In this document: positions 1 through 64,000 of the stretch, in pieces | Numbering within the stretch: position 1 is the stretch's first letter | Layout of the letters: every line of letters starts with the position of its first letter | Assembly: GCA_009692615.1 (NCBI GenBank) | Contig: SHYW01000004.1 | Location: 8,273-72,272 of the forward strand | Reading direction: 5' to 3' | DNA: 64,000 bases | From: Deltaproteobacteria bacterium | Lineage (GTDB): Bacteria > Desulfobacterota > Binatia > UBA9968 | Position numbers and translations under genes: made by a program | Notes under the pieces: generated by a model | What the model saw: the letters and a program-made list of their open reading frames with translations, nothing else | Told to the model about the DNA's origin: nothing | Databases searched by the model: none

Positions 1-555
1 CTTCTTCGGGTCAAGAAACGTCAGCCGCTCCGCCATCGGAGTTTCGGGAAAAACATAGCCGCAAGATTTACAGGTGCGAAGTTTCACATCGCCATTGAAC
101 TCGTTGTAGACCGCCGAGACCTGCGACGGAATATCGCCCTGGTTCACTAATCGCGAAAGCACCAAGTCGTCGCACTGCTCACAGAACCAGGCGAACTCTT
201 CTTTTTCTTCCTGGCGGCGCTTGCGCTCGATCACCAAGCCCCAAGTGTTTTCAAAGCGCCGCGGCGAATGCGGCGTGCCGCCGGGCAAAACGAAGATCTC
301 GCCTTCCTGGATGCGAAAGGATTGCCGCCGCTCGCCTTCCGGCTTGACCACCAACTCCATCTCGCCTTCGACCTGATAAAAAAACTCGTCACCCGGCTGA
401 ATATGAAAATCGAGCCGAGTATTCGGCCCGCGCAGTATCATCACGAGAAAGTCTTTGTAATGCACCAGCAGGTGATTGGTTCGGATCGGTGGATTGAACA
501 ACTGCGCGTTGTCTTTAACCCACTTCTTTAAATGGTATGTCGAAAGTAATTCCAT
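1..555 (-). CDS. nbaC: 3-hydroxyanthranilate 3,4-dioxygenase (cupin); the 3' end runs off the window start
   Basis: Absent from the ORF track because there is no stop in the window. My minus-strand translation from the ATG at 553-555 reads MELLSTYHLKKWVKDNAQLFNPPIRTNHLLV..LDFHIQPGDEFFYQVEGEMELVV..GTPHSPRRFENTWGLVIERKR..FAWFCEQC..CKSCG. The cupin core plus C-terminal Cys pairs is typical of bacterial HAAO. Confidence 0.8.
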   Translation of the reverse strand, partial: MELLSTYHLKKWVKDNAQLFNPPIRTNHLLVHYKDFLVMILRGPNTRLDFHIQPGDEFFYQVEGEMELVVKPEGERRQSFRIQEGEIFVLPGGTPHSPRRFENTWGLVIERKRRQEEKEEFAWFCEQCDDLVLSRLVNQGDIPSQVSAVYNEFNGDVKLRTCKSCGYVFPETPMAERLTFLDPKK

Positions 556-566
556 AAGCTAGCTCG

Positions 567-1090
567 TTGGAGTATTGGAGTACTGGAGTGATGGGTATCG
601 GATGGCGCCACGACTACGTGTCAGTCTTCATTAACTTCCCGTAGTTTTCATTGCTTTCCTTTACGATAAGTGTGTCAACCCAATCTCCATTAAGTTTTTT
701 CCTCTCGAGTGTTTCAACAAGCTTCAGTAACCCGTTCTCGATCTTGAAGGCGAGTTTATTCAAAGTAACGAACTCCTCCTCGGTAATCTGTTCGGCCTCT
801 CGATACGCGTGAAATCCAGATACGTTCTCTCCAAGAGAGGCCAAAGCAATGGTTAGAAAGTTGAGGTATTCCCGAATCGACTTTCGACAATACCCCTCTG
901 CAATGTTGCGATGGACGGAATCGCTCGCCGCTATCGATTGTGAGCCGACTCGTTTCAATTCGTAAGGCAATTTACGAAACACTTGGCTAGTGAGCCGATA
1001 CAATTCGATTGAGTCTTGCCACACTCGCAGCTGTTGATAGCCGCGGTTTTTGTTCTTAAACACCCATCACTCCAGTATTCCAGAACTCCA
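567..1090. repeat. Imperfect ~29 bp inverted repeats (567-596 and 1062-1090) bracketing the four-helix-bundle gene
   Basis: The left arm is ttggagtattggagtactggagtgatgggt. The reverse complement of the right arm is tggagttctggaatactggagtgatgggt. They share a 16 nt perfect core, tactggagtgatgggt. The arms fill the spacer between the stop at 1091 and the nbaC start at 555. Confidence 0.8.
614..1063 (-). CDS. Four-helix-bundle protein (23S rRNA intervening-sequence protein family, TIGR02436/PF05635-like)
   Basis: 149 aa ORF with a GTG start. The motifs YQQLRVWQDSIELYRLTSQVFRKLP..SIAASDSVHRNIAEGYCRKS..EYLNFLTIALASLGE are characteristic of this family. Confidence 0.8.
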   Translation of the reverse strand: MFKNKNRGYQQLRVWQDSIELYRLTSQVFRKLPYELKRVGSQSIAASDSVHRNIAEGYCRKSIREYLNFLTIALASLGENVSGFHAYREAEQITEEEFVTLNKLAFKIENGLLKLVETLERKKLNGDWVDTLIVKESNENYGKLMKTDT

Positions 1091-1873
1091 TCACTCCATT
1101 TTTTTCAGCTTCTCGCACTCGCGGGCGACGCCGTCGGTGAGCGCCCACCAGATCGCCAGCCCTTTGCGCAGCGCTTTTATCACTCGCACTTGCAGCTCGT
1201 TGGTGGTGGCGAACTGTTCGATTAATTCATAGCCGATATTGCTGTGTTCGGTGTCGGCCTCGCCGTGCTCGGCGAAGAATTCAATATCATTCGGTTTCAA
1301 ACCGTAATGATCTCGAAAGCTTTTAAAAAAGCGCCCGCCGGTCAATTGGTTCGAATATTCGTTGCAGCAATTGGTCGAGGCCACCTGTTCGAGAATGTGA
1401 TTACTGCGCAGCGCGATATCCAACCAACCGACCCGCGCCAGCACCGTGGTCGGGAGAAAGTCCTCTTCTATCTCGCAGCGTTCCAATTCCTTGGCCGGTA
1501 TGCCGATCGCCTCGCCGTAGCGCAAGAACAAGGCGCGATGGCCGAGCACCGCGCGCGGCGAACCTTCGAAATAACTGTAGCCCACCTCGGAATGAATAAC
1601 ATCGACAAATTTTTTGTGAATCTCGGGATCGTGAATACCCGACAGTTGGCAACGCACGAGCTTGGCCGTGTTAATGGCGACGTTGTAAGCGAAAATACCC
1701 CAGGCCTCTTTGGCCCACACCCGCACCGCTTCGATGGCCAGCTTGCCTTCATAGAGGTCGAGATAAAACGGATGATAGAGCCGCGCGTGGCGCTGCTTGA
1801 CCTCGTTCATGAGGGCCTGACAAAACTCTTTCGTGGGCAGCGTCTTTCCACTTAGGACTGCTTCAACTGACAT
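1091..1873 (-). CDS. Heme-oxygenase-like fold, iron-containing redox enzyme family (TenA/PqqC-like)
   Basis: 260 aa ORF with an ATG start. It is all-helical, with HPFYLDLYEGKL..VWAKEAWGIFAY near the N-terminus and FFAEHGEADTEHS near the C-terminus, resembling PqqC/TenA/HDO-type proteins. Confidence 0.6.
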   Translation of the reverse strand: MSVEAVLSGKTLPTKEFCQALMNEVKQRHARLYHPFYLDLYEGKLAIEAVRVWAKEAWGIFAYNVAINTAKLVRCQLSGIHDPEIHKKFVDVIHSEVGYSYFEGSPRAVLGHRALFLRYGEAIGIPAKELERCEIEEDFLPTTVLARVGWLDIALRSNHILEQVASTNCCNEYSNQLTGGRFFKSFRDHYGLKPNDIEFFAEHGEADTEHSNIGYELIEQFATTNELQVRVIKALRKGLAIWWALTDGVARECEKLKKME

Positions 1874-1898
1874 GTTTCACCTCTACATGAATCTTGGA

Positions 1899-1983
1899 AG
1901 GGCGGGTTTTAAACCCGCCCCTACGAATCTCATTTCTTTTTTGCGTACTTTGCGTTCTTTGCGGTTAATTGTCCGAATTCCGC
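1899..1983. repeat. REP-like elements: hairpin agggcgggttttaaacccgcccctacg followed by ttttgcgtactttgcgttctttgcggttaattgtccgaattccg
   Basis: The first motif recurs at 43911-43935. The second recurs at 57419-57465 and partly at 47527-47560. Confidence 0.8.
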
Positions 1984-2421
1984 TTACGCCATCCGCTGCT
2001 TTCGATTGTCGAATTTAAATTTGTTGGCGTTGCAAGCGACCTCGACGCGGTTGCCGTCGGGATCGAGAAAACTCACCGAACGATTGCCCGCCACCACCAA
2101 AGTTTCCGGCCCGCTGACGACGGGAACCTTGCGCCGCTTTAGAAGCGGACACAGCTCATCGATAATTTCGTTGCGGTCGACGTAGATGCAGAAGTGATGC
2201 AGCTTCGCCATCCCCTTGCCGCCGACGTGCTTGGCGCCTTTGGGTAATGCTTGCAGCGCGATATCGTGATGCTCACGGCCGTAACTCAAAAACGTCATCT
2301 TGGTTTGCAAGTTGCGCGCCGAGACTTTCAAGCCGAGCACCGCGGTATAAAATCGCACCGACTTCTTGAGATCCGCGACATTGAGCACGATATGACCGAG
2401 GGCGCCATTTTTCACCAACAT
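1984..2421 (-). CDS. VOC (glyoxalase/extradiol dioxygenase) family protein
   Basis: The track ORF is 1984-2517. I prefer the internal ATG at 2421 (MLVKNGALGHIVLNVADLKKSVRFYTAVLGL..FLDPDGNRVEV), because the N-terminal extension looks non-coding. The start remains uncertain. Confidence 0.7.
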   Translation of the reverse strand: MLVKNGALGHIVLNVADLKKSVRFYTAVLGLKVSARNLQTKMTFLSYGREHHDIALQALPKGAKHVGGKGMAKLHHFCIYVDRNEIIDELCPLLKRRKVPVVSGPETLVVAGNRSVSFLDPDGNRVEVACNANKFKFDNRKQRMA

Positions 2422-2528
2422 GCTAGCAGCATTAATGACCGGAGGCAGAACTGTCAAGCGCCGCTCGGCGACGACAACAACGATTTTCCATGTTACAACA
2501 TCAGCAGTAATCACCAAGGAATGATTAA

Positions 2529-3254
2529 ATGATCAAGACTCTGTTGTATCTTCTCGCCAGCGGCAAGTTGGGGACAGTGCTGCTCACGGGCGGTACAATG
2601 CTGTTGTCGGTGTTCGTCTACGCATGGATATTCGGCCTGCCCTACGCCGTCGGCTTTGTCCTGTTGATCTTCCTCCACGAGATGGGTCATTACGCCGCCG
2701 CTCGCCAGTGCGGCCTCAAGGTCGGCGCGCCGACGTTCATCCCATTCGTCGGCGCCTGGATCGCGCTCAAAGACTTGCCACACAATGCCGAAACCGAAGC
2801 CTACATCGGCATCGCCGGTCCCGTGGCCGGCAGCGTCGCCGCTGTCGCTTGTTATTTTCTCGCCTTGAGCTACGACAGCCGCTTGCTGCTGGCATTGTCC
2901 TACTCCGGTTTTTTTATCAATCTGTTTAACCTGATTCCGCTGTCACCCTTCGACGGCGGCCGCATCACCGCGATCATCAGCCCGCGCCTCTGGCTCCTCG
3001 GCGTGCCGATATTGATGGCGGTATTTTTCTACACGCCCAGCCCGCTGCTAATCTACATGGCGTTACTCGCCTGGCCGCAGATCAAGCGCGCCTGGCACTA
3101 CGACCCGGCGGCGCCGGAGAACGCCTTCTACTATTCGGTCAGCCCAAGAAAACGAATTCAGTACTCCGTCTGTTACCTTGGCTTGGCGGCATTTCTCGCC
3201 GTCATGAGTCACGACGTTCACGAGATGTTGGAATTGTCCCGCAGCGCTCGATGA
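2529..3254 (+). CDS. Site-2 protease family (M50) membrane metalloprotease
   Basis: 241 aa polytopic membrane protein. It has HExxH in LIFLHEMGHYAAARQCG and NLIPLSPFDGGRI downstream. Confidence 0.75.
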   Translation: MIKTLLYLLASGKLGTVLLTGGTMLLSVFVYAWIFGLPYAVGFVLLIFLHEMGHYAAARQCGLKVGAPTFIPFVGAWIALKDLPHNAETEAYIGIAGPVAGSVAAVACYFLALSYDSRLLLALSYSGFFINLFNLIPLSPFDGGRITAIISPRLWLLGVPILMAVFFYTPSPLLIYMALLAWPQIKRAWHYDPAAPENAFYYSVSPRKRIQYSVCYLGLAAFLAVMSHDVHEMLELSRSAR

Positions 3255-3276
3255 AAATGTCGCATCGAACTGTGTC

Positions 3277-3344
3277 CTGTACGGGCGGGGCGCGACCCGC
3301 CCTTCCCATCCACCCCTGGATACCGGCCTACGCCGGTATGACGG
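3277..3344. repeat. Two REP-like palindromes (ctgtacgggcggggcgcgacccgcccttccc; cccctggataccggcctacgccggtatgacgg)
   Basis: Both are self-complementary. Related copies are at 9395, 15524, 57466, 59855 (first type) and at 26265 and 43881 (second type). Confidence 0.75.
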
Positions 3345-3449
3345 ATATAAAAAGTGCGTAAACCTGTCGAACCGAAACCAAGATCGCCATTGACAGCAGT
3401 TTAATCCATGGGCCATATATCGATTGCCATTCTTGTAACGAGGTAGAAG

Positions 3450-4157
3450 ATGAAAATCATGGTCGTCATGGGCGAGTATCCGTCCGAGGAAACCGAGCGG
3501 CGCCGCCAAGCGGTGCTGAAGTGCGCCACGCCGGGCACCGAGATCGGCTTCGGCGTCATCGGCGCGACCTTCTTTCGCCATTCCAATTCACAGGTCAATT
3601 CGCTTTCCGCCGGACCGCTGGTCGCCCAAGTAGCAATCAAAGCCGAAGCGGATGGCTATGACGCCGTCGTCCCCTTCGGCACGCTCGACGCCGGTGTCGA
3701 GCTGGCGCGCAATCTAGTGAAAATCCCCGTCGTCGGCGCCGGCCAATCCGTGCTTCACCTCGGCGCGCAACTGAGTAATCGTTTGGGCGTGATCGCCTAC
3801 GAAGACAAAAGCATTCCGTTCATGCGCAAACAGATGCACGCCTGGCGCGTCGCCGATTCGGTGGTCGGCATCCGCGGCATCGGCATTCCGCTGCCGGAGA
3901 GCACCAAGAATCGCGAAGCGATGCGTGGAAAGTTCCTCGAAGTCGCCCGCAGTCTGATCGCCGACTGCGACGCCGAAGTTATCGTGCCCATGGGCGTCAC
4001 CATGGTGCCGGTGCAATACTCGCCCGAGGAAATGGCCAAAGAGCTCGGCGTGCCGGTCATGGACGCCCTCAAGACCAGCATCCAAACCGCCGAGATGATG
4101 GTACGCATGGGGCTGACGCATAGCGTTAGAACTTATCCGCGGCCGCTGGAGAAATAG
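3450..4157 (+). CDS. Asp/Glu/hydantoin racemase family protein
   Basis: 235 aa, RBS gaggtag upstream. DAVVPFGTLDAGVELARNLVKIPVVGAGQS and AEVIVPMGVTM fit the hydantoin/allantoin racemase-type two-domain layout. Confidence 0.65.
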   Translation: MKIMVVMGEYPSEETERRRQAVLKCATPGTEIGFGVIGATFFRHSNSQVNSLSAGPLVAQVAIKAEADGYDAVVPFGTLDAGVELARNLVKIPVVGAGQSVLHLGAQLSNRLGVIAYEDKSIPFMRKQMHAWRVADSVVGIRGIGIPLPESTKNREAMRGKFLEVARSLIADCDAEVIVPMGVTMVPVQYSPEEMAKELGVPVMDALKTSIQTAEMMVRMGLTHSVRTYPRPLEK

Positions 4158-4200
4158 CGTTGAGCCTCGAGGTTTGAGGGCCGAGCAGCTGGGAATCGTA

Positions 4201-5070
4201 ATGAGAAACTTTGAATTAGTCGAACCGCGATCGCTAAACGAAGCCTGCGCGCTCCTCGCCAACGAGAGCGATGCCAAAGCAGTCGCCGGCGGCACGGCGC
4301 TCTTGACGATCATCAAGCAAGGCCTGCTTCTGCCGAAGTCATTGGTCAACTTGAAGAAGATCGGCGATGGATCGGCGATCGCGTTCGATCCAATCCACGG
4401 CATGCGCATCGGCGCTTTGGCGACGATCAACGAGATCGAAACCTGCGAAATTGTAAAGCAGCACTATCCTATTCTCGCCCAAGCCTGTCACGTCGTCGCC
4501 AACATTCGCATTCGTAACATGGCGACCATCGGCGGCAACCTCGCCCATGGCGATTATCAATCCGATCCGCCGACCGTGCTCGCTGCTTTGAATGCGCGCG
4601 TTGAAATCATGAGCGCGACAGGGATTCGTGAATTACCGCTCGGCGAATTCCAACGCGGCAGCTACGAAACGGCCCTCGAAGCCGGCGAGTTGATCTCCGC
4701 GGTGATCATGCCACCGCTGCCAAGCGGAATGCTGGGCCACTATGTAAAATTCACGACCGGCTCTTCGGAAGAGCGCCCCTGCGCCGGTGTCGCGGCGTTG
4801 GCGCGGTTTGAAAACGGGTTGTGCAAGGAACTGCGCCTCGCTGTCGGTGCCGTGTCGGCGAAGCCGTCGCGCATTGGCGCGGAAGCCCTCGCCAACGGCA
4901 AAGCGCTGACACCTGATTTGATCGCCACCATCGCCGCCGAGGCGGCGCGCGCCGTCGACCCGATCGACGATGTGCGCGGACCGGCCGATTACAAGCGCCA
5001 TCTGGTCGGCGTGTTAACCCGCCGCGCGATTCAAGCGCTCGCCAATGGCAAGACGGAGGCGACAACATGA
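4201..5070 (+). CDS. Molybdenum hydroxylase FAD-binding (medium, CoxM/XdhB-like) subunit
   Basis: The track ORF starts at a TTG at 4174. I prefer the ATG at 4201 (MRNFELVEPRSLNEA..AVAGGTALL..NMATIGGNLAHGD..RGPADYKRHL). Confidence 0.8.
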   Translation: MRNFELVEPRSLNEACALLANESDAKAVAGGTALLTIIKQGLLLPKSLVNLKKIGDGSAIAFDPIHGMRIGALATINEIETCEIVKQHYPILAQACHVVANIRIRNMATIGGNLAHGDYQSDPPTVLAALNARVEIMSATGIRELPLGEFQRGSYETALEAGELISAVIMPPLPSGMLGHYVKFTTGSSEERPCAGVAALARFENGLCKELRLAVGAVSAKPSRIGAEALANGKALTPDLIATIAAEAARAVDPIDDVRGPADYKRHLVGVLTRRAIQALANGKTEATT

Positions 5071-7343
5071 CCCTAGTCGGGACCAATGTCGAAATGGTCG
5101 GCGGCCGCGCCAAGGTTAGCGGCGCGGTGAGCTATGTCGCCGATATGGAATTCCCAGGCCAGCTTTACGCCAAGGCGCTGCGCAGCCCCTATCCGCACGC
5201 GAAATTGCTGCGCGTCACCGCCAGTAAAGCGGCGGCGCTGCCAGGAGTCCGCGCAGTGGTGACACGCGACGATTTAGCGGGGCTTAATCCTTACTTCGGC
5301 ACCGGCGTCGAAGATCAGCCGGTGGTCGTCATCGACAAAGTTCGCTGCGTCGGCGACATCGTCGCCGCGGTGGCCGCGGACTCAAAAGAAATCGCCGAAG
5401 AAGCGATCACGCTGATCGAAGCCGACTATGAAGAGCTGCCCGCCGCCACCGACATTCTCGCAGCCGCCAAGCCGGGCGCGCCGCTGGTGCAGGAGCAGCA
5501 TGTCGACAAAAACGCCGGCGGCAACATTCACGGCGTCTATCGCGCCGCCAGCGGTGACATCGAGCAGGGTTTCAAAGAATCCGATGAGATCATCGAAAAC
5601 ATTTATCACATTCCGCCCGTGCAGCATGGCCATATCGAACCTCACGTCGTGACGGCGCTGTGGGAGCCCAGCGGCAAGCTGATCGTGCATACGCCGAGCC
5701 AGACGCCGTCGCCGCTGCAAGAGCAGATCGCCAAGGTTTTTAAAATGCCCTTGAACCGCGTGCGCGTCATCGTGCCCTTCATCGGCGGTGGCTACGGCGG
5801 CAAGAACCACGCGCGCATCGAGCCGGTGGTGGCGTTGCTGGCGCGCAAAGCGCGCCGCCCGGTGCAGTGGATTCTCAGTCGCGAGGAAGTTTTTCTCACC
5901 GGCCGGCGCTTCGGCGCGGTGGTGAAAATAAAAACCGGCTTCAAGCGCGACGGCCGGCTATGGGCGCGCAAGGTCGAAGCCTGGTACGACATGGGCGCCT
6001 ACGCGCTGTCGGGTCCGGCGAACACGAAGAACGCGGCCATCATCGCGGGCGGCCCCTACAACATTCCCCATCGCGACTACACCACTTACGCGGTTTACAC
6101 CAACCTGCCGCCCGCCGGTCCCTACCGCGGCGTCGGCGCGTCCCATGTTTGCTGGGCCTATGAATCGGACCTCGACGACATCGCCCGGCGCTGCAACCTC
6201 GATCCGTTGGCAGTACGGCTGAAAAATCTAATTCAAGAGAACGACCGCTTCATCACCGGTGAAGCGATGATTTCCGTCGGGGTTTCGCAATGCGTCAAGC
6301 AGGTCGCGGAATCCATCGGCTGGCAAACGGGAGCGGAGCAGTCCTCGCGAAGCGATACGATTGTCCGAGGCAAAGGCCTCGCCGTCGCGATCAAGAGCAC
6401 TTCGACACCGAGCACCTCTGCCGCCAGCGTGCGGCTTAACGCCGACGGCTCGGCGGTCTTGCTCACCAGCACCTCCGACATGGGCCAGGGCGCGCAGACC
6501 GCGTTGGCACAGATCGTCGCCGATGAATTGGCGCTACCCTTCGAGCGCGTCACCGTGACTTTCCCCGATAGCGATATTACGCCCTACGACAAATCCACCA
6601 GCTCCAGCCGAGCGACCTTTCACATGGGCAAAGCGGCGCAGCTCGCCGTCGGCCAGATTCGCGATCAATTGTTTCAAGCGGGAGCCAAAGCCCTCGAAGC
6701 CCGGGTCGAAGACTTGGAGTTGCGCGATAGCCGATTGCAAGTAAAAGGCGTACCGGAAAGAAGTCTCACCTACCCGCAGCTCTTCAAAGCGATCTACGGA
6801 GAGGCCAGCGGCAGCCTATTTGGCAGCCATACATTGCGCACCGAAGGCGGCATCGATGCCCAGGGGCATGGCAAAGGTTCGTCGTTTTGGTTTTACTCCG
6901 CCGCCAGCGCCGAAGTCGAAGTAGACACCGAGACCGGCAAAGTCCGCGTCCTCCAAGTCGCCAGCGCCGTCGATGTCGGCAAAGCGGTGCATCCGATTCA
7001 ATGCGGCCTGCAAAACGAAGGCTCGGCGCTGGCCGGATTGGGCTCGGCGTTATTTGAAGAGATGCGCTACGACAACGGCCAGCCGATCAACAGCAGTTTT
7101 CTCGATTATCTCTTGCCGTCGATGCTCGATCATCCCGGTGAATTTAACTCGCTGCTCGTGGAAACGCCCCATCCCGACGGTCCCTACGGCGCCAAGGGCA
7201 TGGGCGAAGCGGCGCTACCACCGATGGCGCCGGCAATCGGTAACGCCATCGCGAACGCATTGAACGGCGTACGCGTGCGCGATCTGCCGGTGAAGCCAGA
7301 CAAGATCGTCGCCGCTTTGAGCGCGAGTAAAAAGAGAAGCTGA
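5067..7343 (+). CDS. Molybdopterin-binding large subunit of a xanthine dehydrogenase/aldehyde oxidase-family hydroxylase
   Basis: 758 aa, with an ATGA overlap onto the upstream gene. Motifs are GGGYGGKN, PPAGPYRGVGASH and C-terminal KGMGEAALPPMAPAIGNAI. It lacks the AYxCSFR motif of form I CO dehydrogenase. Confidence 0.85.
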   Translation: MTLVGTNVEMVGGRAKVSGAVSYVADMEFPGQLYAKALRSPYPHAKLLRVTASKAAALPGVRAVVTRDDLAGLNPYFGTGVEDQPVVVIDKVRCVGDIVAAVAADSKEIAEEAITLIEADYEELPAATDILAAAKPGAPLVQEQHVDKNAGGNIHGVYRAASGDIEQGFKESDEIIENIYHIPPVQHGHIEPHVVTALWEPSGKLIVHTPSQTPSPLQEQIAKVFKMPLNRVRVIVPFIGGGYGGKNHARIEPVVALLARKARRPVQWILSREEVFLTGRRFGAVVKIKTGFKRDGRLWARKVEAWYDMGAYALSGPANTKNAAIIAGGPYNIPHRDYTTYAVYTNLPPAGPYRGVGASHVCWAYESDLDDIARRCNLDPLAVRLKNLIQENDRFITGEAMISVGVSQCVKQVAESIGWQTGAEQSSRSDTIVRGKGLAVAIKSTSTPSTSAASVRLNADGSAVLLTSTSDMGQGAQTALAQIVADELALPFERVTVTFPDSDITPYDKSTSSSRATFHMGKAAQLAVGQIRDQLFQAGAKALEARVEDLELRDSRLQVKGVPERSLTYPQLFKAIYGEASGSLFGSHTLRTEGGIDAQGHGKGSSFWFYSAASAEVEVDTETGKVRVLQVASAVDVGKAVHPIQCGLQNEGSALAGLGSALFEEMRYDNGQPINSSFLDYLLPSMLDHPGEFNSLLVETPHPDGPYGAKGMGEAALPPMAPAIGNAIANALNGVRVRDLPVKPDKIVAALSASKKRS

Positions 7344-7344
7344 A

Positions 7345-7806
7345 ATGAAACTCTCTATCGCCACGACTATCAATGGCCACAGCCAAGAGTTTCAGGTCAA
7401 CGCAAACCAAACGCTCTTGGAGCTGCTGCGCGACAAACTGAAACTCAAAGGCGCCGTCGAAGGTTGCAGCGTCGGCGTCTGCGGTTCATGCACGGTGTTG
7501 ATCGACGGCAAACCGGTCAGCTCGTGTCTTACCCTGGCGAGCAATATCGAAGACAAACAGGTCATTACTATCGAAGGCCTGTCGCAAAACGGTGAACTCG
7601 ATCCCGTGCAGCAAGCGTTCCTGAAACACCAAGCCTTTCAATGCGGCTTCTGCACCACCGGCATGATCATGGCGGTGAAAGGTTTACTGAACTCCAATGC
7701 CCATCCGAATGAAGAACAAGCGCGAGATTATCTGTCGGGCAACCTTTGCCGCTGCGGCACTTACAAAGAAGTGTTGGCGGCGGTCAAAGAGTTGGCAAAT
7801 AGTTGA
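7345..7806 (+). CDS. (2Fe-2S)-binding small subunit of the molybdenum hydroxylase
   Basis: 153 aa with the two cluster motifs CSVGVCGSCTV and QCGFCTTGM..CRCGTY. Confidence 0.9.
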   Translation: MKLSIATTINGHSQEFQVNANQTLLELLRDKLKLKGAVEGCSVGVCGSCTVLIDGKPVSSCLTLASNIEDKQVITIEGLSQNGELDPVQQAFLKHQAFQCGFCTTGMIMAVKGLLNSNAHPNEEQARDYLSGNLCRCGTYKEVLAAVKELANS

Positions 7807-7838
7807 TAGAAACGGTCACTGGCAGGTTTGCATCTCGC

Positions 7839-7867
7839 TTGCCAACTTAACTCACCGAGTTTAAACT
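7839..7867 (+). promoter_or_regulatory. Putative sigma70-type promoter for mazE (ttgcca - 17 nt - taaact)
   Basis: The hexamers are read directly at 7839-7844 and 7862-7867. The RBS gaggaa at 7880-7885 precedes the ATG at 7891. Confidence 0.4.
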
Positions 7868-7890
7868 GCCAAAAGTTCGAGGAAGCTATT

Positions 7891-8142
7891 ATGAAAGCGC
7901 GCATCATTCAAATCGGCAAAGCAAAAGGCGTTCGACTTCCAAATAAATTGGTCAAAGTGGCCCATCTCAGGGAAGAGGTCGAACTCGCAGCGGCACCTGG
8001 GCATATCACTATTCACAGCGCCGCTCGGCCGCGCGCCGGATGGTCGGCCTCAGCCAAGCGCATGCGCGAGCGCGGCGAGGATCGGCTAGTCGCGCCGGTA
8101 CCAGCGACAAAATTCGACGAGGAAGAATGGCGGTGGCGCTAG
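7891..8142 (+). CDS. mazE: AbrB/MazE/SpoVT-family antitoxin
   Basis: The track ORF is 7828-8142. The internal ATG at 7891 has a good RBS. MKARIIQIGKAKGVRLPNKLVKVAHL is a SpoVT-AbrB swapped-hairpin motif. It overlaps the downstream toxin by 16 nt. Confidence 0.75.
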   Translation: MKARIIQIGKAKGVRLPNKLVKVAHLREEVELAAAPGHITIHSAARPRAGWSASAKRMRERGEDRLVAPVPATKFDEEEWRWR

Positions 8143-8468
8143 CTCAAACACCCGCACGCGGCGAAGTCTATTTAGTTCAGCTCGATCCAACGCGTGGAGT
8201 AGAGATCCGGAAAACCAGACCCTGCATCGTCATCTCACCCAATGAACTAAATCAACACCTGCGCACAGTAATTGTCGCGCCTTTGACCACGCAGAGTCAC
8301 GCCTATCCGTGGCGCCCACGCTGCCGATTTCAGGGCAAAGCCGGTTATGTTGTCATCGATCAGCTTCGTACCGTCGACGTCCAACGCTTGACCAAACGAC
8401 TGGGACAAATTCCGCAAAACACGCTTACTACGATACTGAACGTACTCCACGAGATGTTTGCATTTTAA
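8127..8468 (+). CDS. mazF: MazF/PemK-family endoribonuclease toxin
   Basis: Start taken at the ATG at 8127 within track ORF 8040-8468. RGEVYLVQLDPTRGVEIRKTRPCIVISP..VIVAPLTT..IDQLRTVD is a canonical PemK motif. Confidence 0.85.
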   Translation: MAVALAQTPARGEVYLVQLDPTRGVEIRKTRPCIVISPNELNQHLRTVIVAPLTTQSHAYPWRPRCRFQGKAGYVVIDQLRTVDVQRLTKRLGQIPQNTLTTILNVLHEMFAF

Positions 8469-8539
8469 GTCAGGCCCAAACCTGTCGTAACTTGGCCGTC
8501 GCAAAATTTTCTACAATTCAGTGAATCGCGAATAACTCC

Positions 8540-9343
8540 ATGCCCACCGACACCTGCTACTGGAAACACGAAATCCCCGCCGACCAAGCTTTTCCCTGCT
8601 ACGACGGCAAAAGCACAGTCTGTAGCCATTGCTGCGTCGAGCAGTGTCCCAAGGAAACGCCGCAATGGTTCGCCGCCTGCGCCCGCGCCGGCCATCCGAC
8701 CTGGCCTAGCGTCGATCAAGGCCAGCGCGTGTCGCGCAAACTGGTCGTGCTCGAATCTTACTGGGACAACCGTCTGTTTCAGACCATGTCGGTCAAAGGC
8801 TTCTTCGAATCCATGGGGCCGTTGCACGATCCGCCGTTGCAACTAGCGCACCGCTTCGTCGAATCCCAACGCGGCCTAGCACACTACACGCGATCGCCCG
8901 AAGGCCTTCTCTGGCGCGATCCCGCCGCCGCCGATGCGCCGATTTTCTACTTGGCATTTCACGGCGCGCCGAGCGAAGTCAAATCGGTCCTCGAATCCAT
9001 CGGCGCCCAAGAGCTGTGCGATGCCTTCCAAAACTTCGGCGTCAAACCCAACCTGGTTTACTTCGCCGCGTGCAGCGTGCTCAAAGGCCGCGCCGGCCGA
9101 CAGTTCGCCAAGAAATTTCTCGAAGCCTCCCGCTGCCGCGCGCTGCTCGGCTACACCACCAACGTCAACTGGATGCTCAGCCTGCTGACCGATATGCTTT
9201 TCCTACACCGCTTCTATCGCGACGACGATCCATGGAAAAACTTGCGCAAGATTTACCGCTCGGTGCTGAACGACTTCAAACCCGCCGAAGAAATTGGTTG
9301 GACATTAATCGAGAATCCGCGCAGCTTTAAGAAGCGCCGATAA
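8540..9343 (+). CDS. Uncharacterised protein: Cys-rich N-terminus plus a domain with a caspase/CHAT-like His-Cys arrangement
   Basis: 267 aa with GC3-rich codons from the first ATG. It has seven Cys within residues 6-47 (CSHCCVEQC). PIFYLAFHGAP (H141) and NLVYFAACSV (C178) each follow a hydrophobic strand. Confidence 0.6.
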   Translation: MPTDTCYWKHEIPADQAFPCYDGKSTVCSHCCVEQCPKETPQWFAACARAGHPTWPSVDQGQRVSRKLVVLESYWDNRLFQTMSVKGFFESMGPLHDPPLQLAHRFVESQRGLAHYTRSPEGLLWRDPAAADAPIFYLAFHGAPSEVKSVLESIGAQELCDAFQNFGVKPNLVYFAACSVLKGRAGRQFAKKFLEASRCRALLGYTTNVNWMLSLLTDMLFLHRFYRDDDPWKNLRKIYRSVLNDFKPAEEIGWTLIENPRSFKKRR

Positions 9344-9394
9344 CTTGCTAAAACTGACGACAGCTAGAAGCACACGAGGTCACGATATAATTTT

Positions 9395-9425
9395 CTGTAG
9401 GGGCAGACCTGCGTGTCTGCCCTTC
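9395..9425. repeat. REP-like palindrome ctgtaggggcagacctgcgtgtctgcccttc
   Basis: There is a near-identical copy at 59855-59885 (ctgtaggggccgacctgcgtgtcggccctc). Related gtaggggc..gccc hairpins occur at 15524 and 57466. Confidence 0.8.
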
Positions 9426-9448
9426 TCCATTCGAAGGACTGAATCATC

Positions 9449-10552
9449 ATGCTGAGAGCTGGAATCGTCGGTCTGCCCAACGTCGGCAAGTCGACACTGT
9501 TTAACGCCATCACGCGCACGCGCAAAGCCGAGGCGGCCAATTATCCCTTTTGCACCATCGATCCCAACGTCGGCATGGTCACCGTGCCGGACGCGCGGCT
9601 CTATGTCTTGCAGCAGATGGTCAAAACCAACGTGGTCATCCCGGCGGTGATCGAGTTCGTTGACATCGCTGGCCTGGTCAAAGGCGCCAGCCAAGGCGAA
9701 GGGCTCGGCAATAAATTTCTCACCCATATCCGCGAAGTCGACGCCATCGTCCAAGTTGTGCGCTGCTTCGAAGACGCCGACGTGCACCATGTCTCCGGCA
9801 ACATCGATCCGGTGCGCGACATCGAAGTCATCAACACCGAACTCATGCTCGCCGATCTCGAAACCGTGAAGAAGCGGCGCGAGCGCATCGCCAAGGAGAT
9901 CAAGCGCGGCGACAAAGCCGCCGCCGCCGAGGACGCCCTGCTGGTGAAAATCGAAACCGCCCTCGACGCTGGCAAGCCAGCTCTCACTGTCGAACTGACG
10001 CCGGAAGAACACGCCATGTCCGCGCAGTTTTTCCTGCTCTCCGACAAGCGCACGATCTTCGCCTGCAACGTCAAAGAGTCCGACTTGGCCACCGCCGATC
10101 AGAACAGCTACGTGCAAAAAGTGCGCGACTACGTGAAAACCCATCTCGCTTGCGAAGCGGTGGTGATCAGCGCGCAGATCGAGAGCGACCTCGTCGATCT
10201 CGAACCCGCCGACGCTGAAGCCTTTCTCAAAGAACTCGGCGTACAAGAAAGCGGCATCGGCGCGCTCATCCGCGCAACTTATCATCTGCTCGGGTTGCGG
10301 ACTTATCTCACCGCCGGCGAAAAAGAAGTGCGTGCCTGGACCATTCACGCCGGCGACACCGCCCCCAAAGCCGCCGGCGTCATCCACTCCGACTTCGAAC
10401 GCGGCTTCATCAAAGCCGAAACCGTTTCTTACGAGGACTTAGTTCAATGCGGCTCCGTCGCCGCGGCCCGTACGAAGGGCTTATATCGCATGGAAGGGAA
10501 AGAATACGTCGTGCAGGATGGGGATGTGATGTTGTTTAAGTTCAATGTTTAG
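9449..10552 (+). CDS. ychF: Redox-regulated ATPase YchF (Obg-family GTPase-like)
   Basis: 367 aa. It has the P-loop GIVGLPNVGKSTLFNAIT, the motif FVDIAGLVKGAS and a TGS-like C-terminus, EGKEYVVQDGDVMLFKFNV. Confidence 0.95.
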   Translation: MLRAGIVGLPNVGKSTLFNAITRTRKAEAANYPFCTIDPNVGMVTVPDARLYVLQQMVKTNVVIPAVIEFVDIAGLVKGASQGEGLGNKFLTHIREVDAIVQVVRCFEDADVHHVSGNIDPVRDIEVINTELMLADLETVKKRRERIAKEIKRGDKAAAAEDALLVKIETALDAGKPALTVELTPEEHAMSAQFFLLSDKRTIFACNVKESDLATADQNSYVQKVRDYVKTHLACEAVVISAQIESDLVDLEPADAEAFLKELGVQESGIGALIRATYHLLGLRTYLTAGEKEVRAWTIHAGDTAPKAAGVIHSDFERGFIKAETVSYEDLVQCGSVAAARTKGLYRMEGKEYVVQDGDVMLFKFNV

Positions 10553-10645
10553 TGAACAAGCTGAAAATGCGCAGCCGAAAGTAAATCCTGTTACGTTAAC
10601 CAGGGAGACCCATTAAGAATAGTCGCGTAAAGAAAGCAACAGAGC
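10453..10645 (+). repeat. Copy 1 of a composite direct repeat (ychF 3' end 10453-10547 plus DUF4926-3'-like segment 10590-10645)
   Basis: 10453-10547 matches 11120-11214 (95 nt, 9 mismatches by my count). gttacgttaaccagggagacccattaagaatagtcgcgtaaagaaag matches 11441-11488 with small indels. Confidence 0.85.
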
Positions 10646-10657
10646 CAAATTCAATCC

Positions 10658-11074
10658 ATGAAGATTGCGCCTCAGAGTTTCTATGCAGCTATCGCTGCTG
10701 GCTGCGCCACGGTTTTGCCCTTGGTCGGGGTGCAATTAGTCGTTGATTATTTCGATTCACCCGCTAAAGGTCCGGATCGGGCAACAATGGCAGTGATCTT
10801 CCTAACGCCCATTATCATCTTGGGATTTGCAGCCTACTTTGTTGGAGTCAGGATATTACTTTCATTGCTTCGGCTCGATTCGCTTCGTACGGCATTGATC
10901 GTAAGCGCGCTCACTGTCGGCGTTCTAATAAGCTGGATGATTTTCAACGACCCGTCATCAAGCCCGAATACGTTCTGGGGATTTGTCGGACCTTCTTGCA
11001 TAGTTCTTACATCCCTCGTCGCGGGAACTTTTGTGTACGAGTGGGCGCGTCAACGTATTCATCCGAACTGGTGA
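10658..11074 (+). CDS. Small integral membrane protein, unknown function
   Basis: 138 aa with about four hydrophobic segments. Its third codon positions are visibly AT-richer than the flanking core genes. It lies between the two composite repeat copies. Confidence 0.55.
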   Translation: MKIAPQSFYAAIAAGCATVLPLVGVQLVVDYFDSPAKGPDRATMAVIFLTPIIILGFAAYFVGVRILLSLLRLDSLRTALIVSALTVGVLISWMIFNDPSSSPNTFWGFVGPSCIVLTSLVAGTFVYEWARQRIHPNW

Positions 11075-11119
11075 AATAGACCACAATACACATGACCGCT
11101 CACGTAGCGATGAATGCGA

Positions 11120-11219
11120 CTCCGTCACCGCCGCGCGCACCAAGGGCTTGTGCCGCATGGAAGGGAAAGAATATGTCGTGCAGGATGGGGATGTGATGTT
11201 GTTTAAGTTCAATGGGTAG
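11120..11219 (+). pseudogene. Orphan duplicate of the last ~32 codons of ychF
   Basis: It encodes ..SVTAARTKGLCRMEGKEYVVQDGDVMLFKFNG*, against ychF ..SVAAARTKGLYRMEGKEYVVQDGDVMLFKFNV*. There is no upstream ychF body. Confidence 0.85.
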
Positions 11220-11249
11220 TGCGCGCCTCGGTCGCGAACGGAAACGAAG

Positions 11250-11477
11250 ATGAAACAACGAAAACTCAAACTATTGGAAACCATCGCACTGCTTCAAGAC
11301 ATACCATCCCGCAAGCTGAAACGCGGCGAAGTTGGCACGGTAGAAGAAATCCTTGCGCCCAATTTTTACGAAGTTGAATTCTGTGATGACGAAGGGCAAA
11401 CCTACGCCGAACTGGCGTTACGCGGCATACAGATCATCCCGTTACATAACCAGAGCCCATTAAGAATTGTCGCGTGA
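11250..11477 (+). CDS. DUF4926-like small protein
   Basis: 75 aa. LLETIALLQDIPSRKLKRGEVGTVEEILAPNFYEVEFCDDEGQTYAEL matches the DUF4926 pattern (SH3-like, ..yeVEF.d.dG.t) as I remember it. Confidence 0.65.
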   Translation: MKQRKLKLLETIALLQDIPSRKLKRGEVGTVEEILAPNFYEVEFCDDEGQTYAELALRGIQIIPLHNQSPLRIVA

Positions 11478-11574
11478 GCAAAGAGGCCCACGACAGCTCC
11501 AATCTATAGAATTGGTATTATGCCCCCGGACCTTTGTCTCTTTCATTTTCCAAAACTGTGGCTACAATAGGTCC

Positions 11575-11907
11575 GTGGCTCGAGCACTCTCCCCGGATGA
11601 TGTTCTCTTTGAAGTTTTGAGTCCGCTTGGATTTCGTGTACGCGTCACACGCGGCTACTGGGAAGTCATCGTTTCGATCAAGCATCCGGTCATGGCGGGA
11701 CATGAACAGGATGTCAAAGAAACGCTTGAAACTCCCAGCGAGATTCGATTGAGCAAGAACGATTCGACAGTTCACCTGTTTTACCGGCAGAAAGAGATCG
11801 GACGATGGGTATGTGCTGTGGCCAAGCGTCTCGATGGTGAAGGCTTTCTGATTACAGCTTACCCAACCGACGCGATCAAAGAAGGAGAACAGATATGGCC
11901 CAAGTGA
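11575..11907 (+). CDS. Conserved small protein of unknown function (candidate toxin-like partner of DUF2283)
   Basis: The track ORF is 11467-11907 with a TTG start. I prefer the GTG at 11575. Motifs are GFRVRVTRGYWEVIVSIKHPVMAGHEQDVKETLETPSEIRLSKNDSTVHLFYR..GFLITAYPTD. It overlaps the next gene by 13 nt. Confidence 0.5.
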   Translation: MARALSPDDVLFEVLSPLGFRVRVTRGYWEVIVSIKHPVMAGHEQDVKETLETPSEIRLSKNDSTVHLFYRQKEIGRWVCAVAKRLDGEGFLITAYPTDAIKEGEQIWPK

Positions 11908-12107
11908 AAGTTTTTTACGATGAAACCGGCAATACGCTCACCGTCTGGTTTGGCGATCCTGAGAGCGAGTACATCAGCGAGGAAACCGGTGAGGAAGTCA
12001 TCCTCATGAAGGACAAGGCTGGTCATGTCATCGGTTTTGAAAAGCTCAATTTCACGGTCGCCAAACCCAAGCATCTACAAGTGGCGTTCGAAACGGTAGG
12101 CGGCTAA
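11895..12107 (+). CDS. DUF2283-like small protein
   Basis: 70 aa. VFYDETGNTLTVWFGDPE..VILMKDKAGHVIGFEKLNF fits the YD.e.D.l.i.f ... G.ivGiE pattern of DUF2283. Confidence 0.7.
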   Translation: MAQVKVFYDETGNTLTVWFGDPESEYISEETGEEVILMKDKAGHVIGFEKLNFTVAKPKHLQVAFETVGG

Positions 12108-12332
12108 CGGAATTTTCACCCCGATGTGGTTCGCTACTGTCTCGTCTGTCAAGCCTGACACGGAATCAGTGGATGGCCGTATATCACTGCATGATCTTGC
12201 TTTAAGAATCACTAGAAACTTGTAGGTGCAAAAAATATAGACACGTCCGAACAGATACTCCGACAACTTCGTTGGATCAAGTGGTTAAACGCATTCATCG
12301 CGATCAGTTTCGCAGTAACTGCCGGCTCGTTT

Positions 12333-12647
12333 GTGTGGGTAAGCCTTGAGATGCCTCGCACCACATCCAACGCTGCTTATTCTGCCTCCTTTACGAACCA
12401 GGGCACAAACCTCTTAAACAAAGGCAAGGCAAAAGAAGTCATCCTGTTGGCAGAAGAACGCGAAAAGAAGTCTCCTATGGATCCGTACGTGTATTGGTTT
12501 CGGGGCAAAGCCTACTACCAATTAGGAGAGTATGATGCTGCGTTAAAAGATATACTTGTTGCGGACGAGATCTGCCCAGTGTGGCACGAAGAATATACCG
12601 GGCCTTTCATCAAGAGAATCAAAGAAAAACTTACTGAGAAGGGCTAG
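12333..12647 (+). CDS. TPR-like repeat protein, possibly 5'-truncated
   Basis: It contains YWFRGKAYYQLGEYDAALKDILVADEICP (a TPR motif). The frame is open from 12216 and encodes a TM-like LNAFIAISFAVTAGSFVWV, but there is no ATG/GTG/TTG before 12333. Confidence 0.45.
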   Translation: MWVSLEMPRTTSNAAYSASFTNQGTNLLNKGKAKEVILLAEEREKKSPMDPYVYWFRGKAYYQLGEYDAALKDILVADEICPVWHEEYTGPFIKRIKEKLTEKG

Positions 12648-12753
12648 GAACGACGTCGTTGCACGTAACATTTGCGTGGGGCGGATGCCACGCAAACTCG
12701 GGCTGTTTTTCGATACATCTGTAACGACTCCGCTCACGCTAACGTTAGTTTTG

Positions 12754-14325
12754 CTAACCTTTCAATTCAAACTTCCCATCCTTATCCTGACCGATTTTCT
12801 CTTCTTCATACAACCGCGCCAGCGCACTCGCGACGGTCTTGTAATCCGCCTTGGGAAACTTATCCAAGAGATCGGCGAAGAAACAGTGCGACTTGCCGAG
12901 AGCCGCGACGATCTTCTCAACCAGTAATTCCACTGTTTCTGCTGACGTTGCATTGGCTTTTGCCTTTACCGTGACATCGGAAACGCCGACGTAATCGCTC
13001 AACTTAACCTTGCCCTGATTGAAATAAATGATCCGCTGGTACCGCTCGGCCGGAATATTTTCCGGGATCGTCGCGTCGATGCCCATCTTCGCTGTCGTCG
13101 GAACTTTGCCGTACAATGGCAGCGGCAAAGATGGATCGAGCGGCTTAGAGCGCGCGTTGGAGACGATGACGACATCGCGGTCGGCTTGCACGCGGGTCGC
13201 GACGGCCCACTCCACGTCGATGGGATCAAACACGTCGATATCGTCGTCGACGATGGTCACGTGTTTGATATCGGCGATGGACAAGAGCGCCATGATCGCG
13301 TTCTTGCCGTCGCCGGGAACTTTTTTGATCGACGCAATGATATGCCAGTGGCAACAGCCGCCGGGCGTGACGTTGATCCCAACCGTCTGCACGCCCGCTT
13401 CAGCCAATACGCGGCGCGCCGCGGCTTCGTAGATCGGCGCCGACATCCAGATATTTTCCCAAGGCATCTGCAGCGCGTAGTACATAGCGTCCTTGCGGTG
13501 CATGATCGACTTGATGCGCACTCTTGGATTCATGTGCATGCCGCCCATCAGGCGATTGAATTCGCTGAACGGCCCTTCGCTGTGCACCCAGCCTTCGGGG
13601 AGAATTTCTCCCTCTAAAACAATTTCGGCGTCGGCGATGCACGGCACCGGCACGGTTTCGCCGTCGGCGAGACGCAGCGGTTCGTTACGCAAGCCACCGG
13701 CGAAGGTCAGTTCGTTGACGCCGAGGTTGGCTTTGAATGTCGACGCGACCAATTCATACGGATGAGTGCCGATGGAGATGGAGATCGGCAGCGGTTTCTT
13801 TTTTGCCAAGGCGCGTTCGGCGAACTTGCGCATGTTGTTGGGCGTGACGATGTCGATGCCGGTGATGTTGCGCTCCTTGAGCATCAAGCGGTAGATGCCG
13901 GCGTTGATGCCGAAATCCGGGTCCTCGGCGATCACCACGCCGGCGGTGATCATCGGCCCGCCATCCATGATCGAAAACACCGGCACCGGCAGGTCGTAGA
14001 GATTTACTTTCTTGCCGGTATGAATGACTTCCTTCACCGGCGCGTTGGCGACGCGCTTCGGTTGGATCGGTTTGTCCATCGCTTTGCCGAGCTTGGCGCC
14101 GATGTTTTCATAGTCGACGCCCATGCCGAGCGCGATGCGCTTGCGCGATTGCAGCAGACCGGAAACCACCGGCATCGAATAGCCGGGCAAATTCCTAAAC
14201 AGCAGCGCCTTCTCCGACTGCGCCACCAATGCCGCCACGTCGCGCAGATCAACAGGTTTGGAAATCTCCAACAGCTCGTCGTTTTTTCTTAGCGTGTCGA
14301 TGTAATCGCGAAAGCTCGCTTTCAT
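12754..14325 (-). CDS. UbiD-family (prenylated-FMN-dependent) decarboxylase with a C-terminal extension
   Basis: 523 aa with UbiD-wide similarity (GGPMITAGVVIAEDP..GIYRLM, EGPFSEFNRLMGG, VTIVDDDIDVFDPIDVEWAVATR). It carries about 75 extra C-terminal residues, ending ..LARLYEEEKIGQDKDGKFELKG. Confidence 0.85.
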   Translation of the reverse strand: MKASFRDYIDTLRKNDELLEISKPVDLRDVAALVAQSEKALLFRNLPGYSMPVVSGLLQSRKRIALGMGVDYENIGAKLGKAMDKPIQPKRVANAPVKEVIHTGKKVNLYDLPVPVFSIMDGGPMITAGVVIAEDPDFGINAGIYRLMLKERNITGIDIVTPNNMRKFAERALAKKKPLPISISIGTHPYELVASTFKANLGVNELTFAGGLRNEPLRLADGETVPVPCIADAEIVLEGEILPEGWVHSEGPFSEFNRLMGGMHMNPRVRIKSIMHRKDAMYYALQMPWENIWMSAPIYEAAARRVLAEAGVQTVGINVTPGGCCHWHIIASIKKVPGDGKNAIMALLSIADIKHVTIVDDDIDVFDPIDVEWAVATRVQADRDVVIVSNARSKPLDPSLPLPLYGKVPTTAKMGIDATIPENIPAERYQRIIYFNQGKVKLSDYVGVSDVTVKAKANATSAETVELLVEKIVAALGKSHCFFADLLDKFPKADYKTVASALARLYEEEKIGQDKDGKFELKG

Positions 14326-14468
14326 TATTTTTCTCCAGCGATAATTTCGACGAAACTTAACATGGCGACTAGGCTAATGCCATCGGTGACAGTGGGTCGG
14401 CAGGGGCGAAAACTCTTTCGCCCCTGCCCATGAATATGCGCCGAGATGTTTCGCCGTAATTCCCCTTA

Positions 14469-14477
14469 TGTTATAAT
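14469..14477 (+). promoter_or_regulatory. Extended -10 promoter element tgttataat upstream of the LLM oxidoreductase gene
   Basis: A perfect TGnTATAAT sits 35 nt before the ATG at 14512. No convincing -35 element is present. Confidence 0.45.
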
Positions 14478-14511
14478 CGCTACGATCTGGTCATTGTGAA
14501 AGGCTTTATCC

Positions 14512-15510
14512 ATGGCTTCATTCGGCCTCACACTAGCGAATCGCGGCGTCATCATCGGCGCCGTGACGATTCAGCAATTATTCGATATGGCCAAGCGTGG
14601 CGAAGACTCGGGCGCGTTCAACGCGGTTTGGGTCGGCGACAGTTTGCTGGCGAAACCGCGCTTGGAATCCATCGCGCTCTTGTCCGCATTGGCGGTGGTC
14701 ACTAAGAAAGTAAAACTCGCCGTCGGCTGCATGGCGACCTTTCCCCATCGCCATCCGGCGCTGCTCGCGCAGCAATGGGCGAGCTTGGATGTGATCTCCG
14801 GCGGCCGCTCGTGGTTGGCGGTCTGTCTCGGCGGACCCAACGAACAAAGCCCGGCGCAAGCGTTGGAACATAAAGTCATGGGCATCAAGGACACCGAACG
14901 GGTCGGCCGGCTTGAAGAGGGCATCACCATCCTGCGCAAATTTTTCCACGAGGAAAAGGCGTCATTCAAAGGACGCTTCTACGAATTCGAAGGCGTGACC
15001 ATCCAACCTCGCCCGATACAAAATCCCCTGCCAATTTGGATCGCCAGCAATCCCACCGGCCTCACTTGGAAAGACGGCGCCAGCGCGCCTTCGCCCGCAG
15101 TCGAAAAAGGCTTACGCCGTGTCGCTAAATACGCCGACGGCTGGATGACCAACAAAGTCACGCCGGAGGAATTCAAATCCCAATGGAAGCACATCCTCGA
15201 GATGGCCAAGGAAGAAGGCCGCGATCCAACGAAGATCGGCAGCTCGCTTTACCACAACATCAACATCAACGAGAACCGCCAAGCGGCGTTGGACGAGAGC
15301 AAAGCGTTTCTCGACAAGTATTACACGTCCAACTTCAGCATGAAGTTCGTCGAAGGCTTCACCACCGCGGGCAGTCCGGCGCAGTGCATCGAAGAACTGA
15401 AAGCCTACTTCGCCGCCGGTATCGAACATATCACGCTGCGCATGACTTCCTGGGATCAAACCGGCCAGCTCAAACGATTTCTCGATGAAGTTGCGCCGGC
15501 GTTTAATTAA
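14512..15510 (+). CDS. LLM-class (luciferase-like) flavin-dependent oxidoreductase
   Basis: 332 aa. FNAVWVGDSLLAKPRLESIALLSALA..LDVISGGR and the C-terminal CIEELKAYFAAGIEHITL are typical of LLM/F420- or FMN-dependent enzymes. Confidence 0.8.
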   Translation: MASFGLTLANRGVIIGAVTIQQLFDMAKRGEDSGAFNAVWVGDSLLAKPRLESIALLSALAVVTKKVKLAVGCMATFPHRHPALLAQQWASLDVISGGRSWLAVCLGGPNEQSPAQALEHKVMGIKDTERVGRLEEGITILRKFFHEEKASFKGRFYEFEGVTIQPRPIQNPLPIWIASNPTGLTWKDGASAPSPAVEKGLRRVAKYADGWMTNKVTPEEFKSQWKHILEMAKEEGRDPTKIGSSLYHNININENRQAALDESKAFLDKYYTSNFSMKFVEGFTTAGSPAQCIEELKAYFAAGIEHITLRMTSWDQTGQLKRFLDEVAPAFN

Positions 15511-15523
15511 AATTGATGAACAC

Positions 15524-15600
15524 GTGTAGGGGCGACCGGCGGTCGCCCTTGCCCTTACCCTCACCCCTGCCCTCTCCCATCGGAATGGGCGAGGGTGAAG
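15524..15600. repeat. Composite REP: gtgtaggggcgaccggcggtcgccc followed by ccctcacccctgccctctcccatcggaatgggcgagggtgaag
   Basis: Both halves are palindromic. The second motif recurs at 48711-48740 and 60951-60980. It contains the ATG (15585) that I use as the start of the next gene. Confidence 0.8.
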
Positions 15601-16607
15601 AAAAGAAGAACAGGCCGAGTAACTCCGTTGAGACCAACAAGAAGCGAAATTTATTTTTCTACCTTGTCGCCGCCACTTCGTTACTTTTCGGCACCGCGTC
15701 GCCGCAAGCGCAAACCGAGCGCGTCACGCTCGGTTACCCGGCGACCGCGATGAGCCACTTTCCCGCTTTCGTCGGCCGCGAGTTTGGGCAATTCAAAGAT
15801 GAAGGACTCGACGTCCAGCTCGTGCGGGTGTCGGGCAACGTCGTCGTCGCGGCGCTGCTCTCTGGCGAGCTCGGTTACACCACCTCCGGCGACGGCACCA
15901 TTCGCTCGGCGGTCTTGGGATTGCCGATCAAAATGCTCGCCGCCATCGGCGTCAAACCGTCCTTGTCATTGATCGTGCGACCGGAAATCAAAACCGTCGC
16001 CGACTTGAAAGGCAAAGCCATCGCGATTTCCACGCCGGGAACGACGACGGACTTCACCGCCCGCGAGATCGTCAAACATTACGGCTTGAATCCCGATCGC
16101 GACATCACGACCATTGGCATGGGCGATCAACCCCAACGCATGGCCGCCATGCAGAGCTGCACCGCCGCCGGCGCCATCGTCACGCCGCCCAACGATCTCA
16201 AGGCCGAAGCTCAAGGATTTCGATTATTAGTATTTTCCGGCGATATCATGGAGGACAGCATTCTCGGCGTGCTCGGCACCAGCGAGCGGCGCATCAAAGA
16301 ACGGCCCGACCAAGTCAAAAAAATGGTCCGCGCCATCGTCAGATCGCTGATCTTCATCCGCCAACAGCCCGAGAAGGTGATCAACTTCGCCCAACGCTTT
16401 TGGAAACTCGACCGCAAGCAGGCGGAAAAAAGCTACGAGCTGATCGTCAAAACCATGAGCCGCGACGGCAGCGCCACCGACGCGGCGATGCAGGCGGCGA
16501 TCTATCAAGCCAAGGTAACGAGCAAGATTCAGAAAGATATTTCGCCGGCCCAAGCGGTCGATTTCAGCTTCCTTCAGCAAGTTCAACAAGAACTCAAGCT
16601 TCGCTAA
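15585..16607 (+). CDS. NMT1/THI5-like (NitT/TauT-family) ABC substrate-binding protein
   Basis: The track ORF is 15513-16607. The first in-frame ATG after the REP-encoded junk is at 15585. It has a signal-like LFFYLVAATSLLFGTASPQAQ and the core LGYPATAMSHFPAFVGREFGQFKDEGLDVQLV. Confidence 0.75.
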   Translation: MGEGEEKKNRPSNSVETNKKRNLFFYLVAATSLLFGTASPQAQTERVTLGYPATAMSHFPAFVGREFGQFKDEGLDVQLVRVSGNVVVAALLSGELGYTTSGDGTIRSAVLGLPIKMLAAIGVKPSLSLIVRPEIKTVADLKGKAIAISTPGTTTDFTAREIVKHYGLNPDRDITTIGMGDQPQRMAAMQSCTAAGAIVTPPNDLKAEAQGFRLLVFSGDIMEDSILGVLGTSERRIKERPDQVKKMVRAIVRSLIFIRQQPEKVINFAQRFWKLDRKQAEKSYELIVKTMSRDGSATDAAMQAAIYQAKVTSKIQKDISPAQAVDFSFLQQVQQELKLR

Positions 16608-16651
16608 TCAGAAATTTACTTAACTACTATAAAGTCAGAAAGTTATTCCAA

Positions 16652-17422
16652 ATGATTCAAGGTATCGATCACCTGGTCATCGTGGTCAAAGATCTCGACC
16701 AAGCTGCGAGGGACTACCAGCAACTCGGCTTCACCGTGGTGCCCGGCGGGCAGCACCCGGTGGGCAGCCATAACGTCTTGATCTCCTTCGCCGATGGTTC
16801 CTATCTGGAAATCATCGCCTTCTATCGCGAGGCGATCGATCATCGTTGGTGGGATCCGCTGGCGAAGGGCGAACGGCTGGTCGACTTTTGTTTTCAAACC
16901 GACGACCTCGGCGGCGACACCAAGAAACTCCAAGACGCCGGCGCAGCGATCAACAACCCCGTGCCCTGGTCGCGCAAGCGGCCGGATGGTTTTGAATTGA
17001 AATGGCTCTTGTCGCTGGCCACTGGCAGCCATCGCGGTGTCGCGCCATTTTTGATCGAAGATGTCACCGCGCGCAGCGAACGGGTGCCCCAAGAGTTCCA
17101 ACATCAAAATGGCATCACCGGCATCGAAAAACTGATCGTCTCGGTGGGCGAACTCGGCCCGATCGAAAAGTGGTACGGCGCGCTGCTCGGCGCCAAGGGC
17201 CAAGCCGTGCGCAACGATGAGCTAAAAGCCGATGGCCTCGGCTTTCAAACCGGCGCGCAACGCATCGACTTTCTAACCCCAAATGACGTCTCCAGCCCGC
17301 TGGTAAATTGGCTGCGCGAGTTCGGTCCCTCGCCCTACGCTGCGCAATTGAAAACCAGCAACCCATCGGAGCAATCCTTCGACCTAGGTTTGACCCACGG
17401 CGCCAACTTGGTGGTTACCTAA
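16652..17422 (+). CDS. VOC family protein (glyoxalase-like domain, two modules)
   Basis: ATG at 16652 inside track ORF 16400-17422. MIQGIDHLVIVVKDLDQAARDYQQLGFTVVPGGQHP..GSYLEIIAF. Confidence 0.75.
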   Translation: MIQGIDHLVIVVKDLDQAARDYQQLGFTVVPGGQHPVGSHNVLISFADGSYLEIIAFYREAIDHRWWDPLAKGERLVDFCFQTDDLGGDTKKLQDAGAAINNPVPWSRKRPDGFELKWLLSLATGSHRGVAPFLIEDVTARSERVPQEFQHQNGITGIEKLIVSVGELGPIEKWYGALLGAKGQAVRNDELKADGLGFQTGAQRIDFLTPNDVSSPLVNWLREFGPSPYAAQLKTSNPSEQSFDLGLTHGANLVVT

Positions 17423-17495
17423 AGCCAGCCGATCGATTACAATCGTAGTTAAGATTCTTTACCGAACGGCGTCTAACTGGCAAGGAGGCAGGCAA

Positions 17496-17837
17496 ATGGC
17501 TAACAGAAATTACCGACAGTTCACCGGCAGTGCGCTGCTGATCGTTTCGCTCATGGTCGCGCTCGTCGGTTCCGTCGGTCCGGCATGGAGCAGTCACGAG
17601 CATATCCGCAATGAAATAAATCTATTTCACGACTTCTTGCTCAACCACCCAAAGGTTTCGGCCGAATTGCGCCACAACCCCAATCTCGCCAATAACAAGA
17701 AATATTTGGCCAAGCACGAAGATTTGGCGAAGTTCTTGAAACGTCACCCCGATGTCAAACGTGAGTTAATCAATCATCCGAGCCGGGTCTTCAGCCGCCA
17801 TCATAACGAAGAGTACGCCCGTTTGCGCCACCGTTAG
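17496..17837 (+). CDS. Small secreted protein with an internal duplicated FL..HP.V..EL...P motif
   Basis: 113 aa, RBS aaggagg. It has the signal peptide ALLIVSLMVALVGSVGPAWS, and the repeats FLLNHPKVSAELRHNPNL / FLKRHPDVKRELINHPSRV. Confidence 0.6.
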   Translation: MANRNYRQFTGSALLIVSLMVALVGSVGPAWSSHEHIRNEINLFHDFLLNHPKVSAELRHNPNLANNKKYLAKHEDLAKFLKRHPDVKRELINHPSRVFSRHHNEEYARLRHR

Positions 17838-17984
17838 AAAGCGACAAGCTTAACTCGACTGCACGAATCGTCGCGGCGTTTTTTCTCGTTCATCTCGCCG
17901 CGATTTGACAGCCTGTCAGCCTACCGTTACTGTGCCCCAATGCTTCGCCTCGTTGCGGACTGAGACAATCACTGGAGGACACCT

Positions 17985-18677
17985 ATGACGCTACCGGAAA
18001 AACTCGCGCTCGCCTGCCGCATACTCGCCATGCAGGGGCACAACGATATGATCTACGGCCACGTCTCAGCACTCACCGACAAGCCCAACGAATATTGGAT
18101 CAAGGGCTCGGGCATCGGCTTGGAAGAAGCCGTCGGCGACGACATGGTGCTGATCGATTTCGACGGCAACACGCTGGCCGGCAAGCGCAAACGCCACAAT
18201 GAGTTTCCCATCCACAGCGAAGTCTATCGGACCAACCCGGCGATCAAATGCGTCATCCACACCCATCCGACCTATTCGACGATCATCGCGTCGTCGGAAC
18301 ATCGGCTGTTGCCGATCACCAATTTGAGCTGCGCCTTTTATCCGCCGGCGATCAATAAATTCGAAGAGTCTTCCGACTTGATTGTCACCGCCGAGCAAGG
18401 CGCTTCGGTGGCGAAACTCTTGGGCGAACATAAAATTGTTCTCCTACGTAACCACGGCATCGTCGTCGCCGGCACATCCATCGAAGAAGCCTGCATCCGC
18501 GGCGTCCTGCTCGAATACAGCGCCAAAACCCAAGTCACCGCCGCCTCCATGGGCGCCTTCTCCTGGGCCACCGACACCGACGCATTATTGAAGAGAAAAA
18601 GAATCTATCGGCCCGATGCGATGTTGAATCTGTGGGATTATTACGTGCGCATGCTCGAGAAACATGAAAGCAAGTAA
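17985..18677 (+). CDS. Class II aldolase/adducin-family protein
   Basis: 230 aa. FPIHSEVYRTNPAIKCVIHTHPTYS and LLRNHGIVVAGTSIEEA are class II aldolase motifs. Confidence 0.8.
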   Translation: MTLPEKLALACRILAMQGHNDMIYGHVSALTDKPNEYWIKGSGIGLEEAVGDDMVLIDFDGNTLAGKRKRHNEFPIHSEVYRTNPAIKCVIHTHPTYSTIIASSEHRLLPITNLSCAFYPPAINKFEESSDLIVTAEQGASVAKLLGEHKIVLLRNHGIVVAGTSIEEACIRGVLLEYSAKTQVTAASMGAFSWATDTDALLKRKRIYRPDAMLNLWDYYVRMLEKHESK

Positions 18678-18681
18678 GCCT

Positions 18682-19869
18682 TCAACGGTGAATCGCCAAG
18701 AACGCAAAAACCTTGGCCGCGTCGAGCACGCTATTCAGCGGAACCAGATCATGATCGGTGTGCTGAAACTTAATATGCCGTGAGCCGTAGTTGATCGCCT
18801 GAATGCCGCGGTGATTGAACAAACCGGTGTCGTTGGCGGCGGTGGAATATGAAAACTTCGGCTCATGGTTGAGCATCGTGCGAATCCCCTGCTCCAAGAC
18901 CTGCACCACTTCGGCATCGCGCTTCACTTCACTGGGATACATAAAATCGCGCGGCGACACTTCGATCTCGTAGGGTTCGATGGTGCCGATGGCGTCGCGC
19001 ATCTGCTGCACCGCTTTGGCCGGATCGTCGCCGGGCAGTAAGCGGCGGTCGAACATGATGCGGCATTCGCTCTGAATCGTGTGCGTCGCCTTGGGAAAAC
19101 TCTCGATCGCATTGGTGGTCAAACTGACGTCGCCGAGATCGGCGTGGGATCGTTCTTCGGGAAACGGCATCAAGGGTTTCAACCGCTCCAACACAAGCAT
19201 GGCGCCCTCGATGGCGTTGACGCCCTCCCACGGCCGGCTGCTGTGCGCCTGCTTGCCTTTGACGGTCACCAGCACGTCGACTCTACCTTTGTTGCCCAGT
19301 TGAATTTCCGGCGGCCCGTCGATGATGCACCAGTCGGCCTCGACGCTGCCATGATCGAGCACGTAAGCGAGAGAATCATGCTTGCCGGTCTCGCCCGCGG
19401 TGCTGACGACGAAATAAAGATCGCTCGGCAGCTCGACTTTGTTGACGCCGAGAAAACGCACCGCCGCCATCATCGCCGCCAAACTACCCTTCTGCTCGCA
19501 GGCGCCGCGGCCCCAGACGCATTGGCCGGAAAGTTTGTAGGGCGTGCCGTCGATGACTTCACCCGAATAGGGATTCTCCATCGTACTCGGCGCCGCGCAC
19601 ATGGCATAGCCCACCAGCATCAAGCGGTCCTGGGAAGAGCGGCCGCGCAGCCGTAGTATCAGATTGCCCATCTTGTCGATGGCGGGATGAAGACCGGCCT
19701 GCTCAAGCTCCGGTTTGACCACATCGGTGATCAGCGCCAACACCTGCGGCTCGGCTTCGAGCAGCCGGGTCTGCGGACTGGCATGCTGGACGAGTTTAAC
19801 CGTGAGCCGTTTGACCTCATCGTAACTCAGATGCTTTTCGATTAATTTTTTCGCCGTGCCGTCATCCAT
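18682..19869 (-). CDS. M20-family metallopeptidase (ArgE/DapE/amidohydrolase-like)
   Basis: 395 aa. It contains GRGACEQKGS, VVSTAGETG and GKQAHSSRPWEGVNA, which are M20 catalytic and dimerisation-domain features. Confidence 0.75.
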   Translation of the reverse strand: MDDGTAKKLIEKHLSYDEVKRLTVKLVQHASPQTRLLEAEPQVLALITDVVKPELEQAGLHPAIDKMGNLILRLRGRSSQDRLMLVGYAMCAAPSTMENPYSGEVIDGTPYKLSGQCVWGRGACEQKGSLAAMMAAVRFLGVNKVELPSDLYFVVSTAGETGKHDSLAYVLDHGSVEADWCIIDGPPEIQLGNKGRVDVLVTVKGKQAHSSRPWEGVNAIEGAMLVLERLKPLMPFPEERSHADLGDVSLTTNAIESFPKATHTIQSECRIMFDRRLLPGDDPAKAVQQMRDAIGTIEPYEIEVSPRDFMYPSEVKRDAEVVQVLEQGIRTMLNHEPKFSYSTAANDTGLFNHRGIQAINYGSRHIKFQHTDHDLVPLNSVLDAAKVFAFLAIHR

Positions 19870-19900
19870 CCTACTCGTGCCTCACGCCTCAAGCCTAATT

Positions 19901-21619
19901 TTAATGCCCCTCGAAGGTGCCGGCGGCCTTGCCAACTTTTCGCGCGATCACCACCAGCACGATGCACACTACACTGACAATCAGCGCCAAGGAACACATG
20001 GGGCCGAGATTGCCATCGACGTAGAAATGGTAGAGCAGCGGTCCCAACGGTTCGGCGCCCGGCGAATAGAGAAAGACCGAGGTGCTGAACTCGCGCAAAA
20101 AAATCGTCGCCAGGATAATCCATCCGGCGATGAACCCCGGCCGTAGCAGCGGCAAGAGAATACGCCGAAAGGTCGTCAAAAAGCTCGCGCCGCAAGCCAT
20201 CGACGCCTGCTGCAAGTCGTCGTGCAATTGCACGATCGTACTGGTCATGGTGCGCAAACCGTAGGGCAAGAACCGGGTAATGTAACCGATCAGCAAGATC
20301 CACAAAGTGCCGTAAATCGGTAGCGGTATGTAAACGTAAGTCCAAAGCAGACCGATGCCCAATGCCGTGCCGGGAAACGCCCATGGAATAAACGTCATCG
20401 CTTCGATCAAACCGCGGCCTCTAGCTTTGCTCTTAGTCGTGACCCACGCCGTCAGAGCGGCGAGCAGCATGCACAAGGTCGCGCCACCGACCGAAAGCAT
20501 CAAGCTATTTTGCAAGGCCCGATAGGTGCGCGAGTCGGTGAAGTTGGCGCGATAGTTGTCGAGCGTCAAAAGCTCCCAGGTCTTGGCGCTCGGCACGTGG
20601 ATGTAAGAGATAAACGAAACATAGATCATCACCATGAACGGCAGCGCGACGATCAGCAGCAGGATCAAGCTCGCCACCAGCGATGCCGCCCAGCGCCACT
20701 TACCCAGATCGATGATCATCGGCCGATAGCCGCGGCCGGTCACCGTGACGTAGCGCTCAGAGCGCGCGGTCAAGCGGCGATAGAAATACACGAACAGCAT
20801 GGTGATGAACAGCAGCGACACGCCATAAGCGGCGGCGAGATTTTGATTGGGCGGAAAGGCGCCCACCGCTTCGCGATAAATTTTTGTCGTAAACACTTCG
20901 ATCCGCGCCGGTAACGCAATAATCGCCGGCGTGTCGAAGCTTTCGATAGCGCGGACGAAGTTGAGCATCGCCGAAGCCAACAACGCCGGCCGGACGATGG
21001 GAATCGTAATGCGCCAAGCGATCTGCAAATTGCTCGATCCAGCCACCCGCGCGGACTCTTCTAGCGAAGGGTCCATGGAGTATAGCGCCGCCGAAATCAT
21101 CAAAAACGCCAGCGGCACGGTGATCAAAGCTTCGACATACATCATGCCCCAAAGGGAATAGAGATTGAGCGGCGCTTGCGCGAGATCGAAGAGCTGCATT
21201 AGCAAACGGTTGATCAAGCCGGTGCGCGGGCTCAGCAACACGGTCCAGGAGACGGCCAACATCACCGGTGGAAAAATATTCGGTACGATGGCGGTCAACT
21301 CGAACAGTTTGCGAAACGGCGCATTGGTGCGGATCGAGATCCACGCCAGGATCGCCGCCAACGCTGTCGCCAATAGCGCCGAGCCGCCGGCGAAGATGAA
21401 GGAATTGAACAGCAACTGATAGGTTAACGGATCGGAATAAGCGCTAACGTAATGGGCCAGGGTAAAGCCGCCGGGCACACCCAACGGTTTATCGCGGAAG
21501 CTGCCATAGAATAGCATCAAGGTTGGCGACAGACTTAGATAAGCGATCACCAGACCGATGCCCCAAACCACGCCGAGCTGGGGATCGCGGCGAAACGCGC
21601 CAAGGAACCGGGAAATCAT
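19901..21619 (-). CDS. Fused two-domain ABC transporter permease (iron(III)/thiamine-type, FbpB-like)
   Basis: The track ORF runs to 21706 but would include a terminator hairpin. I prefer the ATG at 21619 with RBS gagggcagg. It has about 12 TM segments and two EAA-like loops (EESARVAGSS; QQASMACGAS). Confidence 0.8.
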   Translation of the reverse strand: MISRFLGAFRRDPQLGVVWGIGLVIAYLSLSPTLMLFYGSFRDKPLGVPGGFTLAHYVSAYSDPLTYQLLFNSFIFAGGSALLATALAAILAWISIRTNAPFRKLFELTAIVPNIFPPVMLAVSWTVLLSPRTGLINRLLMQLFDLAQAPLNLYSLWGMMYVEALITVPLAFLMISAALYSMDPSLEESARVAGSSNLQIAWRITIPIVRPALLASAMLNFVRAIESFDTPAIIALPARIEVFTTKIYREAVGAFPPNQNLAAAYGVSLLFITMLFVYFYRRLTARSERYVTVTGRGYRPMIIDLGKWRWAASLVASLILLLIVALPFMVMIYVSFISYIHVPSAKTWELLTLDNYRANFTDSRTYRALQNSLMLSVGGATLCMLLAALTAWVTTKSKARGRGLIEAMTFIPWAFPGTALGIGLLWTYVYIPLPIYGTLWILLIGYITRFLPYGLRTMTSTIVQLHDDLQQASMACGASFLTTFRRILLPLLRPGFIAGWIILATIFLREFSTSVFLYSPGAEPLGPLLYHFYVDGNLGPMCSLALIVSVVCIVLVVIARKVGKAAGTFEGH

Positions 21620-21660
21620 CGCCTGCCCTCGAGTTGCGCATGAATGTAGAGTTGCATAAC

Positions 21661-21700
21661 CAAAACTAAGAAGGGCCAGCGCTATGGCCGGCCCTTCTTT
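21661..21700 (-). terminator. Putative intrinsic terminator after the substrate-binding protein gene
   Basis: On the minus strand it reads aagaagggccggccatagcgctggcccttctt followed by agttttg. The stem is GC-rich and the U-tract is short. Confidence 0.45.
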
Positions 21701-21729
21701 ATTCACTAATCAATGGCGCTTTTCAACGA

Positions 21730-22743
21730 TTACTTTGCTGCGGCGAAGATGTCGCGAAAGGTGCCGCTCATGAGCTTCTTGAACTCGTCCTCTGAGGGAT
21801 TGTCCATGAACACCATGCGCGGCGCGACCTTTTCGGCGTCTTTAATCGGCGGATAAACGCCCGGCGCCAAGACAAATTCGCCATCCTCGGCGATTTCCTT
21901 TTGCCCTTCGACGGAGCAGGCAAAATCGATGTAGAGCTTAGCGGCATTAGCTCGTGTCGACTTGGCGCTAAGACTCAAGTAATTGGGATCGGTCAGATAC
22001 CTATCCATCGGGATGAAGTCCACCGGCCCTTTGTATTGCTTGATGTACTTGATGTAAGTGATGCCCAACGCGGCTTCGCCTTTGATCACGGTGGTGGTCA
22101 CTGGAGCCAGAGATTCGACTAGGATGGGATTCTGCTTGGCCAGCGCTTTCACATAATCCAACCACTTGTCGCCCTTGAATTCTTTGCGCCGCAGGTTCCA
22201 GAGAAATTGCGCCGTGGTGGTGTGGCGCGTCGGATCGGGAATGGAAATTTTGCCGCTCCATTTAGGATTTAACAAATCGTCGAACGTCTTGGGCAAGTCC
22301 GCCGCTTTAACCAACTCGGTGTTGAAGAGAATGCTGATCGGCAGCACCCGCCAGGGCGTGATCAAACCGTCTTTCTCTTTGTACTGAGCGGGAAATTTCT
22401 CCGACGACGGCGGCACGAACTTCTGAAAGAGACCCTCGCCTTTCATGATCAACTGCACGCCGCGGTTGCCCTCGGCGATATCGAAACCGGGCCGGCCGGC
22501 GCGCCACTCGGTCAGCGCGCGCTCGGACACTTGAGTCGATGAACCGCGCCAGTATTCAACGTCGATGCCGTATTTCTTTTTGAACGCTTGATGCAGCCCC
22601 TCCATCGCTTGTGGCACGACGGAGCCATAGACCACCACCTTGCCTTCCTTCTTGGCGGCGTCGAGGTTGGCGGGCTGCGCCGAAGCAGTTGCGATGCGCA
22701 ACAGCAGGAAAACCGAAAGTAATAATAGTTTAGTAAATTTCAT
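21730..22743 (-). CDS. Family-1 extracellular solute-binding protein (Fe3+/AfuA-like ABC SBP)
   Basis: ATG at 22743 with RBS ggagga. It has the signal MKFTKLLLLSVFLLLRIATASA, then AKKEGKVVVYGSVVPQAMEGL..KKYGIDVEYWRG. Confidence 0.8.
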   Translation of the reverse strand: MKFTKLLLLSVFLLLRIATASAQPANLDAAKKEGKVVVYGSVVPQAMEGLHQAFKKKYGIDVEYWRGSSTQVSERALTEWRAGRPGFDIAEGNRGVQLIMKGEGLFQKFVPPSSEKFPAQYKEKDGLITPWRVLPISILFNTELVKAADLPKTFDDLLNPKWSGKISIPDPTRHTTTAQFLWNLRRKEFKGDKWLDYVKALAKQNPILVESLAPVTTTVIKGEAALGITYIKYIKQYKGPVDFIPMDRYLTDPNYLSLSAKSTRANAAKLYIDFACSVEGQKEIAEDGEFVLAPGVYPPIKDAEKVAPRMVFMDNPSEDEFKKLMSGTFRDIFAAAK

Positions 22744-22930
22744 CGCATCCTCCGACTCAATCAACTCGGCATTTCGCGATCGGGGTATGAACCCCGCTCG
22801 CGACCAAAGGGGATGCTCGCCCCCTTTGGAAACCCCATTTAGTTGTGCCCGCCGCAAGCAGCGGGCAATATTAGATTTAAACAAAAAACTACCGACGCGC
22901 TCTGGCTAAGTCAAGCCGTCGGCTGAAAAG

Positions 22931-24022
22931 CTACTTGGCGATGAACAACTGGCGAAACTCGGCCTGGAGCTTTTGCAATTGTTCGGCGCTCGGATCTTCT
23001 AACAGTTGCAGATTAGCCATGATCCGCTCGGCGCCTTTGATCGCCGGAAAGACTCCCGGCGCTAAAACGAATTCGTAGGTCTCGGAAACTTTTTTCTGCC
23101 CCTCGGGCGAGCAGAGATAATCGATCAAGAAGCGCGCGGCATTAGGATTGACCGCCTTCGCGCTAATCGCCGCATCGCTCGGATCGGCGAACACTTGCTC
23201 GATGGGCGCGAAACCGATGGGCCCTTTGGTCTGCGGCACATATTGAATGTAAGAAATGCCGAGAGCGGCTTCGCCGCGGACGATGGCGTTGGGCACGGAC
23301 GAATAGGACTCAACCAGCAACGGCTTTTGTTTGGCGAGTGCGCGCACGAAGTCGAGCCACTTGTCGCCTTTGATTTTCTGCAGGTTCCATAAGAATGTCG
23401 CCGTGCTGGCGTGGCGCGAAGGATCGGGCAGAGAAATTTTTCCCAGCCACTTGGGATCTAGCAGGTCGTCCAAACTTTTCGGCACGTCGTTACCTTTCAC
23501 TAAATCGGTGTTGGTAAGAATGCCCACGGGTGTAACCCGCCAAGCGGTCAACTGACCGTCTTTATCCTTGAACTTGGCGGGAAAATTTGCCGCGCTCGCC
23601 GGCGTGAACTTCGCGTAAACGCCATCGGCCTTACCCAACGCCAACGGACCGCGGGCACCGATCACCATGTCGAAACCAGGTTTACCGGCGCGCCATTCGG
23701 TCAGCACGCGGTCGATGAGTTTGGTCGCGTCGCCGCGCCAGTACTCGATATTGACGCCGTACTTGGCTTCAAAGCCCTTCTCGATGAGCGACATCACCTG
23801 GGGAATGATGGTGCCGTAAACGTTGACCTTGCCTTCCTTCTTAGCCGCTTCATGGCTCACACCCTGAGCTGAAACCTGTGCCGTCGGACCAAGAAGAATG
23901 CAAAGCAAAAATAAAAATGCATAACGCCCAACTGGTTGTCGGAGCCAAGTTACCTTCCCCCTTTGAAAAAGGGGGATTGAGGAGAATTTTCCTTGCACGA
24001 TAACGAAATTTTTCATAAACAC
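22931..24022 (-). CDS. Family-1 extracellular solute-binding protein (paralog of 21730-22743)
   Basis: It contains AKKEGKVNVYGTIIPQVMSLIEKGFEAKYGVNIEYWRG. The start is uncertain because the 5' region crosses a small hairpin (ccccctttgaaaaaggggg). Confidence 0.7.
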   Translation of the reverse strand: MFMKNFVIVQGKFSSIPLFQRGKVTWLRQPVGRYAFLFLLCILLGPTAQVSAQGVSHEAAKKEGKVNVYGTIIPQVMSLIEKGFEAKYGVNIEYWRGDATKLIDRVLTEWRAGKPGFDMVIGARGPLALGKADGVYAKFTPASAANFPAKFKDKDGQLTAWRVTPVGILTNTDLVKGNDVPKSLDDLLDPKWLGKISLPDPSRHASTATFLWNLQKIKGDKWLDFVRALAKQKPLLVESYSSVPNAIVRGEAALGISYIQYVPQTKGPIGFAPIEQVFADPSDAAISAKAVNPNAARFLIDYLCSPEGQKKVSETYEFVLAPGVFPAIKGAERIMANLQLLEDPSAEQLQKLQAEFRQLFIAK

Positions 24023-24059
24023 CTCTTGGACTATCCAGTTAAAATTGACAATCTAATTC

Positions 24060-25043
24060 TCAGCCGACAATCTCACGCACCATGCGAACAACTTTCTTGC
24101 GCGCCTCTTGCGTCCCCGTCGGCAACACGATCGGCAGGTCGAGCCCGCCCTTGGTGAACGCTTCGAGCTGTTTGGCGCATTCATTCGGCGTCCCAGCCAC
24201 CGAGTGGGCGAAGACCACTTCATCGCTGATAAATTTCTTCGCCGTGTCCCAATCGCGCTTGCCCACCGCGGCGGCCAAACCTTCTTGATCGACCTTGCCG
24301 CCGCCCAAGCGGATATTCTCGGCGTGGTGCACGTTGCGAAAAATATATGCAAGAAAATGTTTATTCGCTTCGATGGCTTCCTTGGCGCTGTCCGAAACTG
24401 CAGCAGTGACGAAGCCGGCGACATCGACATTAGTCGCCGCCTTACCGCCCTTGCCTGCGCCAACAGCGATATCATCGGCGCATTTACGAATATAGCCCGG
24501 CGCGCAGCCCGCCGACAACAACACGCCGTCGCCGATCTCGCCGCCCAGTCGCAACATCAGCGAACGCACTGCGGTGATATACATCTTGATCGGCGCCGAG
24601 GGCACGAAGCCCATCTTTGCGCCGTTGACCTGAAACATCTTGCCTTGAAAATTCACCGTCTCGCCTTTGAGATAGCGGCGCAGGATGTCGACATACTCGC
24701 GCATGGTCTGCAACGGATGGGGCGACTCCATGCCGGCTTCTTTCAAAGCTGCGGCGTTGCCAGTACCCGGACTCGCGATCACCCGGCCGGGAGCAAACTC
24801 GTCCATGGTGGCGATCGACATGGCGGTGATGATCGGATTGCGCGAATACGGACTCATCGGCGCCGCCGCGACTTTGATTTTACTGGTTCGCGCCAACAGC
24901 GCCATCGAAGTGGTGAAGGAATCGCGAAAACAGAGATGATCCGACATCCAGATCGAGTCCATGCCGATTTCATCCGCCAGCTGAGCGAGTTCGATCATCT
25001 CTTGAATCGAATAAAAACCATCAAAGCACAGACCCACGCGCAT
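24060..25043 (-). CDS. LLM-class flavin/F420-dependent oxidoreductase
   Basis: 327 aa. MRVGLCFDG..LAQLADEIGMDSIWMSDHLCFRD..SPYSRNPIITAMSIATMDEFAPGR. Confidence 0.8.
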   Translation of the reverse strand: MRVGLCFDGFYSIQEMIELAQLADEIGMDSIWMSDHLCFRDSFTTSMALLARTSKIKVAAAPMSPYSRNPIITAMSIATMDEFAPGRVIASPGTGNAAALKEAGMESPHPLQTMREYVDILRRYLKGETVNFQGKMFQVNGAKMGFVPSAPIKMYITAVRSLMLRLGGEIGDGVLLSAGCAPGYIRKCADDIAVGAGKGGKAATNVDVAGFVTAAVSDSAKEAIEANKHFLAYIFRNVHHAENIRLGGGKVDQEGLAAAVGKRDWDTAKKFISDEVVFAHSVAGTPNECAKQLEAFTKGGLDLPIVLPTGTQEARKKVVRMVREIVG

Positions 25044-25053
25044 AATCTTGCTC

Positions 25054-26160
25054 CTAAAATCCTTCCGCTAAAATCTTACCGAGATTTTCCGGTGCAACGT
25101 TGGCCAAGCCCATCTTTCCCAACGTCAAACCTTCCGTGCGAAAATCGATGCCCAGCGCCGTCGACGCCAGCGTGATCAGCGCATCCATCACCGGAGTCGC
25201 AACGCCGAGCAGTGTGCCGATCGCCGCCATCGGCACCAGACCATAACCTACATCCTCACGAATGTAGCGGTGATCGAGTGCCGGCGGTGACTTGATCGTG
25301 AAATTCGCTTCGCTGTTGTGAATCGCCTCATAAGCCGATCCCGAATCCCGCGCCGCGCTCGTGGTCAAGCCAGCCTGATGAAAAATATCGACGAAGCGTA
25401 ACGGCGGAAGGCCGAGCAACTTGGCAATCGTCAAACGCTCCCGGTCCACAGCGTCGATCCACGCACCGATCGCCGGCGTGAGACCTTCGCGGTAATAGAG
25501 AAAATCTCCGCCAGTCTTTTCGATCCAGCCAGCGTTACCGAGAGTCCCCGCCGGATGCATGAGCGCATTGATATTCGACAACCCGGTTTCCAGCACGTTG
25601 GCGGCGGCAACGACATTAGGAAACACTTGCTGGATCTCGCTGACAAGCTCAGCCGAATGCTTCCCAGGAAACGCCGCGCAGCGCAAATTCGTCGTGCGCC
25701 GATAAACTTCCACGCGGCCGAATTGCGGCATGCGGCAGATATAAGTGAGCGTCACGGTCTCGCACAGCCGCACCGACGCTTTGCAGCCAAGCATACGCAA
25801 GAGATTGGCAAAATGCAGCGCGCCGCCGGTGTGGCCGGGGTTGAGCAGAATCCGCTGGCCGTCGGTGAGGTAATTGGCCAGGCCTTTCGCCAAATACTCA
25901 TGCCCCACTGCCGGCGTCGCGATGACGATCAGATCGACACCCTGCACCACCGGCGGCAAATGCGGACTCATGAAAAACGGCGCGGCCTTTTTGCTGACGC
26001 CGTTTTCAATCAGCTCGATTTCGCCAAGCTTGGCGAGTTTCGCGATCGTACTTTCCGAGCGCGCGAACAGCCGCACTTCGAAACCACGCAGCGTCAGGTC
26101 GGCAGCCGCGGCACAACCGCCGTTGCCTGCGCCCAGAATCGCGATTTTCTTGATGGTCAT
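25054..26160 (-). CDS. NAD(P)-dependent octopine/nopaline (opine) dehydrogenase-family protein
   Basis: ATG at 26160 within track ORF 25054-26631. The upstream part crosses a REP. It has MTIKKIAILGAGNGGCAAAADLTLRGFEV (Rossmann) and NINALMHPAGTLGNAGWIE (opine DH C-domain). Confidence 0.75.
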   Translation of the reverse strand: MTIKKIAILGAGNGGCAAAADLTLRGFEVRLFARSESTIAKLAKLGEIELIENGVSKKAAPFFMSPHLPPVVQGVDLIVIATPAVGHEYLAKGLANYLTDGQRILLNPGHTGGALHFANLLRMLGCKASVRLCETVTLTYICRMPQFGRVEVYRRTTNLRCAAFPGKHSAELVSEIQQVFPNVVAAANVLETGLSNINALMHPAGTLGNAGWIEKTGGDFLYYREGLTPAIGAWIDAVDRERLTIAKLLGLPPLRFVDIFHQAGLTTSAARDSGSAYEAIHNSEANFTIKSPPALDHRYIREDVGYGLVPMAAIGTLLGVATPVMDALITLASTALGIDFRTEGLTLGKMGLANVAPENLGKILAEGF

Positions 26161-26360
26161 GGCGATGTCTAAACCGGCGACAACTTGGAATTGTCCGCTG
26201 CGCTGGTTTTTCTTCGCGTCATAGCGGCGCAGGTCGGTATCCATCTTCCTTCGTTGCCAACGCACCACCACCCCTGGATGCCGGCCTGCGCCGGCATGAC
26301 CAATACGCGGATAACCACGCGACGTGTGCAATCCTTCATAATTTGAGACCGCGACAAGAA

Positions 26361-27515
26361 CTACGAAATCCGATAATGCTTGATCTTGTCTTCGTCCAAC
26401 TCGATGCCGAGCCCCGGCTTTGACGAAACGATCACCTCGCCGTCGGCGTATTCGAACGCTTCGGTGATGACATCGTCCGAATAATAAATCCCCGCGATGC
26501 CGCCATGGCCTTTGCCCTTGGGCGTCGACACCGGCACGACGCAGCCGTACGTTACGACGCCGGTCGACGCCGCGAGGTGAATATTCGCCGCGTTGCCGAC
26601 GCCGGTTTCCACAGAACCGTTGACATTGCACTTGAGCCCCGCCGCTTCCGCCACCGCGGCAACTTTTTTGCCTTTGAACATGCCGCCGGGTTTAGTCGTG
26701 TAGAGGGAAATCACATCGGCGGCTTTTTTCTGGATGATCTCGATCACGTCCTGCGCCGTCCAAGCGCTTTCATCCGCCATGATCGGCGTGTCGACTCGGC
26801 GCACTACTTCAGCCATCTGATCGATGCCCTCCACCGGCTGTTCCATGTAAAGCAGATTATATCTTTCCATCTCGCGAATGATTTTCACCGCGGCCTTCGC
26901 CGTCGGATAGCCTTGATTGGCGTCGACGCAAATACTTAGGTCGGGACCGATCGCCGTGCGAATCTGTCTGACTAACTCGACATCGCGTTTTTGCTCGACG
27001 CCGCCCTTGAGCTTGATCGTCTTCACGCCCTCAGCTTTAGCTTGCAACGCTTCCTCGACCGCCTTGTCAATTTCCATCAAGCCAAGACTATGAGCGATGG
27101 GAATCCGCTCGCGAAACAATCCGCCGAGCAATTGATACGCGGGGACGTTCAAGGCTTTGCCGACGACATCGTAAAGCGCCGCGTCGATGGCCGCTTTGCA
27201 ATAGGGATAGCCTTTCACCGCCTTATCCATCAGGCCGTGAATCGATTCGAATCGGCTCGGATCCTGGCCGCTCAGTGCCGGTGCGAGAATGTCGTTGATG
27301 ATATGCGCCGTGGTCTGCGGCGTCTCGCCGAAATATTTCCCATGATCGCCGCCCCAGTCTTTCAGCACCGGCGCTTCGCCGAGACCGATCAAGCCTTGGT
27401 CGGTGTAAAGTTTGATGATGACATAGACACCGATGGGCGTCGTCAAACTCGCCCACTGATGCACGCGTCGCGTCGGCAGGCGAATCGGAATAGTTTCAAT
27501 CTTGGTGATTTTCAT
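26361..27515 (-). CDS. Enolase-superfamily enzyme (mandelate racemase/muconate lactonizing family)
   Basis: 384 aa. The catalytic set is read as IKLKGG (KxK), CVDANQG, YMEQPV, IMADES. Confidence 0.85.
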   Translation of the reverse strand: MKITKIETIPIRLPTRRVHQWASLTTPIGVYVIIKLYTDQGLIGLGEAPVLKDWGGDHGKYFGETPQTTAHIINDILAPALSGQDPSRFESIHGLMDKAVKGYPYCKAAIDAALYDVVGKALNVPAYQLLGGLFRERIPIAHSLGLMEIDKAVEEALQAKAEGVKTIKLKGGVEQKRDVELVRQIRTAIGPDLSICVDANQGYPTAKAAVKIIREMERYNLLYMEQPVEGIDQMAEVVRRVDTPIMADESAWTAQDVIEIIQKKAADVISLYTTKPGGMFKGKKVAAVAEAAGLKCNVNGSVETGVGNAANIHLAASTGVVTYGCVVPVSTPKGKGHGGIAGIYYSDDVITEAFEYADGEVIVSSKPGLGIELDEDKIKHYRIS

Positions 27516-27596
27516 TTAAAGCGACAACCTCGGTAACGCATAGACATCTACTTCTGGATATCAGCACCAACAACCCACAGCGCTCTCCGAATCTTA

Positions 27597-27691
27597 CCTC
27601 CTCTCCCTTGACGGGAGAGGACAGAGGTGAGGGTGCCAGAATCTTTCAATACCCCTCACTCTAACTCTCTCCCGCAAGGGGAGAGAGAACC
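27597..27691. repeat. Paired REP hairpins (cctcctctcccttgacgggagagg...; ...ctctctcccgcaaggggagagag)
   Basis: Two short GC hairpins are separated by gtgagggtg / cctcactct, which are inverted copies of each other. The architecture matches 48643-48740, 60951-61034 and 62709-62808. Confidence 0.75.
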
Positions 27692-27721
27692 GGAATCGAT
27701 GCGCGAGCCACGGCCCGAAAA

Positions 27722-28834
27722 CTAACCCACTCTCAACAAACTATCCGTCGGCGTCACATCGGACAACAACTCGCAGCCCTTATCCGTCACGCAAAACATA
27801 TCCTTGTTCTGCATACCGAAGCGGCCGGGAATATAAACCAACGGCTCGAAGGCGCCGACCATGCCCGCTTCGACGATTTCATCGCCATATCGTCCCATGT
27901 ACGGCTCTTCATGCAAATGCAAGCCGATGCCGTGGGCGACGAAGCTGATCGGCTCAAATCCGAGCTCGCTGAACTTTGCCAAAAATTTACGGTAAACCTC
28001 CGGACAACAGGCGCCCGGCTTGATCAAATCCATGACTAAATATTTACACTCGATCAGGTTCGACCAAATCTTATACTGCTCCTCTGTCGCGTCGCCGACT
28101 ACCGCCGTACGGCACACGCCGGTCAAATAGCCGCTCTTCTGGCCGAAGATTTCCATGCGAATGATGTCGCCGTGCTTTAGCTTACGATCCGTCGGCCCGA
28201 CGTTGGGAAACTGGCTGCGCTCACCCGAGGCGATGATCATGAGTTTATAGCTCTCCGCGCCACCGCCAAACAAAGAAGTCAGCAAGGTCCCGGCCAGCTC
28301 CATCTCGCTCATGCCGACTTTCGCCGAGCGTAGCGCCGTACCCAACGCGTGATCGGTAAGTTTGCTCAGCGAGCGAAGCAGAGCCAGCTCCCCCGCCGTC
28401 TTGATCTGCCGCGCCTTATTGAAAATCCCATCGGCCGCTGACCAGTTGGTATGCGGCAAGCGTTTTTGCAGCGTCGTAAAATCCTTCGCCGGCAGAAACT
28501 CCAACTCGATGGCAACCTTGCCGCGATCTAATTTTAGATCAACCAACGCATCGGCCAGCTTATCCATCGGATCGTCGGAGAACTCCCGATAGATGCGCAA
28601 ATCGTCGATGCCGGCATGAGCCTTGACCGTGGTCGCCTCCATATCGATAGCAACCATAGAAATTTTTCCGTCCGCTGTCACAATACAAGCCGCATGGCGC
28701 CAGCGCATGAGCGACTGCGACGGCACCACGAAACCGGAAACGTAGGTTACGTTTTCTGGCGAAATCGCGACGATGGCGTCTAAACCTCCGGCGACGATTC
28801 GTTTCCTTAAGCGCGCGACAATTTCTTGATCCAT
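27722..28834 (-). CDS. M24-family metallopeptidase (Xaa-Pro peptidase/creatinase-like)
   Basis: 370 aa with a creatinase-like N-domain and a pita-bread domain (GDIIRMEIFG, HGIGLHLHEEPYM, GMVGAFEP). Confidence 0.8.
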   Translation of the reverse strand: MDQEIVARLRKRIVAGGLDAIVAISPENVTYVSGFVVPSQSLMRWRHAACIVTADGKISMVAIDMEATTVKAHAGIDDLRIYREFSDDPMDKLADALVDLKLDRGKVAIELEFLPAKDFTTLQKRLPHTNWSAADGIFNKARQIKTAGELALLRSLSKLTDHALGTALRSAKVGMSEMELAGTLLTSLFGGGAESYKLMIIASGERSQFPNVGPTDRKLKHGDIIRMEIFGQKSGYLTGVCRTAVVGDATEEQYKIWSNLIECKYLVMDLIKPGACCPEVYRKFLAKFSELGFEPISFVAHGIGLHLHEEPYMGRYGDEIVEAGMVGAFEPLVYIPGRFGMQNKDMFCVTDKGCELLSDVTPTDSLLRVG

Positions 28835-28910
28835 ATTGAATGGAAGCGAGAATATCGGCTGCTGCTCGGGGGGTCAAGCGAAACCGACTTGATAGCAATT
28901 GGAGCTTCGA

Positions 28911-29417
28911 TTAATGCGACTGCTCGCCCGCGGTATTTTTCTTCAAACTAAACTCTATCGGCTGCGTGCCACGATCATCCTGCACACGCATGTGAACTTG
29001 GCTATCTGCCAACTTACCCCAGGGATAGGTTTTATGTTCGCGATTAACATTTTCCGCGACTTCGACGTAGCGGATAAAAAGAGAAACAGCTGCGCCATTT
29101 ATCCGCCCTTCCTCCATGCCGTGCTTCAGGCCTAAATAACTCGCCGTGCCGAGGAGTGTTTCCCCTTCGGGTTGAAACATAAACCGCTCGGCATGTTTGC
29201 CGCGACCAGGATAATTCACCTCGCCTTGCCAAGATCCCGTGAGTTTCTGAGTCATCTGTGCGCTTACGACTACCGATTTGGCTAGACTGTCATTCTTTAC
29301 TTCCTGCCGCGACTGCCACCATGCGGCGAACGTCACCAACGCGATGATCAACGGCGCTTTCCAGATCAACCGCCGCATCAGTTTTTTGCGTAATTCTATT
29401 TGCTCGTTGCTAAGCAT
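28911..29417 (-). CDS. Membrane-anchored hypothetical protein
   Basis: 168 aa with a single N-terminal TM (LIWKAPLIIALVTFAAWW). I recognise no family motif. Confidence 0.5.
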   Translation of the reverse strand: MLSNEQIELRKKLMRRLIWKAPLIIALVTFAAWWQSRQEVKNDSLAKSVVVSAQMTQKLTGSWQGEVNYPGRGKHAERFMFQPEGETLLGTASYLGLKHGMEEGRINGAAVSLFIRYVEVAENVNREHKTYPWGKLADSQVHMRVQDDRGTQPIEFSLKKNTAGEQSH

Positions 29418-29433
29418 GATGGGTCAACAATGT

Positions 29434-30050
29434 TCACGCCCAATACGTCGTCCGGTCAACGGGAATATGCTGCAACACTTCGCCCGGCACGAAATCTTCC
29501 AAGCGAATGCGCGTCAGCGCTTCGTCGGGACATTTTGACACCGGCGATAACGGTCGATCTAATGGCTTCGTCGCATCGACGATCATCGCCGAAGTTTTGC
29601 GCGGGTCGACCATCGATGGATCGATCAAGCTACCGCGCATGATTTGCTTGATGATCGACACTTGCAGATGCGGTTGGACGCGAGTCGCCAGAGCCCAAAG
29701 AATTTCCGTCGGATTGTAAACGTCGATGTCTTCGTCGAAGACAAAAACACTCTTGCACCAATCCCAGGTCAGCACCGCGGCCGCGGCCCGGCCTGGATCG
29801 CCTTCGGAAAGTTTTTTCATCGAGATGAAAACGTTCAACAGCGCGTGGCGGCCGCTGGTGCAGACGGTTTCGACATTGGGCACAGCCTCCCGGGCGCGGC
29901 GCAAGTAGGCGCCTTCGGGCGCCAGGTCCATCCACGGTTTGTCACCTTCCGGTGTGAGTATCGAAGTGTGCTGCGCGTCGCACGCAGCCGCTTGGCGCAA
30001 ATGGATAGCGAAGGTCGCGGCGATGGGACACCGGACAAAGCGCTTGCACT
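29434..30050 (-). pseudogene. 5'-truncated UbiD-family decarboxylase remnant (C-terminal ~200 aa only)
   Basis: Within track ORF 29434-30198. FVFDEDIDVYNPTEILWALATRVQP and IDPSM align to VTIVDDDIDVFDPIDVEWAVATRVQA / LDPSL of the intact UbiD at 12754-14325. The N-terminal two-thirds is missing. Confidence 0.7.
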
Positions 30051-30089
30051 TCAACGGGACCTTGCCGACCAAAGTGACGTAAGAGGCCG

Positions 30090-30357
30090 ACAGCCACTGG
30101 CTAATCGTCTTTATGCAGGCACCGGAGTCGAAAAGAATCCTGCCGAAGCGGTTCGTTGGTATCGCGCCGCGGCTGAACAAGGAAATGCAAACGCGCACTT
30201 GACTGTAGGTCTAAGATTGGTCGACGGTATCGGCGCACCGAAAGACGAGAAGCAGGGAGTTGGCTGGTATCGCCGTGCAGCGGAACAGGAACATCCGCAA
30301 GCTCGATTCAGTATGGCGTGGCCCCTCGGAGCTGGGCAAGGCGCACTTAAAGTATAG
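30090..30357 (+). pseudogene. 5'-truncated Sel1-like repeat (SLR/TPR-like) protein remnant
   Basis: This is the last ~90 aa of track ORF 29644-30357: LYAGTGVEKNPAEAVRWYRAAAEQGNANAH..DGIGAPKDEKQGVGWYRRAAEQEHPQA. The upstream part of that ORF is only the antisense shadow of the UbiD remnant. Confidence 0.6.
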
Positions 30358-30492
30358 ACTTATACAAATAACCTAGAAGTCGAGATCTTTCGACTAAAGC
30401 CTGAGGATGACATCAACTACAGTCCCTACTGAGCGATGAGAAATTTTCCGCTATTCAATTCTCGCCAAGATTCGGTATCATTACCAGTCAAG

Positions 30493-31164
30493 ATGATCAG
30501 CACAGTTATTTTCGATCTCGATGGGCTCCTTGCCGACACCGAACCGCTCCATTGCCGAGCTTACCAGTTGGCGATGGTTGAGCACGGCGTCACGGTTAGC
30601 GACGATGACTACGCCGACCATTGGGTCAAGCATGGCTACGGTATCGTCGACTGGGTCAACTGGCACAAACTCGAACTCGATCCCCACGCTCTGCGTCAAC
30701 GCAAGTCGGAGCATTATCTAAAGCTGCTCGAAACCTCATTGCAGCCCATGGACGGCGCGCTTGAATTACTCGCCGGCTTAACCGGCAAAATCCGCATCGC
30801 CCTCGCTTCCTCATCCTATCGCGACGCCATCGACGGCGTCCTCGCCGGTCTGAAGATCGCGCACTACTTCGAGGCCGTCGTCAGCGGCCAAGATGTCGCC
30901 AAGGTCAAACCGGCGCCGGATATTTTTTTACAAACGGCCGAGCGCTTGGCCGTCACGCCGTCAGAATGCGTGGTGCTCGAAGACGCCGAGAAAGGCGTCG
31001 TCGCCGCGCGGCTCGCCGGCATGGCTTGCGTCGCGGTGCCAAATCCATGGACGCGCCACCACGACTTTTCCCAAGCTACACGAGTTTGCGGCTCCCTGAG
31101 AGAAATCGATTTGACTTTCTTGCGCGGCTTAGCGCCAGCGATAAACGAGAGACATTTGCCATGA
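30493..31164 (+). CDS. HAD-superfamily hydrolase (beta-phosphoglucomutase-like subfamily IA)
   Basis: ATG at 30493 (MISTVIFDLDGLLADTEPLH). Downstream are ALASSS and KVKPAPDIF..VVLEDAEKGVVAA. Confidence 0.8.
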   Translation: MISTVIFDLDGLLADTEPLHCRAYQLAMVEHGVTVSDDDYADHWVKHGYGIVDWVNWHKLELDPHALRQRKSEHYLKLLETSLQPMDGALELLAGLTGKIRIALASSSYRDAIDGVLAGLKIAHYFEAVVSGQDVAKVKPAPDIFLQTAERLAVTPSECVVLEDAEKGVVAARLAGMACVAVPNPWTRHHDFSQATRVCGSLREIDLTFLRGLAPAINERHLP

Positions 31165-31856
31165 CCGCATGGCTCGATCGGTATTACGGCTTCATTCTAG
31201 TCTTGGCGGTGCCCGCGCCATTGTGGTTCAGCGTCGCCCAAAACCCCGCGGACCTGCGTCTCGCCGCGCTCCACGATGCACTCATCTGGTGCGCTATTTT
31301 ACTGATCGGTTGGTTGATCGTCAGAAAACTACCGCGCTACCAAGTCCGCGGCGCATGGCGCCAACCGACGACGCAGGAATCCCGCCGTTATCTAAGATGG
31401 CTACTCGCCGTCTTGGTGATCGACTTCAGCTCCAAAGCGCTATTTTTCCGCTGGGACAACGCGCAGCGAATCGAGATCTTCAAAGACTTCGGCATCTACT
31501 CGATGTTTCACGTCACGCCGTTTGAATCCTTTCACGTCTACCTACTGCTCTATTTCGCTTATCTGTTTTTACTCGGACCCTGGTATTTTCGTTTCACCAA
31601 ACCGGTCCATGACCGCATCTGGGTGGCATCCAGCGCCACCGCCATGGGCGGCGTCATCGCCCTCACCGGCGAGCGCTGGCTCTTCGGCGGCGTCCACGAC
31701 TCGTTTTATTTCGCCGGACGATCCTTACTTTATGTCTGGACGCCGGCGGATTTTTTCGTTCATGCCAGGGTCTTACCGTTCATCGTTTTGCTCGCCTCAT
31801 ACGCCGGCCGGCACAGCGCTGAAACCAACCGTCTCTTGCAGGACCCTGCGCCGTGA
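31161..31856 (+). CDS. Integral membrane protein, unknown function
   Basis: ATG at 31161, with an ATGA overlap onto the HAD stop, within track ORF 30966-31856. 231 aa with about 6 TM segments. Confidence 0.55.
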   Translation: MTAWLDRYYGFILVLAVPAPLWFSVAQNPADLRLAALHDALIWCAILLIGWLIVRKLPRYQVRGAWRQPTTQESRRYLRWLLAVLVIDFSSKALFFRWDNAQRIEIFKDFGIYSMFHVTPFESFHVYLLLYFAYLFLLGPWYFRFTKPVHDRIWVASSATAMGGVIALTGERWLFGGVHDSFYFAGRSLLYVWTPADFFVHARVLPFIVLLASYAGRHSAETNRLLQDPAP

Positions 31857-31902
31857 CGTAACTTGGCAAGTGAAAATTCATTAGTCCAAGGAGCATTTCA
31901 TC

Positions 31903-32904
31903 ATGGCCTCAGCTGAATTGATCGTCGATGTGCACCACCACTACATGCCGGCGCAATTGTTCGATCGCCTGGCCGCCCAAGCCGGCGGTAAACGCATCGT
32001 CACCAAAGAAATTAGTCTAACCCTGCACCCGTCGCGCAAAGATCTCGACGCTCATATCAAAGCGATGGACGAAGCGGGCGTCACGGTCTCGATCCTCACG
32101 GACCAGGTCCAAGTCATGGGCGCGGATGTGGCTCGGGCGCTCAACGACGGTGTCGCCGAGGTGGAGAAGAAACATCCAAGCCGTTTTCGCAGCGCCATCC
32201 ACATGGCGATCCACGAGCCGGAAAGCGCCAAGCGCGAGCTCGAACGGGGTATCCACGAGCTCGGCTTGCGCTCCGTCGCCCTGCTCGCCTGCCACCTCGA
32301 CGTCCAGCTCGACAACCCGATCATGTTCCCGCTTTACGAGATCATTCAAAAAAACAATTTGCCGATCATCATCCATCCGCAGTCGAAACCCACGGGTTCG
32401 GAAACCACCTACAGTCTCGACCGCTGCGTGTTTCGCCCGCTGGAAACCACTCAAGCGATCGTGCGCATCATGAACGCCGTGCTGCCGCGCTTCCCCGAGC
32501 TGCGTTTCATCATTCCCCATCTCGGCGGCGCCGCGTCGTCGCTCAAAGGGCGCATGATGGCGTTTTTCGAAACCGACGACGCGCCGATTCCGGCGGAGAT
32601 GCGCGGCTATTTGAAAACTCAAAACGAACAGATAAAATTCGGCGTCACCGAACGGTTTGAAAATCTATTTCAACGGCTCTACTTCGACACCGCCGGCACC
32701 GGCGCCTGGGCGCCGTCCATGGCCGCGGCATTGAATATCACGACAGCCGACCGCATCATGTTCGGCAGCGACTATCCGTTGGAATGTAAAAGCGCCGCGA
32801 ACATCATCGAGTCCATCGACATGGTGCGCCAAGCGCCCTGCTCCACAGCCAACAAGTCGAACATCCTCGGCAACACCGCGGCGGGAGTTTTCAACTTACA
32901 ATAA
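31903..32904 (+). CDS. Amidohydrolase_2 family protein (ACMSD-like metal-dependent hydrolase/decarboxylase)
   Basis: 333 aa. It has the IVDVHHHYMP N-terminal metal motif, LPIIIHP, and FGSDYP near the C-terminus. Confidence 0.75.
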   Translation: MASAELIVDVHHHYMPAQLFDRLAAQAGGKRIVTKEISLTLHPSRKDLDAHIKAMDEAGVTVSILTDQVQVMGADVARALNDGVAEVEKKHPSRFRSAIHMAIHEPESAKRELERGIHELGLRSVALLACHLDVQLDNPIMFPLYEIIQKNNLPIIIHPQSKPTGSETTYSLDRCVFRPLETTQAIVRIMNAVLPRFPELRFIIPHLGGAASSLKGRMMAFFETDDAPIPAEMRGYLKTQNEQIKFGVTERFENLFQRLYFDTAGTGAWAPSMAAALNITTADRIMFGSDYPLECKSAANIIESIDMVRQAPCSTANKSNILGNTAAGVFNLQ

Positions 32905-32908
32905 GCCA

Positions 32909-33484
32909 ATGAAGAAGCTGCCTTCACTGCCGACCGCAGTATTGCTGCTGTCCGTCCTATTCCCCGCGACGGCATTGGCGGCGGAAGCGCCGGTGACGAA
33001 GCGCGCCGAGTTGGAACGCATTGAGCGCGCCCTCGGCGCCGATGTGCCGAAAGTGCTTTGCTTGGACGACAGTTTCACCACCGGCGCTCAGCCCACCGCC
33101 GAAGCCTATGGCAAGGCCGCCGCCAACGGCTTTCGCGCCGTGCTGAGCCTGCGCACCAATAGTGAAGGCATCGATCTCGTGCTCGAACGCGCCAGAGTCG
33201 AGAGCCAGCGCCTGCGCTATTTCAATATTCCGGTAAACGGCTCAGCGCCGCGGCCCGAACAGGCCGACGAATTTCTACGCATCGCGCGGGACAAAAGCAA
33301 TCATCCGATGCTGGTCAATTGCGCCAGCGCCAATCGCGTCGGCGCCTTCATGATGATCCTGCGAGTGGTCGATCAAAAATGGAGCGAGGGGAAAGCTCTG
33401 GAGGAAGCGATCAAAATCGGTCTCGCTAGCGAGGTTTTGCAGAAATTCGCCAAGGACTACATCGCGCTCCACAAAGCTCAGTGA
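32909..33484 (+). CDS. Secreted DUF442/TIGR01244-like phosphatase-fold protein
   Basis: It has the signal peptide LPTAVLLLSVLFPATALA. GFRAVLSLRTNSEG..YFNIPV and a Cys-loop, VNCASANRVGA (CX4R as in HCRSGTRS-type proteins), are present. Confidence 0.6.
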   Translation: MKKLPSLPTAVLLLSVLFPATALAAEAPVTKRAELERIERALGADVPKVLCLDDSFTTGAQPTAEAYGKAAANGFRAVLSLRTNSEGIDLVLERARVESQRLRYFNIPVNGSAPRPEQADEFLRIARDKSNHPMLVNCASANRVGAFMMILRVVDQKWSEGKALEEAIKIGLASEVLQKFAKDYIALHKAQ

Positions 33485-33501
33485 ATTGCGTGGTCTTTAG
33501 C

Positions 33502-34089
33502 ATGACGAAACGAAAAACACGGAACACGATCAAAGCTCTGCTCGCCTGGAGCGTGATTCTCTCGTGGCAAAGCGCAATCGCAGCCGAAACGCCGCGCCAA
33601 AGCCAGCGCCCCGCGACCGATGAATTTGACTCTCTGATCAAAGCCGCGGCGCCGATCGTGTTATGTATCGACGACAAGCCCTCAAGCGGCGGGCAGCCAT
33701 CCGGCGACGCCTATGCCAACGCTGCGGCCAACGGCTTTCGCGCGGTGCTGACGCTGCGCGCGCGCCAGGATGGTGTCGATACCTTGCGCGAGCGTTTCAT
33801 GGTCGAGCAAAATCAGCTGCGCTACTTCAATCTGCCGTTTCTGGATCATCTCCCAACCCACGAGCAAATCGATGAGTTCCTACGACTGGTGCGCGATAAA
33901 CGCAACCAACCGATGTTGGTCAACTGCGCGTTCGCCGAACGGGTCGCGCCCTACATGATGATCTTCCACGTCGTCGAGCAAGGCTGGAGCGAGACCAAAG
34001 CTGCCGATGAAGCGAGCCATGCCGGTCAGCGCCGGGCCGAACTGCAAAAATTCCTGCGCGCTTACCTCAAACCGCGCGGCACGAAATAG
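33502..34089 (+). CDS. Secreted DUF442/TIGR01244-like phosphatase-fold protein (tandem paralog)
   Basis: ATG at 33502 within track ORF 33481-34089. GFRAVLTLRARQDG..YFNLPF..VNCAFAERVAP runs parallel to the upstream paralog. Confidence 0.6.
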   Translation: MTKRKTRNTIKALLAWSVILSWQSAIAAETPRQSQRPATDEFDSLIKAAAPIVLCIDDKPSSGGQPSGDAYANAAANGFRAVLTLRARQDGVDTLRERFMVEQNQLRYFNLPFLDHLPTHEQIDEFLRLVRDKRNQPMLVNCAFAERVAPYMMIFHVVEQGWSETKAADEASHAGQRRAELQKFLRAYLKPRGTK

Positions 34090-34387
34090 AGGCGGGACCG
34101 GCTGTGGCAGCGCGTCGATCTGCCGCCACCGTCATCAAAACCGCTAAAGAACAGATTACAACCAGAGATCATCGGCGCTGCATCAAATTTCTTTAATCCA
34201 CCTAGCGCGGCACAAAACCCGCGCAACAATTCGCGCTACGGTGTGACAATTCCCGTTATTCACAGCCACGCCGCTGACATCGCCTTCTTACCTCAACTGT
34301 GCTCCGACGTAATCGATTTCCCGCGGCGGAAGTGGCATCTGCTTTGCTCAAAGCAGGAGTAGAATAACAAACCCCCAAGGAGGCAAA

Positions 34388-34717
34388 ATGATCAAAAACA
34401 ACCTCAAACCCTTAGCCTTGTCAGCCATGATGGCGCTGTCTGTGACGGTCGGCGCCGGCCACGCTAAAGCTAACGAAAGCGGCGTCATTTCCAAGCAGGC
34501 GAACGCCGATGGCACCTACTGCCACATCAAATATATGGCGTTCACCGCTGAATCCCTGCGCAACGGTTCGTTGGAATTCGAACCGTCCGACGTCATCGAC
34601 AGCTACGGCCCCTGCGATTTCGATCCCAAGAGCCAGCAGGAAGTGCGCAAACAATTGGCCGCCTCCAGTCGCGGTATTCACGGCGACGGCAGCAGCAGCG
34701 GCGACAGCGGCGACTAA
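34388..34717 (+). CDS. Small secreted protein, unknown function
   Basis: 109 aa with a strong RBS, aaggagg. It has the signal LALSAMMALSVTVGAGHAKA, two Cys and a Gly/Ser/Asp-rich tail. Confidence 0.6.
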   Translation: MIKNNLKPLALSAMMALSVTVGAGHAKANESGVISKQANADGTYCHIKYMAFTAESLRNGSLEFEPSDVIDSYGPCDFDPKSQQEVRKQLAASSRGIHGDGSSSGDSGD

Positions 34718-34750
34718 TCCCGATCGATCCTTATCCAATCGAACCGATCA

Positions 34751-34788
34751 GACTGGGAGAGTCACTCGCTCTCCCAGTCTTTTTTTTT
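34751..34788 (+). terminator. Rho-independent terminator
   Basis: The stem is gactgggagag / ctctcccagtc with a 7 nt loop, followed by a run of nine T. Confidence 0.8.
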
Positions 34789-35353
34789 AGCCTCGGCGTA
34801 AAGCCGGGTCGTGCATTTCCACGCACTCTCGCACCAATACGTCGGGATCGTGGTTGAAGATGACAACCGCCGAAGTTATTTTATTGCAAAAGCTAATTAT
34901 CTCTCGAAGATGATCGGCGACTCCGCCGCTACCGTCGAGGACACCGATGATCTTTCCTTCGTCGTAGGCGATGGTAAATTCGTTAAGCGTGCCGGTGGCG
35001 CCGCCAAAGATAATGACGATATCGGCCGAGCGGATATTGATGACATTGCGTCCCTTGTATCCGAAGCCGGTGTAGACGATGAGATCGGCGCCATCATCCG
35101 GCAACCCGAAGCGACTTACGTGTTCACGACGATTCTCCGCCGGTGAGATCCCCAACGCAAAACCGCCCCGTTTGCGAAACGCCTGGGCAACTTGATTCGG
35201 CATTCCGGTGGTAGCGCCGGTTAATAGAAAACAATCCGCGGCAGCGATCGCCGAGCCTAATTTTTCCGCCAGCTGTTGCAGGCGATTTTCTTCTGTTGCC
35301 GTGAGCCCATCGTTGGCCGACGCGCCCATCACGCCAATGACCGGTTTCGCCAT
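34787..35353 (-). CDS. LOG/TIGR00725-family Rossmann-like protein
   Basis: 188 aa. VIGVMGAS..LLTGATTGMPNQVAQAFRKRGGFALGISP..RNVINIRSADIVIIFGGATGTLNEF fits the TIGR00725/lysine-decarboxylase-like pattern. Confidence 0.65.
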   Translation of the reverse strand: MAKPVIGVMGASANDGLTATEENRLQQLAEKLGSAIAAADCFLLTGATTGMPNQVAQAFRKRGGFALGISPAENRREHVSRFGLPDDGADLIVYTGFGYKGRNVINIRSADIVIIFGGATGTLNEFTIAYDEGKIIGVLDGSGGVADHLREIISFCNKITSAVVIFNHDPDVLVRECVEMHDPALRRG

Positions 35354-35408
35354 CCCCGCCTCCTATTATTGTAATTGACTGACCCCAGCCTTTTTTTACT
35401 TTGCCCAC

Positions 35409-36416
35409 ATGGGAAGACACCTTTTCCCAATCATCCTAACAGCCGTTCTGCCATTCTCAACGAGTTTTGGCGCCGAACGCTCGCAATTGGATCGTGCCAA
35501 GCGTGAAGGAAAGCTGGTTGCCTATTTGGCGATGAACGCCGCCGACGCGGTCACCGTGCAAACCAGCTTCGAGAAAAAATATCCCCAGATCAAAGTCGAA
35601 CTGGTGCGCATGGGCGCGCCGGCGATCTTGCAGCGCATTCTCACCGAGCATCGCGGCGGCAAAGTATTTACCGACGTCGTGCTCGGCTTTGGCTTTGTCC
35701 ACTACGAGCTGGCGCAGCAAAAGCTCTTGGCCAAATACGAATCGCCGGAGCGAAACAACTATGTCGCGCAGTTCAAAGACACTGAAGGTTATTGGACCAA
35801 CGTCATGCCGATCGTCCACACCGTCGCCTACAACAGCAAAATGTTGTCGCCGGCGGAACTGCCGGCGCGCTACATCGACCCGCTGCAAGCCAAATGGAAA
35901 GGCCGGCTCGGTTTGAACAGCAACAATCTAATGTTCCTGGCCGCCATGACGACCCATTTCGGCAAGGAAGCCGGCAGGGACTTTTTGCAGAAACTCGCCG
36001 CCCAGTCGCCACAAGTTCGCGGCGGCGGCAGTTTACTCTTAACCCTCGTCGCCGCCGGGGAGTTTCCCTTGGGATTTTCGATCAACGAAAACAACGTCGA
36101 AAATCTAAAACTCAAAGGCGCGCCGGTGGATTGGTTAAAGCCGATCGATCCGCTCTACGGCGAGTTGGTGTCCATCGGCGTCACGGCGGGCGCGGCCCAT
36201 CCAAATGCCGCGAGGTTATTTATCGATTACGTCTTATCGAAGGACGGCCAAGAGCTGTTTCGCAATCTGGGAAAAATTCCCGCGCGCAGCGATGTCACGC
36301 CCAAGATCAGCATTGATCGCGACAAGATCCGCATGATCCCGCCCGAAGAAGCGGCGCGCACCCAATACTACGCCAAACTGTTCGACTATCTATTCGTGAA
36401 ACGGGCGGCTAAATAA
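35409..36416 (+). CDS. Family-1 extracellular solute-binding protein (Fe3+-type ABC SBP)
   Basis: 335 aa with a signal peptide. AKREGKLVAYLAMNAADAVTVQTSFEKKYPQIKVELVR is parallel to the other three family-1 SBPs in the window. Confidence 0.75.
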   Translation: MGRHLFPIILTAVLPFSTSFGAERSQLDRAKREGKLVAYLAMNAADAVTVQTSFEKKYPQIKVELVRMGAPAILQRILTEHRGGKVFTDVVLGFGFVHYELAQQKLLAKYESPERNNYVAQFKDTEGYWTNVMPIVHTVAYNSKMLSPAELPARYIDPLQAKWKGRLGLNSNNLMFLAAMTTHFGKEAGRDFLQKLAAQSPQVRGGGSLLLTLVAAGEFPLGFSINENNVENLKLKGAPVDWLKPIDPLYGELVSIGVTAGAAHPNAARLFIDYVLSKDGQELFRNLGKIPARSDVTPKISIDRDKIRMIPPEEAARTQYYAKLFDYLFVKRAAK

Positions 36417-37614
36417 CTTTTTCGCGCTTGAGCGCTTCGATAGCGGCGCCGTCGTAGCCAAGCTCGGCGAGAATCGCCTCATTGTTTTCACCGAGCCCAG
36501 GAATCCGATCGTAGCGCGCCTCGCTTTTCGACATCTTGAGCGCGTTGGCGATCACTGGAACTTTGCCTACCGGCGATTCGGCTTCACGGATGAGTTTGCG
36601 CGCGATCACTTGGGGATGGGCTAACACTTGGGCAATGCCACGCACGATACCGTGCGGCAACTCGGCTTTCTTCAGTTGCTCAAGCCAAAATTTGTGGTCG
36701 CGGGCGGAAAAAATATCCTCGATCGTCTCTTCCAGCAGACCCCGGTTTGTCCGCCGATCTTGAACCGTGGCAAAACGCGCGTCGGTAAGCATCTCGGGTT
36801 TTTCAATGACGACTTTGCAGAAGACATTCCAATCCGCCGGACTTGCCACCGCCAGGTTGACGTATTCGCCGTCCCCCGCCAGATACGGCCCGTAGGGACA
36901 AACATAATGATGACGCATGCCGACGCGCCCAGGCTCTTCGCCGGCGTGCCAGTAGTGATGGGGAAAATATCCGAGCCACGAGACAATGGAATCGAGCATG
37001 GACACGTCGACCCATTGTCCCTCGCCGGTCTTCTCGCGCTGGTACAAAGCGAGCAGTAGACCGATCGCCGCATACATGCCGGAAGCGATGTCGGCGATGG
37101 CGATGCCCGCTTTCGCCGGCTTGTCGGGATAGCCGGTGGTGGCAATGATCCCGCCCTCGCCTTGAATCAAAAGATCGTAAGCCTTCACATCGCGATACGG
37201 CCCGTCTTGGCCATAACCGGACAGCGAACAATAGATCAGCCGCGGATTGAGTTCTGAAAGCTTTTCATAGCCGAGTCCAAGCCGGCCGGCGACGCCAGGC
37301 GCATAATTCTCGAAGAAAATATCCGAGCGCTTGGCTAACTCTTGCAGAATCTCGCGCCCCTTTTCTTTTTTAACATTGACCGTCAAACTGCGCTTGTTGC
37401 GATTCAACCAAACGTAACCGGAAGACAATCCTTTCACGACCGAATCCCAGGAACGAATCACATCGCCGACACCGGGCCGCTCGACTTTGATCACTTCCGC
37501 GCCCATATCGGCGAGCAAGCAAGTTGCAAACGGGCCGGAGAGCACCTGCTCGAATGCGAGTATCTTCACGCCATCTAATGCCCGCGTAGGTTTCGAATTA
37601 CTTGCCACAGCCAC
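36409..37614 (-). CDS. Family III CoA-transferase (CaiB/BaiF)
   Basis: 401 aa. LDGVKILAFEQVLSGPFATCLLADMGAEVIKVERPGVGD and GIAIADIASG are present. Confidence 0.85.
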   Translation of the reverse strand: MAVASNSKPTRALDGVKILAFEQVLSGPFATCLLADMGAEVIKVERPGVGDVIRSWDSVVKGLSSGYVWLNRNKRSLTVNVKKEKGREILQELAKRSDIFFENYAPGVAGRLGLGYEKLSELNPRLIYCSLSGYGQDGPYRDVKAYDLLIQGEGGIIATTGYPDKPAKAGIAIADIASGMYAAIGLLLALYQREKTGEGQWVDVSMLDSIVSWLGYFPHHYWHAGEEPGRVGMRHHYVCPYGPYLAGDGEYVNLAVASPADWNVFCKVVIEKPEMLTDARFATVQDRRTNRGLLEETIEDIFSARDHKFWLEQLKKAELPHGIVRGIAQVLAHPQVIARKLIREAESPVGKVPVIANALKMSKSEARYDRIPGLGENNEAILAELGYDGAAIEALKREKVI

Positions 37615-37634
37615 CCCTTAAGTATTGAACAGAA

Positions 37635-38144
37635 TTACTTCTTGTCTTCTTTGATTTCCGGAAACAAATCGTTCTTCGGCGCGAACGCTTTCTTCCACAC
37701 CATCACGCTACGCGCGTAGTCGATGACGACTTTGCCTTCTTGCTGAATGCCGCGGGTGCGCACTTTGATAATGCCCCACTGCGGCTTGGAACTGGACTCG
37801 CGCTTTTCAAGCACTTCCGATTCGGAATAAAGGGTATCGCCGGCGAACAGCGGATTGGGTAGTTTGATGCCGTCCCAGCCCAGCGCGAAGCCATTCTCGC
37901 TCACATCCGCCACGCCCATGCCGGCGACGATGGCAAGAGTCAAAGCGCTGTTGATCAGACATTTACCGAACTCGGTGCGCTTGCCGTACTCGTTGTTGAA
38001 ATGAATCTGATTGGTGTTGTTGGTGAGCAATGTGAACCAAATGTTATCCGCTTCGGTGACCGTCCGTCCCAAGCGGCAGCGATAGACGTCGCCGATTTCA
38101 AAGTCCTCAAAAAAACGCCCTTCCCAACCCGGCTTAATCGCCAT
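37635..38144 (-). CDS. MaoC-like (R)-specific enoyl-CoA hydratase, mesaconyl/itaconyl-CoA hydratase-like
   Basis: 169 aa, single hot-dog fold. GRFFEDFEIGDVYRCRLGRTVTEADNIWFTLLTNNTNQIHFNNEY..FGKCLINSALTLAIVAG. Confidence 0.75.
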   Translation of the reverse strand: MAIKPGWEGRFFEDFEIGDVYRCRLGRTVTEADNIWFTLLTNNTNQIHFNNEYGKRTEFGKCLINSALTLAIVAGMGVADVSENGFALGWDGIKLPNPLFAGDTLYSESEVLEKRESSSKPQWGIIKVRTRGIQQEGKVVIDYARSVMVWKKAFAPKNDLFPEIKEDKK

Positions 38145-38209
38145 GACGCGCCTCCTGTTTAAGCAAAAACAACATTACGCTATAGTCTAGGTAATTATAG
38201 GGGGAAGTA

Positions 38210-39370
38210 ATGGATTTCAACCTGACCACCGAGCAGCAGCAGATTCGCGACGAGATTAAAAAAGTCTGCAAAGAATTTCCCGACGCCTACTGGCGCAAGA
38301 TCGACAGCGAAAAAGCCTATCCTGATACATTCGTGAAAAAACTTAGCGATCTCGGCTGGCTGGCGGCGCTGATCCCCGAAGAATTTGGCGGCACCGGACT
38401 GGGCATCACCGAAGCGAGCATCATCTTGGAAGAGATCAACCACTCCGGCGGCGTCGCCACCGCATGTCATGCGCAGATGTATACGATGGGCACACTGCTG
38501 CGCCACGGCAACGACGAACAGAAGAAACGCTACCTACCGAAAATCGCCACCGGCGAGCTACGCCTGCAAGCCTTCGGCGTCACCGAGCCCAACGCCGGCT
38601 CGGAGTCGACGCGCATTCAAACCATGGCGGTGAAAAAAGGCGACCGCTACTTGATCAACGGCGAGAAAATTTTTATCTCACGCGTGCTGCAATCCGACTT
38701 GATGCTGCTGCTTGCCCGCACCACGCCGTATAACGAACTGAAGGACAAAACCCGCGGCCTGTCGGTCTTCATCGTCGATTTGAAAGCCAATCGAGAAAAA
38801 CTCGACGTAAAACCACTCGACCTGATGATCAACCATCACACCAACGCGCTGTTCTTCGATAATGTCGAAGTGCCGGTGGAGAATTTAATCGGCGAAGAAG
38901 GCATGGGTTTTCGCTACATCATCGACGGCTGGAACGCGGAAAGAATTCTCGTCGCCGCCGAAGCGGTTGGCGACGGCCGCTGGTTCGTTGAGCGCGCCGC
39001 CAAGTACGCTAGCGAGAGAAATGTCTTCGGCAAAGCCATCGGCTCGAATCAGGGCATCCAATTTCCCATCGCCAAAGCTTACGCCAATATCGAGGCAGCT
39101 GACTTAGTACGCTACCAAGCCGCGACCAAATTCGATCGCAAGGAAAAATGCGGCGCCGAAGCGAACCTGGCCAAGTATCTAGCGAGCGAAGCGGCTTGGG
39201 AAGCGGCGAATGCCTGTCTGACCACCCATGGCGGCTACGGCTTCGCGGCGGAATACGATGTCGAAAGAAAATTTCGCGAGACGCGTTTGCTAACCATCGC
39301 GCCGGTGAGCAACAATCTTGTGCTGGCTTATCTCGGACAACATGTGCTCGGCATGCCTAAGTCGTACTAA
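38210..39370 (+). CDS. Acyl-CoA dehydrogenase
   Basis: 386 aa. FGVTEPNAGSES and GGYGFAAEYDVERKFRETRL carry the catalytic-base context typical of ACADs. Confidence 0.85.
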   Translation: MDFNLTTEQQQIRDEIKKVCKEFPDAYWRKIDSEKAYPDTFVKKLSDLGWLAALIPEEFGGTGLGITEASIILEEINHSGGVATACHAQMYTMGTLLRHGNDEQKKRYLPKIATGELRLQAFGVTEPNAGSESTRIQTMAVKKGDRYLINGEKIFISRVLQSDLMLLLARTTPYNELKDKTRGLSVFIVDLKANREKLDVKPLDLMINHHTNALFFDNVEVPVENLIGEEGMGFRYIIDGWNAERILVAAEAVGDGRWFVERAAKYASERNVFGKAIGSNQGIQFPIAKAYANIEAADLVRYQAATKFDRKEKCGAEANLAKYLASEAAWEAANACLTTHGGYGFAAEYDVERKFRETRLLTIAPVSNNLVLAYLGQHVLGMPKSY

Positions 39371-39454
39371 AAAAATGGAGCGCGGACATTGGAGCTCGGA
39401 CACTCCTGTCCGCGTATTTTCCTGAGCGGGTTAGAAAACCCGCGCTCCTTTAAC

Positions 39455-40657
39455 TCAAGATGCAAGACTCTTGGAATTTTCCCTCTTGCTCATCCTTCGC
39501 AACCACACCACACCGATAAGAAACAGCACTGTTGACCCCAACGAGCCAACCACGAACACGCTGGCGATGCCGGTGGCGTGAGCGATGAAGCCGCCGATGG
39601 ATGGACCGAGAATATTGCCCAGATCGCCGGCGGCGTTGTAAACACCCGAAGCCAAACCGCGGCGGACTTTCGATTCCGGTACGTCTTGGACTAAACCGAC
39701 CGCGTTCGCGACAAACACGATAGCGCGCATGAAACCCGACGCGACGTAGACGACGATGATCGTGCCGAAAGTAGAAAACAGCGGCACCAGCATCAAGATC
39801 AACGCTTGCAGCGGCAAACCGAGATAGGACAAGCCTTTGTGGCCGACTTTGTTGACCACATGGCCGCTGATTGGCCGGGTCACCGCATTGCAGCCGGCGT
39901 AGGCGGCGCGGATGATGCCGATTTGGGTCAGACTCATGCCGACCCCCAAGCCGTAGAGCGAAATGAACACGCCGCCCATTTGATGCAATAAATTTAAAAA
40001 CAACGCGACCAACACGACGAATGCCAACTCGGGTTCGAGCAAAGCTTTGAGTGAATCTTTAGAAGTCAGCTTCGCCGTTTCCTTAGCTTTCGCCACGCTC
40101 TCGCCGATCGCCTCAGGGCCATGGAGCAGCCACAAAAGCGCCACCGCCACCAACGACAAGAACGCCCCCAATTGAAACGTCCAGCCATAACCCCAATGAT
40201 CGGCGATCAAGCCGCCGAAAAAATTTCCCGTCGAGTAACCCAACGCCAGGGTGCCGACGTAGTAGCCCATGGCGTGGTTGCGGTTTTCATCGGGGGATAA
40301 AGAATCGACGTAGAACGCCATGTAAAGCGTAGTCACCGCACTGTAGGCAAAACCGTTGAGGCAATGGACGATGGCGAAGGTCCAGCTGCTGAGCGCGAAG
40401 CTATAGCAATAATTGGTCACGCCCATCGCCAGCACCGCCAGGGAAACCAGCAGCCGTGCTCTGTTCCGAACGTAGAGCATGCCCACCGGCAGGCGCGCCA
40501 TCAACGCGAAGATCGGCCCGAGGGAGATCAACGTGCCGATCAACGCCACTGGAATATGCATATGATCGAGATAAGGCGGGATCACCGTCGATGCCGAATT
40601 GCTTTGAATCGTCACCGCGACGATCGGCACCAGAAGTTTGACCGTGCTGAGCTTCAT
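39455..40657 (-). CDS. MFS transporter
   Basis: 400 aa with about 12 TM segments. There is an MFS-like loop, PVGMLYVRNRARL, between TM2 and TM3. Confidence 0.8.
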   Translation of the reverse strand: MKLSTVKLLVPIVAVTIQSNSASTVIPPYLDHMHIPVALIGTLISLGPIFALMARLPVGMLYVRNRARLLVSLAVLAMGVTNYCYSFALSSWTFAIVHCLNGFAYSAVTTLYMAFYVDSLSPDENRNHAMGYYVGTLALGYSTGNFFGGLIADHWGYGWTFQLGAFLSLVAVALLWLLHGPEAIGESVAKAKETAKLTSKDSLKALLEPELAFVVLVALFLNLLHQMGGVFISLYGLGVGMSLTQIGIIRAAYAGCNAVTRPISGHVVNKVGHKGLSYLGLPLQALILMLVPLFSTFGTIIVVYVASGFMRAIVFVANAVGLVQDVPESKVRRGLASGVYNAAGDLGNILGPSIGGFIAHATGIASVFVVGSLGSTVLFLIGVVWLRRMSKRENSKSLAS

Positions 40658-40727
40658 ATCCCAACAGTTATTCTCTAAAACTTTCCCGTCTTCAAGCGAA
40701 CGGCGGGAAAGATTTCTCCCAGGGGTC

Positions 40728-40790
40728 GAAATGACAGATGAGTCTTATTCAACTTCTGTCATCTCGAACGAAGTGAGAGATCTCGTCCTC
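40728..40790. repeat. REP-like inverted repeat (gaaatgacagatgag...ctgtcatctcgaacgaagtgagagatctc)
   Basis: It lies in the 220 nt spacer that the track ORF 40638-41762 wrongly reads through. Confidence 0.55.
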
Positions 40791-40877
40791 AAAGGCAAAA
40801 CGGTCACTCAGCCAACCGACGACGTTAGACATTCGCCGCCCCTTCAGGTAAAAATTTCCGCCAAGGAGATTTTTCCC

Positions 40878-41762
40878 ATGGATTTGATCCGCTCGTGGAT
40901 GTTCGTGCCGGGACACCGGCAAAAGATGATCGACAAAGCGTTCGGCTTGAACGCCGACGCGATCATGCTCGATATCGAAGACGGCGTCGCGCCCAATGAA
41001 AAAGACGCCGCGCGCAAAAATATCGGCGAATCCTTGGGCCGCGCCAAAGTTCCCGTCTCCCCCGCCCGCTACGTGCGCATCAACTCCATCGGCCACCAGT
41101 GGATGGACGCCGACTTGGCCGCGGTTGTTCGTCCCGGTCTCGAAGGATTAGTCTGTCCGAAAGTCGACACCGTCGACGATGTGCGCAAAGTCGATGCGCT
41201 TTTGAACGAAATGGAACCGAAGAACCAAATCGCCAAGGGCAGCGTACGATTATTGATCGCCATCGAGAGCCCAAAGGGGCTATTCAATGCGCCGGCCATC
41301 GCCGCCGCGTCATCGCGCATCGTCGGGATCATTTTTGGCGCCGAGGACTTCGGCCGCGAGATCGGCCTACCCGCCGTACGGGAAGGCGAAGCACGAGATC
41401 TAATCTACGCCCGCTCAGCCATCGTCGTCGCCGCTGCAGCGGCTCACGTCCAAGCGGTGGACGGCGTCTGGGTCGATTTGAACGACACAGCAGGCCTGCA
41501 CGGCTTCGCCAAGCAGTCGCGCCAACTCGGCTTCTCAGCCATGTCGTGCATTCATCCCTCGCAAGTCGACGCGATCAATACGGTCTTCAGTCCGACCGCG
41601 ACGGAAATCGACTACTGTCAAAAAGTCCTGCAAGCGTTTGGAGAAGCGAACGCGCGCGGCGACGGCTCCATCGCTTTTGGCGGCCAACTCATCGACCGCC
41701 CCATCGTCGAGCGCGCCCGGCGCACCATCGACATGGCGAAGTCGTTGGGCATGATCCAATAA
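40878..41762 (+). CDS. HpcH/HpaI aldolase-citrate lyase beta (CitE)-like acyl-CoA lyase (malyl/citramalyl-CoA lyase-like)
   Basis: ATG at 40878 with RBS aaggag. MDLIRSWMFVPGHRQKMIDKAFGLNADAIMLDIEDGVAP..IESPKG..GAEDF. Confidence 0.8.
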   Translation: MDLIRSWMFVPGHRQKMIDKAFGLNADAIMLDIEDGVAPNEKDAARKNIGESLGRAKVPVSPARYVRINSIGHQWMDADLAAVVRPGLEGLVCPKVDTVDDVRKVDALLNEMEPKNQIAKGSVRLLIAIESPKGLFNAPAIAAASSRIVGIIFGAEDFGREIGLPAVREGEARDLIYARSAIVVAAAAAHVQAVDGVWVDLNDTAGLHGFAKQSRQLGFSAMSCIHPSQVDAINTVFSPTATEIDYCQKVLQAFGEANARGDGSIAFGGQLIDRPIVERARRTIDMAKSLGMIQ

Positions 41763-41791
41763 ACTGATGCAACATCAAAGGAAGTAGGCCA

Positions 41792-42724
41792 ATGAAATTC
41801 AAATTGCCATTGTTGCTCGCCGCCGTCAGTCTCTTCACCATGGGCGCTGCCGCGCCGGTGCGCCTGACGCCGGTGAAAATCGCCGACAACGTTTATCTGA
41901 TGCAGCATTCCGGCGGGTCGGGCAATTCTACCGTAGTGTTCACCAACGACGGCGTGGTCGTGCTCGACTTCGCCATCGACAGCGCCGACCAAACCCTGGC
42001 GTTCATCCGGAAAACCACCGACAAAAAAATAAGATTTCTCATCACCTCTCACAGCGCCGGCGACCATGCGACTGGCTCCATGCACTTCCGTGAAGACAAA
42101 CCGATCTGGATCGGCAGCAAAAATCAGATCCACGATTTTCAAATGCAGGAGCTGAAAGATTTCAACGAGCGAAAAAATTCCGCCGACCCGCGCTTCGCGG
42201 CTTACAAAAAAGGCGACCTGGGCCAGCCCGATATCGGCATCGAAGCGCCGACGACGATTTACTTGGGGGGCCTGACGTTTCAGATCACTCCCGAGGGTCG
42301 CGGCCACAGCACCGGGGATTTGACCGTCTACATTCCGCAGAAACGCGTCATGCTCATGGGCGATCTGCTCGACACCGAGATTCATCCCGGCCAAGGCGAG
42401 TCGGGAGAAATTTTTTATTCCAACGTCAAAGGCTGGATTCAGATTCTCGACAACATCATGGCGCGCAATCTGCCGGTGGAGACGTTTGTTCCGGGCCACG
42501 GCCCCGCTCACTTGGGCAGAGGCGTAAAGGATTTAGAAGAGCAGAAACGCTATTTCGTCGTCATGCGCGACGAGGTGGCCAAGATGATCGCCGCGGGCAA
42601 GAGCCTGGAGCAAATCGAAAAAGAATTCAAAATTCCCCAAGAGTTCGCACACTATACTCGGCCCGAACGGCTGCGTTCGTTCTACAAACTTTTTTACAAT
42701 CAGTTGATGGAAACCGGTTATTAG
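41792..42724 (+). CDS. Secreted MBL-fold metallo-hydrolase-like protein with a degenerate metal motif
   Basis: 310 aa with a signal peptide. LITSHSAGDHATGS replaces the canonical HxHxDH motif. Later come GHSTGDL and VPGHGP. Confidence 0.55.
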   Translation: MKFKLPLLLAAVSLFTMGAAAPVRLTPVKIADNVYLMQHSGGSGNSTVVFTNDGVVVLDFAIDSADQTLAFIRKTTDKKIRFLITSHSAGDHATGSMHFREDKPIWIGSKNQIHDFQMQELKDFNERKNSADPRFAAYKKGDLGQPDIGIEAPTTIYLGGLTFQITPEGRGHSTGDLTVYIPQKRVMLMGDLLDTEIHPGQGESGEIFYSNVKGWIQILDNIMARNLPVETFVPGHGPAHLGRGVKDLEEQKRYFVVMRDEVAKMIAAGKSLEQIEKEFKIPQEFAHYTRPERLRSFYKLFYNQLMETGY

Positions 42725-42737
42725 GGAGAGGGAATCA

Positions 42738-43784
42738 ATGAAACCCATCGTCGCAACAGTTCTCGTCACGTTAAGCATCGCCGGTTCGGCTTGGGCCCAG
42801 GGCAAGATGACCACCGAACAACTGGCCGCCTACGACAAACCCGACCGCGAGAAAGTGCTCTACGCCGGCGCTAAAGCCGAAGGCAAAGTCACTTGGTACA
42901 CCTCCCTGGCTGGCGATTCCTATAAAAAACTCGCCGCCGCGTACGAAGCGCGCTATCCCGGCGTGGCGGTGGAATCCTACCGCGCCACGCGCCAGGAGAT
43001 GAGCGCGCGCATCCTGGCCGAGTCCCAGGCCAAGCGCTACATCGCCGACACCATGGAGACGACGATTCCACTGTTAAAACTATTGAAGGACAACAACTGG
43101 CTGGTGCCTTATTATTTCTCGACCATCGCCAAGTATCCCGATAATGTCAAAGAAAAGGCGCCCAAGGGTTTGGTCTACTGGGCCATCGATCGCGAATCCC
43201 ACATCGGCCTCGCCTACAATAAAAATATCATCCCGCAGAAAATCGCGCCGCGAAACTACGAAGGACTGTTGCGCCCGGAATTCAAGGACAAGATCTCCTT
43301 CGCCGGTAGCGACACCGGCGTCACCGTCACCGGCGCCATGCTCAAGTTCAAAGGCGAGGAGTATGTCAGAAAGCTCAGAGCCTTAAATCCTTCGGTGCAC
43401 AACGTCTCCGGCCGCGCCTTGCTCGACATGGTGATCTCCGGCGAAGTTGGCGTCTCGCCGACGACGTTTCGCAATCACGTCGAAGTCTCGCTCAAAGCCG
43501 GCGCGCCCATCGAATGGATTCCCATGGACGTGGTGCCGTCCAACTCCGGCTCCACCGCGGTCCTCGCCAAGTCGCCTCATCCCAATGCCGCGTTGCTGTT
43601 GGCCGACTTCATCCTCGGACCGGGCGGGCAGAAAGTTCTCGAAGAGTACGAATACGGCAACCCGACCAAGGACTACGGCTTCAAGCGCTGGTATCCAGAA
43701 ACAGGCATGAGCGCCGAACAGATCGACAACCTCGAGAGCAAGTGGCGCACGATCATGCGCGACCTAACGCGACGGTCTTTCTAG
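42738..43784 (+). CDS. Family-1 extracellular solute-binding protein (Fe3+-type ABC SBP)
   Basis: 348 aa with a signal peptide. AKAEGKVTWYTSLAGDSYKKLAAAYEARYPGVAVESYR. Confidence 0.75.
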   Translation: MKPIVATVLVTLSIAGSAWAQGKMTTEQLAAYDKPDREKVLYAGAKAEGKVTWYTSLAGDSYKKLAAAYEARYPGVAVESYRATRQEMSARILAESQAKRYIADTMETTIPLLKLLKDNNWLVPYYFSTIAKYPDNVKEKAPKGLVYWAIDRESHIGLAYNKNIIPQKIAPRNYEGLLRPEFKDKISFAGSDTGVTVTGAMLKFKGEEYVRKLRALNPSVHNVSGRALLDMVISGEVGVSPTTFRNHVEVSLKAGAPIEWIPMDVVPSNSGSTAVLAKSPHPNAALLLADFILGPGGQKVLEEYEYGNPTKDYGFKRWYPETGMSAEQIDNLESKWRTIMRDLTRRSF

Positions 43785-43878
43785 TTTCTCCGGGAATTTG
43801 AATCCACGATAACGAAACTCCTTAGACTTCAAGCCGAAGGGTTTTGAGTGTGTCAACTGGAAGTCGCCTTGTTCCCAT

Positions 43879-43974
43879 CCGTCATTCCCGTGACAACGGG
43901 AATCCAGGGAGGGCGGGTTTTAAACCCGCCCCTACGGCGAATCACCTGGATTTCCGCGTGCGCGGGAATGACGG
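43879..43974. repeat. Nested composite REP: two inverted gtcattcccg..cgggaatcc hairpins flanking the ggcgggttttaaacccgcc hairpin
   Basis: ccgtcattcccgtgacaacgggaatccaggg + agggcgggttttaaacccgcccctacg + cctggatttccgcgtgcgcgggaatgacgg. The outer units are reverse complements of each other. Confidence 0.85.
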
Positions 43975-44107
43975 ACTTTCGCCGCGATTGGCGCATGTCC
44001 TGTCAGCCGTGGAAAAGGCAAGTGACGCCTATCATCGCCGCTCTGGTTTTTATTTGCCCTGCCGGATATATCATTGAACCAAAATCACCAGCGAGAGCGA
44101 GGTCATC

Positions 44108-45577
44108 ATGAACACCGGTTCATTTGTCGACGGCAAATGGTTTCACCCGAAGTCGAATCGATTGGTGCGTAATATTAACCCGGCGGATACCGATGAAGTA
44201 ATCGCCGAGTTTCCCGCCGCAACCGCCGAGGATGTCGCGCGCGCGATCGACGCGGCGCAAGCGGCATTTCGCGGTTGGAAGAAAACTCCCGGCCCCGAGC
44301 GCGGTCGGGTGCTGTGGCGCGCCGCTGACATCGCGCGCCAACGCGCTGACGAAATCGCCCGCACGCTCACCCGCGAAGAAGGAAAAATTCTCAAAGAAGC
44401 CAAAGGCGAAGTGATGAAAGGCATCTCGCTGTTGGAATTCTACGCCGGCGAGGGTTTTCGCATGCACGGCATGACGCTGCCGTCCGAAGCGCGCGATACG
44501 TTTACTTACACGATTCGCCGTCCGCTCGGCGTCGTCGGCCTGATAGCACCGTGGAATTTTCCCTGGGCGATTCCGGTGTGGAAATCCGCTCCTGCGCTGG
44601 CCGCGGGCAACTGTGTGATTTTCAAACCCGCTGAACTGACGCCCGCCACCGCCGCTCTGCTTACCGAGATTTACACAGAAGCCGGATTGCCTCCCGGAGT
44701 ATTCAACATGCTGGTCGGCGCCGGCTCGGTGGTTGGCGAAGCGATGGTTCACTCGCCGGTGCTGCGCGCGATCTCATTCACCGGATCGAACGAAGTCGGT
44801 GGCGCGCTCTACGCCAAGGCGGCCCAGCGCGGCGCTAAAGTAACCTGTGAAATGGGCGGCAAGAACGCGGTCATCGTCATGGCCGACGCCGATCTCGACA
44901 AGGCGGCCATCGCCATCCACGGCGGCGCCTTCGGCTCCACCGGCCAACGCTGCACGGCGACTTCGCGCGTGATCGCGGCGCCCGCCGTCAAAGACGCGCT
45001 GGTCGAACGACTGGTGGCGGCGGCGAAAAACATCACAGTGGGTCCCGGTCTCGACGAGTCGGTCGATATGGGTCCGGCGGTCGACAACAAACAATGGAAA
45101 ACCGATCTCGATTACATCGCCATCGGCCAGCAAGAAGGCGCGCGTCTGCTGCTCGGCGGCAAAGCGCCGCAAGAGCTTGGCAAAGGTTATTTCGTCGAGC
45201 CGACGATATTCGACAACGTCACGCCGGCCATGCGCATCTTCAAAGAAGAAATCTTCGGCCCGGTGCTCGCAGTCACCACGGCGAACAATCTCGACGAAGC
45301 GCTCAGCTACGCCAACGGCGTCGAGTATGGCCTGACGACGTCGATCTTCACGGAAAATATCGACACGATCATGAACTTCGTCGAGGAAGTGGAAACCGGC
45401 ATGGTGCACGTCAACGAACCGACGATTGGCGGCGAAGCTCAACTACCCTTCGGCGGCACTAAGGCCACCGGCGTCGGCGAGCGCGAGATGGCGGTCGAGG
45501 GACTGAACTTTTTCACTGAGTTGAAAACCGTGTTTATCAACTACTCCGGCAAGGCGGAGAGGTTGATGATTCGGTGA
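44108..45577 (+). CDS. NAD(P)-dependent aldehyde dehydrogenase
   Basis: 489 aa. It has [20 protein letters not shown] and GQRCTA (catalytic Cys). Confidence 0.9.
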
Positions 45578-45676
45578 AGTAAACAAGCAGAGATATCACC
45601 GCCGAGACGCGGAGCATCCAGAGATAAGAGATTTGTATTAACTCTCTGCGAACTCAGCGCCTCTGCGATGAAAGTC

Positions 45677-45713
45677 CCGTAGGTCGGGTACGCTGCGCTA
45701 ACCCGACCTACGG
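45677..45713. repeat. REP-like palindrome ccgtaggtcgggtacgctgcgctaacccgacctacgg
   Basis: Family members are at 46511-46545, 46866-46896 and 47414-47452 (taggtcgggtta..taacccgac). All four copies cluster within 1.8 kb. Confidence 0.8.
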
Positions 45714-45902
45714 GCTTCTGCTGGTAGAAATTGTCAGTAGCGCTGCCGAAGTGGCTTTGATACAATACAACCACGATGAGCAAGGCTACAGAGACATCTT
45801 CGAAAATCATCGAATCGCTTCCGCAAGCCACACAAAACGAGTTGTCGAAGAACTACGGGCTTTAACTCTATCGAGTCTTTAGGACACCTACCCAAACTAA
45901 CG

Positions 45903-46094
45903 ATGGAAAAAATCGTCCGCAAGTTCCGATCTTTTGACGCGCAAGAAGAGGCCGAATACGAAGAATACCGGCATCTTTCGGGCGATGAAAAACTTCAACG
46001 CCTCCTCGACTTGATTATGCCGGAGAATCCCGATGCAGCAACTATCGACCGATCTGCGCGAGTTCATCCGCTTGCTGACCACGAAGAATGTTAG
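45903..46094 (+). CDS. Small conserved protein, putative partner of the downstream nucleotidyltransferase-fold gene
   Basis: 63 aa. KFRSFDAQEEAEYEEYRHLSGDEKLQRLLDLI. It overlaps the next gene by 62 nt. Confidence 0.45.
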   Translation: MEKIVRKFRSFDAQEEAEYEEYRHLSGDEKLQRLLDLIMPENPDAATIDRSARVHPLADHEEC

Positions 46095-46497
46095 GTACGT
46101 TATCGTCGGCGCCTGGGCCCTCGCCTTTCACGGTCGGCCGCGCTACACGGGCGATCTTGATGTCTTTGTCGCGCGGGATGAGCAAAATGCTGACAATTTA
46201 ATCCAGGTTATCGATGCATTTGGATTTGCCCAACTCGGCATCAAACGTGAAGATTTTTTACAAGTGGATTACGTCATTCAACTCGGGCGAGAACCTAACC
46301 GTATAGATATTTTAACTGGAATCAGTGGTGTGACCTTCGAAGAAGCGTGGGCGAACCGAAATCAAGGCAACCTATCCGGGCTCCCAGCATTTTTCCTGAG
46401 TCGAGATCTCTTAATCAAGAATAAACGCGCAGCCAACCGGGACAAAGACCTCGGTGATATTAAACTCCTAGAAAAAACCCGACCCACCCGATCCTAA
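46033..46497 (+). CDS. Nucleotidyltransferase-fold protein (MNT/AbiEii-like superfamily; TA-type accessory gene)
   Basis: 154 aa. LREFIRLLTTKNVRYVIVGAWALAFHGRPRYTGDLDVFV..QLGREPNRIDILT..NKRAANRDKDLGDIKLL. Confidence 0.6.
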   Translation: MQQLSTDLREFIRLLTTKNVRYVIVGAWALAFHGRPRYTGDLDVFVARDEQNADNLIQVIDAFGFAQLGIKREDFLQVDYVIQLGREPNRIDILTGISGVTFEEAWANRNQGNLSGLPAFFLSRDLLIKNKRAANRDKDLGDIKLLEKTRPTRS

Positions 46498-46780
46498 GCA
46501 TTCAAAACATTAGGTCGGGTTAGCAAGCGTAACCCGACATCCGCTCTACTCACTGACCAACCGAGCCAGGTCACATCCTCAGTGGCGATGTCGAGCAAGA
46601 CGTTCGTATCGAAAAGGATTCCGCTCATTCCTCACCACGAGTGAGGGCCATCACGTCCGGCAGAGCGTCGCCCCGCGCCCGCTTGAGTCAGGCTTCGGCA
46701 GCCAGCGACGCGGCGAGTTCGTCCACTTGCGGTGTCGGTAAATGCTCAATAGCGGTTTCAATTTCAGCGATAGTGCTCAT
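46494..46780 (-). pseudogene. Decayed VapBC-like pair: antitoxin with an in-frame TGA (46625-46780) and a PIN toxin truncated after ~26 codons (46494-46628)
   Basis: My translation is MSTIAEIETAIEHLPTPQVDELAASLAAEA*LKRARGDALPDVMALTRGEE*. After an ATGA overlap comes MSGILFDTNVLLDIATEDVTWLGWSV, and the frame then runs into a REP copy. Confidence 0.65.
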
Positions 46781-46899
46781 AGGCAAAAGTCTAGCATCGC
46801 ATCGGAGAAACCGTCAACAAGCCCGGCCTCTGCGCCGCGATGTTGCATCGCGGTTAGCGCAGGCGTCGGCTTACGCTGCGCTAACCCGACCTACCGGCT

Positions 46900-47330
46900 T
46901 TACTCTTCTACCAGCGTGATATTTACCAACCACTGATGCGCATCGCTGGCTTCTCCACGAGAGGTGGTGACAGCTAAACCGACAGCGGTGGCCGGCCCTT
47001 GCTCAAATGTCTCGTTGCCGTGGTTCGATGCATGGACTTTCCATTGTTGGGTGTGTATGCCCGTGCAGTTGAACAGCGTGCGGCCCTCTGCCACGGCCCC
47101 AGTTGAACGCTGAGTTACCGCCACTCGTAGAGACGCCCTCTCCCCCTTAGTGCACTCAATTGGCCCGGTCACAATGATATGGCGACCGTTGTCAGTCATA
47201 ATGGCGACCGGGTCGATGGTGTTATATGTAACCCTTGCGAAGACTAGAGATGCGCCCCCCCCGCAAAGGTCAGGACGATGGCAGCCGACATGAGACGGTT
47301 CATGCGCTTTTGGGTTGGTTGAGCAAACAT
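46900..47330 (-). pseudogene. Secreted small protein split by a C8/G8 homopolymer (47255-47262): the signal peptide and mature domain are in different frames
   Basis: The upstream frame reads MFAQPTQKRMNRLMSAAIVLTFAGGAHL*. The track ORF 46900-47199 encodes the rest. Adding one G to the run gives a continuous frame ..LTFAGGGASLVFARVTYNTIDPVAIMTDNGRHIIVTGP.. Confidence 0.6.
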
Positions 47331-47589
47331 GGTTAGTGTTCCATTCTGTCGATGTTGAAGTCGAACGTGTAGCGCCTTTATCGCCAACGGCTAGCGGTAG
47401 TCAAGAGCCGTACCGTAGGTCGGTTATGCTGAACGCTAACCCGACCCACGACGGTGGGAGAGCAAGGCTGGTGTGCTCATCGACGAAAAAAAAGGGCGCA
47501 GCATGCTGCGCCCTTACAACCCTGATATTTGTTCCGACCCTTTGCGTACTTTGCGCCCCGATCGCCCTGAGCATCGTCGAAGGATGCGG

Positions 47590-47967
47590 CTAATTTTTCT
47601 TCTCTTCCACCGGCGCCGCGCCCTGCCAGTGGCCGACATCGACGATAATGCCCTCCGGCCCTTTATATTTATCTTCGTAGTAGGCTGTGCCGAGATTCAC
47701 CGCGCCAGCTTTTTCCGCGCCCGCCGCTTCTAACGCCTTAAACTACTCCTGATCGTTGTCCGTGGAGAAGCCGATGTGGTCGATGCCGGCTTGGCCGCCC
47801 GTACCGGCGGCGAGCGGAAGAACCGTGATGTTGACCGAACCGTCGCTCAGATCGATGGCGTTGTTCTTGCGCTTCTGGATCAACTTCATGCCCATGGCGT
47901 CGACAAAAAAATTAGCCATCGCGTCCACGTCCACCGCACGGTAAGCAATGTGTCTGATTTTAGCCAT
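47590..47967 (-). pseudogene. VOC/glyoxalase-family gene interrupted by an in-frame TAG at 47743-47745
   Basis: ATG at 47967 with RBS ggagg. MAKIRHIAYRAVDVDAMANFF..IDHIGFSTDNDQE * FKALEAAGAEKAGAVNLGTAYYEDKYKGPEGIIVDVGHW. Both halves are in the same frame and together make one ~125 aa VOC domain. Confidence 0.7.
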
Positions 47968-48032
47968 GATCGGCCTCCAAAAAAATATTTGGCGTCTAAG
48001 GTTCAACTCTCGACGCTAGACTCGGAATAATT

Positions 48033-48536
48033 CTATCCGCCGTAGAAGACTTTGTCGCCCAAATCGCGCATCGCCAAGATCGCATCGTCAGGCCGCCCGG
48101 CTGGCGCCACAGCAACGCCGGCATCTTTCACTTCGCCGACAAAGATCGAGTGATCGCCCATCTCGACGGTGTTGACCAGCGTGCACTCAACGAACGCCGG
48201 CGCCTTCTCCAAGATCGGCGCGCCCAACGAACCTTTGCGGAACGCTTCGCCGCCAATCGTGTTGCCGTCCCGCTCAAGCGGTTTGAAAAAAGTAAAAGCC
48301 TGACCCTTCTGATCTTTGCCCAACATGTTGAGGGCAAAGACCTTCGACTCTTTGATCAGCGCGTGCGCACCCGAGTCGGTCTTCACAGCGACCACCACCA
48401 GCGGCGGCGCAAACGCCGTCTGGGTCACCCAGTTGACCGTCGAAGCGGCCACCTTGCCGTCTTTTCCTTCAGCGGTAAGAACGTAAATCCCGTAGGGGAT
48501 CATCCGCAACGCGGTTTTCTTCGCATCAGCATCCAT
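48033..48536 (-). CDS. Flavin reductase-like FMN-binding (split-barrel) protein
   Basis: 167 aa. YGIYVLTAEGKDGKVAASTVNWVTQTAFAPPLVVVAV..HSIFVGEV. Confidence 0.8.
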   Translation of the reverse strand: MDADAKKTALRMIPYGIYVLTAEGKDGKVAASTVNWVTQTAFAPPLVVVAVKTDSGAHALIKESKVFALNMLGKDQKGQAFTFFKPLERDGNTIGGEAFRKGSLGAPILEKAPAFVECTLVNTVEMGDHSIFVGEVKDAGVAVAPAGRPDDAILAMRDLGDKVFYGG

Positions 48537-48642
48537 AATTTTATCCTTTCAATTTCGATCTGCCGAATCGGCGAAGCGATTCTATGGGAGAGTAACCGAT
48601 TGCGCAAGCGCAAGCCGCGTCATGTCGCATTTTGAACCTTCG

Positions 48643-48740
48643 AATTCCCTCGCCCTCTGGGAGAGGGCTAGGGTGAGGGCGTACGAAAAATTCAAACCCT
48701 CACCCCCCGCCCTCTCCCATCGGAATGGGCGAGGGAGCCG
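48643..48740. repeat. Paired REP hairpins (ccctcgccctctgggagagggctagggtgaggg ... ccctcaccccccgccctctcccatcggaatgggcgagggag)
   Basis: The motif ccctctcccatcggaatgggcgaggg is shared with 15571-15598 and 60951-60978. Confidence 0.8.
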
Positions 48741-48770
48741 GGAAAAGCATCGCTGGCTGGTTCTATTGGC

Positions 48771-49328
48771 CTACAAACGAAACGCCACGGTGGCGAAAAC
48801 ATTACCGTTGACCTCGAAGCTCCCGACATCGGTCATCCCCAAACCCGCGACGTGGGCATCCATCGAGTGTTGGTTGGCGCGTGCGATCAGCGCGACGCCG
48901 ACTTCGAACCGCCCTGCCAGGTCTCGTTTCTGCGCTTCGAACAAGCCGCGCAAAAGTCCTTGGCGCCGATGAACGCGGTCGATGCACACCGGACCGTAGG
49001 CATAGGATTTGTAAGTATTGAGCAGCTGGCCGTCAAAGCGCAGGCGATCGTAGGATTCGATCATCTTGGCGACCACGGGCGAACCATGGTTGAATTCGTT
49101 GCGAAAGGCGCAGAGAAATCCGGCGAGCTGGCCATCGACAATCGCCACCGTCGTGCCCAAATCTTCCGCCATGGCGGCGGTCTGATCCAACGTAAATACC
49201 GCCGAGAGAAATCCATCCGCGCGCTCATCGGCGGCAAGATTGGTGATGAAGTTGGCGGCGTTGAGCTGCACGATGGCCGGATAATCCGCCGGCAACGCGC
49301 GGCGATAATCAGTAGCACCCATAATCAT
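48771..49328 (-). CDS. GNAT-family N-acetyltransferase
   Basis: ATG at 49328 overlaps the upstream stop (ATGA). VCIDRVHRRQGLLRGLFEA is an acetyl-CoA binding motif A-like segment (R/Q-x-x-G-x-G/A). Confidence 0.7.
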   Translation of the reverse strand: MIMGATDYRRALPADYPAIVQLNAANFITNLAADERADGFLSAVFTLDQTAAMAEDLGTTVAIVDGQLAGFLCAFRNEFNHGSPVVAKMIESYDRLRFDGQLLNTYKSYAYGPVCIDRVHRRQGLLRGLFEAQKRDLAGRFEVGVALIARANQHSMDAHVAGLGMTDVGSFEVNGNVFATVAFRL

Positions 49329-49705
49329 CTCGCTCGGAACAAAGCTATCAGCCAAAACACCGCACCGTAGGCGACTCCGGTAATCAGGGGTAATGCCCAC
49401 TGCATGACTTGAAAGACAACGCGGCCATTCGCCTCGACAGTATTTCTACTATTGAACACGATGTCCCAAATTGACTGGATACAGTAAGCTACAATACCCG
49501 AAACAATACATGAGAGCAGCGTCCATCCGAAAATAGATCGGCATAACAGAAATACCGGCACAGGGATAAATAGAACCCAGTAATCAAATGACAGCGCACC
49601 TATCCCGTCAGAAAAGCTGAAGCAAACAAGGGCTAACGAACTAGAAATAATCAAAGCCAGTAGCGGTGACATTACAAACGCTAGTATGATTCGAATCCAG
49701 GTCAT
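49325..49705 (-). CDS. Small integral membrane protein, unknown function
   Basis: ATG at 49705 within track ORF 49325-49993. MTWIRIILAFVMSPLLALIISSSLALV.. with about 4 TM segments. It is AT-richer than its neighbours. Confidence 0.5.
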   Translation of the reverse strand: MTWIRIILAFVMSPLLALIISSSLALVCFSFSDGIGALSFDYWVLFIPVPVFLLCRSIFGWTLLSCIVSGIVAYCIQSIWDIVFNSRNTVEANGRVVFQVMQWALPLITGVAYGAVFWLIALFRAR

Positions 49706-49754
49706 TACCTTCTCCAGAAATACTCGCGTGAACTCAGGAGCAATCACTCCATGA

Positions 49755-50096
49755 CTACGCCGCGTCATCAGGCGGTCCCTGCCGTGAACGCCTACCGACC
49801 GCCGCGGTAAAACTTGGCCGCTTCGGTATCGGCATCGCCAACGCGCCGCCATAGGGCCCGCCGTTCCACCAGCCGCTTTCGCGCAGATACCATTCCGCCT
49901 CGGCCTGAAACTTCCTCGCTTTCCCGCCGGCACCGCGCCGCCTGTAACAATCGGCCAAGCGCCAGCAACGATCGCCGAGATAATAGCAAACATCTGCGTT
50001 GGGTTCGCCGCTCCTGCCGGCTTTAGCGATGACTAAAAGCAAGTGAGCCACCATGATATCGATCCATAACCGTAGAGCCGTCGAAAGTTCTTTCAT
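49755..50096 (-). CDS. Hypothetical helical protein
   Basis: 113 aa. YYLGDRCWRLADCYRRRGAGGKARKFQAEAEWYLRESGW..PYGGALAMPIP. No family is recognised with confidence. Confidence 0.45.
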   Translation of the reverse strand: MKELSTALRLWIDIMVAHLLLVIAKAGRSGEPNADVCYYLGDRCWRLADCYRRRGAGGKARKFQAEAEWYLRESGWWNGGPYGGALAMPIPKRPSFTAAVGRRSRQGPPDDAA

Positions 50097-50129
50097 ACGC
50101 ACTCCTACGTCCCAGCTATCCCAACTAAA

Positions 50130-50639
50130 TTATTTCGGAACGGGCCGCTCCGGCGAACCCTCGCCAGTCCCACCGCTGAACCACTTAAATAGCTCCGCGC
50201 ATAAGCCACCGAGCAGGCCGGCGGGGATCAGTGCGGCAAGTGACAAACCGATGAACCATTCGGGCATATCGCTTTCCTTGGCGATGAGCTGCATGAATAG
50301 GCCGAACAGCACCGACCCGACGGCGACCAAGCCGCCATGTTTCATCTCAAGCACTCCCGCCTTATAAGCCGCGTAAAAACCGCCGATTGCCGTACCCAAG
50401 CAACCGAGCAGCAGACTCGCCAACAAACCTTCGCTGGTGAGTAAATAGGCGGCCATCGCTTGCTCATTGGTCGCTGCCCCCTTGCCGATAGCAAAGGCAA
50501 AGTAGAGTTCGAACAAGACATAGCTTGAGATGGTGTCGAGCATCACGCCGGTGACCACTGGGCGTAGTTGAATGCCGGTGAAAAAGCCAGTGGGTTCGAT
50601 GGCGGCGGGGGCTTCGGATTGGCGCGGATCGTATTGCAT
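50130..50639 (-). CDS. Integral membrane protein, unknown function
   Basis: 169 aa with about 4-5 TM segments and Gly-rich helices (LGCLGTAIGGFYAAYKAG). Confidence 0.5.
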   Translation of the reverse strand: MQYDPRQSEAPAAIEPTGFFTGIQLRPVVTGVMLDTISSYVLFELYFAFAIGKGAATNEQAMAAYLLTSEGLLASLLLGCLGTAIGGFYAAYKAGVLEMKHGGLVAVGSVLFGLFMQLIAKESDMPEWFIGLSLAALIPAGLLGGLCAELFKWFSGGTGEGSPERPVPK

Positions 50640-50800
50640 GAGGTGCTAGTTCTTTCTGCGATCGAGGTTGCGATTAAATGATTGCGCGGTCCGACCGATA
50701 TTCTGAATTAGGAAGCAGCATGATGTCATCGGCAAAAATCCTCAAGCCCGATACGCCGCCCAAACGACGCGCGCCGCACTTCCCGGCGCTGCGTTCTCGA

Positions 50801-51214
50801 CTACGCCTTTGGCTGTTTCCAGCGCGGCACCTTCTTGCGATTTGGCATGCCGTCGCCAAGCAGCGTCCGGCCGCCGAGCGGAAACTTTTTCGGCGGCACC
50901 GCGCCTAGGATCATAAAGACCACGTCTTTTTTCGAATCGTTGCCGATGGCGCACCAGACAGTGGCCGCCACCCGCACCGCCGTTCCCTCCGGCATTTTGA
51001 TCCGTTTACCGTTGAGTATTATCGTGCCGTCGCCTTTGAGGGCGATGAAAACTTCTTCCTGAACCTTGTGGCGGTGCACGTAGGTCGCGCCCTGGCCGGG
51101 CTTGATGCGCACGTAACTAAAGCCCACGCCTTTGCAGCCCATGGGTCTGGAAAGAAATTCCTTCTCGACCACTTTGCCGATGGGCATGAAGATCTTGCTG
51201 TAACCGGTTGCCAT
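50801..51214 (-). CDS. Cupin-domain protein
   Basis: 137 aa. GQGATYVHRHKVQEEVFIALKGDGTIILNG..GTAVRV is a cupin motif 1/2 arrangement. Confidence 0.7.
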   Translation of the reverse strand: MATGYSKIFMPIGKVVEKEFLSRPMGCKGVGFSYVRIKPGQGATYVHRHKVQEEVFIALKGDGTIILNGKRIKMPEGTAVRVAATVWCAIGNDSKKDVVFMILGAVPPKKFPLGGRTLLGDGMPNRKKVPRWKQPKA

Positions 51215-51313
51215 ACTTCCTCCTCGCCCGCGATATTGTCGGCGCGGTTGACTTGCACCCGACTATCAGGAAAATAACTTTTCACAGGGGCGAAAGGCAA
51301 CCGATCCCGCGAA

Positions 51314-51751
51314 ATGTTTCATCGCTACGACTACGAAGCGGAGTTTTACCCGGACTTGAGCCGCTTGCCGCTCGATTTGCGCCGCAAGCTCGATGTCACC
51401 GGCGTCAAGCTTGGGCTCAAAGATTGGCTGGCGCTGAGCTTCGAAGAGCGCAGCGTGCTTTGCCATCTGCCCTGCGACAACGCGGAAGAATGTCAAGTCT
51501 TCGCCAACTATCTCGACTTTCTGTCGCACAAATATCGCAATGAACCAATCAGCCGCATCGCGCCCAGCGATCCTGCGCTGTGGAGTGAATTATCGGTGCC
51601 GCATGCGGTACGCGAACGGAGCGACGCCGTCACCGTCGATCGCTGGCGCGGCTGGCCGTCTCATGATCGCTATGCGCTCTACAAAACCGCAACATCCAAA
51701 AGCCAACCCGATGCCTTCGAGCTGGTCTTGAAGCAACTCTCTGGCAACTAA
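51314..51751 (+). CDS. Nitrate reductase-associated protein family (TIGR02664-like)
   Basis: 145 aa. YEAEFYPDLSRLPLDLRRKLDVTGVKLGLKDWLALSFEERSVLCHLPCDNAEE matches my memory of this family (FEADF..IP..VR.KLD..G.KL.L..W..L...ER..L...PC). Confidence 0.6.
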   Translation: MFHRYDYEAEFYPDLSRLPLDLRRKLDVTGVKLGLKDWLALSFEERSVLCHLPCDNAEECQVFANYLDFLSHKYRNEPISRIAPSDPALWSELSVPHAVRERSDAVTVDRWRGWPSHDRYALYKTATSKSQPDAFELVLKQLSGN

Positions 51752-51949
51752 CGCCTACCAACTAAAAACTGCCGTGAAATCCAACGACACGCTGCTCTGG
51801 CGCATCGTTCCCTGCGATCTCAAACGTGTTAATTTAGCGCCGCGACAATCCGGTCTTCAGCGAACCGGACTACAATGCCGAAGTGTGACTAAAAAGGCGT
51901 GAGAAAATTTCGAGAATTGTCGCTGGGGAATTGCTATAGTAAGCTCACT

Positions 51950-52093
51950 TGGTCGCAGCGAGTCGATTCAAAATTTGCCGATCAACCAGTCTGCGTGCTG
52001 TCTAGAGAACTCTTGATCAAAAACAAGCTGACAGCGGCAAGACCGCAGGACCTAGCCGATGTCGAAAGATTAAAAAGAAAAATCACCTCATAA
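51950..52093 (+). pseudogene. C-terminal remnant of a paralog of the nucleotidyltransferase-fold gene at 46033-46497
   Basis: VCVLSRELLIKNKLTAARPQDLADVERLKRK compares with AFFLSRDLLIKNKRAANRDKDLGDIKLLEK. The N-terminal NTase core is absent. Confidence 0.6.
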
Positions 52094-52107
52094 CGAAAGA
52101 CTGACCT

Positions 52108-52551
52108 TTGTCGCTAACGATTTTTTTCATAATGGTCGCCGCGGCCGCACTGAGCGGCGCACAATTTGGTCCAGGCCCATGGTACATGGCGTTGCACAAA
52201 CCCGCTTGGACTCCACCGAACTGGCTCTTCGCACCGGTTTGGACGGCGCTGTATATCGCCATTGCCGTTGCCGGTTGGTCTCTGTGGCGTTCCAAAGCTA
52301 TTAGCATCACCAAACCCATCCTGATTTGGTTACTGCAGTTGATTCTAAACGCTCTCTGGTCATGGCTCTTCTTTGGACTGCACCGCCCAGATCTCGCATT
52401 GATCGATATCATCGCGTTGCTGGCGGCGATCTGCTGCTTTATCGCGACGGCCCACAAAGCTAGCCAAACCGCCGCGTGGCTATTTCTTCCCTATGCCCTT
52501 TGGGTGGCAATTGCCGCGGCGCTAAATTTGGCGATCTGGCGGCTGAACTAA
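52108..52551 (+). CDS. tspO: TspO/MBR family tryptophan-rich sensory protein
   Basis: 147 aa, with a TTG start at 52108 or an ATG at 52132. WYMALHKPAWTPPNWLFAPVWTALYIAIAVAGW..LILNALWSWLFF. Confidence 0.85.
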   Translation: MSLTIFFIMVAAAALSGAQFGPGPWYMALHKPAWTPPNWLFAPVWTALYIAIAVAGWSLWRSKAISITKPILIWLLQLILNALWSWLFFGLHRPDLALIDIIALLAAICCFIATAHKASQTAAWLFLPYALWVAIAAALNLAIWRLN

Positions 52552-52584
52552 CAAACATTCAGTGACACATGGCAGAGGTTTCAA

Positions 52585-53733
52585 ATGACTGAAATGCTTT
52601 TCCCGCGCTTCTCGGAAACTGAATACGGGCGCCGTTACGACGCCATCCGCGATGCCATGAAAAGAGAAAACCTCGACGCACTGTTGATCTCCGGTGCGCG
52701 CGGCTCGTCGGAGGTCGCCTATCTCTCGAACTACCAAGCGCAGTCGCCCTGCTGGATGATATTTCCGCGCGAAGGCGATGCCACGGTCTTGATCCATTAT
52801 TTCAATCATCAACCTTGCGCCAAAGCGCAGTCGATCGTCGACGATGTCCGATGGTACGGGCCGACGCCGATGCCGACGTTGGTCGAAGAGATTCGCAAGC
52901 GCGGACTGAGCAAAAGCAAAATCGGCCTGGTCAGCATGCGCGCCATGGCGTACGGCAGCGTGACCGAATTGCTGCGCCAGTTTCCAGAAGCGGATTTCGT
53001 CGAGTTCGGCCCGCAGTTCGGCAGAATACGCCGCGTGCGCAGCGAAGCAGAGCTGGTCTATCTTCGCAAAAGCGGCTATCTCACCGACCTCGCTTGCGAA
53101 GCGTTGGAAAACAACCTACGGCCCGGCCTGACGGAACAAGATGTTCTCTCGATCGTCTACAACGCCTACGTGAAAAACGGCGGCGATCCGGGCATCCACT
53201 TCATCGCGTCAACGAACATGGACAACCCCGACCGCTTCGTCCCCTGGCAGCGTCAGACATCACGCGTGCTCGAAAAAGGTAGCATCGTCATCACCGAACT
53301 CACCGTCAGTTACTGGGGCTACTCGACGCAAATCCATCGCCCCTTCGCGATCGGCAAAGAACCTGCGCCGATTTACCGCAAACTCTTCGACGCCGCCTAC
53401 GAATGCTACGAAAGCGTGCGCAAAGTTTGCAAACCCGGCACCACTAGCGAACAGATCGTCGCGGCAACATCAGCCATCGAAGATAACGGATTCACCAGCT
53501 ATGACAGCGTCTTTCACGGCGAAGCCGGTAAATCTCCCGAGCTTGGCACGAAATCAGCAACTCATCCGCTAGAAAAATGGACGCTCGAAGAAAACATGGT
53601 TCATGTCATTCAACCCAATCCGGTCACCAAAGATTTTACGGCGGGCTTGCAGCTCGGCGCCGCCGTCGTGGTAAAACCGAATGGCGGCGAGGCGCTGCAC
53701 GACTATCCGTTTAAATTTTCCGTATGCGGGTGA
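52585..53733 (+). CDS. M24-family metallopeptidase (creatinase/prolidase-like)
   Basis: 382 aa with a creatinase-type N-domain plus a pita-bread domain (GSIVITELTVSYWGY, VFHGEAG, MVHVIQPN). Confidence 0.7.
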   Translation: MTEMLFPRFSETEYGRRYDAIRDAMKRENLDALLISGARGSSEVAYLSNYQAQSPCWMIFPREGDATVLIHYFNHQPCAKAQSIVDDVRWYGPTPMPTLVEEIRKRGLSKSKIGLVSMRAMAYGSVTELLRQFPEADFVEFGPQFGRIRRVRSEAELVYLRKSGYLTDLACEALENNLRPGLTEQDVLSIVYNAYVKNGGDPGIHFIASTNMDNPDRFVPWQRQTSRVLEKGSIVITELTVSYWGYSTQIHRPFAIGKEPAPIYRKLFDAAYECYESVRKVCKPGTTSEQIVAATSAIEDNGFTSYDSVFHGEAGKSPELGTKSATHPLEKWTLEENMVHVIQPNPVTKDFTAGLQLGAAVVVKPNGGEALHDYPFKFSVCG

Positions 53734-53755
53734 AATCGATTTATGAAAAAACGTA

Positions 53756-54400
53756 ATGACTGAACCAACCGTCGAAATTCTCGCCTTCGACGTTTTCGGC
53801 GCCGTCGTCGATTGGCGCTCAAGCGTAATCGCCGAAATCGAACAGCTCGCCAAAGCCAAAGGTCTCGACATCGACTGTGCCGCCTTCGCTGACGCTTGGC
53901 GGGCGATTTATCGGCCCTACATGGACAAAGTGCAGAACGGCGAACTGCCGTGGACGAAGTTGGACGATCTCCATCGCATGATGCTCGCCGAGACGCTGAA
54001 AAAGTTCGACATACTGAAACTCAGCGATGACGAGAAAGAAAATCTCAATCGCGTCTGGCATCGGCTCAACCCCTGGCCGGATTCCGTGCCGGGACTGCAA
54101 CGGCTGAAATCGAGATTCGTCATCACGACGCTGTCCAACGGTAATATTTCGCTATTAACAAACATGGCCAAACACGCCGGCCTGCCGTGGGATTGCATCC
54201 TATCGGCGGAAAACGTGCGCCGCTACAAACCGGCGCCGGAAGTCTATCTATTACCGCTCCGACTCTTCGATCTCAAACCCGAAGAGGTCATGATGGTCGC
54301 CGCGCATGAACATGATCTGCAATCCGCGAGTAAACATGGACTGCGCACGGCATATGTACATCGGCGGATGGACCGTGGACAGGGAAAAGAATCGGCCTAG
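53756..54400 (+). CDS. Haloacid dehalogenase type II-like HAD hydrolase
   Basis: 214 aa. LAFDVFGAVVDW (nucleophile Asp), TTLSNGN, RYKPAPEVY, MVAAHEHDL. Confidence 0.7.
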   Translation: MTEPTVEILAFDVFGAVVDWRSSVIAEIEQLAKAKGLDIDCAAFADAWRAIYRPYMDKVQNGELPWTKLDDLHRMMLAETLKKFDILKLSDDEKENLNRVWHRLNPWPDSVPGLQRLKSRFVITTLSNGNISLLTNMAKHAGLPWDCILSAENVRRYKPAPEVYLLPLRLFDLKPEEVMMVAAHEHDLQSASKHGLRTAYVHRRMDRGQGKESA

Positions 54401-54483
54401 CCCCCGGCAGGAAGATTCGACATCTTAACCGCTGACTTTTTAGATCTTGCCAAGCAACTTGGCGTTTAACCGAAGGAGCTATC

Positions 54484-55479
54484 TTGTTTGCACGAGCTTT
54501 GACAATCGTTTTAATTCTAGCTTTCTCCGTCCTCGGACTAGGCCGCGCAGAAGCCCAGCGCCTGCGCGCCGCCAGCGGCGGGCTTTCGGTGATCCATTCG
54601 CTGCTCTGGGTCACCTACGACCAGAAGCTTTTGAAAAAGTACGGATTCGATTTGGAATACATCGCCATCGAGAACGGCACGGTGGGCATGCAGGCATTGA
54701 TTGCCAACGAAGCGCAGTTTCTTTTTTCCACCTCGTCCCTCGCCGTGAGCGCCAACCTACGAGGCTCGGACATCGCCGTGGTCGGCGGCGGATTGAACTT
54801 CATTCCCGACAAACTGATCGTCCGACCGGAGATCAAGCAGCCGGAAGATCTCGCCGGCAAACGTTTGGCGATCAGCCGCTTCGGCTCGTCGTCCGAAGTC
54901 AGCGCCAAGCTCACGCTGGAAAAAGTCGGCGTCAAACCGGAAAGTGTTTCGTTGATTCAGCTAGGCGGCGTTTCCACGCGCCAAGCGGCATTGATGGCCG
55001 GCCAAGTCCAAGCGACGATTTTGAGCGATCCCCAGGCGACGGCGGCGGTCAATGCCGGCATGAAACTTTGGGTCGACTTATCCGAGAGCAAATGGGGCCT
55101 GCCGCGCTTTTGCTTCAACTGCTTCATGGCGAAGCGGAGCTTTCTCGAATCGAATCGCGCCGCCGCCATCGGCTTTCTCAAGGCGGTGATCGAAGGACTC
55201 TATCTGCTTAAAAAAGACAAACCTCTCGGCGTACGGCTGATCAAGAAATATTTGCGTCTGAACGACGAAGCGGCGTCCATCGGTTACGACTTCTATATCG
55301 CCAAACATGGCGAAGGTCTGCTCAGTCTGCCGGAGCGCAAGGGAATGGAATTTGTCATCGCCGAAACCGCCAAAACCAATCCCGCCGCGGCCAAGGCGAC
55401 GCCGGAAAGTCAGCGCCTGGTGGAAGGAAGCTTGCTAGATGAGATTAAAGCCAGCGGCTTTGTCGAGCGCTTCAAGTAA
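54484..55479 (+). CDS. NMT1/THI5-like (NitT/TauT-family) ABC substrate-binding protein
   Basis: TTG start with RBS aaggag 6 nt upstream. It has the signal ALTIVLILAFSVLGLGRAEA and the core LKKYGFDLEYIAIENGTVGMQALIANEAQF. Confidence 0.75.
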   Translation: MFARALTIVLILAFSVLGLGRAEAQRLRAASGGLSVIHSLLWVTYDQKLLKKYGFDLEYIAIENGTVGMQALIANEAQFLFSTSSLAVSANLRGSDIAVVGGGLNFIPDKLIVRPEIKQPEDLAGKRLAISRFGSSSEVSAKLTLEKVGVKPESVSLIQLGGVSTRQAALMAGQVQATILSDPQATAAVNAGMKLWVDLSESKWGLPRFCFNCFMAKRSFLESNRAAAIGFLKAVIEGLYLLKKDKPLGVRLIKKYLRLNDEAASIGYDFYIAKHGEGLLSLPERKGMEFVIAETAKTNPAAAKATPESQRLVEGSLLDEIKASGFVERFK

Positions 55480-55588
55480 TCGATCCAAGCGAAAAGCAGA
55501 TGGCAAATCACCGACTCTTTCACCCAGCGATCCCTACAAATAGAGAAGTCTGCGCGCCATTGTCGGTAGAACCAAGAAAGGTGGGCGC

Positions 55589-56902
55589 ATGCAGTTGAAT
55601 CGAGAATCGCTCAAAGATATCTTGATCACCGTCGTCCTGCCGCTGCTCGCGGTGACCGGCGCATTCTGGGTCGCCGCCAAATTCGTCAAGCCCGCGCCGC
55701 CCGATAGTTTTGTTATGACTACCGGTGCCGATGGCGGCGCTTATCATCTGTTCGCGCAACGCTACCGCGACATTCTCAAACGGGAAAAGATCACGGTTAC
55801 GCTGAAACCGTCGGCGGGCTCCATCGACAATTTGCAGCGCTTACAGAAGAGCGACAGCGGTTTTGACGTTGGCTTGATTCAGGCCGGCGTCGTTCTCGGT
55901 GAACCGCCCGCGGGCCTGCGTTCCCTCGGCGCGGTGGCTTACGAACCGTTGTGGATTTTTTATCGCGGCAAAGAAGACCTCGACAAACTGAGTCAGCTCG
56001 CCGGCAAGCGCGTCGCCGTCGGCGCCGAAGGCAGCGGCACCCGCGCCCTCGCGCTGCAATTATTAAAAATTAGCGGCATCGACGGCTCGACCAGCGAACT
56101 GTTACCGATTGGCGGCAATGAAGCGGTAAGCGCGCTCATCGAAGAATCGGTCGACGCCGCGCTGTTGGTCGCGTCAGCCGACGCGCCCACAGTGCAAACC
56201 TTGGCCAAAGCCAAAGACATCAAGCTGGCAAATTTAATCCAGGCCGAAGCGTTCACGCGCCGCTTCCCTTATCTGACCTCCATGCAGTTGCCGCGCGGAG
56301 CCGTCGACATCGCCGCCGACTTGCCGGCGCGCGACGTCACCTTGATCGCCACCACCGCCAACTTGATCGTCAAAGAAGATTTTCACCCGGCGTTGGGCTA
56401 CTTGCTGCTGCAAGCCGCCAGCGAAGTCCACGGCCGCTCCGGCATGCTGCAAAAGGCCGGCGACTTTCCCGCCGCCAAGGAAATTGAATTCGTTCTCGCC
56501 GACGAAGCCAAGCGCTTTTACAAAACCGGCACGCCGTTCTTGCAGCGCTACTTGCCCTTCTGGGTGGCGAATTTAATCGAACGCATGGCAGTGTTGTTGC
56601 TGCCGCTGGTCGCCGTGCTCTTGCCGCTGTTTAAAATTCTGCCGGCGCTGATCCAATGGCGCAACAAATCGCGCCTGTTCAAATGGTACGGCGAGTTGAA
56701 ATATTTGGAAGCCCAGGCCGCGGCCGACCCCGAGGTCGCGCAACTCGGCAACTATCTCCATCGTCTCGACGATATCGAAATCGGCATCAACAATACCCGG
56801 GTGAGCGCAAACTATTCCGACTACGTTTACAACCTGCGTCTCCATGTCAACCTCGTGCGTGATCGGCTGCACAGGATTACCCAACAAAGCCAAACCGGCT
56901 AG
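55589..56902 (+). CDS. TAXI-family TRAP-type solute-binding protein with N- and C-terminal membrane anchors
   Basis: 437 aa. FVMTTGADGGAYHLFAQRYRDIL..SAGSIDNLQRL. The C-terminal TM block is FWVANLIERMAVLLLPLVAVLLPLFKILPALI. Confidence 0.7.
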   Translation: MQLNRESLKDILITVVLPLLAVTGAFWVAAKFVKPAPPDSFVMTTGADGGAYHLFAQRYRDILKREKITVTLKPSAGSIDNLQRLQKSDSGFDVGLIQAGVVLGEPPAGLRSLGAVAYEPLWIFYRGKEDLDKLSQLAGKRVAVGAEGSGTRALALQLLKISGIDGSTSELLPIGGNEAVSALIEESVDAALLVASADAPTVQTLAKAKDIKLANLIQAEAFTRRFPYLTSMQLPRGAVDIAADLPARDVTLIATTANLIVKEDFHPALGYLLLQAASEVHGRSGMLQKAGDFPAAKEIEFVLADEAKRFYKTGTPFLQRYLPFWVANLIERMAVLLLPLVAVLLPLFKILPALIQWRNKSRLFKWYGELKYLEAQAAADPEVAQLGNYLHRLDDIEIGINNTRVSANYSDYVYNLRLHVNLVRDRLHRITQQSQTG

Positions 56903-56915
56903 GGAGAAATACGCC

Positions 56916-57395
56916 ATGATCAAAGGACTGCATCACAGCGCCTACCGTTGCCGCGACTCGGAACAGACGCGCAAGTTCTACGAAGATTTTCTCGGCTTGA
57001 AATTGGTCGGGTCCCTGGCGATCAAAGACCGGCCGAAACTTGCCAAGAGCAACGTGCTGCACACCTTCTTTCAGATGGACGACGGATCGTGCTTGGCATT
57101 TTTCGAAGCTCTGGACATGCCCTTCGAGTTCAAAGCGCAACAAGATTTCGACTTGCACATCGCCTTGGAAGTCGACGAACCGACGCTGCACGCGATGTTC
57201 GCCAAGGGAAAAGAACAGGGCATCGATACCCGCGGCATCGCCGACCACGGCATGGTGCACTCGATTTACTTCCGCGATCCCAACGGCTACGTCGTCGAGC
57301 TAACGACAAAAATGCCAAGCCACGACGAAGCGATGAATCCGGCAACGAACAAGGCCCGCGCGATCCTCGACGACTGGCAGCAAATGAAAGCGTAA
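56916..57395 (+). CDS. VOC (glyoxalase/extradiol dioxygenase) family protein
   Basis: ATG at 56916 inside track ORF 56844-57395. MIKGLHHSAYRCRDSEQTRKFYEDFLGL..HSIYFRDPNGYVVEL. Confidence 0.8.
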   Translation: MIKGLHHSAYRCRDSEQTRKFYEDFLGLKLVGSLAIKDRPKLAKSNVLHTFFQMDDGSCLAFFEALDMPFEFKAQQDFDLHIALEVDEPTLHAMFAKGKEQGIDTRGIADHGMVHSIYFRDPNGYVVELTTKMPSHDEAMNPATNKARAILDDWQQMKA

Positions 57396-57418
57396 AGCGG
57401 TATAGCATTCGAATTCTG

Positions 57419-57492
57419 CTTTTGCGTCCCTTTGCGTTCTTTGCGGCCAATCCTCCGATTCCGGTAGGGGACGGTCGCGACCGTCCCCTACA
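57419..57492. repeat. REP pair: cttttgcgtccctttgcgttctttgcggccaatcctccgattccg + perfect palindrome gtaggggacggtcgcgaccgtcccctac
   Basis: The first half is homologous to 1939-1983. The second belongs to the gtagggg..cccctac hairpin family. Confidence 0.8.
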
Positions 57493-57502
57493 TCGAAGCA
57501 AC

Positions 57503-58719
57503 CTATTCCGCCAAACGCTTAAGGCGCGCGCCGAGGAAGATGTAACCGACCAGCGCCAAGACGATCGCACCCGCGGCGATGGCGATGGGCGCGCTGGTCC
57601 ATTCGGCGACGAATCCTGCTTGCATGCCGCCCAACTCGCGCAAGCCGCCGCCGGTGAGACCGTAAAATCCCGACACTCGCCCACGATACGATTCCTCGAC
57701 GCGTAACTGAATCGATGTATTGAGCAAGGTTTCGAACACCGTGCTGAGCGCGCCGACGACGACCAACGTGGCAAACGCAAGCCAAGCAACCGTGTTAAGC
57801 GCGAAGAAGCACAGGCAGATCGAAAACGCCAACAACAGCGCAACCAAGATCGGTCGGCGTGATCGCACGCGGCCGACTGACGCCAAGGTCAATGAACCGA
57901 TGATCGTGCCAAGGCCGGGACCGGCGGAGATGAAACCGAATCCCGACGCGCCGACGTGCAGAACTTCCTTGGCGACCACCGGCAGCAAAGTAATGTAGGA
58001 GCGGCCAAAAATATTGAACAGCGCCGATACCGAGAGAAAAGTCATGATGATGCGCTCGCCGCGCACGTAGGTAAACGCCGGCTCAAACTCTCCAACACGC
58101 TGGACTTCGGCGCCTCGACATTTTTCGGGACATGCATGCGCAGCAGCGCGCCGATGACCGCGAGATAGCTGATAACGTTGGCGTAGAAACAGCCGTCGAT
58201 GCCGATGTAAGCGACGGAAACGCCGACCAGACTCGGACCGATCAATCCCGCGCCGTTCCAAGTGAGTGCGTTTAAAGCGATGGCATTGACCAACACGTCG
58301 CGATCGACCAACTGCGGCAGCAGCGCTTGGCGCACCGGCTGTTCGAAGGCCCAGGTCGTCGAAGTGATCGCGCCAAGCACGAAGATATGCCAGACGCGGA
58401 TCGAATCGGTCGAGATCAGCAGCGCCAACACCAGCGCGGTCAGCGCGGCGATGATTTGAATCGCCAGCAACACCTTGCGCCGGTCGATACGATCGGACAT
58501 GACGCCGCCGAGAATAAAAAAGCTCAGCAGCAAGACCATGCGCAGCGAACTGAACAGACCAAGATAAAGCGGCGACGCGGTGAGATCGAAGAGCAGCCAG
58601 CCCATGGCGATGCTCTGCATCCATGAGCCGACGTTGGAGACGAAGTAGCTCGACCAAAACCAAAAATAGTTGGGATAACTGAGTGCGCGAAAGGCGCCGG
58701 AGCTGCGATCGAATTTCAA
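57503..58719 (-). pseudogene. MFS transporter (EntS/MFS_3-like) disrupted by a frameshift near 58075-58100
   Basis: The N-half is track ORF 58042-58719 (..SNVGSWMQSIAMGWLLFDLT..). The C-half sits in another frame of ORF 57503-58663 (..AFTYVRGERIIMTFLSVSALFNIFG..). The junction reads ..SSVLESLSRRL vs VGEFEPAFTYVRG. Confidence 0.7.
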
Positions 58720-58782
58720 ATCATTGCCAGATCAAGTGGATTGTTTAAGTGAAAGCCCGGAACATCGAACTCGATACACGCG

Positions 58783-59757
58783 TCACGGAACCTTGTAGCC
58801 CAACTCCTTCGCCACTTCTCGGGCGATGCGGTCGTCGGCGATCTCGTCGAAGGCGACCTTGCGATCGGTGAATTGACCGGCGGCTTGGAGCGACTTCATA
58901 ATCAAGTCCATCCCCTCGTGCGTCGGCACGCCGCTACCGCTGACGGTCTTTTTAAGAGCGTCGTAAGTGTCCTCCGCCGCCTCTTTATCGACCTGCAAGT
59001 ATTTCAACATCAGCGCCGTGGCTTTTTCCTTGGAGCGCAGCACTTCTTGCTTGGCCAATTGCAGCGAGCGCAGCACGCGCTTTACTTCGTCGGGACGGTT
59101 GCGGAGCGTCGACACCATGGTGGTCAAGCCGCCCAGCGGCATTTTTACTTTCGAGCCGACATCGAGCACTTCGCGAAAACGTTTCTTCTTAGCGTAAAAA
59201 TCGAAGGGCGGGCTGAACATCGCCGCCTCGACAGTGCCGGTTTCCAACGCCGGCAGCATCTGCGCCGCACCGAGCACGACGTAAACGAAATTCTTCGGAT
59301 TCTCCCCGGCGGCTTCGAGGGCGATCTGCAGGGCGACATGTGACGTGCCGCCGAGCCCCGTGATACCGATTTTCTTGCCGCGCAGATCGCGCAGATTCGG
59401 TATCTCGGGGCGGGCCATCAGGGAATAAATCAACTGGTCCGAGGCAAACCACACGCCGCGCGACTGCATGCCGCGCAAAGTGGCGGTTACGGAAGCCGGC
59501 CCGACGCCGGTGAAATATTGAATCTCGTTGGCCATCATCGCCATATTGCCGATCTGCGAACGGATCTGCACGATCTCGACATGCAACCCGTTCTCCTCGA
59601 AAATCTTCCATTGAATTCCGCCGTACAAAGCCAAACAGCAAATACCGCCGCTCGGATAGGCGACACGGATTTTACGCAGCTCCTGCGCGCTCGCCGCCGC
59701 GGCGAACCCGCCAAGCAAGGCGATGACGATCGCCCGACGAAACAATTTTCTGTGCAT
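58783..59757 (-). CDS. NMT1/THI5-like (NitT/TauT-family) ABC substrate-binding protein
   Basis: 324 aa with the signal AIVIALLGGFAAAASA. IRVAYPSGGICCLALYGGIQWKIFEENGLHVEIVQI. Confidence 0.75.
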   Translation of the reverse strand: MHRKLFRRAIVIALLGGFAAAASAQELRKIRVAYPSGGICCLALYGGIQWKIFEENGLHVEIVQIRSQIGNMAMMANEIQYFTGVGPASVTATLRGMQSRGVWFASDQLIYSLMARPEIPNLRDLRGKKIGITGLGGTSHVALQIALEAAGENPKNFVYVVLGAAQMLPALETGTVEAAMFSPPFDFYAKKKRFREVLDVGSKVKMPLGGLTTMVSTLRNRPDEVKRVLRSLQLAKQEVLRSKEKATALMLKYLQVDKEAAEDTYDALKKTVSGSGVPTHEGMDLIMKSLQAAGQFTDRKVAFDEIADDRIAREVAKELGYKVP

Positions 59758-59854
59758 AGTGCGCTCCCTGCCTCCGGTTTATGCCATCGTTGTAAGTCCG
59801 TCAAATGATCCGCCTTTGGGGTGTGTTTCATTTTGTTTTTAACATCGCATCTCA

Positions 59855-59915
59855 CTGTAGGGGCCGACCTGCGTGTCGGCCCTCTGAACGGGCGGACACA
59901 TAGGTCCGCCTCTAC
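59855..59915. repeat. REP pair ctgtaggggccgacctgcgtgtcggccctc + gggcggacacataggtccgcctctac
   Basis: The first hairpin is near-identical to 9395-9425. Confidence 0.8.
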
Positions 59916-59993
59916 AAATTCAGGCGAAACTGAATCACTACCCGCCTTTGGCATTAGTTGACAGTCTCCTCACGCCCATGTTTAGTGACCGTC

Positions 59994-60944
59994 ATGCGCA
60001 GCAAGATTTTCTTTCTGGCCCTGCTCCTGCTCTTTGACAGTTCCCCAGCGTTCGCCCAACTGAAAAAAGTTCGCTTCTCGGTGAGCGCCGCATCCATCGC
60101 CGAACTGCCCTTTCGCATCGCCCATGTCAAAGGCTTCTATCGCGAAGAAGGGCTCGACGTCGAAGTGATCTTCATTCGCGGCGCGGTGGGCATGCAGGCG
60201 TTGCTCGGCGGCTCGGTGGATTTCACCTCGGCGTCGGGCTCGACCATCGCGGCGGCTGTGCGCGGTATCCCAGTGAAATTAGTTTTCATCGCCTCGGCCA
60301 AACCGCAGTTCGACATGGTCGCGCAAAAAGAGATTCGCTCGATGAACGACCTCAAAGGCAAATTCGTCGGCATCTCGTCGCGCGGCGGCGCCATCGATTT
60401 GCTTACTCAACTGATGGTCCAGAAACATGGCTTAACGCCGAACAAAGACGTCACCAGCCTGGTCATCGGCGGGCAAGAAGACACGGTGCTGGCGCTGCGC
60501 GCCGGCCGCATCGCCGCGGCGTTATTGACTCCGCCCCGGCCGTTGATATTGCAGCGCGAAGGTTTTAACCGCATCGGCTATTCCGGCGACTACATGCCGA
60601 CCTACCCGAGCGGCGGCATCGGCGTCACCGATGAGACGATCAAGAGCAAAACGCCGGAACTGCAAGCCTTCGTCAAAGCCAGCGTGCGCGGCTTGCAATA
60701 CGCCCGGCAAAATCGCGCCGACGCGAAAAAGCTCGTCGCCGATTATTTCGCCATCAAAGACGCCGCCCTGGCCGAGCAATTTTTCGACTTGTACTTGAGC
60801 CGCCTGCCGGTGAACGGTTCCGCCGACGAAGCCTGGATGAAAGGCGCCATCGAGTTCACTCAAAAGAGTTTAGGCGACGCATCCAAGGAAGCGAGCATGA
60901 GTCAAGTTTTCGATTTCAGTTTCGTGAATCGTGCGGTGCGATAA
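59994..60944 (+). CDS. NMT1/THI5-like (NitT/TauT-family) ABC substrate-binding protein
   Basis: ATG at 59994 (MRSKIFFLALLLLFDSSPAFA) within track ORF 59958-60944. The core is VRFSVSAASIAELPFRIAHVKGFYREEGLDVEVIFI. Confidence 0.75.
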   Translation: MRSKIFFLALLLLFDSSPAFAQLKKVRFSVSAASIAELPFRIAHVKGFYREEGLDVEVIFIRGAVGMQALLGGSVDFTSASGSTIAAAVRGIPVKLVFIASAKPQFDMVAQKEIRSMNDLKGKFVGISSRGGAIDLLTQLMVQKHGLTPNKDVTSLVIGGQEDTVLALRAGRIAAALLTPPRPLILQREGFNRIGYSGDYMPTYPSGGIGVTDETIKSKTPELQAFVKASVRGLQYARQNRADAKKLVADYFAIKDAALAEQFFDLYLSRLPVNGSADEAWMKGAIEFTQKSLGDASKEASMSQVFDFSFVNRAVR

Positions 60945-60950
60945 AGATTG

Positions 60951-61034
60951 CCCTCTCCCATCGGAATGGGCGAGGGAGTCGGAATCGATTTTGTTCCCTC
61001 GACCGCAACGCGGGAGAGGGTTAGGGTGAGGGCA
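60951..61034. repeat. Paired REP hairpins (ccctctcccatcggaatgggcgagggag ... ccctcgaccgcaacgcgggagagggttagggtgaggg)
   Basis: The motif set is the same as at 15553-15600 and 48643-48740. Confidence 0.8.
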
Positions 61035-61054
61035 GCAAAATAAAGATTCTGAGT

Positions 61055-62674
61055 ATGCCAACCAGCCCCACACACACTCCCGTTCTCATCGCCGGCGCCG
61101 GCCCAGTTGGTCTCGCCCTCGCCAGTGAACTCGCTTATCGAAATATTCGCTGCTTAGTCGTCGAACAAACCGACGGCAGCGTCGACTTTCCGACGACCAA
61201 CTTGGCCAACACCCGCACCGTCGAACACCTGCGCCGCTGGGGCCTCGCCGATCGTATGCGCTACCAATCCGGCTATCCCACCGACTATCCGCGCAATTAT
61301 TTATTCGTCACGCGCATGGATGGCCATCTGATCGCCCGCTTCGATCATCCGGCCAACGGCGCGCCCGACGCGCGTTCGCCCTACAGCCCCGAAGGCCGGT
61401 TGTGGATTTCCAAACCCTACTTCGATCCGGTTTTGCGCGCCCATGTCGCGACGCTGCCGCAGGTCGAAGTGCGCTACGAGACTTCGTTCGAATCGTTTCA
61501 GCAAAACGACAACGGCGTCAGTGCCAAAGTCCTCGACAAAAAAACCGGTAGGAGCGAAATCATCGAAGCCGATTATCTCGTCGGCTGCGACGGCGGCCGG
61601 AGCAACATTCGCCGCGCCATCGAGATAAAATACGCCGGAGTTTTTTCCCAAGGCATGAACGTCGCCGTGCTGTTTCGCTCGCCGTTGTTGAAATTAATTA
61701 CCCACGGCCCGGCGGTGCAGTATCAAATCATCAACGCCCAGTTGAACGGCGCCATCGCCGCCGTCGACGGCAAAGAACTTTGGCGTTTGAACATCCGCAA
61801 CGTCAAACAAGAGCAGATCGATGGCTTGAACGCGCCGGAAAAACTGAGCTTCGCCCTCGGGCCGGACATTCCGTTTGAGTTGCTCGCCGTGCGCCCCTGG
61901 ACCGGCCACTGCGTGGTCGCCGACAGTTACCAAAAAGGCCGAGTCTTTCTCGCCGGCGACGCGGCGCATTTGAACTGGCCCGCCGGCGGCTTCGGCATGA
62001 ACACCGGCGTCGGCGACGCCGTCGACATCGGCTGGAAGCTCGCCGCCGTGCTCCAAGGCTGGGGCGGCGCGAATTTGTTAAATAGCTACACCGCGGAAAG
62101 AAAACCCATCGCCATGATCAACGTCAACGAAGCCGCCGAAATGCGCGCCAGCTTCGACAACCAAACGCCCTTCGCGCCGCAAATCGGCGACGACAGCGAC
62201 GAAGGTCAAGCGCTGCGCGAAAAAGCCCGCGCCGCGATCATGCGCACCCGGGCGAAAGAATTTCAGCACGACTCGGTCGGCATCGAACTCGGCTACCGCT
62301 ACGAGAACTCACCGATCTGCGTCGCCGACGGCACGCCCGCGCCGGAACTCGACCACGGCCTCTACGTCGCATCAACTTGGCCCGGCGCCCGCGCGCCCCA
62401 CGTCCAACTAAAAGACGGCCGCTCGACGCTAGATCTTTATGGCAAAACTTTTGTTCTGTTGAATTTCTCCGCCACGAACACGACCACGATCACGAACAGC
62501 GCCAAGCAAGTCGGCTTGCCGCTGGAAGTAATAGCCATCGATGAACCGACGGTACGCGAAATCTACGAACACGATTTAGTCCTAGTCCGCCCCGACGGCC
62601 ACGTCGCCTGGCGAGGCAATTCAATTCTAGCGAACCTCACCAAAATCATCGACAAAGTCCGCGGCGTAATATGA
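61055..62674 (+). CDS. FAD-dependent aromatic-ring monooxygenase (PheA/TfdB-type flavoprotein hydroxylase)
   Basis: 539 aa. It has VLIAGAGPVGLALASELAYRNIRCLVVEQ (GxGxxG), DYLVGCDGGRSNIR, and FLAGDAAHLNWPAGGFGMNTGVGDAVDIGWKL. Confidence 0.85.
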   Translation: MPTSPTHTPVLIAGAGPVGLALASELAYRNIRCLVVEQTDGSVDFPTTNLANTRTVEHLRRWGLADRMRYQSGYPTDYPRNYLFVTRMDGHLIARFDHPANGAPDARSPYSPEGRLWISKPYFDPVLRAHVATLPQVEVRYETSFESFQQNDNGVSAKVLDKKTGRSEIIEADYLVGCDGGRSNIRRAIEIKYAGVFSQGMNVAVLFRSPLLKLITHGPAVQYQIINAQLNGAIAAVDGKELWRLNIRNVKQEQIDGLNAPEKLSFALGPDIPFELLAVRPWTGHCVVADSYQKGRVFLAGDAAHLNWPAGGFGMNTGVGDAVDIGWKLAAVLQGWGGANLLNSYTAERKPIAMINVNEAAEMRASFDNQTPFAPQIGDDSDEGQALREKARAAIMRTRAKEFQHDSVGIELGYRYENSPICVADGTPAPELDHGLYVASTWPGARAPHVQLKDGRSTLDLYGKTFVLLNFSATNTTTITNSAKQVGLPLEVIAIDEPTVREIYEHDLVLVRPDGHVAWRGNSILANLTKIIDKVRGVI

Positions 62675-62708
62675 GCGTCATAGTTTTCATCCTAATCCGA
62701 TCCGACGT

Positions 62709-62808
62709 CCTTCCCCTTGACGGGGAAGGAATGAGCAAGGGGTGCGCAAAATATTTTAATAGCTTGCGCAGCACCCCTATCCTAACCTTCCACCGTCGAG
62801 GGGGAAGG
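62709..62808. repeat. Paired REP hairpins (ccttccccttgacggggaagg ... ccttccaccgtcgagggggaagg)
   Basis: The architecture is the same as at 27597-27691, with a variant stem sequence. Confidence 0.7.
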
Positions 62809-62825
62809 AATAAGATTCGAAATCA

Positions 62826-63824
62826 ATGAACAAACATATTCAAAACTTTTTACGGATCACGCTACTGCTCGGCGCCTTCGCATCTTCAACACACGCGGCG
62901 ACAAAAGTTTCTTTCCCCTTTACACCCATCAGCGCCGCCAGTTTGCCCTGGTGGATGGCCAAGGAATCGCACTTCTACGAAAAATACGGCCTCGACGTGG
63001 ACATGATCTACGTCGGCGCGTCGCCGGTGATCATCCAAGCGATGCTCGGCGGCCAAGCCTTCATCGGCGCCGGCGGCGGACCGCCGTTGGTCGGCAATGT
63101 TTTGCAAGGCGGCGACATCGTCCAGGTCGCCACCACCGTGCCCTACGCGATTCAATCGCTGATCGTCAAAGCGGAAATCAAAACGCCCACCGATTTGGCC
63201 GGTAAACGAATCGCCATCAGCCGCCTCGGCGCGATTCCCCATTTCACGCTCCAAGCGATCGTCAAAATGCACAACGTTCAAGGTATCAACATCGTACAAA
63301 CCGGCACGACCACGCAGGCGATCGCGAGTTTGTCCCAAGGCCTGGTCGACGGCATGATCACCTCGGCGCCGTTCACGTTTCGCATGATGAAAGATGGCTA
63401 TAGAGAACTGGTCGGACCAAAAGATTTCAAAAAAGCCGGCGTGGAATTTTTGATCCAAGGATTGGTCGCGCGCAAATCCATCGCCGCGAAAAACCGTGAA
63501 GCGACCGTCGCCATGATCAAAGCGACCATGGAAGGAATCAAACAAATCTTCGTCAACGAGAAGCTGACCAAGTCCGTGCTCGCCAAATACACCCGCCAAA
63601 CCGACCCAGAAATCCTCGATCAAACCTACAAATTCGCCCTCGATATTTTCGTCAAAGACCCAACCGTCACGCCCAGCTCGATCCAACCGATCGTGCAGCA
63701 GTCCGCGCAGTTCAACCTCGTCGACGCCAAAGCAGCCAACAGCACGCCGCTGAGCGCCTACTACGACAACGGCTATATCGAAGAGATAAAACGGAGCGGA
63801 TGGTTGGCGGAATTGTGGCGGTGA
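62826..63824 (+). CDS. NMT1/THI5-like (NitT/TauT-family) ABC substrate-binding protein
   Basis: 332 aa with the signal ITLLLGAFASSTHA. SLPWWMAKESHFYEKYGLDVDMIYVGASPVIIQAMLGG. Confidence 0.75.
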   Translation: MNKHIQNFLRITLLLGAFASSTHAATKVSFPFTPISAASLPWWMAKESHFYEKYGLDVDMIYVGASPVIIQAMLGGQAFIGAGGGPPLVGNVLQGGDIVQVATTVPYAIQSLIVKAEIKTPTDLAGKRIAISRLGAIPHFTLQAIVKMHNVQGINIVQTGTTTQAIASLSQGLVDGMITSAPFTFRMMKDGYRELVGPKDFKKAGVEFLIQGLVARKSIAAKNREATVAMIKATMEGIKQIFVNEKLTKSVLAKYTRQTDPEILDQTYKFALDIFVKDPTVTPSSIQPIVQQSAQFNLVDAKAANSTPLSAYYDNGYIEEIKRSGWLAELWR

Positions 63825-64000
63825 ACCAACCATTGCTGAACAGATCCCGCGTTGACCAAGTCGGCAGCCTGCTCCGCCCGCAAGCTCTGAAGGACGCATA
63901 CGTCCGCCACGGCAATGGCGAAATGGGCGACGACGAATTGACGCAAGTTCAAGACGAGTCGGTCAAAGAGTTAATCGCCAAGCAAGACGCTCAGGGCCTT
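63821..64000 (+). CDS. Cobalamin-independent methionine synthase (MetE C-terminal domain)-like protein, 5' part only
   Basis: Absent from the track because it runs off the window. The GTG at 63821 overlaps the upstream stop (GTGA). VNQPLLNRSRVDQVGSLLRPQALKDAY..ELTQVQDESVKELIAKQDAQGL matches the ..VGSllRP..l......el....d.av...i..Qe.aGl pattern. Confidence 0.6.
   Translation, partial: MNQPLLNRSRVDQVGSLLRPQALKDAYVRHGNGEMGDDELTQVQDESVKELIAKQDAQGL

Follow-up and report, generated by a model that had tools for sequence, protein, structure and literature searches.

A probable rearrangement scar joins truncated UbiD-family and Sel1-repeat genes head-to-head in a Binatia-type bacterial genome

Analysis of a 64-kb stretch of DNA (hereafter the window) has identified a site at which the remnant of a UbiD/HmfF-like decarboxylase gene on the minus strand (29434-29981) lies head-to-head with an internal fragment of a Sel1-repeat gene on the plus strand (30004-30357), with about 22 nt between them. 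We consider it very probable that this site is the scar of a chromosomal rearrangement involving at least two illegitimate recombination or deletion events, that both gene fragments are pseudogene remnants, and that the long open reading frames (ORFs) running across the site are artefacts. An earlier note on this DNA had described two decapitated genes in head-to-head arrangement, and Pfam searches bear this out by placing UbiD_C on the minus strand and Sel1 on the plus strand. The boundaries given in that note, on the other hand, need to be shifted 70-90 bp to the left. It had let UbiD homology fade near 30050 with some 200 aa surviving, and had started the Sel1 repeats near 30090 after a gap of about 40 bp; tblastn and DNA alignment instead end the UbiD homology near 29980 with 180 codons remaining, profile alignment starts the Sel1 homology near 30004, and the gap is reduced to 29982-30003.

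The surviving part of the UbiD-family gene comprises approximately codons 302-481 of a 481-aa gene together with its stop codon (29434-29436), with the reading frame intact. A protein search returned 117 homologues, the nearest of which are 85-93% identical and the long ones of which contain a UbiD core in addition to UbiD_C. When full-length homologues were aligned to the whole window by tblastn, they matched at 83-90% identity from 29976 down to 29437 and nowhere upstream, while at the DNA level identity to orthologous loci is 78-87% and every match ends at 29971-29981. Multiple alignment places the breakpoint at 29977-29985. Some tblastn matches appeared to carry UbiD homology to 30054-30132, but without composition adjustment these shrink to 29976, and a weak extension as far as 30045 was obtained without that adjustment against one homologue only (P0031). 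We have rejected homology beyond approximately 29980 because DNA alignment puts the breakpoint at 29977-29985. P0031 (433 aa) is itself unusual in that it is otherwise collinear with the family but is missing an internal segment of about 55 residues that includes the EGPFGE loop; it may represent a variant without catalytic activity or else an error of assembly.

Domain analysis indicates what has been removed. An intact orthologue in a related locus (L039) contains UbiD_N at residues 19-87, the prFMN-binding UbiD core at 110-308 and UbiD_C at 324-436, whereas only UbiD_C (PF20696) is found in the remnant, which retains this domain whole plus the last few residues of the prFMN-binding domain. 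Of the 438 positions of the NCBIfam UbiD family model TIGR00148, only 282-438 are matched, and the score of 68.5 bits falls far short of the required 244.85. Also absent is the EGPFGE motif, found at about residues 270-275 in homologues and thus upstream of the breakpoint at codon 302; we take this motif to be the active-site loop, and catalysis presumably resides in this loop and in the middle domain with its cofactor- or metal-binding residues. The remnant cannot be a decarboxylase because residues 1-301 have been lost, and with them UbiD_N, the EGPFGE loop and the prFMN-binding domain except for its last few residues. At 83-92% amino-acid identity over 180 residues and in conserved synteny, the remnant is related to its homologues at the level of an orthologue. 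It shares its C-terminal domain and downstream neighbourhood with a clade of proteins of about 481 aa from Binatia and "Deltaproteobacteria" metagenome-assembled genomes (MAGs) that are annotated as "2,5-furandicarboxylate decarboxylase 1" (HmfF-like) or "UbiD family decarboxylase", and differs from them in lacking these N-terminal and central parts. The window additionally encodes a complete, three-domain UbiD-family paralogue of 523 aa (12754-14325, minus strand) that is 31-34% identical to the family of the truncated gene, and the organism is thus predicted to retain at least one other UbiD-type enzyme.

The ancestral arrangement to the left of the junction can be read from relatives. A scan of species-representative genomes, using the N-terminal 301 residues of a homologue (P0073) joined to the window's UbiD remnant as query, found 148 relatives. 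The best 80 of these, most of which are "Candidatus Binatia" or "Deltaproteobacteria" MAGs, all have the 481-aa length, with 76 covering query residues 1-481 and four cut by contig ends. Collinearity with the window extends over more than 10 kb leftwards from approximately 29977 in four loci (L039, L043, L047 and L056), at 77-86% nucleotide identity, and in each the intact UbiD gene is followed, as is the remnant in the window, by a homologue of a 168-aa ORF and by genes for an M24 peptidase, an MR_MLE enolase-superfamily protein, an octopine-type dehydrogenase and a luciferase-like protein. Comparison with full-length homologues, which the earlier note had proposed as a check, has consequently defined the breakpoints and shown that the gene is truncated relative to orthologues in the same downstream synteny. 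To the other side of UbiD the correspondence ends. In relatives, the 10 kb upstream of UbiD contains genes for Amidohydro_2, GST, M20 peptidase and other proteins; neither DNA nor protein comparison found any of it in the 64-kb window apart from one repeat match of about 130 nt. This segment (22750-22890) matches two places in L039 (2468-2650 and 7630-7755) at about 90% identity at the translated level, and could represent a small coding module that recurs, or a repeat element. Likewise, a tblastn search of all 64 kb detected nothing of this orthologue's N-terminal part, and the paralogue at 12754-14325 gave the sole other UbiD match. The inversion partner that the earlier note suggested looking for, with the missing 5' half of UbiD, was therefore not found within the window.

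The UbiD remnant has hardly decayed. Its 180 codons contain no frameshifts or stop codons. An alignment of 62 homologues has 93 columns conserved at 95% or more, and the remnant departs from consensus in only two of them, with P in place of R and L in place of F. The dN/dS ratio between the remnant and relatives is 0.05-0.07, and that between the intact orthologues compared is 0.02-0.075. Six amino-acid changes, including R20P, N76S and F143L, are unique to the remnant as opposed to 0-5 in five intact orthologues, and 8 of its 16 unique nucleotide changes fall at codon positions 1-2 as opposed to 19 of 59 in the pooled orthologues, an excess that is mild and not significant and gives no more than a weak hint of relaxed constraint. 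Because the remnant is barely decayed, the loss was probably recent.

Short UbiD_C entries do exist in databases (214-aa, 189-aa and 165-aa), and the earlier note had allowed that the truncated proteins could be naturally short standalone domains. For UbiD this does not hold, as the contigs examined are edge, fragment-ORF or nonsense cases. The P0049 call lies at a contig edge. P0003 and P0086 come from contigs in which UbiD and several neighbours are split into adjacent fragment ORFs. Splitting of this kind affects UbiD, hydantoinase A and B and MR_MLE on L001 (ERZ25039478 contig_12232), and UbiD and a periplasmic binding-protein gene on L002 (ERZ25039571 contig_7545). This pattern on long ENA contigs suggests indel errors as in long-read assemblies, and such splitting inflates the count of "short" UbiD_C proteins in protein databases. 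P0052 is preceded by a single in-frame TAG in contig L119 (GCA_035463915.1, a Pseudolabrys sp. MAG). This TAG (2797-2799, ...VEY*VRAINYR...) interrupts the UbiD orthologue at the boundary between core and C-terminal domain, about nine codons upstream of the position of the window's breakpoint, and yields adjacent ORFs of 291 aa and 189 aa.

A further truncation is indicated immediately downstream of the UbiD remnant. In relatives, UbiD is followed by a gene whose product, about 325 aa long, combines a TIR_2 domain with a transmembrane segment and a C-terminal domain. In the window its place is taken by the 168-aa ORF (28911-29417, minus strand), which begins 16 nt past the UbiD stop codon and is 38% identical to residues ~161-313 of the 325-aa protein. 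Some 600 nt, among them the TIR domain, have been lost from the stretch that separates the UbiD stop codon from the 168-aa ORF, and this ORF is a second 5' truncation at the UbiD locus. With the neighbouring gene devoid of its TIR domain and some 600 nt gone, the locus as a whole appears to be in general decay. What remains of this gene is a transmembrane segment and an unknown domain, corresponding to the TIR-less C-terminal half of the ~325-aa protein (L039 11577-12554). The TIR gene is a fast-evolving one, with 57-75% identity among relatives and 38-43% to the window versus 85-95% for neighbouring genes, and loci L041 and L058 likewise seem to have only its C-terminal part. The interval between UbiD and the TIR gene also varies in content: L001 (10748-14542), L056, L060 and L041 contain hydantoinase/oxoprolinase A and B genes there (about 4.5 kb), while no such genes are present there in the window, L038, L039 or L043.

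On the opposite side of the junction, the Sel1 fragment comprises two full repeats and one partial repeat, with a TAG at 30355-30357 closing the frame. Pfam Sel1 (PF08238) is matched in two stretches at 55-56 bits against a cut-off of 30.7 (E ~6e-15), so that tandem repeats are present, and a direct repeat of 108 nt occurs at 30151 and 30259. We built a family profile of 197 positions from 61 homologues of about 200 aa. Positions 27-140 align to 30004-30345 with 99 bits and an E value of 1e-32, the latter computed for one sequence only, the translated window. Family positions 1-26 and the final 57 are absent, and the fragment ends in the middle of a repeat. The earlier note had the Sel1 gene devoid of N-terminus, start codon and signal peptide; the loss of profile positions 1-26 agrees with this, but the gene, which it called 5'-truncated, has lost its 3' end as well. 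The fragment is not a complete gene, as no hydrophobic N-terminus can be discerned by eye in the translation and the C-terminal third is gone. The best homologues are only 45-52% identical and typically measure 190-215 aa; their N-terminus is hydrophobic, three or four repeats are present, and the C-terminal region is conserved. With these small secreted Sel1-like repeat (SLR) proteins the fragment shares two and a half repeats carrying the AEAVRWYRxAAEQG signature; unlike them it has neither signal peptide nor C-terminal helix region, its GC content at third codon positions (GC3) is atypical, and relatives have nothing equivalent in the syntenic position. Its repeats carry other residues at consensus Gly and Tyr positions. 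The GC3 of the fragment is 0.46 versus 0.57-0.76 in six neighbouring genes and the UbiD remnant (0.69-0.76 for all but the 168-aa ORF), and the fragment is probably foreign in origin. We considered whether Sel1 could be an ancestral neighbour of either flanking block and discarded this idea, as a Sel1 gene is absent from all 113 related loci (33 HAD loci and the best 80 of the 148 UbiD relatives).

An AT-richer spacer (30358-30492) separates the Sel1 fragment from a HAD-family hydrolase gene (30493-31164, plus strand), which is the first gene of a conserved block that continues with genes for a 231-aa membrane protein and Amidohydro_2 and two PTP-NADK genes. A metagenome scan recovered 33 loci with the HAD protein, in which the order HAD, 231-aa membrane protein, Amidohydro_2 and PTP-NADK is conserved. 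DNA similarity between the window and these relatives starts only at about 30487. In eight of 11 loci inspected, the gene upstream of HAD encodes a secreted protein of about 170-190 aa that is CpxP/LTXXQ-like in appearance, and neither Sel1 nor UbiD was ever found at this position in loci with upstream sequence available. The CpxP/LTXXQ-like gene and its RidA-like neighbour are both absent from the window. The Sel1 piece is an orphan because the HAD block elsewhere always has another upstream gene, and a second breakpoint at the left edge of this block lies within 30346-30492. With the Sel1 fragment thus orphaned between two independently conserved blocks, there must be at least two breakpoints, one at 29982-30003 and the other at 30346-30492.

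The filler between the two gene fragments (29982-30003), as delimited by alignment, profile boundary and direct reading of the sequence, has no homology to either the UbiD or the Sel1 parent. It contains an ATG at 30001 in the Sel1 frame with no obvious Shine-Dalgarno sequence. Two long ORFs extend across this junction. On the minus strand a 254-aa ORF (29434-30198) starts with 74 residues that are antisense to the Sel1 fragment and the filler and continues with 180 UbiD residues, while on the plus strand a 237-aa ORF (29644-30357) starts with 111 residues antisense to UbiD and continues with the Sel1 fragment. Accordingly, a Pfam search with the former matches UbiD_C alone (E 2.7e-18), and one with the latter matches Sel1 alone (E 8.8e-15, two stretches). 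Both ORFs are artefacts in which true codons are joined to the antisense of the opposite remnant, just as the earlier note had described them. In its 5' part the minus-strand ORF has an apparent GC3 of 0.77 that simply mirrors the first codon positions (GC1) of Sel1, and gene callers favour this hybrid because its high apparent GC3 complements those positions. The 254-aa UbiD_C protein annotated as a gene in a public ENA assembly is consequently a mis-annotation.

That assembly also bears on the question of whether the junction is physically real, since the earlier note had left room for an assembly chimera next to a recombination, inversion or deletion scar. The window is of a metagenome-type source, and its left and right flanks differ in their closest relatives, as would be expected if contigs from two organisms had been joined. 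However, the Logan contig L118, built solely from run SRR8561390 and present in two samples, spans the junction and is identical to window positions 29803-32390 at 2587 of 2588 bases, with one mismatch. Two further contigs (L003 and L004), from the two runs, match 28453-29626 exactly. Runs SRR8561390 and SRR8561391 (PRJNA521725) are metagenomes of water taken from Lake Baikal at depths of 1250 m and 1350 m, respectively. Two contigs of ENA analysis ERZ1305449, 16.2 kb and 8.4 kb long, each carry the identical 254-aa hybrid ORF, 168-aa ORF and 223-aa HAD protein, and their ends differ from each other and from those of the window. Codon composition is alike on both flanks, and a repeat-induced mis-join would not leave a 340-bp orphan gene fragment between the blocks. 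The junction is therefore present in the organism and an assembly chimera is very unlikely, to the point that we give it almost no weight; of what the earlier note had offered, the scar stands, on the basis of full-length orthologues in synteny and a truncated Sel1 gene.

Sequence elements near the junction offer little in the way of an alternative origin. There is no Rfam match, tRNA gene, plasmid match or set of meaningful flanking repeats at the junction, and we have accordingly discarded an origin from a mobile element or island; nor was any promoter-like site found there. Inversion through short inverted repeats was considered for one pair (28959-28973 and 29976-29990) that abuts the breakpoint, but the pair was taken as a chance occurrence because the segment between its arms retains the ancestral order and orientation. 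Elsewhere in the window, a 27-nt imperfect palindrome, CCCTCGCCCATTCCGATGGGAGAGGGC, is present in three exact copies, all on the minus strand (15569-15595, 48709-48735 and 60950-60976), when none is expected by chance. It is found also in a related MAG (L001, approximately 1434-1485), and degenerate versions occur at window 48638-48680 and L001 16932-16974. No copy is near the junction, and the palindrome looks like a REP-like intergenic hairpin element.

Taken in sequence, these events may have unfolded as follows in a Binatia-like bacterium of deep Lake Baikal. The ancestor would have possessed a full 481-aa UbiD/HmfF-like gene followed by genes for a TIR-domain protein, an M24 peptidase, an MR_MLE enolase-superfamily protein, an octopine-type dehydrogenase and a luciferase-like oxidoreductase. 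This lineage would then have lost UbiD codons 1-301 along with the promoter and all that lay further upstream. The UbiD stump would have become joined to a 340-bp piece from the interior of a small Sel1-repeat gene of the secreted type, with about 22 nt of filler in between. The Sel1 fragment would in turn have come to adjoin the unrelated, conserved HAD/membrane/amidohydrolase block, which implies at least two non-homologous recombination or deletion events. In this account the truncations, the breakpoints, the synteny and the physical existence of the junction are shown by the data, and the kind and number of events, the loss of function and the recent date are inferred. Because neither fragment can make its parent protein, both are best regarded as pseudogene remnants. 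The locus resembles bacterial pseudogene remnants at deletion or illegitimate-recombination junctions in its start-less truncated genes, lost intervening DNA and short filler, as well as in its lack of long repeats or a mobile-element signature and in the truncation of a neighbouring gene. Unlike a typical gene decay scar, the UbiD remnant has not yet acquired frameshifts or stops and looks young.

Several features run counter to a reading as a scar between dead remnants: the UbiD remnant is almost undecayed, the breakpoint lies near a domain boundary, UbiD_C is complete, and in-frame ATGs are present at 29931 (UbiD) and 30001 (Sel1), so that some expression or function may persist. One alternative holds that UbiD was split by a large insertion of more than 34 kb, an inversion or a translocation, so that its 5' 900 bp survives elsewhere in the genome and was not deleted. 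The right-hand block is indeed unrelated to the UbiD upstream region of every relative, the low GC3 of the Sel1 fragment is foreign-like, and the sequence inspected goes no further than 34 kb on the right and 29 kb on the left. Yet this 64-kb window contains neither the N-terminal UbiD sequence of this orthologue nor the upstream genes of relatives, the junction lacks an integrase-type signature such as a tRNA gene or flanking repeats, and the genes on the right are ordinary metabolic ones that are conserved as a block in many soil contigs. We therefore consider a split gene unlikely. A living Sel1 gene has less in its favour still. It would encode a short cytoplasmic protein of 118 aa with ATG 30001 as start codon and share a transcript with the HAD operon, a proposal that draws on an in-frame ATG located exactly at the start of Sel1 homology, two repeats above the Pfam threshold, the same orientation as the HAD gene 135 nt downstream, and the existence of short Sel1 ORFs of 74-125 aa in databases. 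This ATG nevertheless has no Shine-Dalgarno sequence, a GC3 of 0.46 is unlike that of every neighbouring gene, the signal peptide and the 57 conserved C-terminal profile positions are missing with the frame ending inside a repeat, and consensus Gly and Tyr positions are replaced. There is also no orthologue before the HAD gene in at least 25 related loci and the gene caller chose the opposite strand, which leaves a functional Sel1 protein highly improbable.

A living UbiD_C gene meets with comparable difficulty. Here the remnant would be a stand-alone oligomerisation domain under selection that, for example, associates with the paralogue encoded at 12754-14325, with translation starting at ATG 29931 (165 aa) or at GTG 30198 to give the 254-aa hybrid. 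The intact frame, the low dN/dS, the completeness of Pfam UbiD_C and an AGGTGA located 10 nt upstream of ATG 29931 are all compatible with such a gene, and gene callers do call the ORF. However, the low pairwise dN/dS mostly reflects shared history before truncation, while R20P, N76S and F143L affect otherwise invariant residues. Cys, Arg and Phe abound in the 74-residue N-terminal extension, which is Sel1 antisense sequence, no promoter-like site was found, short UbiD_C entries examined elsewhere are contig-edge calls, frameshifted contigs or a nonsense mutant, and the proposed partner is only 31-34% identical. We thus regard a selected UbiD_C gene as highly unlikely. Slimmer again is the prospect that the stump is expressed, either from ATG 29931 or as the 254-aa hybrid with an N-terminus formed de novo from Sel1 antisense sequence, and acts as a stand-alone oligomerisation domain that, for example, modulates the 12754-14325 paralogue. 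If true, a live stump would represent a caught-in-the-act case of domain release combined with de novo N-terminal extension by rearrangement.

The rearrangement scar that we favour over these possibilities is an ordinary genomic (pseudogene) scar that implies no new biology. As such it provides a clean and apparently recent example of multi-event decay in the genome of an uncultured, deep-lake Binatia-type bacterium. Recognising it is of use chiefly for annotation and metabolic inference: this HmfF-like decarboxylase should be left out of the organism's predicted repertoire, while the distant UbiD-family paralogue at 12754-14325 has been kept.
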